Assembly (NCBI GenBank): GCA_963735595.1
Contig: CAVTLK010000005.1
Coordinates: 416,001 to 480,000, forward strand
Source of the DNA: an uncultured delta proteobacterium
GTDB taxonomy: Bacteria; Desulfobacterota; Zymogenia; Zymogenales; Zymogenaceae
DNA length: 64,000 nt
Direction: 5' to 3'
The notes beneath the pieces were generated by a model. It searched no databases, was not told the DNA's origin, and worked only from the letters and a program-made list of their open reading frames with translations. This document shows, one piece after another, positions 1 through 64,000 of the stretch. Within the stretch, counting starts at the first letter, position 1, and each line of letters begins with the position of its first letter. The translations under genes and the position numbers were made by a program.

Positions 1-2
1 GC

Positions 3-1937
3 CTTTCGGCGATGACGATCCTGGGGCTCTTCTTCAGCGAAGGGCCGGTGCTCTATTCCGACACCGTCCATGCCGGGGGCCTGGCCGGGGGCGGGCTTGC
101 GCGGATCTTCACGGGCCTCTTCAACACCGCCGGGGCGTTCGTCTTTTCGTCATTGGCGCTGGTACTTTTTCTCGTGCTGTTGTTCGGGATAAGCATGGGG
201 GACGTCGTCAGCAGCGCGGCCTCGGCCGCCTCGGCGTCGGCGCGGTTCCTCGGGGGGCTGATGCGCCGGGAGGCGGTTCGCGTTTCGGACGGCGATGCGC
301 CGGCACGGGGAATAAAGGTAAGAGCGGCATCGAAGCCGCGCGCGGCCGGTGACGAAGACGAAGACGAAGGAGAACGCGCAAACTCCGTTGACGGGCAGGA
401 GGAGGCGCACAGCGCCGAACACCTCCCGCCGGTGATCAAGACCCCCCAGAAGAAGGAGGCCCGGCCCGAAACGCAGAGAGAAGGACATGCCCCGATCGGG
501 TACACGCCGCCCGCGGGCGGCTACCGGCTGCCGCCGATAGAGCTGCTGAAACAATCCGACCACGAAGGGCCGGGTGTCGACCGGGAGGTACTGGTGACGA
601 CGGCCAGGAACCTCGAAAAGAAACTCGCCGATTTCGGTGTCAGTGGGCGGGTGACGGAAGTGCGGCCGGGGCCCATCATCACGCTGTACGAGTTCGAGCC
701 GGCCGCCGGCGAGCGTATAAATAAAATCGCGGCGCTGGCCGACGATATTGCGATGGCGATGTCGGCCTACTCCGTGCGGATTATCGCCCCGATACCGGGC
801 AAAGCGGTGGTCGGGTTCGAAATCCCCAACGAGTCCCGGCAGACCGTCATGATCCGGGACATCATCGATTCGGAGCGCTTCGACCAGTCCAAGTCGCGGC
901 TCTCGTGCGCCATCGGGAAAGACATCTACGGTAACCCCATGGTGGCCGACCTGGCCAAGATGCCGCACCTGCTGGTGGCCGGCGCCACGGGCGCGGGCAA
1001 GAGCGTGTGCATCAACACGATGATCCTCTCGATACTCTACAAGGCGACCCCTCAGGAGGTCCGCTTCCTCCTGATCGACCCGAAGATGCTGGAGCTTTCC
1101 CTCTACGCCGGGATTCCCCACCTGCTGCTTCCGGTGGTGACCGACCCCCGGCAGGCGGCGGTCGCGCTGCGGTGGGTCGTGGAAGAAATGGAGCGCCGCT
1201 ACCGGGTCATGGCCGAGCTCGGCGTGAAGAATATCGCGGGATACAACGCGAAGATCGAGGGGCCGAGGCCCGCGCGCGCCCTGGAAGGGCCGGACTATGA
1301 AAGTATGCCGCTCCTGCTGGTGGTTATCGACGAGCTGGCCGATCTCATGATGACCTCATCCAAGGAGGTGGAGGAATCGATCACCCGGCTTGCCCACATG
1401 GCGCGCGCGGCCGGTATTCACCTTGTGCTTGCGACCCAGCGGCCGTCGGTAAACGTACTGACGGGGGTCATCAAGGCGAATTTTCCCGCCCGGATTTCGT
1501 TCCAGGTGTCCTCCCGGGTCGATTCGCGAACGATTCTCGACACGTCGGGGGCGGAGCACCTGCTGGGGAAGGGGGACATGCTGTTCCTGCCCCCGGCGAC
1601 ATCCAAGCTCATCAGGGTCCACGGGGCCTACGTCTCCGAGGAGGAGATAGGCAAGGTCGTCGGCTTCGTGCGAAGCCAGGGGGCGCCGACGTACGAAGAG
1701 ATCGACCTCGATAGGCCCGAGGACGTCGGCGGCGGTACCGGGGACGACTACGACGAAAAATTCGATGAGGCCGTGGCGCTCGTCGCGGCGACCGGGAAGG
1801 CGTCCATCTCTCTGGTGCAGCGGCATCTGCGCATCGGGTATAACCGGGCCGCCCGGATCATCGAGAAGATGGAGGAGGACGGTATAATTGGGCCTTCCGA
1901 CGGCGTAAAGCCTCGGGAAGTGTTCGTACATAAATAG
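3..1937 (+). CDS. ftsK: DNA translocase FtsK (5' end lies outside the window)
   Basis: Walker A GATGAGKS, IDELADLMM, ATQRPS and C-terminal gamma domain (ASISLVQRHLRIGYNRAARIIE). Frame is open from the window start. Confidence 0.97.
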   Translation, partial: LSAMTILGLFFSEGPVLYSDTVHAGGLAGGGLARIFTGLFNTAGAFVFSSLALVLFLVLLFGISMGDVVSSAASAASASARFLGGLMRREAVRVSDGDAPARGIKVRAASKPRAAGDEDEDEGERANSVDGQEEAHSAEHLPPVIKTPQKKEARPETQREGHAPIGYTPPAGGYRLPPIELLKQSDHEGPGVDREVLVTTARNLEKKLADFGVSGRVTEVRPGPIITLYEFEPAAGERINKIAALADDIAMAMSAYSVRIIAPIPGKAVVGFEIPNESRQTVMIRDIIDSERFDQSKSRLSCAIGKDIYGNPMVADLAKMPHLLVAGATGAGKSVCINTMILSILYKATPQEVRFLLIDPKMLELSLYAGIPHLLLPVVTDPRQAAVALRWVVEEMERRYRVMAELGVKNIAGYNAKIEGPRPARALEGPDYESMPLLLVVIDELADLMMTSSKEVEESITRLAHMARAAGIHLVLATQRPSVNVLTGVIKANFPARISFQVSSRVDSRTILDTSGAEHLLGKGDMLFLPPATSKLIRVHGAYVSEEEIGKVVGFVRSQGAPTYEEIDLDRPEDVGGGTGDDYDEKFDEAVALVAATGKASISLVQRHLRIGYNRAARIIEKMEEDGIIGPSDGVKPREVFVHK

Positions 1938-1952
1938 TAAAAGGAGCCGATT

Positions 1953-2681
1953 GTGAAACGAATAGCAGGCATCTCGATTCTCGTGGGGATCATCGTTGGG
2001 CTTTACGGCATTTCGGCGGCGGCCGAGGAGGGCGTCAATGAGGTTATCGACAAGCTTCAGGCCAACTATGACCGGACGGAGGATTTCTCCGCGACGTTTA
2101 CCCAGGAGACGATTTCCAAGAGCATAGGCGCGCCCGCCGTTATGAACGGGAAGATATATATCAAGAAGCCGGGGATGATGAGGATCGACTATACCGATCC
2201 CAAGAAGTGGCAGATCATCAGCGACGGGGTGACGTCGTGGCTCTATTTCCCGGACGACAAGCAGGTGCGGATCTATAAGACCGCCGAGGCCTTCGAAAAC
2301 GTGCCGTTTTTGAACTTCCTGTTCGGAAAGGGCAGGATATCAGACGATTTTACCGCGTCCTTTGGCGAGCTCGAAAAGAGCGAGGCGGCCAACAGCTACC
2401 TCCTTGTTCTGGCGCCGAAGAGCGCGGATTCCACGATAGACCGCGTCCTTATCCTCGTCTCCAAGAACGAATACCTGATCAAGCAGCTCAATACGTATGA
2501 TGTGCTCGGGGGCGTGATACGGATCGCGTTCAAGGACATCGCGCTCAACTCGGGCCTCAAGGACTCGATGTTCCATTTCATCGTCCCGTCGGGAGTCGAG
2601 ACGTTCAAGATCGAGACAAAGACCCCGCCGAAGGCGAAGGGTAACGTTAAGATCGAAATTATCGAGGACAACGAGAAATAG
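1953..2681 (+). CDS. lolA: Outer-membrane lipoprotein carrier LolA
   Basis: Signal peptide, FSATFTQ, KKPGMMRIDY, IISDG motifs; conserved position after ftsK. Confidence 0.9.
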   Translation: MKRIAGISILVGIIVGLYGISAAAEEGVNEVIDKLQANYDRTEDFSATFTQETISKSIGAPAVMNGKIYIKKPGMMRIDYTDPKKWQIISDGVTSWLYFPDDKQVRIYKTAEAFENVPFLNFLFGKGRISDDFTASFGELEKSEAANSYLLVLAPKSADSTIDRVLILVSKNEYLIKQLNTYDVLGGVIRIAFKDIALNSGLKDSMFHFIVPSGVETFKIETKTPPKAKGNVKIEIIEDNEK

Positions 2682-2704
2682 GTCTGTCCTCCTGTTCCGT
2701 ACGG

Positions 2705-2737
2705 CATGAGGCCCCCGGGGGCCTCATGGCTTTTTTT
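2705..2737 (+). terminator. Intrinsic terminator-like hairpin between lolA and rimO
   Basis: Perfect 24-bp palindrome CATGAGGCCCCCGGGGGCCTCATG followed by GC-T7. Confidence 0.65.
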
Positions 2738-2748
2738 GGGGCCGTGGT

Positions 2749-4056
2749 ATGCGTACCTACTGTATGATCGCCCTGGGGTGCGACAAGAACATCATCGACG
2801 CCGAAACGGCGGCAAAGTGCCTCATCGACCGGGGATTCGTATCCGTGCCGACGCCGGAGGCGGCCGATATCGTTATCGTGCATACGTGCGCCTTTATCGA
2901 CGAGGCCAAGGAGGAATCGATCTCGGTCATCCTGGAGGCGGCGCAGGGAAAGAGGGAGGGCGCCGCCCTCGTGGTGTCCGGCTGCCTGGCCCAGCGCTAC
3001 GCGCAGGAGCTGGCCGAACAGATGCCCGAGGTCGATCTCTTCGTCGGGGTCGGCAGGCACGACCGGATCGCCGACCTGTTGGGGTCCGCGCGGGTCTCGG
3101 TGGGGGAGGCCGGAGAGAGCCCCGTCGATACGAGAAACCGCATCCCGTCCACGCCGCCCTGGTCGGCCTTCGTCAAGGTCTCGGAGGGGTGCGATAACCG
3201 CTGCTCCTATTGCGTTATCCCGTCCATCCGCGGGCCTCTTCAGAGCAGGCCGGTAGGCCATATCATCGAGGAGATTCGCTGGCTCGAAAAACGGGGGCTG
3301 GTGGAGCTCAACCTGATCGCCCAGGACGTCGCCGCGTACGGCGCGGACCTCGGCACTGACGACGGTCTCCCCGGGCTCCTCGAAACGATCCTGGCCGAGA
3401 CCGGCGTGCCGTGGATACGCCTCCTCTATCTCCATCCGGCGCACATCAGCGACCGGCTCATCGGTCTGGTGTCCGACCGCGGCCGTATCCTTAACTATAT
3501 GGATATCCCCATCCAGCATATTAACGACGGGATCCTGTCGGCCATGGGAAGAAGGATCGACCGGGCCGGGATCGTCTCCCTCCTGGAACGGCTCACGAGC
3601 CGGATCGAGGGCCTCTTTTTGCGGACGAGCCTTATCGTCGGTTTTCCGGGCGAGGGAGACAGGGAGTTCGACGAGCTGGCAGACTTTATCGCGGAGGGCC
3701 GTTTTCATCACGTCGGGGTATTCCGGTATTCCCGGGAGGAAACAACACGGGCCATGTCGTTTTCCGGCAGGGTGCCGAAGAATACGGCGAGGAAAAGACG
3801 CGATACGATCATGTCCGTCCAGGAGAAGGTATCCCACTCGCACTATAAGCGCCTCGTCGGCGGCGAGGGGGACGTGCTGGTGGAACGCCCCTACGGGGAG
3901 AAGGGTGCATCACTCGCGGGGCGGTTCTACGGCCAGGCCCCCGAGGTTGACGGCATCGTCGCCGTTTACGAGTCATGCGCGGCGCCGGGAGACATCATCC
4001 GCGTCAGATTTACCTACGCGTATCCCTATGACCTGGCGGCGCGGGCGATCCGATAG
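2749..4056 (+). CDS. rimO: Ribosomal protein S12 methylthiotransferase RimO
   Basis: LGCDKN, TCAFIDEAKEES, radical SAM CDNRCSYC, and TRAM region with QAPEVDG. Confidence 0.95.
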   Translation: MRTYCMIALGCDKNIIDAETAAKCLIDRGFVSVPTPEAADIVIVHTCAFIDEAKEESISVILEAAQGKREGAALVVSGCLAQRYAQELAEQMPEVDLFVGVGRHDRIADLLGSARVSVGEAGESPVDTRNRIPSTPPWSAFVKVSEGCDNRCSYCVIPSIRGPLQSRPVGHIIEEIRWLEKRGLVELNLIAQDVAAYGADLGTDDGLPGLLETILAETGVPWIRLLYLHPAHISDRLIGLVSDRGRILNYMDIPIQHINDGILSAMGRRIDRAGIVSLLERLTSRIEGLFLRTSLIVGFPGEGDREFDELADFIAEGRFHHVGVFRYSREETTRAMSFSGRVPKNTARKRRDTIMSVQEKVSHSHYKRLVGGEGDVLVERPYGEKGASLAGRFYGQAPEVDGIVAVYESCAAPGDIIRVRFTYAYPYDLAARAIR

Positions 4057-4097
4057 GGGCGAGAGCGGCCGGGGGGCCGTTCATTTCTGATTTTTGC

Positions 4098-4125
4098 TTG
4101 ACAAAGAGAAGAAATAGTATATAGT
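4098..4125 (+). promoter_or_regulatory. sigma70 promoter for the dksA operon
   Basis: TTGACA-16-TATAGT in an AT-rich intergenic region. Confidence 0.6.
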
Positions 4126-4209
4126 TTCAAAACTTATTACCGGCATACGCATCAAAAGATAATCGTGCGTTTTCGCCTGTTTCATCTGTCATTATTCAGC
4201 GGAGATAAA

Positions 4210-4659
4210 ATGGACGAAAAGAACAAAGATAAAATGGACGCAAATTACAAAGAGCTGCGGGAATCCCTGCTCAAGACGCGGGAGAGCCTGATAAAAGAGA
4301 TCAAACTGAAGGCCCGGTCCGAGAGCGACGATACCGTAAAGACCGAGGTCGGGGATATATATGATCTGGCCAGCAACGAACGGGACCGGGAGCTCAATCT
4401 CCTGATTTCCGATCGAGAGAGGGAAAAGCTCCTTCAGATAGAGGATGCCATCAACCGGATCGATGATGGCACATACGGGATTTGCGTGGAGTGTGAGTCG
4501 CCCATACCGAAGGAGCGCCTTGTGATCATGCCGTTTGCGCGGCTGTGCGTGAACTGCCAGGCCGAAAACGAGAGATCGAAGACCATGGAAAAGGAGTTCA
4601 AGGAAGAGCGGGAATACCGTAAACTGGCGTTCACCAGCTCGGACGAGGAAGAAGCCTAA
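4210..4659 (+). CDS. dksA: DksA/TraR family C4 zinc-finger protein
   Basis: DIYDLA (DxxDxA) coiled-coil tip, GTYGICVEC...CVNC; GGAG RBS before the ATG at 4210. Confidence 0.9.
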   Translation: MDEKNKDKMDANYKELRESLLKTRESLIKEIKLKARSESDDTVKTEVGDIYDLASNERDRELNLLISDREREKLLQIEDAINRIDDGTYGICVECESPIPKERLVIMPFARLCVNCQAENERSKTMEKEFKEEREYRKLAFTSSDEEEA

Positions 4660-4664
4660 TATCC

Positions 4665-5678
4665 GTGAAAACCACCCATCTCTTGAAGTATATCGTCGGC
4701 GCGGCGGTAATCATTGCTCTCCTCGGCCTCTGGTACGCCAAAAAGGATACGGTCACCGTTAGCGACTCCCGCCTTACCCTGGGGACCGTCGTCGAGATCA
4801 CGCTCATCGGTAACAATAAAGCGGCGCTGGAAGACGCGATGACCGCGGCGTTTGCGCGGATCACCGAGATCGAAATGGTGGCCGACCGATTTACCTCGGA
4901 GAGCGAGATATCGGCCGTCAACCGGAGAAAGACCCCGGCAACAATTGCCGTATCGGCCGACATGCTCAGGATGCTGCTGATCTCCCGGAAGGTCTCCGAC
5001 CTTACGGGCGGCGCGTTTGACGTCACGGTGGCGCCGCTGGTCGACCTATGGGGATTTGACGTCGGCGGAAGGCTGCCTGCGCGCGATGAGATAGAGCGGG
5101 AGCTCTCCCGGGTCGACTACCACCGGGTAGCAATCGACGAGGCTTCGTCAACGATCACGCCCACCGACGGTTCCGTGCGCCTGGAACTGGGCGGTATCGC
5201 CCAGGGATACGCGGCCGGTGAGGTCGAAAGGCTCATCAGGGAACGGGGTATAAAGAGCGGGGTTATTAATATCAGCGGTGATATCGCCGTCATCGGGGAC
5301 AAGAACGGTAAGCCATGGCGGATCGGCGTGCAGGACCCGCGAGACACCGATAAACTGTGCGCCGTCATCAATGCAAAAGATATCGCCATCGTTACCTCCG
5401 GGAACTATGAGCGATGTTTTTTTGTGGACGGCGTGAAGTATCACCACATCCTCAATCCCAAGACGGGATACCCGGCGCGCGGGTGCGCGTCGGTTACGGT
5501 GGTGACGCGGGACGTCGTCATTGCCGACGCGCTATCCACCGCGATCTTCGTCCTCGGCCCGGATGAGGGTATGAAACTCGCCGGGACGCTGGACGGCGTT
5601 GAGGTATTGATCGTTACCGAAGAGGGAGAAATGATCTACTCTCCCGGCCTTTCCACGATCATGGAGCCGGTCGATTGA
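4665..5678 (+). CDS. apbE: FAD:protein FMN transferase ApbE
   Basis: GAFDVTV, LGGIAQGYA, TSGNYER, YHHILNPKTGYP, ADALST motifs. Confidence 0.95.
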   Translation: MKTTHLLKYIVGAAVIIALLGLWYAKKDTVTVSDSRLTLGTVVEITLIGNNKAALEDAMTAAFARITEIEMVADRFTSESEISAVNRRKTPATIAVSADMLRMLLISRKVSDLTGGAFDVTVAPLVDLWGFDVGGRLPARDEIERELSRVDYHRVAIDEASSTITPTDGSVRLELGGIAQGYAAGEVERLIRERGIKSGVINISGDIAVIGDKNGKPWRIGVQDPRDTDKLCAVINAKDIAIVTSGNYERCFFVDGVKYHHILNPKTGYPARGCASVTVVTRDVVIADALSTAIFVLGPDEGMKLAGTLDGVEVLIVTEEGEMIYSPGLSTIMEPVD

Positions 5679-5814
5679 GGATTGCCGGCCGCCGCGGGGG
5701 GATTCCCCTCCCGGCGAGGGGGCCTATCGTCGGCCGGGAACCGTTCTTACGTCCGACCCGGTTTCCCCGTAGAGTTGATGTGATTCCACTATTACCAATT
5801 ATAGAACAGACAGC

Positions 5815-6180
5815 GTGTTTACCCGAGCCGATAAAATCCTCATCATTACACTGATCGTCCTTACGGCGGCTTCCTATCCGGCCATCAGGCACCTTTCGGC
5901 CGGGGCCTCATTCCTTGAGGTCGAGGTGGAGGGGGAGACCGGAATGGTGGTCCGTCTGGACCAGGACCGGGACATTACGGTCGAGGGCAGGCTCGGCGCG
6001 ACAACTATCCGTATTGACGAGAGCGGTGCGCGGTTCATCCAATCGCCCTGCATCGATAAGAAATGCGTCGAGTCGGCCCCGGTCAAGGACGCCGGGGAAA
6101 TAGCGGTCTGCGTTCCGAATCGTGTCATGATCCGGGTCCTCGGTGAAAACCGGGTGAAGACCGATTTCATCTCGCGGTGA
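5815..6180 (+). CDS. NusG domain II (DUF1312)-like membrane-anchored protein
   Basis: N-terminal TM, SPCIDKKCV...VCVPNRV motif. Confidence 0.85.
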   Translation: MFTRADKILIITLIVLTAASYPAIRHLSAGASFLEVEVEGETGMVVRLDQDRDITVEGRLGATTIRIDESGARFIQSPCIDKKCVESAPVKDAGEIAVCVPNRVMIRVLGENRVKTDFISR

Positions 6181-6184
6181 CACG

Positions 6185-6763
6185 ATGAAAGACGTCAGAC
6201 GGCTCGTCATTATTGCCCTTCTTTCCGGCCTCGCGGTGGTGATCTATGCCGTCGAGTCATTCATCCCGACGCCGTCGCCCTGGCTTCGCCTCGGATTTTC
6301 ACACATCATCACCCTTTTTGCCCTCCTGTTTTTCGGGACATCCACGGCCTTTATGGTCTTTTGCATAAGAACGTTCGTGGGATCGCTGATTATCGGTAAG
6401 CTCCTCTCGCCGACGTTTATACTGGGGTTTTTCGGGGGGTGCTCTGCGCTCGCCGTGATGGCCGTAATGGTCGATCTGCTCAGGGGGAGGTGGTTTTCGG
6501 TAGTCGGGATCTCGGTTGCGGGGGCATGGATCAACAACGTCGTGCAGGTCGTGCTTGCCTACCTGGTCTTTATCCGGCACCCCGACATTTTCCTGATCCT
6601 GCCCGCGTTCGGCCTCTTCGCGCTGGGCACCGGCATCGTCAACGGCATCGCCGTCCACTATCTTCAGCGATACGCGGTCGCCGCGTTAGGATTGAAACCA
6701 CGGTTTGCCGGTTGGAACGATTTGAACGGTCCAGACGAAGGGCGCGCTCAGGGAGCGCGGTAG
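6185..6763 (+). CDS. Gx transporter / heptaprenyl diphosphate synthase component I family
   Basis: Hydrophobic, ESFIPTP.PWLRLG, GISVAGA..NNVVQ motifs; typical partner of NusG-II genes. Confidence 0.85.
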   Translation: MKDVRRLVIIALLSGLAVVIYAVESFIPTPSPWLRLGFSHIITLFALLFFGTSTAFMVFCIRTFVGSLIIGKLLSPTFILGFFGGCSALAVMAVMVDLLRGRWFSVVGISVAGAWINNVVQVVLAYLVFIRHPDIFLILPAFGLFALGTGIVNGIAVHYLQRYAVAALGLKPRFAGWNDLNGPDEGRAQGAR

Positions 6764-7896
6764 CCGGTCAGAAACACGCCGAGTCTCTCCACCGCCGCTT
6801 CGATGTTTGTCATCGAATTAGCATAACAGAACCTGATATACCCCTCGGCATTGGCGCCGAAATCGATGCCGGGGGTCACGCCGACACCGGCGCGCTCGAG
6901 TATCTCGAAGGCAAACGAGTAGGAGCTCTTGGTGAACTTCTTCGCGTTGGCCAGGACATAGAAGGCGCCCTGGGGGTCGACGGTGATGCCGAATCCGAGC
7001 GACTTGAGCGCGCCGATCATGTAGCGCCTGCGTTCGTTATAGATGGAGCGCATCCGGTCCACCTCATCGCCCGCCTGGGTCAGCGCGGCGATTCCCGCCC
7101 ACTGGACGAAGGTGTTGGCCGAGATAAAGAAATTCTGCTGCATCTTCTGAATGGGGCGGACGAACTGCTTCGGGGCGATCACGTAGCCGAGGCGCCAGCC
7201 GGTCATGGCATAGCGTTTGGAAAAGCCGTTCATGACAAAGGCGTTGTCGGTGAATTCGAGGATCGAGTGTTCCGTATCCTCGTAGACCAGTCCGTGATAG
7301 ATCTCGTCTGACACGATCGTAGGGCCCATCGCGGCCAGGTCCTTCATCCGGTCGGCCGAAAGGAGGTTACCCGTCGGGTTTGAGGGCGAGTTTATGAGGA
7401 TCGCCTTTGTGTTTGGGCCGAGCCTCCGCTTGACGTCGTCCGGGTCAAGCTGAAAGCCCGCATCCTCGAACACCGGGACGTAGCCGGGCACCGCCTCGAC
7501 ATAGGTGATGAAGTTGGGATAACACGCGTACCCGGGGTCCGAAAGGACGATCTCGTCGCCCGGGTTAAGCAGGGCGGAGAAGACCAGCAGCATCGCCGGG
7601 GATGTCCCGCTGGTAACGATCACCCGGTCCGGAGAGACGACTACCCCGTATCGGGTCCGGTAATCGTCACAGATGGCCTGCCTCAGCTCCAACAGCCCGA
7701 GGCTGTGGGAATACTGGGTTTTACCGTCGGCAAGGGCGGCTACGGCCGCGTCCTTAATGACCGCGGGCGTGTCAAAATCGGGCTCGCCCACCTCGAGGTG
7801 TATGATATCCCTGCCGGATCGTTCCAGCTCCTGGCAGCGCTCCAGCACGTCCATGACGATGAATGGGTTGATCTTCTCGGTCCGGGAAGCGACCAT
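6748..7896 (-). CDS. PLP-dependent aminotransferase class I/II (aspartate aminotransferase-like)
   Basis: GEPDF, NSPSNPTG, SDEIY, SKRYAMTGWRLG. Confidence 0.95.
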   Translation of the reverse strand: MVASRTEKINPFIVMDVLERCQELERSGRDIIHLEVGEPDFDTPAVIKDAAVAALADGKTQYSHSLGLLELRQAICDDYRTRYGVVVSPDRVIVTSGTSPAMLLVFSALLNPGDEIVLSDPGYACYPNFITYVEAVPGYVPVFEDAGFQLDPDDVKRRLGPNTKAILINSPSNPTGNLLSADRMKDLAAMGPTIVSDEIYHGLVYEDTEHSILEFTDNAFVMNGFSKRYAMTGWRLGYVIAPKQFVRPIQKMQQNFFISANTFVQWAGIAALTQAGDEVDRMRSIYNERRRYMIGALKSLGFGITVDPQGAFYVLANAKKFTKSSYSFAFEILERAGVGVTPGIDFGANAEGYIRFCYANSMTNIEAAVERLGVFLTGYRAP

Positions 7897-7899
7897 CGA

Positions 7900-8085
7900 T
7901 TAGCGCTCCTCAAACGACATGCGGATACGAAAGTAGGGCCCGTAGTGGACGCTCGATCCGCTGGGGATAAAGTTGACCCCTGCGATTTCCCACCCCTGCC
8001 CGAGGAATTCCTCGATGTTATCGGTGGTGCGATCGTTGACGGTGATGATCCGGTATATCCACATAGGGGCAATTGGCCTTTTCAA
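7900..8085 (-). CDS. Small hypothetical protein
   Basis: Fills the gap co-directionally and stops 3 bp before the next gene; LGQGWEI motif. True start may be the downstream Met (MWIYR). Confidence 0.45.
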   Translation of the reverse strand: MKRPIAPMWIYRIITVNDRTTDNIEEFLGQGWEIAGVNFIPSGSSVHYGPYFRIRMSFEER

Positions 8086-8172
8086 CCTTTCAAACGGGCG
8101 GCCGTATCATCACGTCCGATCCCGCTCGGGGGAACTAATACGCCTGAATTACGGCGGGATCGGGGATAGTGT

Positions 8173-8646
8173 CTATTTGGCTATCTCGATGTTACCGGCC
8201 CCCTCGTAGGCGACGACCGTATCGCGGAACGAGCCCGGGATCGGCCGCACCGTGTGGGTGGCGGGGTCGGTGAAGACGGAGACGGTGTGTCCCCGGGCGG
8301 CGATGACGTCCCGCTCGGGAACATAGACCACGTACTTCATCCGAAAGCTCGAGTTGCCGAGCCGGTCGATACGGGCGGAAATCTCGATGACATCGTCGAA
8401 AAAGAGGGGGGACAGGAAGGAGCAGCACGATTCGACCATCGCCATGCCGATCCCCTGCCGCTTAACGTCGGCCAGGCGAAGGCCCAGGGAGCGGAAATAC
8501 TCGAACCTTCCTATCTCCAGGTAAGTAAAGAAGCTGATGTTGTTGACGATACCTTCCTGATCGGTATGGGACATCATCACGCGTGAGGATGTCCTGAACC
8601 TGAAATCGGTACGGTCGTCTCTTGCGCGCTCGGCCCGGGATGACAC
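8173..8646 (-). CDS. Acyl-CoA thioesterase (4HBT/YbgC hotdog fold)
   Basis: TDQEGIVNN..F..YLE.GR motif. Confidence 0.9.
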   Translation of the reverse strand: MSSRAERARDDRTDFRFRTSSRVMMSHTDQEGIVNNISFFTYLEIGRFEYFRSLGLRLADVKRQGIGMAMVESCCSFLSPLFFDDVIEISARIDRLGNSSFRMKYVVYVPERDVIAARGHTVSVFTDPATHTVRPIPGSFRDTVVAYEGAGNIEIAK

Positions 8647-8656
8647 GGCTGGGTCG

Positions 8657-9950
<1,294 letters not shown>

Positions 9951-9964
9951 GGTCGTCACCGTTT

Positions 9965-9993
9965 AAAAAAAAAAGGCCGGATGAATCATCCGG
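9965..9993 (-). terminator. Intrinsic terminator after ferredoxin
   Basis: Minus strand GGCCGGATG-att-CATCCGGCC (approximate arms) followed by T10. Confidence 0.8.
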
Positions 9994-10002
9994 CCGGTCT
10001 GA

Positions 10003-10203
<201 letters not shown>

Positions 10204-10351
10204 TTAGGGTGAAAGATAATTTTAAAATAAATCAAGACAACATGCAACACTTTTTTATTTTTCCGCGCGCCTTTTTGCCGCCGCTCTTACAGGCCGGAAG
10301 CTACCGGTACGGGCGGTGGCGCGTCGGCACGTATGATATTGGCCTCGGCGC

Positions 10352-10380
10352 TTGAATTACCGCCGGTCCTGGGGTATACT
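10352..10380 (+). promoter_or_regulatory. sigma70 promoter upstream of glpD
   Basis: TTGAAT-17-TATACT. Confidence 0.55.
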
Positions 10381-10476
10381 ATAGGACAGACGCACGGGCG
10401 GTCCCACCGATTGGGTGGTCTGGCTGATAGGACCCCGGCGCCGAAATCTCCATTAACCGGTTCAAGCGAGGCGGCA

Positions 10477-12151
10477 ATGATACGAGACGTTAAACAGATG
10501 AGCGAGCGTCACTACGACCTGATCATCATCGGCGGCGGCATCACCGGCGCGGCGGTGGCCTGGGACGCGAGCCTGCGCGGGCTCTCCGTGGCGATGTTCG
10601 AAAAGGACGATTTTGCCCACGCGACCAGCGCCGCGACCAGCAAGCTGATCCACGGCGGGCTGCGTTACCTCAAGAACTTCGAGCTGGGCCTCGTGCGCGA
10701 GTCGCTGGCGGAGCGGCGGATCATGGAGATAATCACGCCGCACTTCGTCCACCCGATCCCCTTTATCGTCCCGCTCTACGGCCACGGGATGGAGAGCCGC
10801 CTCCCGTTCCAGGCGGCGCTCTCGGTCTACGACCTGCTCGCCTACGACAAGGAAGACCTCAAGGACAAGGACAAGCGCATCAAGAACCACAGCATCATAT
10901 CGGAAGGCCAGGTCAAGAAGCTCCTGCCGGGCGTCCACACCCACGGCCTCAACGCGGGGGCCGTCTATTACGACTGCCAGATGAGCTGCCCGGAGCGCCA
11001 CGTGCTGGACTTCGTGGCGTCGGCGGCAGACTACGGGGCGGAAGTGGCAAATTACGCCTTAGTTGTCGATATCCTCAAGAACCGCAGCTCCGTGGTCGGG
11101 GTGCGGATCAGGGACCTGACCGACGGCGCCGAATACGAGATCATGGGGCGGGTGGTCATCAACGTCACCGGGCCCTGGGGGGATATCACGCTGGGGATGC
11201 TGCACCGCAAAGACGTGGAAAAACGGCTCATCCGCTCCAAGGGGATACACCTGATCACCCGCTCGCTGACCACGGAATACGGCGCCGTGCTCAGGACCAG
11301 GGACGGGCGGCACTTTTTCATCATCCCGTGGCGGGGGATGTCCCTCATCGGGACCACCGACCGCCTCTACAAGGGCGACCCCGACCATTTCAAGGTCTCC
11401 GAGGAGGATATCCAGGGCCTGGTGGACGACACCAACGAGAACTTCCCCGGCGCAAAGCTCAAGCGCAGCGACGTGCACTATTTTTACGGGGGGCTCAGGC
11501 CCATCGTGGAAAAGGACACCGATATCGACGTCTACGACGCCTCGCGTAAATACGAGATCTACGACCACGAGAAAGACGACAACGTCAAGGGGATCATCAC
11601 GGTCATCGGCGGCAAATACACCACGTCGCGAAACCTCGCCCGGCAGGTCGTGGACATGATCTACACCAAGCTGAAGCAGGAGCCGGCCGAGTGCCTGACC
11701 GACACGACCCCGCTCTACGACGGGGCGACCGGGCCGCTGCGCCGCTATCTCGATAAGGAACTGAAGAAGCACGCCCGGCAGTATAAGGCCGAGGTTATGG
11801 AGAACCTGATCTACCAGTACGGCACGGAGCACGGCAGGGTGCTCTCGGTGGCCGAGAAGGACGAATCGCTCAAGGAAAAGGTGGCCGACAGGAAGGCCGG
11901 ACATCATGGCCGAGGTGAGCTACGCCGTGACCGACGAGATGGCTTTACATCTCGACGACGTGATCTTCCGCAGGACGGGCATGGGCACCATCGGCAACCC
12001 CGGGGATGCGGCGCTCAAACGGTGCGCGGATTTGATGGGGCGGCTGTTGGGCTGGAGCGCGGAGCAGAAGAAAAAGGAGATCGCCTGGGTGAAGACCCAT
12101 TTCGTGCCCATCAAGAAGGACGGGGAGATACCGCCGATAAAGGACGTGTGA
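10477..12151 (+). CDS. glpD: FAD-dependent glycerol-3-phosphate dehydrogenase family (indel near 11895)
   Basis: IGGGITG, ATSKLIHGGLRYL, GGKYTT; C-terminal AEVSYAVTDEMALHLDDVIFRRT is in a shifted frame. Confidence 0.9.
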
Positions 12152-12237
12152 GGGGGTAGGGGAGAGGAGGGGTGTTGCGGCGCTTATTCTCTTGCGTGGC
12201 AAAGGATTTTACATTTTCCATGCCGTAAATCCCCACT

Positions 12238-12398
12238 CGTTATTACGAGCCGCCTGAAAGGCGGCGCGGCAATCTCGTCGATGATCACTCGCGAAGCGGG
12301 GCGATCACTCTGTAGATCAACGTATTAAAAGAGCCGCGCCCTTGCCCCACCCGCACCGATGAGATTGCTTCGGTCGCCGAGGCTCCCTCGCAATGACG
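12238..12398. repeat. Nested palindromic REP-like element, copy 1 (gene-less)
   Basis: Ends CGTTATTACGAG / CTCGCAATGACG; inner GCAATCTCGTCGATG / CACCGATGAGATTGC. Confidence 0.9.
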
Positions 12399-12473
12399 GA
12401 TATGATTTGTCACGCTGAACCGTAACCGGTTAAGTCAAGTCACTCCACTGTACCTTCGCAGCCGTACCTCACT

Positions 12474-12628
12474 CGTCGTTGCGAGCCCCCGGAGGGGGTG
12501 CGGCAATCTCATCGGTGATCGCACGCGAAGCGGAGCGATCACTCCGTAAATCACGCGGTAAAAAACCACCCCTATGCCTACCCGCACCGATGAGATTGCT
12601 TCAGTCGTTACACTCCCTCGCAATGACG
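12474..12628. repeat. Nested palindromic REP-like element, copy 2 (gene-less)
   Basis: Ends CGTCGTTGCGAG / CTCGCAATGACG; perfect inner GCAATCTCATCGGTG / CACCGATGAGATTGC. Confidence 0.9.
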
Positions 12629-12696
12629 GGTATGGCTTTTCTGTATAGACCATATCGTAATAAGTCCGGGACCCTTTTACCAGATAGAACCTCACT

Positions 12697-13180
12697 CGTC
12701 ATTGCGAGGAGGCCGACAGGCCGACGCGGCAATCTCATAGGTGATTGCGAGCGAAGCGACGCGATCACTCCTCAATATAAGTCGTCGGAGAGATCGCGCC
12801 ATTCGGGATTGAGGCTATCGATCAACTCCTCTTTTTTCTTCCTCGAGCCGCCCTTGATCCGCTTTTCTCTCAGTATTGCGGTTTCGGCCGTCGGGAATGT
12901 CTCGCAGTAGACGAGTTTCGAGACGCGATACTTCGCGGTAAAGCCCGGGTTTATCCCTTCTTTATGCTCCTGGACACGCCGTGTTATGTTATTTGTGATT
13001 CCGGTATAGAGGACGGTGCTGCTATTATTCGTCATGATGTAGACGTAGAATTGCCTTGCCATTGGTTTTTACCCGGGAGTCTTAAAATCGGAGCAACGTC
13101 AGGTTTTTTTACTGAGCCTACGCTCTTTGCCACCCGCACCGAGGAGATTGCTTCGGTCGCTTAGCTCCCTCGCAACGACG
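12697..13180. mobile_element. REP-like element copy 3 enclosing a GIY-YIG gene (putative autonomous element)
   Basis: Left arm 12697-12771 and right arm 13131-13180 match copies 1 and 2 and bracket the nuclease gene. Mobility is inferred. Confidence 0.6.
12772..13062 (-). CDS. Small stand-alone GIY-YIG endonuclease (UPF0213/YhbQ-like)
   Basis: FYVYIM...LYTGIT, RRVQEH, AILREKRIK, NPEWRDL; catalytic Tyr/Arg/His/Glu are present. Confidence 0.95.
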   Translation of the reverse strand: MARQFYVYIMTNNSSTVLYTGITNNITRRVQEHKEGINPGFTAKYRVSKLVYCETFPTAETAILREKRIKGGSRKKKEELIDSLNPEWRDLSDDLY

Positions 13181-13224
13181 GGATCGGGCGTTGCCCAGTA
13201 CCATGTGATCTAATGAACCGGTAG

Positions 13225-14388
13225 TCACTTAATATCCCCCTCCCCAAATCCCTTCAACTGCTCAAGCACGAATTTTCTGATCTCGCCCGCTTTCGGGTAG
13301 CCTTTCAGGGCGTCTTTGGGGTGGTATTCCTTTAAGAGCGGTACCGCCTTTCCCCCGCAGTCGCACGTGGGTTTCTCTCCCCGCGGCACCGTGATGTGCC
13401 GGTTGCACTTCTCACACCGGTAGGTGTCCTTCCTCCCCGATTTCTTGCCCCGCTTTGCGAAGGGTTTTCCCTCTATATCCACGATATCAAACGAGAAATC
13501 GACGGTGGTGGCGCTCGATATCGACGTCCCCACGCCGTAGGAATCGCACAGCGGGTTCAGCTCTTTAATCGAATACTCGTCCAGCCCGCCGCTTGCCAAG
13601 AGCTTCACGTGGGAGAAACCGCGCAGGTTCAGCTCCCAGCGCACCTCCGCGAGTATTTCCTTGAAGTTCCCCCTGCGGGAACCGGGGGTATCGAGCCTGA
13701 CGCCGAAGAGGTCCTTCCCCAGCGCCTCGGCCACACTGACCGCCTCGAACTTCTCGTCGTTGAACGTATCAATCAGCACGATCCGGTTGACGGCCCTGTC
13801 GATGATCTCGTTAAACGAGGTCGCCGCCTCCACCGTATCGCCTATTAACAGAATCAGCGCATGCGGCATCGTGCCGGTGGGGGGGAGTTCCAACAGCTCG
13901 GCCGAGGCCACGGAGCTGACGCCGTCGCACCCGCCGACGTAGGCGGCCCGGTCGATCATCGGGGCGATAGCCGGGTGCATCCGGCGCGCGCCGAAGGAGA
14001 GCAGCGGCCGGTGCCCGGCGGACACCCGGCAGCGCGCGGCCATGGTGGCGATCCCCGTGGCCTGGCATAAAAACCCGAGAATCGCCGTCTCGTGGACGCC
14101 GAAGTCGGTATATTCGCCCTCGATCTCGAGGACCGGCTCTCCCGGATAGAATATCGACCCCTCGGGCAGCGCCCTGATCGTCACGTCGTGGATCGACAGG
14201 AGGTCAAGCACCTCCTCCAGCCCGCAGAAGACCCCCCACTCCCAGTTCCTCGGGAAGCCCTTGAGGAAGACCTCGGCGGCCACACGGCGTTTGATCTTCT
14301 TCGCATCGAGGACCTGCCTGGTACGGACGAAATAGATATCGGTGACCTTGCCCTGCCTGATCTCTTCTTCGGTGAGCGTATAAAACAT
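13225..14388 (-). CDS. pncB: Nicotinate phosphoribosyltransferase (archaeal/Thermoplasma-like subgroup)
   Basis: TDIYF, SFGARR.HP, GTMPHA, GVRLDTPGSRRG, C-terminal Cys cluster. Confidence 0.9.
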   Translation of the reverse strand: MFYTLTEEEIRQGKVTDIYFVRTRQVLDAKKIKRRVAAEVFLKGFPRNWEWGVFCGLEEVLDLLSIHDVTIRALPEGSIFYPGEPVLEIEGEYTDFGVHETAILGFLCQATGIATMAARCRVSAGHRPLLSFGARRMHPAIAPMIDRAAYVGGCDGVSSVASAELLELPPTGTMPHALILLIGDTVEAATSFNEIIDRAVNRIVLIDTFNDEKFEAVSVAEALGKDLFGVRLDTPGSRRGNFKEILAEVRWELNLRGFSHVKLLASGGLDEYSIKELNPLCDSYGVGTSISSATTVDFSFDIVDIEGKPFAKRGKKSGRKDTYRCEKCNRHITVPRGEKPTCDCGGKAVPLLKEYHPKDALKGYPKAGEIRKFVLEQLKGFGEGDIK

Positions 14389-14421
14389 GATGAGTCCTTT
14401 CGTGATAGACGGTGATGGCGT

Positions 14422-14450
14422 AGGATAGCGTCAGGGGGGCGTTTTGTCAA
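14422..14450 (-). promoter_or_regulatory. sigma70 promoter for pncB
   Basis: Minus strand TTGACA-17-TATCCT. Confidence 0.65.
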
Positions 14451-14513
14451 CAGACAAACGAAGGGGGACGGGTACGGGAAGACACGGGGGCGTCCGGCGG
14501 GATAGAAAGCCGG

Positions 14514-15272
14514 TTATACCGTGATCCCGATACTTAAAAGATACTCGGACAGGCGATTGAGGAGGGCGGGGTCCCGGATAAGGTCCTCGGTTATCGCGAA
14601 CTCCCGCGTCAGCGCCTCGGAAACCGTGACCGGCGAAAGGGCCGCGGCCGATTCCTTGACGGCGGAAAGCGTGCGCCCGCCGCCGCCTATTTGGGCCACG
14701 GCGTGCGCGCGCTCGACCACGGCCGCCATGAAGTCGGCCGAATCAATGATCTCGGAGACGATCCCGATCTCGCGGGCCTCTGCTGCCTGCACGACCCTTC
14801 CCGTGGCGCAAAGCTCCAGGGCGCGCGCCGTGCCCACGCGCCGGGCCAGGGGGAAGACCAGCGGGTTGATGCCGAAGTTGACCTCAACGTGGCCGAAGGA
14901 CGCCCCAGGGGCGGCCAGGATGATATCGCCTGCCAGCGCCAGGTCAAATCCGCCGGCCAGTGCGATGCCGGCGACGGCGGTGATGACGAGCTTTTTACAC
15001 CCATAGATGGCCTCGTGGAACTCGAGGATGCGGTGGCGGAACGAGCCGAATTTCGTCTGCACTGCCTCCGTCAGGTCGAAGCCCGCGCAGAAAAAACGGC
15101 CGCCACCGGAGATGACGATGACCTCAACCGAGGGGTCGGCTCCGGCGGTTGCGAGAAAGGCCTCCATCTCGTCGCGCAGGCGCACGGACAGGGCGTTGAG
15201 CGCGCGGGGGCGCGAGAGGACCGCCAGGGCGAGGGAGCCATCGCGAGATACGGCCAGATCGTGATATTCCAC
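14514..15272 (-). CDS. Enoyl-CoA hydratase/isomerase family
   Basis: RPRALNAL, FCAGFDL, ALAGGFDLALAGD, FGHVEV. Confidence 0.9.
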   Translation of the reverse strand: MEYHDLAVSRDGSLALAVLSRPRALNALSVRLRDEMEAFLATAGADPSVEVIVISGGGRFFCAGFDLTEAVQTKFGSFRHRILEFHEAIYGCKKLVITAVAGIALAGGFDLALAGDIILAAPGASFGHVEVNFGINPLVFPLARRVGTARALELCATGRVVQAAEAREIGIVSEIIDSADFMAAVVERAHAVAQIGGGGRTLSAVKESAAALSPVTVSEALTREFAITEDLIRDPALLNRLSEYLLSIGITV

Positions 15273-15344
15273 TGGCGGCCTCCTTAAGCAGTTCGGCGCG
15301 CCGGGGAGGCGCGCCGTTGCGGGTGAGTTTGAGCGTCCGGGCGG

Positions 15345-15968
15345 TTACTCCTCGAACACGAAGGGAAAGGTGAACGAGACGGCCTCGCCCGTTACGGTGG
15401 TCGGGGTGATAACGAGCTTGACACGGCCCATCGAGGCCGCAAGCCTCTGGAGATAGATGAAACCGTGAATGCGTGCCCCGGTGGTAACCGGGCCGAATCG
15501 AAAGGCCAGCGGCACCACGTCGGAGGCGTACCGGTCGTAGGGGTAGTGGTAGGGAGACCACCCCATGCCCCAGTGGTTCCATTCACTATAGCCGCCGCCC
15601 CAGAAGACCACGGGAGGGTAGGCATAGGCCGATACCGTGGCCCGGTCCACCGCTTCGGCGGGAACGACGCCGTACTGTACGTTGCCTTCGTCGTACATGA
15701 ACACCGAATCCTCGTGTATCGCGATATCCTGCCCGGTATTGTTGGAAATGGCGACGAGAAACGGGGTGAAGGCGCTGCCCACGTCCATCGGGTCATAGCG
15801 CCAGGCGTCCGCGTAAACCGATATGGTGATTGACTCCTTCGTGAGCGTGAGGCTCCTGGATCTCGCGTCGGCGATTCCCTCAGCCGTCGGTGCGGGGATG
15901 AGCGACGGGGCGCATGCCAGGAGCAGGAGCACCGCCGGGACCAGACAGAGCGCGCGTAAACGTCTCAT
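15345..15968 (-). CDS. Hypothetical lipoprotein
   Basis: AGGAG RBS, signal peptide with lipobox LLAC. The ORF track fuses it to the upstream TPR gene. Confidence 0.75.
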   Translation of the reverse strand: MRRLRALCLVPAVLLLLACAPSLIPAPTAEGIADARSRSLTLTKESITISVYADAWRYDPMDVGSAFTPFLVAISNNTGQDIAIHEDSVFMYDEGNVQYGVVPAEAVDRATVSAYAYPPVVFWGGGYSEWNHWGMGWSPYHYPYDRYASDVVPLAFRFGPVTTGARIHGFIYLQRLAASMGRVKLVITPTTVTGEAVSFTFPFVFEE

Positions 15969-15978
15969 CGTTTCACTC

Positions 15979-17819
15979 CTATTTATCCGTTGTTGTGGGG
16001 GGGGGGACCTGCGGCGGTTCGTCCTTTTTCCCGGATCAGCGCCGCCGTTGGTATCCGTGCCGGGTGTGGCGTCGTCGACAGGGGCCCCGTCCGGGGAATC
16101 CGTATCGCCGGACGAGTCTTTCGGGGAAATTGTCGCCAGCAGCTCTCGTGCCTTGCCGTTCTCGGAATCGTATTTCAAGGCCTTCTTGAGCTCTATTGCC
16201 GCCTCGGACTTCTTGCCCAGGGCGATCAGTATCTCGCCCTTGACCTGGTAGCCCCTGCTGTAGTCGCTGTAGGCCCTGAGAGAGGTGTTGACCAGGTTCA
16301 GGGCATCGTTGAGGTCTCTCGTGCGGTTCTTATTGTCCTGGCTGTCGATCGAGAGGATCAGCTCGGCGATGTCGACGTAAACCTCGTGGAGGTCGGGCTT
16401 GATCTGGATTACCTTTTTGAGGGCGGCGATCGCCTTGGCGGGCTGGTTGTCCTCCCGGTACATCGCGGCCATATTGAGGTAGGATTCATACGACGTGGGG
16501 TCGATCTCCACCGCCTTGAGATACGCCTCCTCAGCTTCGTCCCTGTCCCCCTTCTTCAGGTAGGTATCGCCGATGCCGACATACGCATCGGCGCTGCCGG
16601 CGTCCAGGTCGATGGCGTCCTTAAAGGCGTCGAGGGCCTCGGAGTATTTACCCATCGACCGGTAGATGTTGCCGAGACTGACGTAGAGCTGGGGGTCCTC
16701 CGGGGAGGCGCTGATGGCGTTCTTGAGGATGGAGAGCGTCCCTTCCGCCTTTCCGAGCTTGATCCTGTTCATGACGAGATACTTGAGGGCATCGGCGTCG
16801 GTCCCGTCGATGGACACGGCGCGGGAGAGATAGGTATCGGCCCGGCCGTATTGTTCCTCGTCGAAGTAGAGCCTGCCGAGGTTGAAGTTGGCGTCGAAAT
16901 AATTGGGCTCTATCTCGAGGGATTTCCTGAAGTTATTCTCCGCGTCGGTGAAGAGGGCCGTCTCCATGTTGATAAGCCCCAGGTCGTTATAGACCTGATA
17001 GAGCCCCGGCTCCATCTCCAGCGCCTTGTTGTACCATGCCTCGGCCTCGTCGTAGATCTCCATGAGCATGAGGCAGCGGCCCATCGCGTAGATCGGCTCC
17101 ACCCGGTCAGGATTGGACTTCATCGCCCGGCCGAAAAAGCCGATGGCTTCGTCGTACCGGCCGAGGTGAAAGTAGGTAAGCCCGAGGTTATAGTTCGCGT
17201 CGAAGCTGGACGGGCTGGATTTGACCGCGTTCAGGAAAAAGTCGCACGCGTCTTCATAGTCTTTTCGGGAAAAGCAGATCTTGCCCAGGTTGTAACAGGA
17301 GACGTAATGATTCGACTTGATCCGGGTGGCCTTCTTGAAATACTTCTCCGCCTTTTCGGTCTCTCCCTGGCGGTAGTATATCTCTCCGATGCTGCCCAGG
17401 GCGTCGTAGTTATCGGACGCGATATCCAGGATCGCATCGTACATGTCCAGCGCGTCATCCCACTGTTCGAGGTCCATATAGATACTGCCGAGGGCGGAGT
17501 AGGCGGGTATATAATCGTTGCCGTATTTTATCGCCTTCTTGAGGTACGTAACCGCGGCGTCGCTATCCAGCAAGGCATAGGATATCTCACCCATGCGGGT
17601 CAGCGACTTGTAGTCCTTGGGGTCATCCGCCAGTATCTCCTCGTAGGCGGTCCTTGACTCGATGTAGTTCTTTTCGGAGAAGAGCGCCTCGGCAGCAAGG
17701 TACTTCTTGATCAGCTCCGGATCGGTTTGTTTCTCGTCACCGCCGCATGAAAGTACCAGGGGAAAAAGGAGGGTAAAGAGAAAGAGTAGTGTAAACGGCC
17801 GGAGTCTATTTGTCTTCAA
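15979..17819 (-). CDS. TPR-repeat lipoprotein
   Basis: Lipobox VLSC and many TPR units. A 1-nt shift near 16000-16028 gives ...KDEPPQVPPPTTTDK* with TAG at 15979. Confidence 0.85.
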
Positions 17820-18004
17820 TTGTCTTCATGTCAAAAAGATTAGTTTTATTATCATATTATGATACCCCATGCTCCTTTTGTTAGTCAAGGGAAAAGAGAA
17901 AAACGCCTCCTCATTTGGCCTTGCGGGCGCCGTCGGGAAGGAGTAGTATATAGAAGATAACGAAAAACGATTGTGCACAGTCATATCAAAGGAGGGGAGA
18001 CGAG

Positions 18005-18834
18005 ATGAAGAGAAAGCCGGCGGTCGCGGGGCAGTTCTACCCCCTCAACCCGAAGACCCTCGAACGTGAGGTGTCGTCGTTCCTGGAGCCGGGCGGCCAA
18101 AGGAAACGGGCCGTTGGGGTCGTTTCTCCCCACGCGGGATACGTCTATTCGGGCGGTATCGCGGGCATGGTCTTTTCCCGGATCCAGGTGCCCCCGAGCG
18201 TCATCGTCCTCGGCCCCAATCATCGCGGAGTCGGCCGGGACGTGGCCGTTGCCGCCCGGGGCGCATGGGAGATGCCGTTTGGGGACGTTCCGATCGACGA
18301 AACCCTTGCCCGGCTGATCCTCGAATCCTCGAAGTCCGCCGTCGAAGACGAGCGGGCTCACGCCCTCGAACACTCTCTGGAGGTCCAGGTCCCTTTCATC
18401 CAGCAGGTCAGGCCCGATTTTCGCCTCGTTCCCATCGCCCTGGGGCGGCTTTCGCTGCCGGAGTGCCTGACGTTCGGTCAGGAGCTGGCCGAAGCGATCG
18501 GCCAGCACGGCGGGGACGTCCTGATCGTGGCGAGCAGCGACATGACGCACTACGAGCCGGCCCAGGCCGCGGAAAAAAAGGATCGGATGGTCATCGATCG
18601 GATGCTCCGTCTTGATCCGGACGCGGTCTACGAGACGGTTCGGGATAATCGGATCACGATGTGCGGGGTCGTCCCGGTGACGGTCATGCTTTCGGCGGCG
18701 CGCGCCCTGGGGGCAAAGAGGCCGAGCTCGTCGGCTATATGACCTCCGGGGATACGTCGGGAGATTACGGCAGCGTTGTCGGGTACGCGGGGATAATCGT
18801 TAGTAGGTATGCGAAGAACACGAAGCGCTTTTAG
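18005..18834 (+). CDS. amrB: AmmeMemoRadiSam system protein B (MEMO1 family; indel near 18715)
   Basis: RKPAVAGQFYP, PHAGYVYSG, EHSLEVQ, ASSDMTHY; YMTSGD...VVGYAG in a shifted frame. Confidence 0.92.
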
Positions 18835-18887
18835 GGGTCCGGGCGCCGTCCCGATACGGTCCGCCCGGCAGGGGCGGCGCGTGCCCG

Positions 18888-19389
18888 CTATTCCTTGACC
18901 TCGCACGGTGGCGCCGTCGGGGATTCGGCCGCGATCTGCTTCCATGGACCTGCCGGTCTTGGCGGAGTCGGGGGCTGTCTGCGAGGATGTCGTCTTCCTG
19001 CTGCCTGCCGTCCTTCATCTTCATGAGGAACCAGTTTTATCTCACCGCGTCCTTTCATGCGGATGAGGGCGAATTTCCCCACGAGCTTCGTCCCGGAAAG
19101 CTCCACCTCTATTCGGCCCGTTTCCCAGCCGGCCGGCGAGATATCCCGATAGGTTCCCCTATCCCAGACCATGACCGGGCCCGCGCCGTAGCTTCCCTCG
19201 GGGATGACGCCCTCATAGTCCGCGTACGACAGGTCGTGATCGTCCACGGCAACGGCAAGGCGCTTTTCGGAGGTAGTCATTGACGGGCCCTTGGGTATCG
19301 CCCACGACACCAGGACGCCGTCCTTTTCGAGGCGGAAATCGTAGTGGAGCCGTTTTGCGCTGGTGTTTCTGAATCACGAAAGGGGGCAT
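18888..19389 (-). CDS. Stand-alone LigD 3'-phosphoesterase domain protein (several indels)
   Basis: FVIQKH, LHYDFRLE, SWAIPKGPS, KRLAV, YGAGPVMVWDRGTY spread across frames. The 3' end is approximate. Confidence 0.85.
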
Positions 19390-19399
19390 GATCGCTCCT

Positions 19400-20317
19400 T
19401 CAGGTGACCCTGTCCCGCTTCTTGAGGAGAAGCTTGAAGGCTTCGTTCTTAACCGTTTCCCGGACACTCTGGCTCTTAGCCAGCATGGCGAGGTCCTTGA
19501 CCTGCAGGTAATTGAGCTGGGCGACGGCCAGCGGGGTGGGGGTTCGGGGATTCTTGACTATCGCAAGGCGGATCTCCGAATTCTGTATCCATTTTCTGTT
19601 TTTCGCGATCATCTCCAGGACGTCGGAAGGAGCGGCGAAATCCTTGGCAATCTGGGCAATCTCCGATTCGGTAATACGGGGATTCCTGATGATGAGACGC
19701 GCCACGGACGCGTTGAGCTCGCGCAGGAGGATCGCCCGCTCCGCCTTGTCGGCCTTCGGGGCCAGGATCATCTTGTCCTTGACGGACATATTCTTGATCT
19801 GGATGGCCTTGATCTCTATGCGTTCGGGACTCTCGGCCGATGTCGTCACCGTTGATCCTCCAGGGGCGGCGAGGTCGCTGACGTCGAGTATCGGCTCGTC
19901 GGTGGGCGGACCGAGATTGATGAGCGGCCCCGGAGGTGACGGCCGTCCGTGCCGGACAGCCTCCCGATAAAGTCCTCGAGCTCCTTTTTCATCTTGACAA
20001 AATCCAGGAACTCGAGGGCGAATCCCGATTTCAATCCCCGTTCTTCGGCCTCCCTCGTATCGATCGTCCTGACTACTTCGGCCGCCAGTATCAACCGTTT
20101 TTTCATGATCGGGCAACGTGAGGGAGACCTCGACGGGCGTCTGGATGGGAAGCGGATTACCCGATTTTATGAACATCCCGCCAAAGCTGATATTTTCCGT
20201 CCAGTCTTCCCTGAGCCGTTCGATATTCTTATACTGGATTTTTATCTTTACTACGATCGCGGGTATGGGCGCGGTTGTCGCCAAAGGGTCTTTGTCCCTT
20301 CCGGTCGGTTCTTCCAT
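19400..20317 (-). CDS. PilZ-domain protein with C-terminal helical-repeat domain (compensating indels)
   Basis: ENISFGGMFI (NxSxxG); an RxxxR motif (RAHTR) and AEVVR...GFALEF lie in neighbouring frames; C-terminal NPRIT/NPRTP repeats. Confidence 0.75.
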   Translation of the reverse strand: MEEPTGRDKDPLATTAPIPAIVVKIKIQYKNIERLREDWTENISFGGMFIKSGNPLPIQTPVEVSLTLPDHEKTVDTGGRSSQDDRYEGGRRTGIEIGIRPRVPGFCQDEKGARGLYREAVRHGRPSPPGPLINLGPPTDEPILDVSDLAAPGGSTVTTSAESPERIEIKAIQIKNMSVKDKMILAPKADKAERAILLRELNASVARLIIRNPRITESEIAQIAKDFAAPSDVLEMIAKNRKWIQNSEIRLAIVKNPRTPTPLAVAQLNYLQVKDLAMLAKSQSVRETVKNEAFKLLLKKRDRVT

Positions 20318-20421
20318 CAGGCGGTCCCCCATCGAGGTATACGGTGGCAGTATACCACCTTCGGCGCAGATCATGTCAAAATGAAATAGATGTAATCGAC
20401 CGCTATCGTCACGGTTGTATA

Positions 20422-20450
20422 TTGACATGGCCGCATCCGCTTGGTACAAT
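20422..20450 (+). promoter_or_regulatory. sigma70 promoter for receiver-glgC
   Basis: TTGACA-17-TACAAT. Confidence 0.7.
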
Positions 20451-20615
20451 TATCCGGCAGCGCAGTATCATGCCGACGACTAAGAAGAACGTATCGATCG
20501 GCGAGGCCCAGGCGTCGCCTGATATACCGACCAGCCGGTTGCTGAATCGATGAACTATTGAAAGGCCCTCTGGATGACGCGAACGCATTGTCCGGACGCC
20601 GAGCGGGGGAGATCT

Positions 20616-20984
20616 ATGGCACGGATCCTAATCGTCGATGATGATGAAAATATCAGCGCCCTCTACGAAGAGGATCTCAAGGATGAGAACTATGAAGTAG
20701 CGGTCGCGTCCAACGGCAAGGAGAGCATCGAGATGCTCAAGACCTTCGCGCCGGACCTGATTGTAATGGATATCAGGATGCCGGAGATGGACGGTATCGA
20801 GGCCCTCGGCAAGATTATCGCAATGCACAAGAATATACCGATTATCCTCAACTCGGCATACTCCTCCTACAAGGATGACTTCAGGAGCTGGGGGGCGGAC
20901 GCCTACGTGGTCAAATCGTCGGATACCGGCGCTCTCAAAGAAAAGATCAAAGAGATCCTGGACCGAGCGGGCCAGGGGAAGTAG
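20616..20984 (+). CDS. Single-domain response regulator
   Basis: ILIVDDD, DLIVMDIRMPEMDG, GADAYVVK. Confidence 0.93.
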   Translation: MARILIVDDDENISALYEEDLKDENYEVAVASNGKESIEMLKTFAPDLIVMDIRMPEMDGIEALGKIIAMHKNIPIILNSAYSSYKDDFRSWGADAYVVKSSDTGALKEKIKEILDRAGQGK

Positions 20985-22190
20985 ATGAAAATACTGGCCG
21001 TGATCCTGGCGGGGGGGAAGGGGGAGCGGCTCTATCCCCTGACGCGGGACAGGGCCAAGCCCGGCGTCCCCTTTGCCGCTAACTACCGAATCATTGATTT
21101 TACACTGTCCAACTGCGCCAATTCAGACCTGAGAAAGATCGTTCTTCTTACCCAGTACAAATCCTTTTCGCTTGACCGGCACATCCAGCGGGGGTGGAGC
21201 TTTTTCTCCCACCAGATGGGCGAGTATGTCCAGATCGTCCCCGCCCAACAGCGGATCAGTGAAGACTGGTATCAGGGAACGGCCGACGCGGTCTATCAGA
21301 ATATATATATCCTCGAGCAGGAGCGTCCCGATCTCACGCTGGTCCTTTCGGGAGATCACGTCTACCGGATGGACTACCGTAAGCTTATTGCGTCACACCT
21401 GAAGAACGGTGCCGACCTGACCATCGGGGCAATCCCCATGCCGAGAGAGACCTCCACCCAGTTCGGGGTGATGATCGTCGACGAGGACTTCAGGATTACC
21501 GGTTTCCAGGAAAAACCGGAAGACCCGGCGACCATCCCCGGGAAACCCGATCAGATATTGGCCTCGATGGGCATCTACGTCTTCAATACGAGAAACCTCG
21601 TGGTCCGGCTGATGGAGGACGCCAAGCTCTCCGAGAGCTCCCACGATTTCGGCAAGAACGTTATCCCGGCGATGATCGGACGTGATAGGGTCTTTGCCTT
21701 TCCGTTTGTCGACGAGGAAACGAAATGCGCCGCCTACTGGAGGGACGTCGGCACGATCGAGGCATACTGGGAAGCCCATATGAACCTGATATCGAAAAAC
21801 CCGGAGTTTCCCCTCATCGACCGCTCCTGGCCGATCTATACCTATGAGCCGCCCCTGGCGCCGGCCCATATCATCTCCGCCGGCACTCCCGGCGAAGGGA
21901 TCAGGAACTCGATTATATCCGGCGGGACGCAGATAGTCGGGGCCCGGGTGGATGATTCGATCATCGGAAGAAACGTCACGATCCTCGAGGGATGTGAAAT
22001 CTCGCAGTGTATCATCATGGATGACGTGGAAATCAACCGGAACGTCCGGCTGAAAAAGACCATTATCGATAAGCGGGTGGTCATCCCCGAGGGGATGACC
22101 ATCGGCCATGATAACGCCGCCGACGCGGCTCACTTCGACACCAGCCCCACCGGCATCGTGGTAATCCCCAAACGAATGCGCTTTGAATGA
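20985..22190 (+). CDS. glgC: Glucose-1-phosphate adenylyltransferase
   Basis: LAGGKGERLYPLT..RAKP, WYQGTADA, GDHVYRMDY, YWRDVGT. Confidence 0.96.
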   Translation: MKILAVILAGGKGERLYPLTRDRAKPGVPFAANYRIIDFTLSNCANSDLRKIVLLTQYKSFSLDRHIQRGWSFFSHQMGEYVQIVPAQQRISEDWYQGTADAVYQNIYILEQERPDLTLVLSGDHVYRMDYRKLIASHLKNGADLTIGAIPMPRETSTQFGVMIVDEDFRITGFQEKPEDPATIPGKPDQILASMGIYVFNTRNLVVRLMEDAKLSESSHDFGKNVIPAMIGRDRVFAFPFVDEETKCAAYWRDVGTIEAYWEAHMNLISKNPEFPLIDRSWPIYTYEPPLAPAHIISAGTPGEGIRNSIISGGTQIVGARVDDSIIGRNVTILEGCEISQCIIMDDVEINRNVRLKKTIIDKRVVIPEGMTIGHDNAADAAHFDTSPTGIVVIPKRMRFE

Positions 22191-22266
22191 TGCGTGGTAC
22201 CCGCTATAACGCCGCAGGAGCGGGACGGCCGACCAGGCAAAACACCGCTTTCGGGAGACCGGACTC

Positions 22267-23049
22267 ATGGTAAAAGAGCTTGCTTCAGTCGCGCTTTTTT
22301 TCCTCATCACCGCCGGGTCTTTTTACGGCCTGGCGCTGTCGTGGAAGCGTGTGGGCAGGGCGGGCCGCGCCGCGGTAATCGTCGGCATCGGTGCGGCGTA
22401 CCCTGCCTTAGTATACCTGATTTCGCTCTGGGCGGCGCGCGGCGGGTGGCCCAATGGGATGCCGTATATGATGGTAGCCCTCTTCGTAGGCGTGCCGGCG
22501 ATCGTCGCATTTGCGGTCCTGTTGATCATCGCGTTGTTCGGCGGCGGCTCCGGGCGCAGGGCCGGCATGGTAACCTCCTTTGTCGTGCTGGGCGTCATCC
22601 TTCTAACCCTGGTCTTCAACAAATACGTCCGGCTTGCGTGGTACGGGAGAGACCTGGATAATCCCGATCCCGGCAGGAGGGGCTACGCGGTACTGATGAT
22701 TGGCGAGACCCGACTCAGGGCCGCCGAGCCGATGATTATAGAGGCCGTCAATGATCCGCATCCCTCGGTCCGAAAAGACGCCATACTTGCGCTTGCCACG
22801 ATCGACGATCCGGACACTGCCGCGGTGGTGCGGGCGGCCCTGTTCGACGAGGACGCCGGTGTCAGGGAAACGGCGGTGATGGCCATCGTACCCCTCGGAA
22901 GGGGGGGGCCGGAGGCGATGTCGGACCTGAAGCGAATGCTCACCGACCCCGATCCGCAGGTCCGGGAGGCCGCGGAAAGCGGGCTGGACACGCTTGATCC
23001 GGCGTGGAGGACCGCGCCCGACGCCCCCCAGTCGTACCGAAGGCCCTAA
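22267..23049 (+). CDS. Membrane protein with C-terminal HEAT repeats
   Basis: Four hydrophobic segments, then DPHPSVR / DEDAGVR / DPDPQVR repeats. Confidence 0.8.
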   Translation: MVKELASVALFFLITAGSFYGLALSWKRVGRAGRAAVIVGIGAAYPALVYLISLWAARGGWPNGMPYMMVALFVGVPAIVAFAVLLIIALFGGGSGRRAGMVTSFVVLGVILLTLVFNKYVRLAWYGRDLDNPDPGRRGYAVLMIGETRLRAAEPMIIEAVNDPHPSVRKDAILALATIDDPDTAAVVRAALFDEDAGVRETAVMAIVPLGRGGPEAMSDLKRMLTDPDPQVREAAESGLDTLDPAWRTAPDAPQSYRRP

Positions 23050-23114
23050 TCCCCAACCTGTTCCTAAACTCCCCATCGGTAAGAAAACTTTAAGTAACTG
23101 ATGTTCGAAAAGTG

Positions 23115-23143
23115 TTGACACATGCCGACAGGTATGTTAGAGC
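23115..23143 (+). promoter_or_regulatory. Promoter with overlapping palindromic operator
   Basis: TTGACA at 23115; imperfect palindrome ACATGCC-GACA-GGTATGT in the spacer. Confidence 0.5.
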
Positions 23144-23228
23144 TTAAAGCGCAACTTCACCCTTTATAACGCCGCTTGCTCCGATTCCGCCCGGAACCCG
23201 ACATACCTTCTCAGTCGGCGGAGGTCTG

Positions 23229-24209
23229 ATGATTTACGACCAGGATCACCGAGCTCCTCGATATCCGCTATCCCATACTCATGGGTGCAATGCACCACAT
23301 CACGATGGCCGAAATGGTCGCCGCCGCTGGCCAATGCCGGATGCATCGGCTTTATCCCCGCCGCATCGTTTGCCGGCCCGGAAGACCTCAGGGGGGAGTT
23401 GGAGAAGGCCCGCGGGCTGACGGACGGGCCGATCGGCCTCAATATCTCGATGCTGCCCGGCGCCGACGCCGGGGCGCTGACCGATGAGTTCGTGAGGGCC
23501 GGCATCGAGGCGCGGGTCGGTGCGTTCGAGACCGCCGGCCGCTCGCCAGAGCACCTGATCGGCCGGATTAAACAGGCCAAATATCCCCATCATCCATAAG
23601 GTCCCGCGGGTCAGGCACGCCGTCCGGGCCGAGGCCGTTGGCGCCGATGCGGTAATAATCCTCGGGTTTGAGGGCGGCGGGTTCGTCGGGTCGGGCGACG
23701 TCGGCTCACTCGTCCAGGTCAACAGGGCCGCACGCACGCTGTCGATACCGGTGATAGCGGGCGGCGGCGTTGCCGACGGGCGGGGACTGGCGGCGATGCT
23801 TGCCCTCGGGGCCGAGGGCGTTTTAATGGGGACACGGTTTCTGGCCTCCCGGGAGGCGCCCGTCGCCGACCGTCTGAAACAGTGGATACTCGGAGCTACC
23901 GAGAACGACACGATGGTCCTGTTCAAGTCCGTGGGGACCCCGGTTCGATCGATACGAAACGAGGCGGCGCTTGCGGTCTCGTCCCTCGAGGCCGAAGGTG
24001 CGACAATGGAACAGGTCCTGTCATACTGCGGGGAGAGGATCGGTGCGTATGCCGCCGCGACCCTCCCCATCGATGACGTGCTCTTTTCCGTGGGCCAGGA
24101 CGTCGGGTTGATCGACGGTATAAAGACTATCCGCGAGATCGTCGACGATATCGTCGGCGATGCCCGGCGTGCCGTCGGCCGGATCGATTCAATCATGGGG
24201 GGGTGCTGA
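23229..24209 (+). CDS. Nitronate monooxygenase / FabK-like flavoprotein (several indels)
   Basis: TRITELLDIRYPILMGAM, G.EGGG, PVIAGGGVADGRG, GVLMGTRF across frames. Confidence 0.85.
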
Positions 24210-24329
24210 CGGACTACGTATCCTGACGATATATTCCACGCTCTCATCCTGACAGGGCCGATTACGTCTAAAATATATCCATAACGATCTACTTTATATA
24301 ATATTATATATGGTATAGGGGGATATCGT

Positions 24330-25883
24330 ATGCGTATCGGAGATCTTCTTAGCAGGGCCGCCCGGTGCTATCCCGAAAAAGAGGCCGTCGTTTTTGAGGA
24401 GACGCGCCTTACGTACCGCCAAATCAACGAACGCACCAACCGGCTTGCGGCGGCGCTCATAGATATGGGGGTGAAGCGGGGGGATCGGGTCGGGGTCATC
24501 TGCCATAATTCCCATAATTTTACCGAGATCTTTTTTGCCTGCGCGAAGATCGGGGCCGCCTCGACGAACCTGAACTGGCGTCTTTCCCCCAGGGAACTTG
24601 CGTTTCTGATAAACGACGCCGGGCCGGATATCGTTTTCTTTTCCAAGCGGTTCGAGTATCTCTTCGAGCCGATGAAGGCGGACCTCAAGAAAAAGCACCG
24701 CTTCGTGGCCGTGGACGGCGTCTTCAATAAAGAGATGACCGATTACGAGAAGCTCATCGCCAAGTACAAGGCGGACGAGCCCCGGGTGACCGTGGCAGAG
24801 GACGATACGGCGCTGCTGCTCTACACCAGCGGGACCACCGGCAGGCCCAAGGGCGTCATGCTGACGCACAAGAATATGATGGCAAACTGCGTCTCCACCA
24901 TCATCGAGATGGAAATGACCAGGGACTGGCATATCCTGGGGCTGCTGCCGATCTTCCATGTCGGCATATTCGTCCTTATCGACATGGTGTGGATCGGCGC
25001 GAGGGTGACCTACGTGCACTCCTTTGACCCCGCGGTGATCTTCGAGATCGTTCAGAAGGAAAAGACTACCGTCACGGCGTTTACCCCGGTCATTTTCAAG
25101 TTCCTCCTGGATCACCCGGATATAGACAAGTATGACCTCAGCTCCCTGAAGACGATCATCTACGCCACCGCGCCGATGCCGGTGGAGCTATTGAAACGAT
25201 CGATCAAGAGGTTCGATTGCGACTTTATCCAGTTCTTCGGGATGACGGAGACCAGCCCCACCCTGACGATGCTGGTCCGGGAGGACCACGTCCTTGATGG
25301 TCCCGAATATAAGGTTAAATGGCTCGGATCGGCCGGCCGCCCCGTCAGCAATGTCCAGGTTCGTGTCGTCGATGAAAACGGCAAGGACTGCGCGCCCGGT
25401 GTGATCGGGGAGATCATCGGGAAGGGCGAAAACGTCATGAAGGGATACTACAATATGCCCGAAGCGACGGCCGAGGCGATCCGGGACGGCTGGTACTACT
25501 CGGGAGATATGGGCTACTTCGATGAATACGGATACCTCTTCATTGCGGACCGGAAGAAAGACATGATCATCTCCGGCGGGGAAAACATCTACCCGCGTGA
25601 GGTGGAAGAGGCCATCCAACTGCTCGAGGGCGTCGCCGACGTGTCGGTCATCGGTGTGCCGGACGACACGTGGGGCGAGGCGGTCAAGGCGATCGTCGTC
25701 AAGAAACCGGGGGCCGAGCTGACCGAAGCGATGGTCATCGACCACTGCAAGAAAAATATCGCGAGCTACAAGAAACCCAAGAGCGTCGATTTTGTCGAGG
25801 CCCTGCCGCGGAGCGCGATGGGCAAGGTCCTCAAGCATGAGCTGCGGGAGCCGTTCTGGAAGGGGAGGGAGAGAAAAATCTAA
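24330..25883 (+). CDS. Long-chain acyl-CoA synthetase
   Basis: YTSGTTGRPKG, FGMTE, DRKKDMIISGGENIYP, GKVLK. Confidence 0.95.
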   Translation: MRIGDLLSRAARCYPEKEAVVFEETRLTYRQINERTNRLAAALIDMGVKRGDRVGVICHNSHNFTEIFFACAKIGAASTNLNWRLSPRELAFLINDAGPDIVFFSKRFEYLFEPMKADLKKKHRFVAVDGVFNKEMTDYEKLIAKYKADEPRVTVAEDDTALLLYTSGTTGRPKGVMLTHKNMMANCVSTIIEMEMTRDWHILGLLPIFHVGIFVLIDMVWIGARVTYVHSFDPAVIFEIVQKEKTTVTAFTPVIFKFLLDHPDIDKYDLSSLKTIIYATAPMPVELLKRSIKRFDCDFIQFFGMTETSPTLTMLVREDHVLDGPEYKVKWLGSAGRPVSNVQVRVVDENGKDCAPGVIGEIIGKGENVMKGYYNMPEATAEAIRDGWYYSGDMGYFDEYGYLFIADRKKDMIISGGENIYPREVEEAIQLLEGVADVSVIGVPDDTWGEAVKAIVVKKPGAELTEAMVIDHCKKNIASYKKPKSVDFVEALPRSAMGKVLKHELREPFWKGRERKI

Positions 25884-25888
25884 AGAAT

Positions 25889-25924
25889 GGTATTCATCGG
25901 CCGCGTGCGCGGCCGATGAATACC
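25889..25924. repeat. Perfect inverted repeat (17-bp arms, 2-nt spacer)
   Basis: GGTATTCATCGGCCGCG-TG-CGCGGCCGATGAATACC. Confidence 0.95.
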
Positions 25925-26334
25925 GATTGATATCGTCATTGCGAGCCGCCGAAGGCGGCGCGGCAATCCCGGACGTTGTTCCAAAAGGGCCTATACGGCA
26001 CCAGGCATGATTAGTACGGGGAGGCGTTTTTCGCGGCCGATGAATACCGATTGATATCGTCATTGCGAGCCGCCGAAGGCGGCGCGGCAATCCCGGACGT
26101 TGTGCCAAAAGGGCCTATACGGCACCAGGCATGATTAGTACGGGGAGGCGTTTTTCGCGGCCGATGAATACCGATTGATATCGTCATTGCGAGCCGCCGA
26201 AGGCGGCGCGGCAATCCCGGACGTTGTTCCAAAAGGGCCTATACGGCACCAGGCATGATTAGTACGGGGAGGCGTTTTTCGCGGCCGATGAATACCGATT
26301 GATATCGTCATTGCGAGCCGCCGAAGGCGGCGCG
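25908..26334. repeat. 124-bp tandem array (~3.4 copies) carrying the REP-like left arm
   Basis: Units start at 25908, 26032, 26156, 26280; one substitution seen (GTTCC/GTGCC); each contains CGTCATTGCGAGCCGCCGAAGGCGGCGCG. Confidence 0.97.
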
Positions 26335-26374
26335 ACCGATCGAGAATACTTCTTGGATATATAAGGATAGACAC

Positions 26375-27523
26375 ATGCAGTACGATCTCTTTTCGAGCGA
26401 ACACGAGCAGTTCAGGCAGCAGGTCAGGAAATTCCTCGCCCAGCAGGTGGCGCCCCACGCGCCGGAGTGGGAGAAAAACCGCGAGATCCCCCGGAAATTC
26501 TGGAAGGACATGGGGGCCATGGGATTCCTGGGGTTCTGCTACGACCCCGCATACGGCGGCGTTGGGGCGGACGACCTCTTCCGCGTGGTGATGGCCGAAG
26601 AGCTGGCCCGCGCCATGATCGGCGGCGTCGGGGTCGCGGTGGCCGGCCACAACGACATGGCCACCACCTATGTCAACCTCCTGGGGACGCACGAGCAGAA
26701 GCTCAAATGGCTTGCCCCCTGCACCACGGGGGAGGCCGTCTGCGCGATCGCCGTGACCGAGCCCGGCACCGGATCGGACGTCTCGGCTATTACGACGCGG
26801 GCCGAAAAGAAGGGCGACAACTACGTCATCAACGGGCAAAAGACGTTTATCACCAACGGTCATTACGGCGACCTCCTGGTTACGGCGGTCAAGACCGACC
26901 CGAAGGCCGAGCCGGCCCACCAGGGGGTGTCGCTTATACTTGTTGAAAAAAACACGCCGGGGGTCGTCTCGCGAAAGCTCGAAAAAACCGGCGGACACGC
27001 CTCTGATACCGCCGAGATCTTCTTCGAGGACGTGAAGGTGCCGGTCGGAAATCTGTTGGGCGGCGAAGGCCAGGGATTCTACGCGATCATGAAGAATTTC
27101 GCGCTCGAGCGGCTGGTTGTCGGCATGCTCTGCGTTTCGATAGCCGAGGTAATCCTGGAAAAGACGATCGAGTATGCCCGGAGCAGGGTCGCGTTCAAAA
27201 AGCCTATCGTGAAGTTCCAGGTGATCAAGCACAAGATCGTCGACATGGCCACGGCGGTCGAGATAAACCGCGCGTTCGGTTACCAGTGCGCAAAGAACTA
27301 CGCGGCGGGCGTGGAGGTGACCAAGGAGATATCGATGTTCAAGGCCGTCGCGGGCGAGATGGTCAACCGGGCGGCGTACGAAGGCACGCAGATACACGGG
27401 GGGTACGGGTGCATGGCCGAATACGACGTGGCCCGCCTCTACCCCGACCTGCGGTCCGTGTCGATCGCCGGGGGAACCACCGAGATCATGAAGGAGATCG
27501 TGGGCAGGCTGATGGGCCTATAG
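26375..27523 (+). CDS. Acyl-CoA dehydrogenase
   Basis: AVTEPGTGSD, INGQKTFITNG, QIHGGYG, IAGGTTEIMK. Confidence 0.95.
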   Translation: MQYDLFSSEHEQFRQQVRKFLAQQVAPHAPEWEKNREIPRKFWKDMGAMGFLGFCYDPAYGGVGADDLFRVVMAEELARAMIGGVGVAVAGHNDMATTYVNLLGTHEQKLKWLAPCTTGEAVCAIAVTEPGTGSDVSAITTRAEKKGDNYVINGQKTFITNGHYGDLLVTAVKTDPKAEPAHQGVSLILVEKNTPGVVSRKLEKTGGHASDTAEIFFEDVKVPVGNLLGGEGQGFYAIMKNFALERLVVGMLCVSIAEVILEKTIEYARSRVAFKKPIVKFQVIKHKIVDMATAVEINRAFGYQCAKNYAAGVEVTKEISMFKAVAGEMVNRAAYEGTQIHGGYGCMAEYDVARLYPDLRSVSIAGGTTEIMKEIVGRLMGL

Positions 27524-27722
27524 GCGTATAGTCCTATAGGCGTATAGTCCAATAGTCCAATAGGCTTTCCCGCGGAGCCGGGCCTGTCGGCGGGGAAAAA
27601 AATAACGGGGTGAGCCGGGCGCGTTTACGTGAAGCCCAGGCGTACCCCGTTATTAATTTCCATCCTGCGGTACGGGAGTCGTCTGTCACGCCCGGATACC
27701 ACGGGAGGCGGTGCGGCCGCTC

Positions 27723-28625
27723 CTATATCATGGTCAGCCATTTGGTGTATTTTTCGATCTCCCCCCGCATGGCCTGGTTCATCCGCTCCTTGACGGCGCA
27801 GGTGACCGGGCCGGGACACGGCCTTTTCAGGTCTTTGCCGTCTATCGAGGCGATCGGCTGCACCTTGACGATGCTCCCCGAGTAGAATGCCTCGTCAAAA
27901 CCGAGCATCTCCTCCGGCCTGATGTCGGTCTCGCTCATGGTATACCCCATGTCCCGGACAAGCTCCATGATCGCGCGCCGCGTTATACCGGGGAGGGCAG
28001 AGGTGAGCGTGGGGGTCTTTACCGTATCGCCGGTCACAAAGAAGACGTTGGAGGTCGCCCCCTCCGCCACGAAACCGGCGGTATCCAGCATGATGACGTC
28101 CTCGTATCCCTTCTTCTTTACTTCCATCTTGGCCAGGAACGCATTGACGTAGTTGCCCACGACCTTGGCATGGACGGGGACGGTGCCGCCGTGGATCTTC
28201 CTGAAAGACGAGATCCCCGCCCTGACCGGCGCCGAGAGGACTTCCTGCTTAACGCCGAAAAGGTCGTAGTCGAGGCAGAAGATCGCGACATCGACCTTCG
28301 GGTTCGAGGGGGTCACCGAAAACTCGATAAGGGGGTAGTAGGCGAAAAACTTGGCCGCACCGCTCTTGACGCCGTTGCCGGCGGCGGTGGCGATGACGGC
28401 GTCGCTGAGCTCCTGCCGCGAGAGGGGAAGCTCCATAAAGGTGAGGGCGGCCGAGTTGAAGAAACGCTCGATATGCTCCGAGAGGCCGAAGAGGGCCGGG
28501 CCCTTCGTCGTGTTGACGATATCCACCACCTCGAAGATTGCCGAACCCCGCGAAAAGCTGTGGGAGAGGAGCGGAACCGTAGCCTTATCCCAGTCAACCA
28601 TTTCTCCGTTTAGCCATGCCTTCAT
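27723..28625 (-). CDS. ilvE: Branched-chain amino acid aminotransferase family (class IV)
   Basis: AKVVGNY, AEGATSNVF, LPGITR, PGPVT. Confidence 0.85.
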   Translation of the reverse strand: MKAWLNGEMVDWDKATVPLLSHSFSRGSAIFEVVDIVNTTKGPALFGLSEHIERFFNSAALTFMELPLSRQELSDAVIATAAGNGVKSGAAKFFAYYPLIEFSVTPSNPKVDVAIFCLDYDLFGVKQEVLSAPVRAGISSFRKIHGGTVPVHAKVVGNYVNAFLAKMEVKKKGYEDVIMLDTAGFVAEGATSNVFFVTGDTVKTPTLTSALPGITRRAIMELVRDMGYTMSETDIRPEEMLGFDEAFYSGSIVKVQPIASIDGKDLKRPCPGPVTCAVKERMNQAMRGEIEKYTKWLTMI

Positions 28626-28813
28626 TTCACACTTCCTGTCCTTGTTAGATGTTTACATTGCCCGGACCCGAAAGGAGCCGGGTGCTGCGCGGGCATGTAT
28701 GATAAAGCGGACAAACGATACCATACCGCGGCCGGTTTTTCAATAGTAAATCAGGTGTAATCGCCGTTTGATACCGTTATGGGAGGCAGTACCGGCGCAT
28801 TGGGCCGGGCTGT

Positions 28814-28842
28814 AAAAAGGCGGCCCCTCGGAGAGGGGCCGC
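28814..28842 (-). terminator. Intrinsic terminator after the acylase gene
   Basis: Minus strand GGCGGCCCCTC-tcc-GAGGGGCCGCC followed by T5. Confidence 0.8.
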
Positions 28843-28876
28843 CCGGTGACACTGAATGTTCGGCGTCGTGGGGTTA

Positions 28877-31268
28877 TCACGGAGCGGGCGTCAGCGTCAG
28901 CAGGTCTTTCAGATCCCGCGCCGTATCAAAGTGCATGGGGATCTGGCCGCCGTCGGCCCATAACCCGGCCTGGTCGTCGTAGTGGGGGCTCTTGAGGAGC
29001 CCCGACTGGCCGGGCGGGGAGACAAAGGTGGAGTTTTCCATGTTGGAAAAGTCAACGATCATCCTTATGACGCCGCCGGACTTCATTTCGAACGGCTTGA
29101 GATTGTCCCAGAGGCCGGCGTTGATCGTAAAGTCGTCTCCGCCCGTGGGTATCGGGCTGAGGTTGAAGAAGGGAAGCTTCTTTCCCATCGGGTGCTCAAA
29201 CCGCATGGTGTGGATGTCTCCCCATCGCCAGTCCGACGGATCATTGCCGATCCGGTCAGAGAGCTCGTCCACCGCCTCGATCATGCTCTTTTTGATGATA
29301 TCGTCTCTGGATTCAGTGATGTCGGCTGTCGCGACATCGTCGAAGAGGGCAAAATCGCGGTTGCCGATGTTCTTGGTCAACACGAGGTCGATGATGTAGA
29401 CGAGGTAGGGCGCTGACAGTTCCCGGAAGAGGTCGTCGCCGATCTCGTCGGCAATCGTGTTTTTCATCATGCGGAAATAGAACGCGTTGAAAAGCGCGGC
29501 GGCCCCGCTCTGCTTGTCTATGCGGAAGTCCCAATCGTCAAAGAGGGCAATCGGCTCTTTGAGCTCCGCGGTCGTCCTGCAGGCGGCCGTGATATAGGGT
29601 ATCCACCGCTCGGCGACCACCGATCCCGTGTCAGTCTGGAGGCCCCGGGCGTCTTCCAATCCGATCGTCTCCGTTTTCTTCATGATCTGGTCAAACCGCA
29701 TCGCCCGCTCGAAGAGGTAGTAGTTCGTCATGGGGTAGGTGGTCGATTTCGGCAGGTTATTGAAGGAGCCAAGATAACCGTTTGCCGGATTGTAGTCGTA
29801 GGGAAGCTCATCGAAGGGCATGATAGCCCACCCACTCGTGGACTCCGTCCCACCCCGGCACCGGCACCGTACCGTTTCCGTTCATACGGATGGGCACCCG
29901 CGCGATATACTGGTAGCCGATGTTCCCTTCCGCGTCGGCATAGCCGATGTTGAGCGTCGGGGTCGCAATGAGGGACAGGGCGGCCCTGAATTCGTTGAAG
30001 TTTTGTGCGCGGTTAAGCGCCAGAAAGCCCGTGAAGATACCCGCCGGCTCAAAGCCGACCCATTTCATGGCGGTGTTGGCGGGGGCCTCCTTGATCACAT
30101 CCGAGATGACGGGGCCGTGCCGGGATACCCTGACGGTCAAGTTTTTCGTGCCTGATCCCCTCCTTGGTCTTGATCGCCAGGGTCTCCTCGATGACCTCGA
30201 AATCACGGTATCCCTCTTCGGTCAGGTACTGGTTCGCGTTATCGGGATTGACCTGCTCGATGAAGTAGTCAAGCTCGTCCACCCGCCCGTTGACCGTGCT
30301 CCAGGCGATGACGCCGTTGGTCCCCAGGACGTTGACCCCCGGCGCCCCGGGCGTGGAACCGCCCATGACGGTAAACCCCGGGGCGGAAAGGTCGATGAGG
30401 TAGAAAAGGGCGGGGATCTTCGGTTCAAGGTCCGGGCTTCCGGTGAAGATCGCCTCTCCGGTCGTAGTCCGGGCGGGGGCGAAGATCATCCAGTTGCTGG
30501 CCGGGACCTCCGGGATAAACGGGGAAGCGACCGGTACGTTTGCGGGACGGGCCGGCGTCGATACGAATGGCGGCGATATCCCCGCCGTCCGCGGGCAGCG
30601 GCGGTTCCCCCTCTTCAGGGGAGACGGTCGGGGCAAAATCGGGATAGCTCGGGGTAAGGAGCGCGAGGATGTCCGGCCCCGCCTTCAGGCCGATGTTGTG
30701 GAGAATGAGGTCGGCCTTCACGGAACGGGTGAGGCTGTAGGCCATGAGGGTGCCGACGACGACGCTGTCTTCCGGCTCCCATGGCTACCGGTTTCGTCCC
30801 GAGGATGGCGTATTCGCGGGGGAGCCTTTTTACCGTCGAGATATAGGCGTTGACGCCCGCGGTATAGGCCTCGATGATCTCCTTCTCGTCCTGCGGCATG
30901 GCGGCGTATTCGGCGCGGGCGGTGCGGTAAAAGCCCAGGGTCTTGAGGTACTTATCGGTGTCGAGGGTGGCCTCCCCGAACAACGAGCTGAGCTCGCCGC
31001 GGCCGGCCAGGCGCGTCATGTCCATCTGGAACATGCGCTCCCGGGCGGTGACGTAACCCTGGGCAAGGAAGAGGTCATGCTCGTTTTCGGCGAACAGATG
31101 GGGGACACCGTAGTCATCGGTGCGCACCTCCACGGGCGCCGAGAGGCCGGAAAGCTCAATACTGCCCGAATAGGGGGGAACGGCCGAGCGGAAGAAGGCT
31201 TGATAAAAGACGTACAGGCCTGCGATAAGAATGATCAGAACAACGACGAATACCTTAGTAATTTTCAT
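28877..31268 (-). CDS. Penicillin acylase family Ntn-hydrolase (3 or more indels)
   Basis: DDYGVPH, AQGYVTARERMFQMD, RHGPVISD, YADAEGNIGY, GQSG...SPHYDDQ over four ORF pieces. Confidence 0.88.
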
Positions 31269-31856
31269 GGAAAAACCCCCATGATGAATGGCGGTCCGTG
31301 AAAAAAGGCTCTATGGCTCCTTCCTGCGCCTTGGGCGTCGTGACGGCCTCGTTCCGCATCTTTTCGAGGGTGCCCTTGGCCGCATCGATTTGTTTCTGGG
31401 TATCGGCGGGCAGGAGCGTTACGGCCGCGTTGACGACCCTGAGCAGGTGCGGGGCGATTCGGGAAGACGAGGTGGCCGAGGGGATAAGGTGGCGGCGATG
31501 ACGACGATAAAACAGGCCACGACAATCCCCTCGAACAGGCCGAAAAAGGCCCCGGCGATACGGTCGTACACCGAGAGGTCCGCGCCGGATATCGCCTTGG
31601 AGATAACGACACCAAGCACGGATACGGCAATCGAGACCGAAAGGAGAATGACGGCAAAGCCGACGATATTAGCGGGCGGGCCCGCGGGGATGATCTCGGA
31701 AAGGTATCCGGCCGCCCAGGGGTATCCGATGAAGGCCACGACGACACCGACGATAACGGCAATCAGAGAAAAGATATCCCGTATGAAACCCTTCGTGATA
31801 CCGTAGATGACGGTCGTGCTAATGAGGACTATCAGGATTATGTCAAAGATACTCAT
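31255..31856 (-). CDS. cvpA: CvpA family membrane protein (indel near 31487)
   Basis: DII...G..KGFIR, DRIAGAFFG. The 3' end is approximate. Confidence 0.85.
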
Positions 31857-31985
31857 TGTCACGACCTGCTGATTTTGTATACCAGTCTTTTGTCGGTATG
31901 GACCGGCCGCCTTTTCGCACTTCCGGCGCCGGGCCGTCAACCGACATACCGGCCCATTGAACTATCGGCCTGCCGATCAATAGGC

Positions 31986-33055
31986 CTACTGGAGATACCA
32001 GGCCATCGACACGAAGAGGTCGTCCTCGCTGTCGGTATTGAGACATATCTTATCGGCCTGTGTGGCGCCGAGACTCGAGTTCGCAGGCCCGTTTGAAGAT
32101 CGGCATTTCCCAGATCGAGTGACGTCTGATCCATTTGGCCGCGTGCTTCTGAATCTTGAGGAGGGCGACGCCTGCCGCGTCCGTGGCCACTACGTCCGAG
32201 CCCGCCAGCATGATGCCGGCGTACGGGTTTTTCCCCAATGAAGGAAGCGGTTGTACGTGGTTGTTCGAGTCGGGGCCGCCCGTGACGACGAGTTCACGCC
32301 CGTCGAGGATGACGAGCTTCGGCGGCGGAGCAAGGGAGTGGATCTCGGCGATCCGCTCCTGAAGGCGCGTGGATGTCAAAGGGTCTTTATCCGGCCCCAT
32401 CGGAGGAGGTTGCGGTGAGGCAGCGCGTGGAGGAGGTAGCGGCTTTCGTCATCCATGAAACCGACGTAGCTCTTCATGCCGAGCGTAAAGCCGGCCAGCA
32501 CGTGGGTCTTGACGTTGGCCAGGACGATGATGTGGTCGACTTTCGGGGGGAGATTCTGCTGCTGAAGATACGGGTCGTTCTCGTAGAGCATCTTGGGCAT
32601 CCGGAACAGGTAGTTTACCCGGCGTCATCTCCCACTGATCGTCCATGTCCGGTTTCGGGTACCGCTCCCTCCAGACGTAGTCGTCAAAATAGATAAGCTT
32701 TATGGGAAGGGGGGCGTAGGTCTTGGCGGCCTCCGTGACGGCCGACTCTATGCCGGTTTTTCTGAGTGTCCTTTTCGTATCGCCAAAAAACGACGGTTTA
32801 TCTCCAACGAAAATCGCCGAGGGATTCTTCTTGACCAGGAGATCAATCAACATCCTGATGATCTTCGGGTCCGTGGTGGCCGGATAGGGTTTTCCGGAGT
32901 TGACGGATGGGCTTGATTAGAACTGAGTCTCCCGGCTTGACAAAAGCCAGTCCTCCCGCAATGTCGATGAGGGTATTGAATTTATCTCTTACGGTTTTTT
33001 CATCGTCTCGTTTATGTTCAGGCACCCGCACGAGGGCGACCTCGATTTCTCTCAT
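31986..33055 (-). CDS. DUF362 domain protein (several indels)
   Basis: VKPGDSVLIKP, TTDP, VKTH..AGFTLGMK, D.VATDA motifs over several frames. Confidence 0.75.
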
Positions 33056-33147
33056 GGTATTCGTTGTCCTCCTTTTCGGAAATTAGTCATATATACCATT
33101 ATTTTACGGCGTATGAAAGCTTTTTCTGATGTCGACCGCGCCCCGAT

Positions 33148-34214
33148 TCAGAAATCAATCTCGGCCGGATCGACCTCGCGTCCTTCCCGCGCCGATATCT
33201 CCGGCGCCAGGGCAAATTGGAGTACCGCAGAGCGCGGTTTCGCCGGAGAGGATAGGGTCGCCCCCGCTCTTGATACAGGAGAAGAAGTGCCTGCCGGAGT
33301 CGATGAACGAATCGGCCCAGTCGTCCCTCAGGGCGTGGAAGCAGCGCGTCTCCCCGTCCCGATAGAGGACCAGAGACGGCTCCTGGATCAGATTGCCGGT
33401 GCACCGGTTGACGAAGATGACGCCCTCCGTTCCTACCAGCTCCATCTTGTCGTCACCGGCGTAATAGTCCGAATTGACCAGCATGTCGGGGGCAAACGTT
33501 ATGTCGTAGGCCCCGTAGCGGGCGCGCTGCCCTTCGCGGTATTTCCACATGATGAAGGCCGGTGCGTCCACAATGACGTTGGTGTGGTCGATCCAGGCGT
33601 AGACCTTTTCGACCTCCCCGCCGATGTCATAGGCCTGTGAGAACTTGTGGTAACCGTCGTCGAAGACGATGAGGCCGCCCCCTCCCTTTTCGGGTTCCAA
33701 TCCGCCACATCCACGCCTCCCCCGGTATAACCCATCCGCCTTTTCCCGCCGTAGTCAGCCGCATCCTGACGGTTATGAGCGTCCCGATCGCGCCTTCCGC
33801 GACTAGCTGCCTGGCCTTTACATAGGGCGGGTAAAAGACGAAGTTTTCGAATACCTTGAGGAGTACCCCGTTTTCCTTGGCGGCGGCTATCATGATCCGG
33901 TCCTCGGAGACGGCGATGGCCATCGGCTTCTGGACCGAGACGTGTTTCTTGGCCTGGGCGGCCGCCACCGCCATATCCCGGTGGAGGTGGTGCGGCACGA
34001 GCAGTTCGACGGCCTGGATATCGGGGTCTTTGAGGAGCTTCTCGTAGTCCGTGTAGGCCTTATTGGCGCCCCACTGCTCTTTTCGCTGTGCTGCCCGGTC
34101 CGGGTTCACGTCGCATACGGCAAATATCTCGGCATCCGGGCTTCGCTCATACGCCCGGGCGTGCAGGTCGCTGATCCGGCCGCATCCGACGATGGCGAAT
34201 TTGATCTTATCCAT
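33148..34214 (-). CDS. Gfo/Idh/MocA oxidoreductase (indels)
   Basis: IVGCGRIS, PHHLH, VQKPMA, GGG..FDDGYH. Confidence 0.88.
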
Positions 34215-34526
34215 GAGAACCTCCATGAATAGGCCGTGAACGGGCCATGAAAGGGGCGTGAAACGACAGATGAAACGATACCGGAAACCATCCGCGGGAG
34301 CGTCCCGACAGGATAGGCATCAGCCTCAATCCGAGGTGCGAGGTTCTCGATTCCGCATCCGAGAAGCGGACGATAACCGTGCCCCATGATACAGGCCGGC
34401 CGTCGGAAAATCAAGCACTTTGGCAAGCACTTTGGATCGGTCGGCCCAATTCGCCGCCCCGGGGCGATGAAACGGGGGATGATTCTTTTCTTGAAAACGG
34501 CCGGATAAATGTATTACGATTTACCA

Positions 34527-35564
34527 ATGTATGTGCGCATCGACGTCGTCTCCTCGGCCGACCCGGAGGACCCGGGTATCCGAGAATCAGGAAGTCCGCG
34601 AGGCGGGCGATCCCTGCGCGGTGGGGGATGTCGTCGTCGGGAGGGTTGCGAGCGTCGGCCGCCACGGGGCAATCGAGACGGTCGAGGGGTTGGAACGCCC
34701 CCTCGGGACGGGAGACTGCTGCTGCGTGGTCCTCGGGCGCCGCTACTCTACGGCGGAATTTTTCGCTGATATACCCGAGCGCCTATCCTCGGGGGAACGG
34801 CTTGACCTGCTGAACGTCGGGGGTATAGCCGGACGCATCATACCGGAAGCGAGCGCCGTTTCCAACCCCACCGTCCTGACCTATATCGGCCACGCGACCG
34901 ATGAGACGGGCAAGAAGCTGTCGACGTTCGATAGTCCGATCGCGCCCGACCCGCTGGATGCAAAGCCCGCCGTAATCCTCGTGATCGGTTCATCCATGGA
35001 TTCAGGCAAGACCACCAGCGCGGCCTTCATCATCCAGATGCTGACTCGGATGAGGGCTTTAAGGTCGGGGGGGCAAGCTGACCGGCACGTCCCGCATGAA
35101 AGACCTCTTCAGGATGAAGACCGCCGGCGCGTTGGAGGTCGTCGATTTTCTCGACGCCGGCTGGCCCTCCACGTACGGCCTGTCGTCGGAAGATCTCGAG
35201 GCGATTCACCGGGCGCTTGTGGGCGAGCTTGCCGGACGGGGGATCGATGTTATCGTGACGGAAGCGGCCGACGGCATTTTCGAGCGGGAGACCGAATAGA
35301 TCCTGTCTTCCCGGCGAGATCATGGATGACGTGACGATGATCGTTGCCTGTGCGACGGACAGTGTCTCGGCCTACGGCATGGTAACCTACCTGGAGCATG
35401 TTCATGGTATCGTTCCCGATTTCATTTCTGGAATCATTACTTCTCTGCCGCTTTTTATGGAAGAGCTGTCGCAGCGGGTGACTATCCCCTTTTTCGTCGA
35501 TTCGGAATCGGTCAGGAAACGCTGCAGAGAGCTGATTACTGGAGGGAGCGCCGGTGTTCGCTGA
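34527..35564 (+). CDS. DUF1611-like P-loop protein (indels)
   Basis: VLGRRYST, VIGSSMDSGKTT, KLTGT...KD, DFLDAGWPSTY, EAADGIFERET across frames. Confidence 0.7.
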
Positions 35565-36597
35565 ATTGAGGCCCGTCGCGGGCACAAAGGTATCGGATCG
35601 GATCACTATCGCCGAGAGCGCGAGCAGGCAGGATATATGTCTCTACTATTTCGGCCTCTGGGGCGCCAGGAAAGGCCCAACCCTGCTGCTGAACGCGGCG
35701 GTCCACGGCAACGAGGTGGTCGGGGTGGAGGTGGTCAGAACAATCGTTGACAAGATCGATCCGAACAAACTCTCGGGCAACCTCATTGCCGTTCCCATCG
35801 TCAACCCGATGGCCTTTACCTCGGGGCAGCGCTGGGACCCGTACGATAACATCGACATGAACCGGGTTTTCCCGGGGGACCCCGAAGGGACGATGACCGA
35901 GCGCGTCGCCCACAGCTTCTTTACGATCTTCGCCCGGCAGGCGGACTATATCATCGATCTCCACTCGGCGGAGTTTCCCGATGAGCTGATCCCCCATATC
36001 CGCATCCGGGTTGACCGGCCGACAAGGCCCTACCTCGACCTGGTGGCGTCAACCGGCATCAACGCGGTCTGGAAGGGCCCGTCGATCAAGGGGATGCTCC
36101 AGACCCAGGCGTTTCAAAGCAAGATTCCCTGCGTTACCGTTGAGATCGGGGCGGCGGGTGTCATTACGGAGTCCGACGTCCTGGTGGGAACGACGGCCGT
36201 GAAAAACGTTATGGCCGTCCTCGGGATGATCGACGAAAAGGCTTCGATCCCCGATCGGCAGATACTGCTCCAGTCCAATGAAGCATGGATCAGGAGCCCC
36301 TTCGGGGGGATATTCAAACCCGCCATCATGCTGGGGCAGTTCGTCAAGAAGGGAGATATCATCGGCGACATCATTGACCCGACCAGCTACAAGACAGAGG
36401 ATATCGAGTCGCCCCTGTCGGGAATAGTAACCGGAATCAGCCACCAGCCGATCGTTCGCTCCGGGACCCGCCTGGCGATGGTGGTGGATTTCGACAAGAC
36501 CCATCTGAAGCGTCACCTCGTACCTAGTCCGAAACTGCCGAACGCCGAGTACCGTCAAAACGAATACCTTGTGGCGTTGATGAAGGCCCTTTCTTAA
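35554..36597 (+). CDS. Succinylglutamate desuccinylase/aspartoacylase family (M14)
   Basis: VHGNE, DMNRVFPG, IDLHS, VEIG; C-terminal biotinyl-like barrel. Confidence 0.92.
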   Translation: MFAELRPVAGTKVSDRITIAESASRQDICLYYFGLWGARKGPTLLLNAAVHGNEVVGVEVVRTIVDKIDPNKLSGNLIAVPIVNPMAFTSGQRWDPYDNIDMNRVFPGDPEGTMTERVAHSFFTIFARQADYIIDLHSAEFPDELIPHIRIRVDRPTRPYLDLVASTGINAVWKGPSIKGMLQTQAFQSKIPCVTVEIGAAGVITESDVLVGTTAVKNVMAVLGMIDEKASIPDRQILLQSNEAWIRSPFGGIFKPAIMLGQFVKKGDIIGDIIDPTSYKTEDIESPLSGIVTGISHQPIVRSGTRLAMVVDFDKTHLKRHLVPSPKLPNAEYRQNEYLVALMKALS

Positions 36598-36610
36598 TCG
36601 GGGAGGAACT

Positions 36611-37942
36611 ATGCATACCGGGACCATAGTCGTTGACCGACGCGAGGTGCCGATCCGGGCCGTCGCGGACGTGGTGATAGCGGGCGGCGGGCCGTCCGGC
36701 CTTGCCGCGGCGATAACGGCGGCGCGAAAGGGCCTTTCAGTTGTCCTGATAGAGCGATACGGCTTTTTCGGCGGGCTCGCAACGGCCGGGTCGGTCGGGA
36801 CCATCTGCGGCCTCTACCTTCACCATCCCGACCGGGTTGAATATATCATCGAGGGATTCGCCAAGGAGCTGGCCGAGGCCCTTGTCGGGCGGGCGGGGGC
36901 CTTCGGCCCATTCATACGCCAGGGTTTTACGGCGCTCCTCTATAACCCGTGGCACCTGAAGCGTCTCCTGGACGAGTGGATCGGCCGGGAGAAGAATATC
37001 ACGCCGATGCTGCACAGCTACGTGGCCGACGTGGTACGAAAGGCAGACCGGATCGAGTCACTTCTGGTTGCGAGCCCCGAGGGCCTGTATGCGGTCAGCG
37101 CCGGTATTTATATTGACGCGACCGGAGACGCGTCGGTAGCCATGGCCGCCGGTGTCAGGACCGAAAAGGGCGACTCCCGGGGAGTGGTCATGAACCCCAC
37201 GATGATGTTTACCGTCCAGGGACTTGACCTGATCGCCTACCAGCAGAAGGGTATGGCCCTTCTCAACGACAAAATCCGGGAGGCGATCGCCAAAAAAAGC
37301 TACCCGCTCACGGTGGGCCAGGGGCTGGTCATCCCGACGTTTCGCCAGGGCGAGGCGATGATAAAGCTCTCGTCACTTGCCCGGGACGGGCGCGCGCTGG
37401 ACGGCAGCGTTGTTTCCGACCTCACGTATGCTGAGCTCAAAGGGCGCGACGACGCCGAGGTCACCATGGAATTCCTGAAAAAGGAGATCCCGGGTTTTGA
37501 AAACGCGTTTCTGTCCGATACGGCGGTCCAGGTGGGCATTCGGGAAACGCGCAGGATCGTCGGTAAATACGTCCTGACCGAGGCGGATGTGCTTTCGGGC
37601 AGGAAGTTCCCCGATACCATCTGTCTTTCCTCGTGGCCGCTTGAGAAATGGGAGGACGGCAGGGAGCCGGAGATGGCCTTGCTGCCGGAGGGGCTCTACT
37701 ACGGCGTCCCGTACCGAAGCCTGCTGCCCGCCGAGACGCAGAACCTGCTGGTTACCGGCAGGGCCATCTCAATGGATCACGGTGCGCTGGCCTCCGCCCG
37801 GGTAATGGGGGTATGCATGGCCGAGGGACAGGCGGCGGGCGCGGCATGCGCCCTGGCGGCAGCCAGCGGCGCAGGTCCTTCCGAGGTCGATATGGAACAG
37901 CTGCAGTCGGAGCTGAAAAAGGACGGGGCCCGTCTTTCCTGA
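36611..37942 (+). CDS. FAD-dependent oxidoreductase (FAD_oxidored family)
   Basis: GGGPSG, IDATGDA, GIRETRRIVGKYVLT, VPYRSLLP, GQAAG. Confidence 0.9.
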   Translation: MHTGTIVVDRREVPIRAVADVVIAGGGPSGLAAAITAARKGLSVVLIERYGFFGGLATAGSVGTICGLYLHHPDRVEYIIEGFAKELAEALVGRAGAFGPFIRQGFTALLYNPWHLKRLLDEWIGREKNITPMLHSYVADVVRKADRIESLLVASPEGLYAVSAGIYIDATGDASVAMAAGVRTEKGDSRGVVMNPTMMFTVQGLDLIAYQQKGMALLNDKIREAIAKKSYPLTVGQGLVIPTFRQGEAMIKLSSLARDGRALDGSVVSDLTYAELKGRDDAEVTMEFLKKEIPGFENAFLSDTAVQVGIRETRRIVGKYVLTEADVLSGRKFPDTICLSSWPLEKWEDGREPEMALLPEGLYYGVPYRSLLPAETQNLLVTGRAISMDHGALASARVMGVCMAEGQAAGAACALAAASGAGPSEVDMEQLQSELKKDGARLS

Positions 37943-38001
37943 CGCGGCCGGGTGCCCCGGCGACGACGCGCGGGACCCCGGTTCGATTGACGTGACACCT
38001 A

Positions 38002-38688
38002 ATGCATGGATACGGTTTGAGACAGCACACCCATAGCTGGCGCTATCTTTCGCTGCTCGTAATTATATTCCTGAGCGCCTGTACAACGATGCTTCCCGTC
38101 ACGAAGGGGATTCTTCATACGGTTGGGCCAGGAGAGGACCTGTGGCGCATCGCCGATGTATATGACCTGGACCCGAAGATCATTGCGGAGGTAAACGGAA
38201 TATATAATCCGGATGATGTCAACGCCGGCGATACGATATTTATCCCCGGCGCCAAGAAGCCGCTCGTGGTCCCCCCCCTGAGCATCGAGGAATTGGCGGC
38301 CAAGATCCAGAAGGGCGTCTTTGTCTGGCCGGTTCAGGGGATAATTTTTTCGCTTTACGGCCCCCGCTGGGGAAGGCTCCACGAAGGTATCGATATCTCC
38401 GCCCCGCGGGGGACCCCCATCGTCGCGGCAAAGGACGGGATCGTGATCGTGGCGGGGGGTAAGTCGGGATACGGCGGGTACGGGAATCTCGTGGAGATCA
38501 AGCATGACGGCGGCTTTACGACCCGGTACGCCCACCTTTCGGAGACGGTGGTCAAAGAGGGCGACGCGGTCAAGGCGGGAGACATTATCGGGTCCGTAGG
38601 CTGCACCGGAAGGTGCACGGGACCTCATTGTCACTTTGAGATCTTATACTATGAGGTGGCTCTCAATCCGCTCTACTTCCTTCCCTGA
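38002..38688 (+). CDS. LysM + M23 peptidase lipoprotein (NlpD-like)
   Basis: Lipobox LSAC, LysM domain, HEGID and PHCHFE zinc motifs. Confidence 0.92.
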   Translation: MHGYGLRQHTHSWRYLSLLVIIFLSACTTMLPVTKGILHTVGPGEDLWRIADVYDLDPKIIAEVNGIYNPDDVNAGDTIFIPGAKKPLVVPPLSIEELAAKIQKGVFVWPVQGIIFSLYGPRWGRLHEGIDISAPRGTPIVAAKDGIVIVAGGKSGYGGYGNLVEIKHDGGFTTRYAHLSETVVKEGDAVKAGDIIGSVGCTGRCTGPHCHFEILYYEVALNPLYFLP

Positions 38689-38759
38689 GGGGCCGTTCAC
38701 GCCGCCGGGGAAAACCGCACCGTGAACGGCCGACCGAACGGGCGAAAGGGTGCGGAGAG

Positions 38760-38788
38760 TTGACATTCGATAAAAATAATCATATCAT
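38760..38788 (+). promoter_or_regulatory. sigma70 promoter
   Basis: TTGACA-17-TATCAT. Confidence 0.7.
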
Positions 38789-38827
38789 GATTTCTCTATA
38801 TCCTTAAACAGTTTTGGTCGAGAGACG

Positions 38828-40024
38828 ATGTCGGATAAAGTTTCCGTATATATCGTATCAATGGGAGGAACCCCGGAAGCGGTCCGCGCGTTCATCTCGG
38901 CGTTTTCCTCCAGGTTTAAGATCCCCCCGGAAAGGATGCTGGATTTCAGCAAGAAACTCCCGGTGAGAATCGGCAGTTATGAACTTGAGAAGGCCAGGCA
39001 GTTCGGGATGGAGATCAAGCGAATGGGGGGGGAGGTAAGCCTCCGTCGGATCGAGGCGCAGGAGCCGATACCGGTAGGCACGCCGCCGGGTGGTGAATCC
39101 GCCGATTCCTGGGTTGTTCACGGCCACGCGGAATCCCAGGATGAGCTCAAGAGTATGACCGCGACGGACGGGGGGGCGCCTGGTGAATCCCCGCCCCTCA
39201 ACGAGTATTCGGGCGTATTCGACGACGTTGATCGGGCCCAAACGCCACCGCCCCCGAAGCGGACGATCGGCGGGAAGTTCGAAGCAAAACAAATGTATAC
39301 CGCCGATCAAGCGTTCGGATTGACAAAGGAGCGTTTCGAGAAGGTCAAGAGTCTCTATGCCGCCAAGGAGGCGAAAAAAACGGTAATCGGAAGCCCGGCC
39401 TTTAAGATACTGCTCCTCGTATTTGTGCTTGCCGCCGGACTGCTCCTTTACCAATACAAGGACGAGATCCAGACCCTTACCTTCGGCCTCAAGGAGGTTG
39501 TCGTTTCCGATGCCTATGAGGACCGCCTCCCGGACAAGGTCTCGGTGCCGGCCGACCTTACCGGCAATTACAGCGGAAGGCTCAGCTACACGACAAAGGC
39601 GGGCGAGAGCGCACTCGTGGATGTGACCCTGTTTATCGAGGGGAAGAACGTCCGCGACATCGTCGTAACCGTGTCGTCAACCGATGCCGAAATCGGCCCC
39701 TATCGGCTCAACGTGGAATATGCCCCGGGATACCTCGCATATACCAAGGTGGCAAAGAACGAGACGATCTATACCGTGGAGAACACCTTCCCCACGTCGA
39801 ACAACTCGGTGGGCCGAATCGACGAAAGGGGGAGATTCTCCATCGAGCTGGACGCGATAGATACGGGCGTCGACCCGAACGCGGTCCCCAAGTCCGAGAG
39901 AGATCATCTCGGTAACATGATCTTCCTCAGGATGGAGGGGGCGTTTGCCGGAAACGATACATTCTACGGGGGGATGTTGACCTCCGGCAGCCCGCTCGTG
40001 GGCTGGGAAGCCGGCAAGAAATAG
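38828..40024 (+). CDS. Hypothetical bitopic membrane protein
   Basis: 398-aa ORF with its own promoter, one central TM and a beta-rich C-terminal domain. Confidence 0.8.
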   Translation: MSDKVSVYIVSMGGTPEAVRAFISAFSSRFKIPPERMLDFSKKLPVRIGSYELEKARQFGMEIKRMGGEVSLRRIEAQEPIPVGTPPGGESADSWVVHGHAESQDELKSMTATDGGAPGESPPLNEYSGVFDDVDRAQTPPPPKRTIGGKFEAKQMYTADQAFGLTKERFEKVKSLYAAKEAKKTVIGSPAFKILLLVFVLAAGLLLYQYKDEIQTLTFGLKEVVVSDAYEDRLPDKVSVPADLTGNYSGRLSYTTKAGESALVDVTLFIEGKNVRDIVVTVSSTDAEIGPYRLNVEYAPGYLAYTKVAKNETIYTVENTFPTSNNSVGRIDERGRFSIELDAIDTGVDPNAVPKSERDHLGNMIFLRMEGAFAGNDTFYGGMLTSGSPLVGWEAGKK

Positions 40025-40131
40025 ACCGATCGATCCGGACGACCGTAGAACCTCCACCGATCCCTCGCGTTATAACCGCATTACCGCTCACCCTTCTCAA
40101 ACTACTGACGACCTCCGGGTACAAAAAGTTA

Positions 40132-40160
40132 TTGCAATTGACTTGCATATGTAATATTAT
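40132..40160 (+). promoter_or_regulatory. Putative Zur box overlapping the promoter
   Basis: Inverted repeat TGCAA-N5-TTGCA on TTGCAA-17-TATTAT, upstream of zur-znuACB. Confidence 0.6.
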
Positions 40161-40327
40161 TGTATTCATGCCGATCATACAAGGCCGACGGTGACCGCCT
40201 CGCATCACCTGCCGGCGAATAGAAATCGGCACCGCCGAAGATCGGGGATTTTGCCGTTATCGGAGGCTTGTCGACAGGGACGCGTTAACGGGAGCGCGTC
40301 GGAATCCAGGATGGGGGAGGGGTCGCA

Positions 40328-40762
40328 ATGACCGATGACCATTATACAATGGCTGAGCACGAAACGGGCGACGGGCTGTTGAGGGAAACCGGGCTCAGGA
40401 AGACGATCGGCAGGGTCAAGATAGTCGAGCTGCTCATGTCGGCTCAAAGGCCGCTGACCGGCGCCGAGCTCATCGCGCTGCTCGGCAGAGACGCCATGGA
40501 CCCGGCTTCGGTCTATCGGGTGCTTACGGTATTCACCGAACGGCGGATCGTCCATCGGATCGATGGCGCCGATAACGTGTCGCGCTACGCCCTCAATCGG
40601 GGCGCGGCCAACCACCCGCATTTTACCTGCCGCTCCTGCGGGAAAATGGACTGCCTGGAGGAGATTTCGGTGCCGCACCTCGACGTAGGCTCAGAGGGGT
40701 ACGTTGTTGAAGCGGAGAGCCTGGTTCTCTCGGGGCTCTGCGCCCGCTGCAACAAGAAATAG
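40328..40762 (+). CDS. zur: Fur family regulator, probably Zur
   Basis: ASVYRVL, HPHFTCRSCG, GLCARC; heads a znu operon. Confidence 0.8.
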   Translation: MTDDHYTMAEHETGDGLLRETGLRKTIGRVKIVELLMSAQRPLTGAELIALLGRDAMDPASVYRVLTVFTERRIVHRIDGADNVSRYALNRGAANHPHFTCRSCGKMDCLEEISVPHLDVGSEGYVVEAESLVLSGLCARCNKK

Positions 40763-40799
40763 AGGAACCGTGACGACATTGGCGAGGGAGGAAATTCTC

Positions 40800-41723
40800 A
40801 TGAAACCAGCGATGACGCGGTTACTGGCGGTCGGTTGCCTGATTGTTTTAGTCCCGGTTGCCATTGCCCTCGTATCATGCCGTCAGAACGACCAGCCGCA
40901 AGGTAAACTCACCGTCATGACCTCTATTTTCCCGATGTACGACATGGCGCGCGCGGTGGGCGGCGCCGATGTCGATCTCACGCTGCTCACACCCCCGGGC
41001 ACCGAGGCCCATACCTTCGAGCCGACCCCCGCAGACATCGTCCGGCTGGAAAAGGCTGATGTCTTCATCTATAACGGGGCCGACATGGAGCCCTGGGTGG
41101 CGGGGATCCTTTCGGGACTCAGGAACCCGGATCTGTTGGTCGTCGATACGAGTGACGGAATCACCCTCATTGCCGAAAAGGGTGAAGACGGGGGATGGGA
41201 CCCCCACATATGGCTTGATGTTGATAACGCCAAGAAACAGATCGATGCGATAACTGCGGCCTTTGAATCGAAAGACGCCGCGCACGCCGCCGATTATCGC
41301 GGAAGGGCCGAAGTCTACGGGCAAGCGCTCGATGAGGTGGATGCGCTCTATCGGGAGGGCTTAGGCCGCTGCGAAACGAACATGATCGTCTCTTCCGGTC
41401 ATTTTGCCTTTGGCTACCTCGCGTCCCGTTACGGCCTTACCTATACGTCGGTCTACGGCCTTTCGCCGGACGCGGAGCCGACGCCCCGACGAATAGCCGA
41501 GATTATCGATCTGGTCAAGAGCGAGAAGACCCGCTATCTCTTTGCCGAAGAGATGCTTGACCCCAGGCTTACGGAGTCGGTTCGTGAGGAGACCGGGGCC
41601 GAGATCCTGTATGTCTCATCGGGCCATGAGGTTTCGAGGGACCAGTTCGAGCGCGGGGTTACGCTCGTGGACATCATGAAGGCGAACCTTGAAGAATTCA
41701 AGCGGGGTCTCTCATGTCGGTGA
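40800..41723 (+). CDS. znuA: Zn ABC transporter substrate-binding lipoprotein
   Basis: EAHTFEPTP, DPHIW, HFAFGYL, AEPTP. Confidence 0.9.
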   Translation: MKPAMTRLLAVGCLIVLVPVAIALVSCRQNDQPQGKLTVMTSIFPMYDMARAVGGADVDLTLLTPPGTEAHTFEPTPADIVRLEKADVFIYNGADMEPWVAGILSGLRNPDLLVVDTSDGITLIAEKGEDGGWDPHIWLDVDNAKKQIDAITAAFESKDAAHAADYRGRAEVYGQALDEVDALYREGLGRCETNMIVSSGHFAFGYLASRYGLTYTSVYGLSPDAEPTPRRIAEIIDLVKSEKTRYLFAEEMLDPRLTESVREETGAEILYVSSGHEVSRDQFERGVTLVDIMKANLEEFKRGLSCR

Positions 41724-42499
41724 AAAAGCCCATCGTCCTGGACGTGAAAAGCCTTACGTTTGCCTATAACCACTGGCCGGTCATCGAAGACATTACGTTC
41801 AGGCTCGCCCAGGGCGACTATCTCTGGGTGATCGGGCCCAACGGGTCGGGCAAGACGACCCTCGTCAAGAACATCCTGGGTATCCTGCCGCCGAAATCGG
41901 GCGTAATCCGCCTCTTCGGGCAGGACCTCCGGGTATTTGACCAGTGGAACATGATCGCCTATGTCCCGCAGAAGATAGCGTTTTTCGACCCCTTCTTTCC
42001 CGCCTCGGTGAAAGAAGTCTGTGCAATGGGGCTCCTCTCGGAACGGGGCCGGCATCCCCGGCCGGGTGCGGGCGACGGCGCGCGGGTGGACGAGGCGCTT
42101 GAGCGCGTCGGCATCAAACATATCAGGGATCAGCGTATCGGGGAACTTTCCGGCGGTCAGCTGCAACGGGTGCTCCTGGCAAAGGCGTTGATAACGCACC
42201 CCCGGCTGCTGTTCCTGGATGAGCCGACCGCCGCCGTCGAGCCGTCCGTCAGGCAGGACTTCTTTGGGATCGTCGACGACCTGAACGCACAGGGTACCGC
42301 GATTGTCCTGATCAATCATGACATCGCGGGGATGAATATACACAACAACAAGATCCTCTATATCAATCGGCGGCAGGTCTTCTTCGGCGAGGGCGGGAAG
42401 TTCTGCCTGGCCGAGGACATGTCGGACTATTTCGGAAAATATCAGCACGTGATCTGTCACCAGCACGCGGAAGACGGTCAGGAAACGGGAGATGATTAG
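41714..42499 (+). CDS. znuC: Zn ABC transporter ATPase
   Basis: GPNGSGKT, LSGGQLQR, LDEPT, His/Cys tail. Confidence 0.9.
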   Translation: MSVKKPIVLDVKSLTFAYNHWPVIEDITFRLAQGDYLWVIGPNGSGKTTLVKNILGILPPKSGVIRLFGQDLRVFDQWNMIAYVPQKIAFFDPFFPASVKEVCAMGLLSERGRHPRPGAGDGARVDEALERVGIKHIRDQRIGELSGGQLQRVLLAKALITHPRLLFLDEPTAAVEPSVRQDFFGIVDDLNAQGTAIVLINHDIAGMNIHNNKILYINRRQVFFGEGGKFCLAEDMSDYFGKYQHVICHQHAEDGQETGDD

Positions 42500-42543
42500 G
42501 GCGGCTGCCGCCGCGGCGCGCCCACAATGGCGGGGTTCACGGT

Positions 42544-43386
42544 ATGTTTGAGCTGTTTACCTACGGGTTTATCCAGCGGGCGATGCTCACGGGGCTCTTC
42601 GTCGGCACGGCCTGCGCGGTCCTCGGCGTATTTCTGGTGCTGAGAAGATACGCACTGATCGGCCACGGCCTGACCCACGTCGCGTTCGGGGGGGTCGCCG
42701 TCGGGCTGTTGTTCGGCGGGCAGCCCTTCTGGGCCGCGCTCGCGGTGACGCTCCTTTCCTCGTTCGGAATACTCAAGCTCCAGGAGCGGGTAAAGGTCTA
42801 CGCGGACGTGGCCATCGGGATCGTATCGGCGGTAGGCATGGCGGTAGGCGTTGTTATCGCGAGCATCGCGGGCGGCTTCAACGTCGATCTGATGAGCTAC
42901 CTCTTCGGGAGCATCCTGACGATCGGAAAGACGGAATTTATCGTTTCCGCCCTGATATCGAGCATCGTGATTGTCTTTATCCTCCTGTTTTACCACGATC
43001 TTTTTGCGATGACGTTTGACGAGGAAGCCGCCCGTGCGATGGGGATCAGGGTTGACCGGTATAACTACTTCTTCGCCGCTGTCTCGGCCTTCGTGGTGGT
43101 GGTGGGGATGCGGGTTGTGGGGTTACTGTTGGTGGCCGCCCTGATGATCCTGCCGGCCACAACCAGCCTTCAGCTCTCTCGCACGTTTCGGGGCTCTCTG
43201 ATCATCGCGGCACTTGCCGCGATACTATCGGTGGTCGCGGGGATTGTGATCTCGTTCTGGCTCGATCTCCCATCGGGGGGAACGATCGTGCTGGTCAATT
43301 TCGCCCTCTTTCTCATTGCTTTCTGGATCAAGAAGCTCTTCCTCGAAAAGGGCGCGGCCGCGCCGAATTCAACCCCTCACTCGTGA
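42544..43386 (+). CDS. znuB: Zn ABC transporter permease
   Basis: LGVFLVLRR, YLFGSIL, PSGGTIV. Confidence 0.9.
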   Translation: MFELFTYGFIQRAMLTGLFVGTACAVLGVFLVLRRYALIGHGLTHVAFGGVAVGLLFGGQPFWAALAVTLLSSFGILKLQERVKVYADVAIGIVSAVGMAVGVVIASIAGGFNVDLMSYLFGSILTIGKTEFIVSALISSIVIVFILLFYHDLFAMTFDEEAARAMGIRVDRYNYFFAAVSAFVVVVGMRVVGLLLVAALMILPATTSLQLSRTFRGSLIIAALAAILSVVAGIVISFWLDLPSGGTIVLVNFALFLIAFWIKKLFLEKGAAAPNSTPHS

Positions 43387-44535
43387 AACGATCACAACCG
43401 AACACAAGACAAACAGCGCAGCGCCGATAAAGAGGAAGGAGGGCCCGAGATACTCCACGGCGGCGCCCCCGAGGACGTTGGCGATGACCAGCGACCCGTT
43501 CTGGCAGGCCATGTACAAACCGAAGAACCGGGCAGTTCGATTCGGGGGGATGAGCCGGACGAAAAAGGCGTACGCCACCGAGAGGGCTACCGAATAGCCC
43601 GCGCCGGCCCCCACCATAAGCACATAGATACCCCTCATGTCCGAGACGAAGGGGACCAGTCCCAGGACCAGGAACAGAATGAGGAGCCCTCCCATAAGGA
43701 CCGGCCGGTGTCCTATCCGATCGCCCAGGACTCCCACGGGAAATGCTAATACGACATACGTGGCGGTGGTCAGCAGGAGCGCAAAAAATGCCTGCTGGTT
43801 CGTGGCGGAAAGCAGGTCCTTGGCGGCGATGACAAAGAAGAAGTTGACCATCCAGATGCCGGTCCACCAGAAGATCATGGCCGTGAAAAACGTCCTGATC
43901 CGCCGGTCTCCCGTGATCATCTGCAGCATGCCGGGATGCGGGCCCTCTCCGCGGGTGTCCGGCGGCTCCGGGACACCGATAAAAAGGATCGTTACCGACA
44001 CGACGATTACCACCGACGTCCAAAGGAATACGAGCCGGCGGTCGGAGTCCCAGAGGGGCGCGCCGAACAGGAGGAAGAGGATGACCCCCGTTCCGCCGAC
44101 AAGAAACATGACACCGGCGGCCCTCCCCCGCCGCTCGGGCGGCGAGATATCGGCCAGAAATGCAAAATAGGGGCCCATCGTAAAGAAGAAAGCCGCAAAA
44201 AGGATTAGGATAAGGGGGATCGCGGCGGAAAGAGACGCCGCATACGGCAGGACCGCCAGGACGATCACCACGACGATCCAACCGGCGGCTATGAACGGTT
44301 TCCTCCTGCCGAGCCGCCACCGCAGGCGATCCGACATCGTCCCGGCGGCAATCGGCATGGCGATCCCAAAGATCCCCGAGGCCGACAAAACGAGCCCCAC
44401 GACGGTCTCGGAAGGTGTCAGCTCGATCAGAAAGAGGGGAAGCGTGGCGCCCAGGAAACCCCAGAAGGTCTGGACGGCGAAAAGCCCCATGGAAAAGAAA
44501 ACGAGGCGTATGAGGGGAAGGCGGTAAGGGGGCAT
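43369..44535 (-). CDS. MFS transporter
   Basis: About 12 TM segments, SDR...LGRRKPF and GDRIGHR motifs. Confidence 0.9.
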   Translation of the reverse strand: MPPYRLPLIRLVFFSMGLFAVQTFWGFLGATLPLFLIELTPSETVVGLVLSASGIFGIAMPIAAGTMSDRLRWRLGRRKPFIAAGWIVVVIVLAVLPYAASLSAAIPLILILFAAFFFTMGPYFAFLADISPPERRGRAAGVMFLVGGTGVILFLLFGAPLWDSDRRLVFLWTSVVIVVSVTILFIGVPEPPDTRGEGPHPGMLQMITGDRRIRTFFTAMIFWWTGIWMVNFFFVIAAKDLLSATNQQAFFALLLTTATYVVLAFPVGVLGDRIGHRPVLMGGLLILFLVLGLVPFVSDMRGIYVLMVGAGAGYSVALSVAYAFFVRLIPPNRTARFFGLYMACQNGSLVIANVLGGAAVEYLGPSFLFIGAALFVLCSVVIVSRVRG

Positions 44536-44646
44536 GGCACGGTATTCTATAGGAATGTGAACCTAAATCGCCGCGGGGGCCGAGACGGTGTCGCGGGCCC
44601 CCGGCACGGTATACTGCACGGCATGTATCACGATACGGCGGCAGAA

Positions 44647-46680
44647 TCAAGCCTTTTGTTGTACCGCCGGGAGCATGATCTCAAATATGCTGCCTCCCTC
44701 CGTGGGGCTGATGAGGTCAATAGCGCCCCCGTGGGCCTCGATGATCTCCTTGACGATCGCCAGCCCCAGCCCCGCCCCCTTTTCAGTCGAGGGGACGTTT
44801 CCCCCCCGGTAGAACTCCTCGAAGATCCTATTGCGCTCCTCCGGGGCCACCCCGATACCGGTATCGGCCACTGCGATGGATACCAGGGGGGGCGCGAGGC
44901 GCTTTGAATGTCCGGCGTCGGCAGGCGTTTCGCCGAAATCAGCGACGGCCGTTACCGTCATGGTGACTGACCCGCCCGTGGGCGTATATTTTAAGGCGTT
45001 CTTTATCAGGTTCGTCAGGGCGACCTCCAACAGAGAAAGGTCACCCTCGATCTTCAAGGTGTCCGCCGAGAGAATCAGGCGGTGCTCGATCTTCTTATTG
45101 GTGAGCCGCTCGTCATAATCACTGAAGACCTTTTGAGCAAGAATATGGGGGTTGACCTCGTCGCGCCGCGGCCTGATCTTACCGGAGCGGAGCCTCGTTA
45201 TGTCAAGGAAGTTTTCCATAATGAGTTTGAGCCGCTCGGACTCGGCGAAAACCGCGGTCAGATGCCTCTGAATCTTCTGGTCGTCCCGGGAGGCCTCCAT
45301 GATAAGCTGGGCGTGCCCCATGATCGTGCCGAGGGGGGTCCCCACTTCGTGGGTGAAGACGTTAATCAGGTGCGATTTGAATTCTTCGTTTTTCTTGATC
45401 TCCCCGAAAAGCCGCGCGTTTTCCATTGAGAGCGCCGCGAGGTCCGCTACGGACCTGAGCACGTCGATTTCGGAGGATTCAAAGGGCTTTTTCTCTCTCA
45501 GACGGGCAAGGCTGATGAGGCCGAAGACCTTCGCGCCCATTACAATGGGTATCAGGAGCAGCGTCTTGACGCCGGCCTGCCTGATTCGATCTTCATCGGC
45601 AAAGAAAAGCGGTACGCTGTCCACATCCTCAATGTAAAGGTGGCGCTTCTCGTTAATGACCTTCCGGTATTCGGGATAGTGGGAAAGATCGATAGGATAG
45701 GGCAGAGAAAAGCGGTCCTTCCCCTTTTCCGTTGTCGCGCGGATCACGGCACCCTGTTCGGGATCTATGGTAATAACCCCGATGCGGTCCGCGGCGACCG
45801 CCTCCCTGATGGACGTGACAAGTATAGGGAATATGTCGTCGATCGTTAGTGCCGTAGAGAGGCGCCGGGAGGTGGTATAGAGCAGGGCGAGTCCCGCGGT
45901 GAGCGTAATCCTCTCGGTCACATCGCGTGCGGTGATATGCACGGGGGTCGGCATTACCTCGTGCACGAAAGCCCCTCCGTTGACCTCCATAAAGCGGTAG
46001 CCGCCCTTCTTATCTCTCATCCTGATCAGGCGGGGGAGGGCGGGTGACGACGACGAAGTCAAATCGGCGATAAGATGTTCGGCGTCGTTGCGATCGTCGG
46101 GATGAACCAGGTTCAGGAAATCCGGGTCTTTGGCGGCTGTGCCTACGTCAAGATTCATGCGTGCGGCGGAATTGGCTTCAAGCACCGTTCCTTTGCGATC
46201 CAGGATGAACGTCGGATCCGCGTATTCCTCAAAGAGAAGGCGGTAACGGCGGCTCAGCGACTCTATGTGCTCCGTGCTTTGCTTGAGCCTGACGAAGTTC
46301 TCCACCTTCTTAAGGAAGATATCCGGGTCAAACGGCTTAACAATATAGTCGACGGCGCCCAGCTGAAGCCCCTGCAACATTCGTTCGGAGTCGGTATGGA
46401 TGGCGGAGATGAAGATTATTGGAACGTCGGCAAGCGAGCGGATCTCCCTGAGACGCCGCGATGTGTCGAACCCGTCGATGCCCGGAAGGTTGATATCGAT
46501 GATTATGAGATCGAAAACGGACGGCGATTCCCCAAGGGACGATAGCGCCGCGAAGGGATCGGCAAATCCCGCCACGTCGTATCCTTCCCGCTTCAATATC
46601 CGCCCGACCGCCGAGAGCACCGACGGATCGTCTTCTATGAGGATGACGGCGCCTTTTCTTATCACGGTAATGACTCCCAT
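44647..46680 (-). CDS. Hybrid sensor kinase (REC-PAS-GAF-HisKA-HATPase)
   Basis: DINLPGIDG, VHPDD/RDVTER, HEVGTPL, NLIKNALKY, DTGIG, GLGLAI. Confidence 0.92.
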   Translation of the reverse strand: MGVITVIRKGAVILIEDDPSVLSAVGRILKREGYDVAGFADPFAALSSLGESPSVFDLIIIDINLPGIDGFDTSRRLREIRSLADVPIIFISAIHTDSERMLQGLQLGAVDYIVKPFDPDIFLKKVENFVRLKQSTEHIESLSRRYRLLFEEYADPTFILDRKGTVLEANSAARMNLDVGTAAKDPDFLNLVHPDDRNDAEHLIADLTSSSSPALPRLIRMRDKKGGYRFMEVNGGAFVHEVMPTPVHITARDVTERITLTAGLALLYTTSRRLSTALTIDDIFPILVTSIREAVAADRIGVITIDPEQGAVIRATTEKGKDRFSLPYPIDLSHYPEYRKVINEKRHLYIEDVDSVPLFFADEDRIRQAGVKTLLLIPIVMGAKVFGLISLARLREKKPFESSEIDVLRSVADLAALSMENARLFGEIKKNEEFKSHLINVFTHEVGTPLGTIMGHAQLIMEASRDDQKIQRHLTAVFAESERLKLIMENFLDITRLRSGKIRPRRDEVNPHILAQKVFSDYDERLTNKKIEHRLILSADTLKIEGDLSLLEVALTNLIKNALKYTPTGGSVTMTVTAVADFGETPADAGHSKRLAPPLVSIAVADTGIGVAPEERNRIFEEFYRGGNVPSTEKGAGLGLAIVKEIIEAHGGAIDLISPTEGGSIFEIMLPAVQQKA

Positions 46681-46732
46681 CGGCATAATAGCACGTTCGA
46701 TCGTCAAAGGCAAACGGATCGGAGCCAGGGTA

Positions 46733-46761
46733 TTGAAAACGGGCAAAAGTTACTGTATAAT
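46733..46761 (+). promoter_or_regulatory. sigma70 promoter for the sigma54 activator gene
   Basis: TTGAAA-17-TATAAT. Confidence 0.7.
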
Positions 46762-46797
46762 GCGAAAAGATGTTAATTCCGACGAAAGGGAGGATGC

Positions 46798-48174
46798 GTG
46801 GGGGGGATAAGTAAAATACTGATTGTCGAAAACGACACGCCCATGGCCGATATGCTGTCGGACTTCCTTGCCGAAAAGGGATTTGCCGCGGCTGTCGCCG
46901 GGGACGGGACGGCCGCGCTGGCGCGAATCGGGCAGGAACGGTTCGATATTATTCTCTCGGACGTGGTCATGCCGAATATGGACGGCATCGAGCTGCTGCG
47001 CCGGCTCAAGGACATAAACTGCGAGGCCACGGTGATCATGATGAGCGCCTACGGCACGATTGACAACGCCGTGGAGGCGATGAAACTGGGCGCCTACGAC
47101 TACATCTCCAAACCCTTTCGGCTCGACGAGATCCTGTTGACCATCGGCAAGGTCCAGGAGAGCCGGATGCTCCGGGACGAGAACATCCGTCTCAAGCGGG
47201 AGCTGGCCGGTAAGTACACCTTCCATGACATCATCACCAAGAATGACCAGATGCACAAGATATTCCAGACCATCAAGAAGGTGTCGGGATATTCGACGGG
47301 CATCCTGATTATGGGGGAGAGCGGCACCGGGAAAGAGCTGATAGCCCGGGCGATCCACTACGAGAGCAGTCTCCAGAGCGGCCCCTTTGTCCCGGTCAAC
47401 CTGGCCGCGATACCGGAAACCCTTCTGGAGAGTGAGCTTTTCGGTCACGTCAAGGGCGCGTTTACCGACGCCGTCAGGGATAAACCGGGCCTCTTTGAGG
47501 AGGCAAACCAGGGCACCCTCTTTCTGGACGAGATCGGGGAGCTTCCGGTCCTGCTGCAGGTTAAGCTGCTCAGGGTCCTTCAGGAGGGGGAGGTCAGAAG
47601 GGTCGGGGCGACCGGTTCGACAAAAGTCTCGGTCCGCATCATCGCTGCCACGGCCAAGGACCTCGAGCACGAGATAAGGGATGGGTCATTCCGCGACGAT
47701 CTCTACTGGAGACTGAACGTAATCTCGCTGAAGCTTCCCCCTCTCAGGGAGAGGACGGAAGATATCCCGCTTCTGGTGGAGTATTTCATCGGGAGGTTCA
47801 ACGCCAAGCTCGGTCTTTCGACAAAGGGAATCGATCGGGAGGCCCTCTCGGCGCTTATGGAATACCGGTGGCCCGGCAATATCCGGGAGCTTGAAAACTG
47901 CATGGAGCGGGCGATGATACTGTCGGACGCGGAGGTGATCAGGCAGGCCGACCTCCCCCACCAGATCGCCGGCGCGGGGGCGGCCACGGCGGGCAGCGCG
48001 GTATCCCTCTCGATGACGTCTTTTTCAATCAAGGAGGCGTCACGGACCATCGAAAAGCGGTTGATCGCCGACGCGCTGACGGCGACCGGAGGAAACCTTA
48101 CGAAGGCGGCAAAACTCCTCGAAATCAGCTACCGCGCGCTGCTCTATAAGATAAAAGAATACGGCATTCGATAG
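46798..48174 (+). CDS. sigma54-dependent response regulator (NtrC/PilR-like)
   Basis: REC domain, GESGTGKE, GAFTDA, WPGNIREL, Fis-type HTH. Confidence 0.95.
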   Translation: MGGISKILIVENDTPMADMLSDFLAEKGFAAAVAGDGTAALARIGQERFDIILSDVVMPNMDGIELLRRLKDINCEATVIMMSAYGTIDNAVEAMKLGAYDYISKPFRLDEILLTIGKVQESRMLRDENIRLKRELAGKYTFHDIITKNDQMHKIFQTIKKVSGYSTGILIMGESGTGKELIARAIHYESSLQSGPFVPVNLAAIPETLLESELFGHVKGAFTDAVRDKPGLFEEANQGTLFLDEIGELPVLLQVKLLRVLQEGEVRRVGATGSTKVSVRIIAATAKDLEHEIRDGSFRDDLYWRLNVISLKLPPLRERTEDIPLLVEYFIGRFNAKLGLSTKGIDREALSALMEYRWPGNIRELENCMERAMILSDAEVIRQADLPHQIAGAGAATAGSAVSLSMTSFSIKEASRTIEKRLIADALTATGGNLTKAAKLLEISYRALLYKIKEYGIR

Positions 48175-48340
48175 CGCCGCGCATCGAAAAAATGCGCATA
48201 CTTTTCACACTCTCTATGCACTATTTGCGCATTTCTTTGACGTGCCGCGCGCGCACCGCAAAGGGGTGCGAAAATACCTGTCATTCCAAGGAGATACGAG
48301 GCGCTGTCCGGTCATCGAATGGCAGAATTGTCCCTTTATT

Positions 48341-48356
48341 TGGCATGGATAATGCA
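48341..48356 (+). promoter_or_regulatory. sigma54 -24/-12 promoter of the pilin cluster
   Basis: TGGCATGGATAATGCA with correct GG-N10-GC spacing, 24 bp before the ATG. Confidence 0.75.
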
Positions 48357-48380
48357 TTAAAGAAAACAGGGGTAGTCTAT

Positions 48381-49082
48381 ATGAAGCGAATCCTATTATC
48401 TATCTGTCTTCTCATCGCTTCCCCGGATCGCCGAAGAAACCGATCCGAAAGCGGCCGGCGTGCGCCTTTTCATCCGGCCGGAGGGTTTACCATCCTGGAG
48501 CTGATGACGGTCGTGGGCATCATCGCGATCCTTTCGGCGATTGCGGTCTACAGCATCAACACGAACCTCGACCGCATCAGGGCCGATACGGCGGTGCGGA
48601 GGGTCTCCCTTGCGCTCAACTACGCGCGGATACGGGCCGTCGCCGAGAACTGCAATTACGTCGTTACGTTCTCCGTCCGCACCACCCTCAACAAGGGCCA
48701 GTCCAGAAGTTATATCGAGATGCTGGCCGATCTGGATAAAGACGGCACGAAGGATTCGGGTGAAACGACCAGAATCGAGGACCTTCCGGGCGGTATCATG
48801 TACGACCTGAACGGACAACCCGATATCAATAATATCGCGGCCGACGCCCAGAATCGGGACGGGATCGCTTTTTCGGATAACAAGGTTACCTTTCTGCCCC
48901 GTGGGAACGCCGACGAAGGCGGTGAAGTCTACATAATTCCCGAGAAAAGCCTCGAAAGGAACATCAACCAAAACCGGAGGGCAATCTCTCTCGAGAGACT
49001 CTCGGGCAGGACAATCGGCTGGTTTTACCATACGTCACTGGCTGACGCAGGCAAAAACCCCTGGAAAGAGGAGGGCAAATGA
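48381..49082 (+). CDS. FimT/GspH-like minor pilin
   Basis: G|FTILELMTVVGII prepilin motif, ARIRAV, VTFLPRG. Confidence 0.85.
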   Translation: MKRILLSICLLIASPDRRRNRSESGRRAPFHPAGGFTILELMTVVGIIAILSAIAVYSINTNLDRIRADTAVRRVSLALNYARIRAVAENCNYVVTFSVRTTLNKGQSRSYIEMLADLDKDGTKDSGETTRIEDLPGGIMYDLNGQPDINNIAADAQNRDGIAFSDNKVTFLPRGNADEGGEVYIIPEKSLERNINQNRRAISLERLSGRTIGWFYHTSLADAGKNPWKEEGK

Positions 49083-49912
49083 GCCGGAGTCTAATTAAGC
49101 GAATTAACAAGGACGTCGGGAACGTCAATCGGCTTATCGGTTCCGCCTGCCGCCGCGGCTCGGCGCGCGCCGAAGGGTTTACGCTGCTGGAGACGATGAT
49201 CGCCTTGAGCATCTTTACCATCGGCATCATGGCAATCGGCGGCATGCTCGTCTATTCCACGAGGGCCCGTGTGCTCAACCGCCAGGTAAACTTCGCCGTT
49301 TCCTCGACCTACGACCGGATCGAGGAGATCAGGAAGATATCCGAAAGCGAGGTGGACGTCCGGTATAACACCGTACTGAACTTCAACTATATCCTATCCC
49401 GAGACGCCGCGTACGGCTTCATTGACAATTATGCGACCCCCGGCTTCCTCTCCGGCGCCGCCGGCTACACCGCGGCGGTGACCAGCATTGACGCCAAGGG
49501 GATATCAGCCGAAGAAAAACAGGCGCGCAAGGATAAGATCAAGATCCTCTATGACGACGGTCTTGAGATACACGGCGACGACGTGGCGGCTGACGGCATC
49601 TGGAGCTGCATCGATTACATCAACATGGATACCGGCGAGGTCAAGCCCCAGCCGGAATACGCCAACCTCACGGCGGCCGAGAAGAAGCAATGGCGCTGGA
49701 CGCTGACCCGGAGGACCGTCCTCGAGCCGATGACGCTCGTGGCGGTGGGCGGGGCGGAATACAAGCGGACGCTCTCCCACGCCACCCTGTCGGGCACGTC
49801 AACGACGGGCGCCGACGTGGCGCAGCTGACGGTGATAAGCTCGTGGACCGATATGACGGGAAATACCCGGTCGGTTAACTACAATACCCTGCTTGTCCGC
49901 GGGTCTACCTAA
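49079..49912 (+). CDS. PilV-like minor pilin
   Basis: G|FTLLETMIALSIFTIGIMAI. Confidence 0.85.
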   Translation: MSRSLIKRINKDVGNVNRLIGSACRRGSARAEGFTLLETMIALSIFTIGIMAIGGMLVYSTRARVLNRQVNFAVSSTYDRIEEIRKISESEVDVRYNTVLNFNYILSRDAAYGFIDNYATPGFLSGAAGYTAAVTSIDAKGISAEEKQARKDKIKILYDDGLEIHGDDVAADGIWSCIDYINMDTGEVKPQPEYANLTAAEKKQWRWTLTRRTVLEPMTLVAVGGAEYKRTLSHATLSGTSTTGADVAQLTVISSWTDMTGNTRSVNYNTLLVRGST

Positions 49913-50016
49913 ACGGCGGACAGTACATGGATGGGGACGGCCCGCGCGGCGGGCAAAATGGAGCGGCGGGAAACGCCCGCGGCTCATATCATGCGAACGT
50001 AACGGCGGAGGCCACC

Positions 50017-52301
50017 GTGTCTAAGAAAAAGGTTAATGTGAACCCCCTGACGGGGGCAAAGGGCGGGTATATCATGATGCTGGCGCTGATCATCATGCTT
50101 ACCCTGACCGTCATCGCCGTGGGGTACGTCTCCAACGTCATGCTGGAGACCTCCATCACCAGGAACTACCGCGTCAACCGGGACGTACTGAACGCGGCGG
50201 AAGCGGGGCTCGGCGTGGCCATGCGCATCACCCACGAAGAAATCCTCGGCCAGCTCGAGCCCTTCTCGGGCACCGCGCGGACCGAATACGAGGACGACAA
50301 CGCAACGAAGTACGGGTACCCGTTCCAGACGCTGTTTGACGATTATAACGACGTCAAAGTGAAGTACCGCGTCATCCCCGAAAACCCCGACCCGCAGAAG
50401 AACCGCTTCCTCTACCGGACGTACGTCTCCTGCTCGGAGATGATCCACTACGCCTACCCCTACGTTATCGAGGTGCTGGCCGAACCGACCAGCGGGATAG
50501 GGGGGACGCAGTACCTGAAGCGGCAGATCCGGGTCCTGGAGACGCCGCTCGTCCAGTATTTCGTCTTTTTTGACGACGACCTGCCCTGGCACCCCGGCCC
50601 GACGATGAACGCATGGGGGAGGATCCACACCAACGGCAGTATCTGGTTTTCTCCCGAGCCTACCGGCGCTATATATCTTAAGAACCTCACGAGCGGAAGC
50701 GTCATGGTCGAGCATTTCGTCACCGCCTCCGGCGTGATCTACCAGGACCGTGTGCTGGGTATGGTCCCGACGGAGACCCGCGGCGGGACCGTCCGCATGC
50801 GGGTCTATCACCTCACCTCGACAACGGATAACCAGACCCTCTATAACGCGGGAACCAACCCGGCCGGCGACTACGTGGAAATAAACGCCGACATCACCTC
50901 GGCCAACGCCGACGCCGAGAAGGCCCGCTTCACGGACCCCAACGGCTGCTCCTACGTTATGACGGGCGTCCCCAAGTCCCCGTCGATTTCGTTTAACGCC
51001 ACGTTCCGAAATGGGTTCTACGAGAGCAGGGCCCGCGCGCCGGAGCGCAGCGAGTATTTCGGGCTGACCATCGTCATCGAGGGAAACGGCGGCGGAAACT
51101 GGCCGCCGAGAAACGCCACCACCGACGTAACCGGGACGCTGCATATCTACGCCGCCACCAAGGACTTCGCCCATGACTACAAGACCTTTCCCGACGGGGT
51201 GAAGATCGAGGACGTGACATCGCAGGTGTTTTACGCCGGCAGCGACATAGCGTGCGAAACGGCGGGTTACACCGCGACAGACGGGGATATCGTCTTCTCT
51301 CCCGAGACGGTCAGGAACCCCCTTGCCCCCCCCCGCTGTTTCCGAACAGCGATATCAATCTGGCCTATCCCGTCTACCTGGAGCGCAACGACCAGCGGCA
51401 GGACATGAACGGGGTCGCCCTGACGGTAATCGACCTGGAGCGGCTGGAGAAATGGTTTTACTCCGAGTATCTCGATTCCGAGTACGACGACAACCCGGGC
51501 AACCAGTCGATCGAAAAGTTCCAGACCGACGAGATTACCGGAAACAAGACCAAGCTCGTCATCTACATCAGCCGCACCCCGACGGTCGCCGAGGTGCCGG
51601 GGTGGGCGGGGTATACCGCGGACGGCGGGCCGCCCTACCCCTATTACGACAACAAGCCCCTCCAGGTGCTGCAGGCCATCAAGATCTGGCACAGCGACGA
51701 GCTCCTCTGCCCGACCACCATCGCCAGCGACAACCCGGTCTACATCGAGGGGAACTTCAACTACAGGGTCGCCGGCGCCTATCCCCAGACGGGGTGCGCC
51801 GTCATCGCCGACCTGGTGACGCTCCTCTCCAACGACTGGCATGCTGACCTTGATATCGGCGTCCCCGAGGGAAGGCCGGCCGCGGCCAAGACCCTTGCCC
51901 TAACCGTCGCGACGAATACGTGGTACAGCGCGGCCTTTTTCACCGGAAGGGACGACCTGAACGACTTCGCCATCCGCGGCGGCGCTTTTAACGACGAGAC
52001 GGAGGGGCTCCATAACTTCCTCGGGTTCGCGGAGGACTGGAATACCATAGACTGCACGATAAACGGGTCATTCATCAACCTCTGGTTTACCCGGCAGGCC
52101 CTCGGGTTTTTCGATGTTGTATCAACCGGGGTTGACCGTGTGTACCGGCCGCCCGACCGTTTCTTCGGGTGGGACCCGGGGTACAAGGACTCACAGTACT
52201 GGCCGCCCTACTGCCCGTCGGCCTACAGCGTGGAGAGAGTCGGCTGGTACCAGGGCGACGAGTACGTAGAAGAATTCATTCAGGATCCAACCGAAGAGTG
52301 A
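50017..52301 (+). CDS. Large PilX-like minor pilin (frame break at C9 run, 51326-51334)
   Basis: G|YIMMLALII lacking Glu5, AAEAGL, GRIHTNG, C-terminal LHNF...EDW...YRPP.R. Confidence 0.8.
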
Positions 52302-52306
52302 GGAAC

Positions 52307-55300
52307 ATGATGCGCGCATACAAAACTGCAGTCCGATGGATTACGATGCGGCGGGGCTTTACCATCGTCGAAATGCTGATCGCCGTTGTCATCTCCTTTA
52401 TCATCCTGGCCGCGGTGTTCGAGGTGTTCATCGCCCAGAAGCGGCGTTACGTCACCGAGGACGCCGTGCTGGAGATGGAAAACCGCGGCGACTTCGCCAT
52501 CGAATACCTCACCAGGATCATCCAGAACTCGGGATACAACATCCAGCAGGGGATGAAGTTCGAGGCGGCCTCCGACCATTATTTTGTCACGGCGATGGAC
52601 GAAAACGACGACAACGTCATCAGCCCCGAGGAGGTCATCGCGATCGTCCTCAATAAACCGACCCGGGAAATCGAGGCCGGCGACCAGCCGACCGAGCTGG
52701 TCCGGGACCCCAGCCAGGACGATTTTACCGCTGGCAAGAGGTCGTTCGGGTTTGACGCATACTTCGACATGGATGGCGACGGCACGGTGGGGGATGCCGA
52801 GAAGTTCACGTCGGGATATAACCTCAACACGGCGCGCGACGACAGCAGCCTCGACCAGAAGGACGCTATTAGGCTCTTCCTGGCCGACGGCCCGCCCTAC
52901 GCGGTCTACCGGTACAGTTTTAACCTCCTCGACGATGACGACGCGTATGACAGCGTCGGCAACCCCTATATCGTCAACCCGGCGCCGGACCTGATCGCCG
53001 ATGGCGTCGACAACTTCATTATCCGCTACTACGACGAAGAGAACCTCCCGCTGCCGGCGACCTTCGACGACGCGGGCAGGAGGATTACCCCCAAGCCGCC
53101 GTATATGCTTACCCGCGACGACATGACCCGGATCAGGAGGGTCGAGTTCGAGGTCCTCCTGCGCTCGACACGGGTCGACAACAAGTGGACCGATTCCGGA
53201 TCATACCCCGCGGGGTCCGTGGCGACCTACGACTCGAGCGGCAAGCCCGCCGGCTGGTCGTGCGGCGACGCCGAGTTCCGTGCCGGGGCGCCCTACCTGG
53301 TCAGCTGCGCCGGCCTGTCGGACTGGGACTGCTTCTACCGGTACTGCAACAATAAGACGTACCCGACCCTCACCGATAATAAGGTCGAGTACGAAGACCA
53401 GTACCGCCGGCTCCTGCTGACTTCGAGCGTGACCCCCAAGAACCTCACTCTTAACCCGTACGGGCAGCTGACCCTGACGGTCGACCCGGTCAAGATCAGG
53501 TGCCCCGATACCTCCGCCACCCTTACGGCCACATTGAGAGACCGGGAGGGAGACCCCATAGAGGACGCGGTGGTCAATTTCTATTCGACGTCCCTCGTGT
53601 CGGGGCTCGACTATACGGGCGTATCGGATACCGACGTGAACGGCGACCCGATCACCGACGAAAACGGGGTCGTAACCGGCATCACCCTGAGCGCGCTCGT
53701 GATGGCCGACGGCACCAAGAAGCCGGTATCCGTCACCGTATCCGCGGATACCGCCATAACCGTTACCGTCGACGGGGTCGACCGGTCGATACCGATCTAT
53801 TCCTCCGTCGTCGTCCCGTTTGTCGTCGGCCCGCCGGCGACCGTCGTGCTGCTCAATACGCCCACGGACGCCACCGCGTGCCTGACCGACTCCATTAAGC
53901 CGTTCTCCCTCTATGCGGAAGACTGCAACGGGTTCCCGGTGGAAGGCGCGACGATCACGGTGACGCCGTTTAATCCCGCGACTCCGGGGACGCCTATCAC
54001 CTCTGATATCAATCCGGGTTCGTTTCACAAGGAAAATAGCAGGACGTCCACCGTCATGAACGAAATGGTGGATTATTCGAGCAACGAAGACGACAACGGG
54101 AAATACCTCATCTGGTATGCGTCTCCGATGATAACCAATCCCGCGGTACCATACTACCTGCCGAGCCTCGGGATCGCCTTCGAGGCGACGGCCTTCGACC
54201 AAAAAGAGCTGACCGACCCCGTGCCGGACGGCTGGGGCTTTTCGGATAACCCGGAGAAGACGTGCAATATCACCATACTGCCCGGCGAGGTAAACTCGAT
54301 TACCGTCCTTCCCACCGAACACGGCGCCGGGTCCGGGTGCGAGAACGAGTATTTCGATTTCTACGTTACCGGGTATGACTGCGGAAGCCTCAATGCTTAT
54401 GGGTCCAGCCTCATCTGGGCGTCGATTTTCGGCGATGATGAAAAAACGTCCCCAGATTCCGACCAACATCGTCGGGACGCTTAAAGATAAGTTCGGTGCG
54501 GACCTCGGTGTCAAGAACGCCGTGATGCTATACGACTCCCATGACCAGAAATACCGGCTGAGGTTCGTGACCACGGGGTGCGCCCTCAATACAGAGAGCG
54601 AGAGTATCAGGGTATTCAACTACGAGTTAGGGAATTATCCTTACACCGTACCGGAAGGCGGCGCCAGCGGCATAATAGACCCGGTAACCCTGGCCCAGTG
54701 CCCGGTGGGGATCAACATCGTCCTTACTGCGAAAGAGCCGCATACAACCGGCGGTACCGGCACGCTGACCGACGGCTTCTACCAGAACGGGTGTGATTAC
54801 GACAATATTGACGTCGTGGCGGAGGTCACCCTGAACATCCCCCCGACGACCATCTGTGACGAGGTCATCCTTAACCCGGTCACCTTCACGGTGGTCAGCG
54901 GCGGCGCCCGGTTCCTGGACGCCGGCGGGAACCCGACCCTCATCACGACGACCGTCAATACCGACAACACCAACGGCGTGGCCTTCGCGGGCCTCAAGCT
55001 CACCGGTACGTCCCTCGCCGACGTAGTGATCAGCGCGACCACTTCCAATGGGACCGCGCCGGTCTATACGGACACGACGACCATTACCTACCCGGTCGGG
55101 GAGGAGCATATCGTCTTTGCCTACCGGGACAGCTGTTATAAGGACCTCCTGAGCCCGGCCAACGGGATCCGTACCGATGACTATGTCTACCTCGAGGTGC
55201 TCGACTGTAACCAGAACGAAAGCACCGGCGCCGCCGACACTACCACGGCCACCGTATACTCATTCCTGGCCGCCACCAACGACTCGGAAGCAGTAACGCT

Positions 55301-57362
55301 CACGGAGACCGGCAACAATACGGGTGTCTTCCGCGGCAAGATCAAGACCAGGGCGCTTCCCCCCGGCTGGAGCACAAGCTATAACGATACGGTGCTGGAT
55401 ATCATCAACGGCTCGTTCGTAAACGTCAGATACGTCGACGACGATTTGAACGAGTTTTATGCCTACGATATCGGCAGCATCCTGACAATCCTGGACCAGT
55501 GCGTCGAGGGGATACGGTTCGTTGAAAACTACGCCAAGGCATCGTACGACGGGCTCACAGCCAACATGACGAATTTCGCGCTGGCCGATCCCGCGAGCTG
55601 GCGGGGGTTCTCAACCCTTAACATCACCAGGAGGACCCTCACCCCCAGTATCACACCGAGCGCTACGTGGATCAAATATTTGATGCTCCAGTTCTGCGAC
55701 GAGATGTACCTGTCGGGCTCGATCTACGCCCAGTATTTCTATAACGGGTCCGCGGTGTCCTTCCCGCCGTCCACGACGCCTGCCGTCAAGTGGAGAAACG
55801 TCGAATCCTTCGTGTGGGTCGACCTGGATGAGGATATCGTCGGGATCCCCGCATCCGAACAAAACTGGACAGACCTGTCGGTTTCGTATCGGTTCAAGAC
55901 CATGGGCGATCCCGATGACGTCGGTTACGGGAGCATCACGGCAACGATCGACGACTATTACCTTCCCGATATCGACAAGGGCGTCTATTTCCTCTTCAGG
56001 ACGGCGTCCTCCAACGTCACGATGACCGCACTTGACGGAGACCCGACGATGGACGTGCTCGACCGGGGCTACATCGCGGTATGGACCGAGGATGCCGAGC
56101 GGCAACCCGCTGGCCAGGCTCTACCGGTTTGACGGGATCGATCCAGGCAGCAAACCCCGTAACGGTGGAAGTGGTGCAGATGGGCGGGGACATCACGGGG
56201 ACGGATTTCACTGTCCCCTTCGACGACGGGGAGTATCACAAGGCCGAGATCGTCCTTGAGGGTAACGATTTCTATATCTACTTCGACGACGTATTGCTGG
56301 ACTTCGACGGTATGTCGGGCCCATCGGCCGTGGGCGGGTCTTCGGCCGTCGACAAGAACTACACGCACGGGAGCATCGGCTTCGGGGTCAAGGACGTTAT
56401 CGCCAAGTTCGACAACGTCCAGGTCTGCGGCTGCGCGCCGCTGCAGATCACGGCGTCGGACTTGACCTTCCCCGCCGAAACCGGCGTGACGCTCTCCCTG
56501 ACCGACACCATCTACGGACTGCCCGCCCCGGGCCCGGTGGACTGGCTTGTCACGCCGAGCGACAGCGGGACCTTCAGCAGTCAATCCGTCCACCGGGGCG
56601 ACCGTCGTCTTTACGAGAAGCCTTACGGGGGCCTTCCCGGACGAGTTTGACGCGATAGACGCCCTGGGGTGCATCGCGATGATGCTGCCGCCGCCGCCAC
56701 TGCCGACGTGCCTGACGCAGAACTTCGATGCAAGCGACTCGAGCCTCAGCAACACCGGTTTTGCATCATGGGTCGGGTCGTGGGTGATCGCTCAGGACGC
56801 TTCGAACGGCAACAGCAAGGGGATTCGCTATACCAGCATAAACTACAGCGGCGTCAAGCTGATCAGGGCATCGGCCGGTACGTACAGCGCCATTTGGAGC
56901 AACCATGATGCGGTAGACCTCTACGACGATTACACCGTTGAAGTCGACATACGGCCGACGAGTACGTCGTCCTCAGCCGGCCTCTTCTTCAGGAACGACG
57001 GTACGTCGAACGCCGGTTACTACCTGTACATTTCGAATGACGGCGGGGATACGCGGGTGAGGCTTCGTTACGACGGAAACCTGACGGACGTCGGCAGCTC
57101 CAGTACCCTGGATTCGGACACTACGTCATACTCGTACAGCACGTCTGCCGTCTATCACCTCAAGGTGACGGTCGACGGATCGACCATATCGTATGAGGTA
57201 TCCAAGACAAATATCGGATCGCCCACAACCTACCTCATCAGCAGCGGAACGGTCACGAACTCCACGCTCAAGACCGGCGGGCCGGGGTTCTGGCTCTACA
57301 ACGGCAGCAGCAACAGCTACAACGCCTACTTCGACAACTTCGAGATCTGTACGCTGCCGTAG
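52307..57362 (+). CDS. Giant PilW-like minor pilin with Ig-like and lectin-like domains (~1,680 aa, about 3 indels)
   Basis: G|FTIVEMLIAVV; four overlapping ORFs of the same Thr/Asp-rich composition, no internal signal peptides; terminator follows. The single-gene model is inferred. Confidence 0.7.
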
Positions 57363-57385
57363 CCGGTACCGATCGAACCAAAAGG

Positions 57386-57413
57386 AATGGGGGGCTACAG
57401 CCCCCCATTTTTT
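57386..57413 (+). terminator. Intrinsic terminator after the pilin cluster
   Basis: AATGGGGGGC-TACA-GCCCCCCATT followed by a T tract. Confidence 0.85.
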
Positions 57414-57436
57414 ATATGCCATGACGAAACTACCGG

Positions 57437-58336
57437 CTACCTGCCGGGCGCGGGAAGCGCGGCGTCCAGCCGCGCGGCGTCTTCCTCCAACTCCTTCCAG
57501 TCGATTCCCTTCTCGTCGTTTTCCTTCTGCACGATGAAGAAGGCGCAGTAGCCGTCGCCATTTGCCCTGCACGCAACCTCCCGGGACTCGACCGCTTTAT
57601 GCTCGAAGGTTTGGGAGAGGCACTCACCGATCCCCTCCAGGTAACTCTGGTGAACGACGCACTGCGGCCTGGCCGACGTGATCCCTTCGGCCTCGTAGAT
57701 GTTGGCGCACTTGAGGAAAAACACCCGCCGGTTATCCTTCCCCCTGCCGGTGACTGTCCGGGAAAGCCCCCACCCGTAGAGCGGAAACACGGACCCAAGC
57801 ACCGCGTCCATTGATCCGAGGGCAGGATCCAGCTCCTTCCAGCTATAGTCGGCAAGGGCCTTTTCGGCCACCGCGAACCCCCCCCGTTTTGCGACACTGT
57901 GGAGGATGGCCAAGGCGCCCCGATCGGTAAGTATCTCTCCCATCGCCTCCTTGAATTGCTGAAGCAGCCGGACGGTCTGAACCGTAAAGGCGGTGTTGCC
58001 GTACGCGGTGATCTCACGCGTGTCGGCAACCGGGACGAAGCCCGCCGGGATGGTTCCGTCGGCAAACCGGCACGGAAGGATGGCCTCATCATGGAACCGG
58101 GTAACGTCCGCAAGCGTCGGGTGTTCCAGCAAAGCGTCCGGCGCCCCGAGCTTCGTGAGCATGGAGCGAAAGACCATGGTCAGGGTGTCTTTTCCTCCAA
58201 CCAGCTCGATCTCGTCAAAAAACGCCTCCATGAACCCCTTGCGGGTCAGGATAACCCGATCCCTGCCGCTGCCCCCGTCGAGGTAAATAGCGCCGCCGGC
58301 GGGTTCCCAGGCGATCTCTCTTGCTGATGAAGACAT
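57437..58336 (-). CDS. Stand-alone V4R domain protein
   Basis: YGWG, PQC...YLEG, EVACRANGDGYCAF. Confidence 0.85.
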   Translation of the reverse strand: MSSSAREIAWEPAGGAIYLDGGSGRDRVILTRKGFMEAFFDEIELVGGKDTLTMVFRSMLTKLGAPDALLEHPTLADVTRFHDEAILPCRFADGTIPAGFVPVADTREITAYGNTAFTVQTVRLLQQFKEAMGEILTDRGALAILHSVAKRGGFAVAEKALADYSWKELDPALGSMDAVLGSVFPLYGWGLSRTVTGRGKDNRRVFFLKCANIYEAEGITSARPQCVVHQSYLEGIGECLSQTFEHKAVESREVACRANGDGYCAFFIVQKENDEKGIDWKELEEDAARLDAALPAPGR

Positions 58337-58470
58337 ATGATACCTCGAAATGATTGTTGAATGACCCTCGATTACGCATAGTTATATCAACGGAGGGCGA
58401 ATAGGAGTGTGAGCAATCTAACATAAATAGAACAATCCTTCAATCGAAAAGTGAGCGTCATTAACCCGAC

Positions 58471-58505
58471 AAAAAAAGGAGGGTGACCTGGTGTGGTCAC
58501 CCTCC
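58471..58505 (-). terminator. Intrinsic terminator after the aminotransferase gene
   Basis: Minus strand GGAGGGTGACC-loop-GGTCACCCTCC followed by T7. Confidence 0.85.
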
Positions 58506-58527
58506 CGGTATCGTCTGGGGCGTGTGG

Positions 58528-59763
58528 TTACCCGAAAACCCGCTTGACCTCTTTGAATGCCGCATCGGCGACGTCGATCGATTTCTCGATGTCTGCTTTT
58601 TCGTGGGCCGCCGATATAAACCAGTTATGGTGGGGGTGGAAGAAAACACCCCGCTTCATGGACTCTGCGGCAAACAGCTGATTCATGCGGAAGTCCTCGC
58701 CTCCCTTGAAAGTGATAAAGGGAATCGCAGCGGGGCCGGTTACCGAGATCTCGAGATCGTGGGCCTGGGCCATCTCCTCCAGCCCGGTCTTGAGCAGCTC
58801 GCCCATCTTCTTCATCTTTTCGATGGCCTTATCCCGCTTGAGAATCGTCAGAGTCGCCACGGACGCCGCCATAGGCTCCGCCGAAAACCAGTAGCTGCCG
58901 GTATAGAATACGTTGGACGCGCTGATACGCAGGTCATCCTTGCCCACCATTGCCGAGAGGGGGTACCCGTTGGCGATAGCCTTGCAGTAGCAGGAGATAT
59001 CGGGAGTGAACCCGAAGTATTCATGGGAGCCGGCCAGGTTGAGCCGGAACCCCGCCCGGATGTCGTCGAGGATCAGGACGATCCCTTCCCTGGTGCAGGT
59101 CTTGCGGACGCCTTCCCAGAACCCCTTGGGCGGCATTACCTGGTCGGCCCAGGTGGGATGGTGGTAGGGGGTGAAGATCGCCCCGGCGATGTCGCCCCGG
59201 TGCTCCTCGGCCAGCCGGTTGAATCCCTCAAGGTCGCCCCAATCGATGCTCAGGATGTGGGCGCGGTCTTCCGGCAGGACTCCGTTATGGTTTGCCTCGG
59301 TCCAGGGACCGGTGCCGTGATAGGCGCCCTTGGCGGTGATGATCTTCCTCTTCTTGGTATGCTCCCGGGCGATCAGGAGGGCGTGGTTGGTCATGTCCGC
59401 CCCGTTCTTGCCGAATACGACCCATTCGGCCATCGGGATGAGCTTTGTCATGAGCTCGGCAAGCTCCACCATTACCTCGCCCGGATGGTTGGTGCAGTTG
59501 GCGAGCTTGCGCTGTTTATCGGCGGCGGCGTCCACCTCGGGGTGGTTATGGCCCAGGACCATCGGCCCGTAGGCGCAAATGTAGTCGATATACTCGTTGC
59601 CGTCCACGTCCCAATACCGGCATCCCTTCGCCTTCGCGGTAAAGTAGGGTGAGGCCATCGGCCCGGCCATTACCGGGGTCAGGTGGCCGTATATCCCCTG
59701 GGGGATGACTTTTGCCGCCCGCTTGAAGAGCTGTATCGATTTCTTATATCTTTCTTCGGTCAT
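58528..59763 (-). CDS. Class III aminotransferase (HemL-like)
   Basis: DVDGNEYIDY, YGPMVLGH, LDDIRAGFR, CKAIANGYP. Confidence 0.9.
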   Translation of the reverse strand: MTEERYKKSIQLFKRAAKVIPQGIYGHLTPVMAGPMASPYFTAKAKGCRYWDVDGNEYIDYICAYGPMVLGHNHPEVDAAADKQRKLANCTNHPGEVMVELAELMTKLIPMAEWVVFGKNGADMTNHALLIAREHTKKRKIITAKGAYHGTGPWTEANHNGVLPEDRAHILSIDWGDLEGFNRLAEEHRGDIAGAIFTPYHHPTWADQVMPPKGFWEGVRKTCTREGIVLILDDIRAGFRLNLAGSHEYFGFTPDISCYCKAIANGYPLSAMVGKDDLRISASNVFYTGSYWFSAEPMAASVATLTILKRDKAIEKMKKMGELLKTGLEEMAQAHDLEISVTGPAAIPFITFKGGEDFRMNQLFAAESMKRGVFFHPHHNWFISAAHEKADIEKSIDVADAAFKEVKRVFG

Positions 59764-59813
59764 ACGTGCCTCCGTATTTATCGTAGAGTCCGGATTGCCC
59801 GGACGGTAAAGAT

Positions 59814-60569
59814 TTATTGGGTATATTCCCCTACCTTGAGCATAAGCTGCGAGAGCTGGTCGGCCATCGGCAGCGACCCTGAAAGGGTGACATCACCCAT
59901 CGGAATTGCGGCCATGAAATCGAGTTTGCCGACGAACATGTTGTAGGCGATGGTGTAGTCCCGGAACGACATGAACATATTGTAATCGCGGGGCCTGCCC
60001 TTTGCCGCGCGAAAATCGGTCTGTCTCTTGTCTATATAGACGGAGGGCTCGCCCTTTATCTCGAACTGGGCAATCCCGTTGGGGATCTTTGCCGCGACTT
60101 TCGGCCCCGCGTCCCGACCCACGACGGCCGCGCCAAGGGTCGCCGCGAACAAGAGGAGCGTCGCGGCAAGCTTCGTCTCTCCCGCGCTTAACGGCTTCTT
60201 CTGATTGGGGGCCATGTAGAAATTGAGCCGCTCGCCGAGCTTCGTGAAGGCGTTGACCAGCTTGAGGTTCCAGATACCCCAGATGGGCAGCGGCAGGGCA
60301 AACCCCTTATTTTTGAAGAGGTTGTTGAGCATCCGCACTGTCGGGAGAAACAGCGTAATGGAGCTCTTTTTCTCTTTACCCTGGGTAACGGTGATGGTCC
60401 CGTCCTTCATCTCGACCTGGGCTGCAAGACCCTGGGGCGCCCTGAAGGTGATGACGCCGGCCAGCCCCTTGATCGCCTTCTTTGACGCATCGTCGCCCTT
60501 GGGCAGTTCCTCGAAGAGAGGAAGGACGGCCTGCAAAAATATCCGGGCGGTGGTGAGTTCTTTTGACAT
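59814..60569 (-). CDS. Putative tandem SCP2-like domain protein
   Basis: Two SCP2-like halves; GKLDFMAAIPMGDVTLSG motif. Confidence 0.65.
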   Translation of the reverse strand: MSKELTTARIFLQAVLPLFEELPKGDDASKKAIKGLAGVITFRAPQGLAAQVEMKDGTITVTQGKEKKSSITLFLPTVRMLNNLFKNKGFALPLPIWGIWNLKLVNAFTKLGERLNFYMAPNQKKPLSAGETKLAATLLLFAATLGAAVVGRDAGPKVAAKIPNGIAQFEIKGEPSVYIDKRQTDFRAAKGRPRDYNMFMSFRDYTIAYNMFVGKLDFMAAIPMGDVTLSGSLPMADQLSQLMLKVGEYTQ

Positions 60570-60804
60570 AGATGCCTCCGAACAGGTAAGTGGGAAATTA
60601 CTCTATACCCCGGTGGTTCATGGGAAACCACCAATGTCCATCCTTTTTGCGGGCCCCCTCACATCCTTGTGACGGGGGATGCCCGGTTGTATCCCGGCGT
60701 TGTATCGACGCACTGCGGGATAGCCTGTATAGGCCGGGATACGCCGACCCCCGTTGCCGCGTGACGGAGGCAATCACCTGTCCGCCATGCAGTATTCAAC
60801 GCCG

Positions 60805-61629
60805 CTATTTCCCGGTGAAACGGGGTTTTCTCCTCTCGGAAAACGCCGCGATCGCCTCATAAAAATCCTCAGAGGGCAATATGTTGGCGCTCCGGTTGGC
60901 GACGTAGTCCAGGCCGTCGGCAACCGACTTATCCCGGCAGTAATTAATGACCTCTTTTGCCGCCATAACGGCCAGGGGAGACGAATCGGATATTTCCTGC
61001 GCCATCTCCTGGGCCGCGGCGTACAGCGCGTCCTTGTCGGCATAGACCTCGTTCAGTAGCCCGATCTCCTTCGCCCGGGAGGCGGAGATGTCCTTGGCGG
61101 TATAGGTGAGTTCCTTGGCGTGCCCTTCTCCGACGATCCGGGGAAGACGCTGGAGCGTGCCTACGTCGGCGACGATGCCGATCCGCGCCTCGCGAACCGA
61201 GAACTGCGCATCGGCGCTTGCCAGGCGGATGTCACAGGCGGTGATGAGATCAACACCCGCCCCGATGCACCAGCCGTGGACGGCGGCGATGACGGGCTTC
61301 CTGCATCGATCGACGCACGTCATGGATTCCTGCAGGCGGACGATATCCTTGACGAACTTGAACCGCTTGTTGCCCTGGACGTTCGGCTCGGTGAGGGCGG
61401 GCACCTCCGAGACCATCCCGACCAGGTCGATGCCGGTGGTGAACGCCTTGCCGCGCCCGGCAAGGATAACGACGCGCACGTCGTCATCGGTATCCAGTTC
61501 GCGCATGACGTCGATGATTTCTTTCCAAAATACGGGACCGCAGGCATTGAGCTTATCCGGGCGGTTCATGAATAACCACGCGATGTGATCTTTCTTTTCG
61601 ATCTCGAAGACCTTGTAGGACTGTGTCAT
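60805..61629 (-). CDS. Enoyl-CoA hydratase / dienoyl-CoA isomerase (ECH1-like)
   Basis: NRPDKLNA, FTTGIDL, CIGAGVDLITACDIR, ADVGTLQRLP. Confidence 0.93.
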   Translation of the reverse strand: MTQSYKVFEIEKKDHIAWLFMNRPDKLNACGPVFWKEIIDVMRELDTDDDVRVVILAGRGKAFTTGIDLVGMVSEVPALTEPNVQGNKRFKFVKDIVRLQESMTCVDRCRKPVIAAVHGWCIGAGVDLITACDIRLASADAQFSVREARIGIVADVGTLQRLPRIVGEGHAKELTYTAKDISASRAKEIGLLNEVYADKDALYAAAQEMAQEISDSSPLAVMAAKEVINYCRDKSVADGLDYVANRSANILPSEDFYEAIAAFSERRKPRFTGK

Positions 61630-61793
61630 GTGTGCTCCCCATCCAAAAGTGTCGGTGAAAAATACGAGCGGCTCTGTCAGAATCGGCTCGATGTATGCTG
61701 TTGTTTCCGGCGTTGTTTCCGCCGCCGTTACCGTCCGAATCGTCGAGAACGGGCGGCATCCTGACGCCGGGGTTCGTGCGTGCTGGCGAACGG

Positions 61794-64000
61794 CTATCGT
61801 TTCGCGAGCAGCCGCCGGATTTCGTCGGCCACGAATTCGGGGCTGGGGATCATCGCCGTTTCCAGGCCCTTCGCGTAGGCAATGGGGCATTCGGGGGCGG
61901 CGATCAGGACCGGCGCCCTCTTCAGGAGGCCCAGGCCCGCCCGGGCCGTCCGCGCGATCACCTCCGAGCCGATCCCCCCCGTGGCGCTCCCCTCCTCAAT
62001 ACAGACCAGCGTGCCCGTCTTCTGCAGCGAGTCAAGAACGGTCTTCATGTCAAGCGGATAGAGGGTTACCAGGTCGACTATCTCGGCCTGTATCCCGGCC
62101 TGATCGAGGAGCTTTGCCGCCTCCAGCGATACGCCCACGCCCAGGAGGTGCGTTACGATGGTTACGTCGTCGCCGCGCCGCACGATGCGGGCCTTGCCCA
62201 GCGGCAGCGTATAGTCTCCGTCGGGCACCACTCCTGTCTGGGGGTACAGCAGCTTGTGCTCAAAGACAATAACCGGGTTTTGTGAGCGGATCGCCGCCTT
62301 CAGTATCCCCTTTGCGGTATACGGGTCCGACGGCGCCACTGTTATCAGGCCGGGGATGCCGAAGAAGAAGCGCTCCATCGACTGGGAGTGCTGGGCGGCC
62401 ATGCCGATACCGCCGCCCACGGGCGTGCGTATGGTCAAGGGGACCGAGACCTGCCCGCCGGTCATGTACCTGATCTTGGCGGCCTGGTTCAGGATGGGGT
62501 CCATCGCGCAGGTCAGGAAGTCGGAAAAGAGGATCTCGGGGACGGGCACGAGCCCGGTGATCGCCGCACCCACCGCCCCGCCGATGATCCCGTTCTCGGA
62601 GATCGGCGTGTCTATGACCCGGTCGCTCCCGAACCGGTCGACCAGCCCCTCGGTAACGTTGAAGTAGCCGCCGAGGGTCACGTCCTCCCCCCAGATGAAG
62701 ACGCGCCCGTCGCGCTCCATCTCTTCGGCCAGGGCCTCGTTGATCGGCCTGCCCGACGGAAATGAGCCTGCCCTTCGGCTCGTCGAGAAAGCGCGCCCTC
62801 GAACAACGAACGGTCCTCGGGCGCGTATGTATGCTCGGTGAGGGTAGAGAGTGCCGGCTCCGGAGAGGCTTCGGCGGACCGCACCGCCGCGGCAACCACC
62901 GCGGCGGCTTCCTGCCTGACGGCGTCGATATCTTCCGGGGATGCGCCGCGCGCGGCAAGAAAGGCCGAAAACCGCTTGATCGGGCACTGCTTTCTTGTAT
63001 CGCTCTTTTTCCTCGGCGCTCCGGTAGCTCTCCGGCTCGCCCTCCATGTGCCCGTGCCAGCGGTAGGTCATGAGCTCCACCAGGCGCGGTTTCTTGTCCC
63101 GCCGAATCTTCCCGATGACGGCGCCGACCTTCTCGAAGACCTCCCGCACGTCGTTTCCGTCAGGCCCGGATTGCCTCGATATTGTAGGCGGCGGCCCGCT
63201 TATATATTTCGGGTAGGGCAGAGTGGCGCTCCACCGAGGTAAACTCGCCGTAGCGGTTGTTCTCGATGACAAACAGTACCGGAAGATTGAAGACGGCCGC
63301 CATATTGGCCGCCTCGTGGAACATCCCCTGGTTGACCGAGCCGTCGCCGGCGATGACGACCGAGACGTCGTCCCGCCCCTCTTTCTTGATGGTGAGCGCC
63401 GCGCCCATGGCAAGCAGGTAGCCGGCCCCGACGATCCCGTTGGCCCCAAGGATGCCCAATGCCGAATCGGTGACGTGCATCGAGCCGCCCTTGCCGGAGC
63501 ACAGGCCCGAGGCCTTTCCGTAGATCTCGGCCATCATACCGTTTATATCGGCCCCCTTGGCTATCACGTGGCCGTGCCCCCGGTGGGTGGTGTTGAGGTA
63601 GTCGGTGGGCCTCAAGTTCAGGCATACGCCGGCCGCCACCGCCTCCTGCCCTATGGACAGGTGTATGGCCTCCGTGGGGATCGCGCCCGCCCTGAACGCC
63701 GTCGAAAGGTGTTCTTCGAAGGCGCGGATAAGAGACATGGTCTTGAGTATATCGAGGTCCCGGGGGGCGGCCGGCTTAGCGGCCTTTGCCGGGCGGGGCG
63801 CCGCCTTCGGTGCGGTGTCGACCAATACAAGCGGCACGGAGCCCAGCGCCGCGAGATCATACCCCCGCTTCTTCAGCACGGGCAGCCAGGAAAAACGCCG
63901 CAGCTTTTTGACCTTCCGGACTCTGTTCCAAAAGGTCTCCCCTGCCGGCCTCCTGGAGGACCCCCGGATAGAGGGCAAACGCCGGTTTGAGGGCGGGCAG
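61794..64000 (-). CDS. Fused E1 alpha/beta TPP-dependent dehydrogenase with N-terminal extension (indels; 5' end outside window)
   Basis: GQEA, THRGHGH, GDGSVNQG...ENN, YRWHGH, then EEMERD..V...GEDV, DTPISE, AQHSQ. Confidence 0.88.

Follow-up and report, generated by a model that had tools for sequence, protein, structure and literature searches.

A region between two genes of an uncultured delta proteobacterium of the Zymogenaceae holds three adjacent copies of an inverted repeat, one of which encloses a gene for a small GIY-YIG nuclease. This raises the question of what the nuclease has to do with the repeat around it, and how such repeats spread. The region lies in a 64,000-nucleotide stretch of DNA, hereafter the window. 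A preliminary description of the window saw an autonomous element next to gene-less derivatives, with the nuclease recognizing the folded DNA or RNA and spreading the repeat. As a whole, that interpretation is partly supported by the analysis reported here.

CGTC-tagged REPs, in families CGTC-1 to CGTC-4, were described by Di Nocera, De Gregorio and Rocco in 2013; in the available text of that paper no transposase gene is flanked by CGTC repeats (PMC3733652). How these repeats spread has been a question since then, and a 2025 paper on Ssn nucleases goes, as far as its available text extends, only to proposing a link (PMC11893778). The preliminary description held that no enzyme had been established for CGTC repeats; in that 2025 paper, however, Chenal et al. 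(Nat Commun) describe the Ssn family, with the same architecture and the same hypothesis. In the parts of the paper available, Ssn proteins are single-domain GIY-YIG enzymes (cd10448) encoded by genes with CGTC-tagged hairpins at their flanks. Their cleavage, a few bases upstream of the tag, is confined to the forward strand of the repeat and to its single-stranded form. Cutting restricted to single strands is reported there for the enzymes of Neisseria and Wolbachia and for related ones. RNA is not cut by the Neisseria enzyme, transformation of Neisseria by repeat-bearing DNA falls about five-fold in the presence of SsnA, and the repeat-gene-repeat arrangement is proposed to be a domesticated mobile element akin to IS200/REP systems.

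Within the literature in reach, the kind of system found in the window was thus already published in 2025 as Ssn, and what is new is a subtype whose repeat is missed by the published motif. In our literature search, with subscription papers mostly outside its reach, only PMC11893778 tied GIY-YIG proteins to such repeats, and the matches listed for the arm sequence were unrelated by title.

Results

Organization of the locus

The array sits between a glpD-like gene on the plus strand and a convergent pncB-like gene on the minus strand, and the nuclease gene lies on the strand of the latter (Table 1). In each copy a CGTC-type tag comes first on the plus strand and its reverse complement stands at the end. 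The places and lengths first given for three elements with an outer 12-bp and an inner 15-bp inverted pair were confirmed, but not the perfect identity of the outer pair, which matches at 10 of 12 positions in copy 1 and at 11 of 12 in copies 2 and 3, and is perfect in none. The 'terminal repeat' of each copy is the start of a self-folding arm of 35-45 nt, and in all three copies a third hairpin, not listed at first, is part of the arm on the gene-3' side. Put at about 35-38 bp in the preliminary description, the fillers of copies 1 and 2 measure 39 and 36 nt with different anchors. The 96-aa GIY-YIG gene is intact, as first reported, and its TGA stop codon is followed directly by the conserved arm.

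Table 1. Features of the glpD-pncB intergenic region and its neighbours, in window positions.
Feature	Position	Strand	Description
Left neighbour, glpD-like FAD oxidoreductase	10333..12151	+	apparent frameshift near 11,894
Copy 1, gene-less inverted doublet	12238..12398	.	161 bp; left tag degenerate; 39-nt filler
Copy 1 third (inner) hairpin	12281..12308	+	subfamily-specific part of the arm
Spacer 1	12399..12473	.	75 bp; first part similar to spacer 2
Copy 2, gene-less inverted doublet	12474..12628	.	155 bp; 36-nt filler, related to the copy 1 filler
Copy 2 third (inner) hairpin	12515..12542	+	
Spacer 2	12629..12696	.	68 bp; similar spacer in relative G003, on the opposite side of the gene-bearing unit
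Copy 3, gene-bearing element	12697..13180	.	484 bp; tags outward
Copy 3 gene-3' arm	12697..12771	+	YGTC tag, compound hairpin to GCAATC, third hairpin 12741-12768 adjoining the stop codon
Nuclease gene, Ssn-type single-domain GIY-YIG	12772..13062	-	96 aa, K-G-G-S-R subtype
Leader, gene-5' arm to ATG	13063..13131	-	first 20 nt related to the fillers of copies 1 and 2
Copy 3 gene-5' arm	13132..13180	-	tag and compound hairpin on the minus strand
Right neighbour, pncB-like phosphoribosyltransferase	13225..14388	-	Pfam QRPTase domains; name from the preliminary description

Spacers 1 and 2 agree at 70% over 54 nt, arm end included, as expected from tandem duplication. The fillers of copies 1 and 2 are also related, with none of 1,000 shuffles scoring as well. 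The likeness claimed between the copy 1 filler and the sequence upstream of the gene holds for the first 20 nt of the filler when the alignment is anchored on the arm (p 0.0008, and p 0.02 for copy 2), but not in free local alignment, where the best same-strand cases were not significant (p 0.08-0.23). A reverse-strand likeness between the copy 2 filler and the gene leader, at p 0.02 among 16 tests, was taken as chance. The leader was also searched for a promoter consensus, and none was found.

The glpD-like gene shifts frame at 11,880-11,906, and its C-terminal domain resumes in another frame at 11906-12151. Since the gene is intact at this point in the related genome G001 and shifted further on in G003, the frameshift is probably an assembly error. 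In another relative, G002, the pncB-like gene (C6:82,743-83,905) was matched as two pieces, perhaps also through an assembly frameshift. Further along the window, at 25,934-26,220 (C5:441,934-442,220), a single arm and its flank occur three times head-to-tail with a 124-bp period; the matching site in G003 holds one arm.

The nuclease

The protein matches Pfam GIY-YIG (PF01541, E 9e-17) and no other Pfam domain, and at 96 aa it falls among single-domain proteins of <150 aa; no NCBIfam model matched above cut-off. Residues Y8, Y19, R29, H33, E66 and N85 are all present. The catalytic residues Y8, Y19 and E66, which were equated with Y6, Y17 and E64 of PMC11893778 (available text) by spacing and not by alignment, are kept in 90, 93 and 94 of 94 members of the subtype. 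Identity to a canonical Ssn homologue flanked by NTS repeats (L009), used as a stand-in for Neisseria SsnA, is 49% over 89 aa (E 2e-30). Given this identity and the retention of the catalytic residues, the protein belongs to a known kind of system.

Like SsnA of Neisseria meningitidis, as far as the available text describes it, the protein is a single domain of about 95 aa with the same spacing of Y6/Y17/E64, and its gene is flanked by tagged hairpins (GTCAT...AATC) that also occur in many gene-less genomic copies (PMC11893778). Five species with the present subtype are marked YES both for an SsnA homologue and for cd10448 in Supplementary Data 4 of that paper, although such an entry may stem from a paralogue; A. 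lacus, however, has a single match. To judge from the text, the four enzymes assayed there do not include one paired with the present repeat, and deletion derivatives and mobility assays are absent from the parts available.

The predicted structure (pLDDT 91) has the GIY-YIG fold and matches UPF0213 and Slx1; the PDB yielded only distant relatives (UPF0213, Slx1, UvrC) and no Ssn structure. In the prediction, residues 70-76 form the turn after the helix with the catalytic glutamate, and on this model the turn may act in repeat recognition.

Four related nuclease genes are present in the genome, each beside its own arm subfamily: two are enclosed, one lies between two whole doublets, and one is 5'-truncated with one arm. 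The gene between doublets (C2:850,236-850,897) stands outside any unit, its two neighbouring doublets have 51-nt fillers, and the same site is occupied in G001. It is a candidate for a domesticated, RAYT-like copy.

The arm repeat

Each arm consists of the tag, ATTGCGAG, a variable inner hairpin and then GCAATC (consensus form GTCATTGCGA...GCAATC), and folds into an outer stem of 5-6 bp, an internal loop and an inner hairpin of variable length. The exact pattern occurs 104 times in the genome and the reversed pattern never; given these counts and the DNA fold of copy 2 (z = -5.3), the arm is not a product of chance. Single arms fold weakly in the standard model (z -0.3 to -2.6). A looser pattern finds 172 arms, as against two for the control. 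A pyrimidine precedes GTC in 164 of the 172 and, among 186 arms of other phyla, in 91%; across phyla, conservation runs from this C or T to 2-3 bases past GCAATC. Among neighbouring arms within 450 bp of each other, 42 of 80 pairs are inverted with tags outward, and the doublet fillers cluster at 25-26, 36, 51, 57-60 and 67-68 nt, as in REPINs.

The sequence of the inner hairpin varies freely with its pairing kept (covariation). A stem of at least 3 bp is present in 54 of 70 distinct inner segments (shuffle mean 27, maximum 38), and the loops include the C(GNA)G triloop 17 times and the GNRA tetraloop six times, against shuffle means of 1.5 and 1.3. GNA triloops form stable DNA mini-hairpins, and their presence in the arm favours a role as single-stranded DNA. 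Action of the nuclease on folded RNA, which the preliminary description allowed, is therefore unlikely, the more so as the Neisseria enzyme ignores RNA according to the available text of PMC11893778.

Outer flanks of at least 15 nt are common to 49 of the 172 dispersed arms, and one flank is joined to differing inner hairpins; the shared flanks suggest that copying often extends beyond the tag. Many arms are preceded by a companion module, a small GC-rich hairpin with an AT-rich linker of ~25-40 nt, which gives BIME-like mosaics (for example at C2:530,012, C2:656,015 and C5:413,338). GTAG-type hairpin repeats also crowd intergenic regions that hold arms.

Similar repeats occur in Rickettsia and Bradyrhizobium, and the repeat itself may therefore have been named before. 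The arm has the unpaired CGTC/TGTC tag and the palindrome opening with A-T pairs that define a CGTC REP. It also shares with these REPs, as the available text presents them, the short tail, the intergenic position, the prevalence of inverted doublets and the lack of a flanked tyrosine transposase (PMC3733652). It differs from CGTC-1 to CGTC-4, which have an 8-9-bp stem and a 4-5-nt loop as judged from the description there, and six CGTC-2, -3 and -4 peptide rows of that paper gave no match to the arm frames. The short outer stem, internal loop and variable inner hairpin likewise set the arm apart from the NTS/SRM repeat of Ssn.

Protein subtype and repeat type

The pairing of protein and repeat was read from 104 loci picked by protein and not by flank, 24 of them from 41 genomes of the window's lineage and the others the best 80 of 590 from 185,579 species genomes; one distant protein misfiled by the motif rule was moved to the other group. 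Among these loci (the 24 plus the best 80 of 590), residues 70-76 predict the repeat type. Proteins with K-[GAD]-G-[SPN]-R (in short K-[GA]-G-S-R, residues 70-74), the subtype of the window, have the present arm at 71 of 73 loci, as against none of the 31 other GIY-YIG genes; the enrichment of these arms around close homologues, proposed at the outset as a check, is thus borne out. In the same set, K-G-W-x-R proteins have GTCAT(T/C)CTGA arms at 16 of 18 loci, and K-x-W-x-R-x-W proteins have NTS-like arms at six of eight. A short protein motif is matched to repeat type across many phyla. A profile score failed as a separator of subtypes, and the motifs were read from the loci instead.

The published SRM pattern was found in none of the 73 flanks of the present subtype versus seven of eight canonical flanks, and had no match at 12200-13250 of the window. 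As its flanks do not match that pattern, the subtype, with K-[GA]-G-S-R where NTS-flanked Ssn has K-x-W-x-R-x-W, is placed as an Ssn variant. The SRM pattern also matched none of 17 flanks of the K-G-W-x-R subtype (L005, L006, L037 and others). In the table of PMC11893778, as far as available, five species with the present subtype have SRM counts of 0.33-1.05-fold, at or below chance. Three of the five were scanned and carry 12, 20 and 76 copies of the arm versus none in controls, so the published SRM motif undercounts the system.

In a quick version of the protein tree, in which five of 97 branches are strong and which does not show each motif type as one clade, the motif types cluster (seven changes versus 26.7 when shuffled). 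The spread of the subtype is patchy over many phyla. One genome (G238; L159, L223-L229) has 12 Ssn-like genes, and the eight that were read represent several motif types, each with a different GTCAT-tagged repeat.

Whether the repeat tracks the gene was followed in 201 genomes of the Cytophagales, the order of Algoriphagus. Ssn-like genes were found in 62 of them (129 hits), and 90 hits were read, at least one per genome plus all hits of six repeat-bearing genomes without the subtype. The arm flanks 20 of 23 subtype genes versus one of 67 others. The expected tracking was seen in one direction: each of the 21 genomes with a subtype gene contains one or more exact repeats, and 18 contain at least five (17 of 20 without the centre genome), as against 11 of 180 genomes without the gene, a difference whose nominal p of 2e-15 is overstated because kin are not independent. 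In the other direction it was incomplete, as 11 of the 29 genomes with at least five repeats are without a subtype gene, including those with 133 (the richest), 58 and 51 copies. Either the repeat outlives the gene or the gene is unassembled in these genomes; most of the genomes are drafts, in which repeat-flanked genes may go unassembled. Closer to the window, all four genomes of its genus combine the gene with 44-104 arms. The subtype gene was found neither in six further genomes of the family, which hold 0-20 arms, nor in two more distant ones, which hold 19 and 22.

Layout and descent of the units

An arm core lies within 300 nt of the gene at each of the 94 subtype loci, and at 78 of them on either side. 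In 50 of these 78 the gene is enclosed with tags outward, where 25% would be expected, and the other layouts make up 28 of 78. The enclosed units are 368-570 bp long (median 412), and of 47 that were measured, 18 have a stop codon that overlaps the inner end of the arm or lies no more than one base from it. The preferred layout is therefore an enclosed gene with tags outward in a unit of about 410 bp.

The gene unit occupies the glpD-pncB site in three of the four species of the genus. It stands there alone in G002 and with one extra arm on the pncB side in G003; G001 has one gene-less doublet of another subfamily at the site, and two other genera keep glpD-pncB without any element. Relative to the gene unit, the spacer is placed towards glpD in the present genome and towards pncB in G003, which points to tandem duplication with gene loss from different copies. 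A second unit in G002, of the same arm subfamily and with 66% protein identity, lies at an unlinked site, which in the present genome holds an unrelated gene and no arm. Conversely, the second enclosed gene unit of the present genome (C5:408,477-408,975) is absent from the matching G003 site. Of 24 sites anchored along a 400-kb block that G003 also has, four are equal-length loose matches, and seven of the remaining 20 have arms in one genome and none in the other. Units have been gained or lost between related species.

That gene-less copies are derivatives of gene-bearing ones, as first described, is supported by the subfamily-specific arms they have in common and by one unit that keeps the tail of the gene. 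This unit (C5:373,188-373,403) ends in RPDLSEERF-stop, in register with the gene's WRDLSDDLY-stop. Its tail matches three of the genes at 20-22 of 33 nt, with none of 10,000 shuffles as good, and the fourth at nine, offset by an indel. As the last codons of the gene are kept in register, the unit is a remnant of a gene-bearing one, and at least one gene-less unit descends from a gene-bearing unit. This case was found only with arm anchoring; a free search for coding remnants in 41 gene-less fillers gave three marginal hits only (2-5 of 100 shuffles as good).

Discussion

The reading we favour, with a probability of about 0.6, is that an Ssn-type nuclease housed in inverted CGTC compound hairpins cuts ssDNA 5' of its own hairpin, and that host repair copies and reshuffles the units. 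Element-specific cleavage of ssDNA by this subtype is, by analogy with the known Ssn enzymes, highly probable. By homology, the enzyme would recognize the folded arm in ssDNA and cleave immediately 5' of the tag. With the tags facing outward, each strand would receive a single cut, immediately beyond the 5' end of the unit, whenever it is single-stranded, as at a replication fork, in incoming DNA or in a cruciform. To our knowledge, GIY-YIG enzymes are hydrolytic, form no covalent link to the donor and do not rejoin DNA, so movement would need host recombination or template switching. Host repair from the cut would copy the unit with a varying length of flank. Copying of this kind predicts tandem arrays, patchy replacements and no target duplication, all as seen here. 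Such cuts could also restrict the entry of foreign DNA, as they do in Neisseria.

Going further, the ~400-bp unit may be an autonomous mobile element that does without a transposase, its GIY-YIG nick leading to host-repair copying and REPIN-like doublets and its residues 70-77 setting the hairpin type. We put this forward tentatively, at somewhat less than even odds, and infer mobility of the unit from sequence comparison. That the nuclease spreads the repeat, as the preliminary description proposed, is likewise still an inference: target duplications and clean empty sites were not seen, and repeats persist where the gene was not found.

MITEs occur with autonomous IS partners, and as in such pairs the gene-bearing and gene-less units here have terminal inverted arms in common and include internal-deletion derivatives; unlike them, they have neither a DDE transposase nor a target-site duplication. 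With REPINs and RAYTs, as presented in the available text of Bertels and Rainey 2011 (PMC3116915), they share fixed-length inverted doublets and tandem clusters with repeated flanks. Excision reads were seen there for REPINs, whereas the present units are known from assembled sequence: among sequencing runs, no match covered more than 11% of the sequence words and no RNA run was listed, and the contigs examined came from relatives. As in REPtrons, described in the same available text, few enzyme genes serve many copies and each enzyme has its own repeat type; but the REPtron enzyme, RAYT, is an HUH tyrosine enzyme with GTAG repeats, while here the partner is a GIY-YIG protein and its gene lies inside one doublet.

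Among the alternatives, a domesticated host function survives best, though we consider it rather unlikely. The nuclease would then cut incoming or exposed ssDNA to limit recombination, and the repeats would spread by recombination, slippage and hitch-hiking. Consistent with this, SsnA reduces transformation about five-fold according to the available text of PMC11893778, a ComEC gene is present in this genome, repeats are kept where the nuclease gene was not found, three of the four species in the genus have the glpD-pncB unit in the same place, and another paralogue is common to G001. Moreover, the unit had no DNA match in 72,556 plasmids and the protein no close relative in 50,697 phage records, which hold distant GIY-YIG proteins at 38-44% only. 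ComEC, however, is common (10 of the 14 genomes used as controls). A selfish unit fits the tight enclosure with outward tags, in which the stop codon lies at the arm end in 18 of 47 units, and the patchy spread over many phyla, and a host function would leave the dispersed, subtype-specific repeat families unexplained.

It is improbable that the unit is a true minimal transposon, excised and reinserted by the GIY-YIG protein itself, or by it as a dimer on the folded element. The compact unit, the fixed-length gene-less doublets like those of REPINs, the sharp stop of cross-phylum conservation at the base before the tag and the occurrence of one subfamily at two G002 sites would all suit such a transposon. 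Against it, the longest direct repeat flanking a unit averages 1.9 nt, versus 2.1 nt in shuffles (43 units), and so gives no sign of a target-site duplication. Two other genera have no element between glpD and pncB, but none of the 24 sites anchored in the 400-kb block against G003 is cleanly empty, the neighbouring DNA being replaced too; as the nearest genome belongs to another species and is ~93% identical, old insertion sites may be blurred. The outer flanks shared by 49 of the 172 arms extend beyond the supposed ends, and one strand cannot be cut at both ends because it has a single forward tag. We also know of no joining activity for the GIY-YIG fold.

Still less probable is movement of the repeats by an IS200/RAYT (HUH) or other transposase with the nuclease as a passenger. 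The genome does have four Y1 (IS200/RAYT-type) genes, but an arm lies within 1.5 kb of none of them versus all four Ssn-type genes, so RAYT/IS200 genes do not account for the repeat in this genome. The longest ORFs in four wider tags-outward pairs (0.45-3.5 kb) are not transposase-like by eye, and the absence of transposase genes flanked by CGTC repeats in the available text of PMC3733652 agrees with this. One of the Y1 transposase genes (C4:58,769-59,113; L138) has three GTAG-starting repeats upstream and is RAYT-like. Least probable of all is that the doublets are mainly RNA elements, terminators or mRNA stabilizers of convergent genes beside which the nuclease gene lies incidentally. The array does sit between convergent genes, whole doublets fold strongly and six inner loops are GNRA, but an Rfam search identified no RNA family (a single miRNA hit was due to chance), terminator-like sites are no commoner than expected (1 versus 1.1), two other genera keep glpD-pncB without the element, and the pairing with one nuclease subtype would go unexplained.

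Beyond the Ssn system already described, the present work adds the correspondence of protein to repeat and comparative evidence for autonomous and derived units. The locus and its relatives form a test set, with a 96-aa enzyme, its own arms, gene-less sister units and paralogues with different arms, and the match of motif to repeat type offers new cutting specificities. If mobility fails, the protein would be an ordinary new subtype of a known family. If the unit is indeed a mobile element, it would be the mobilizer so far missing for CGTC REPs and would provide a natural code by which ssDNA nucleases could be re-targeted.
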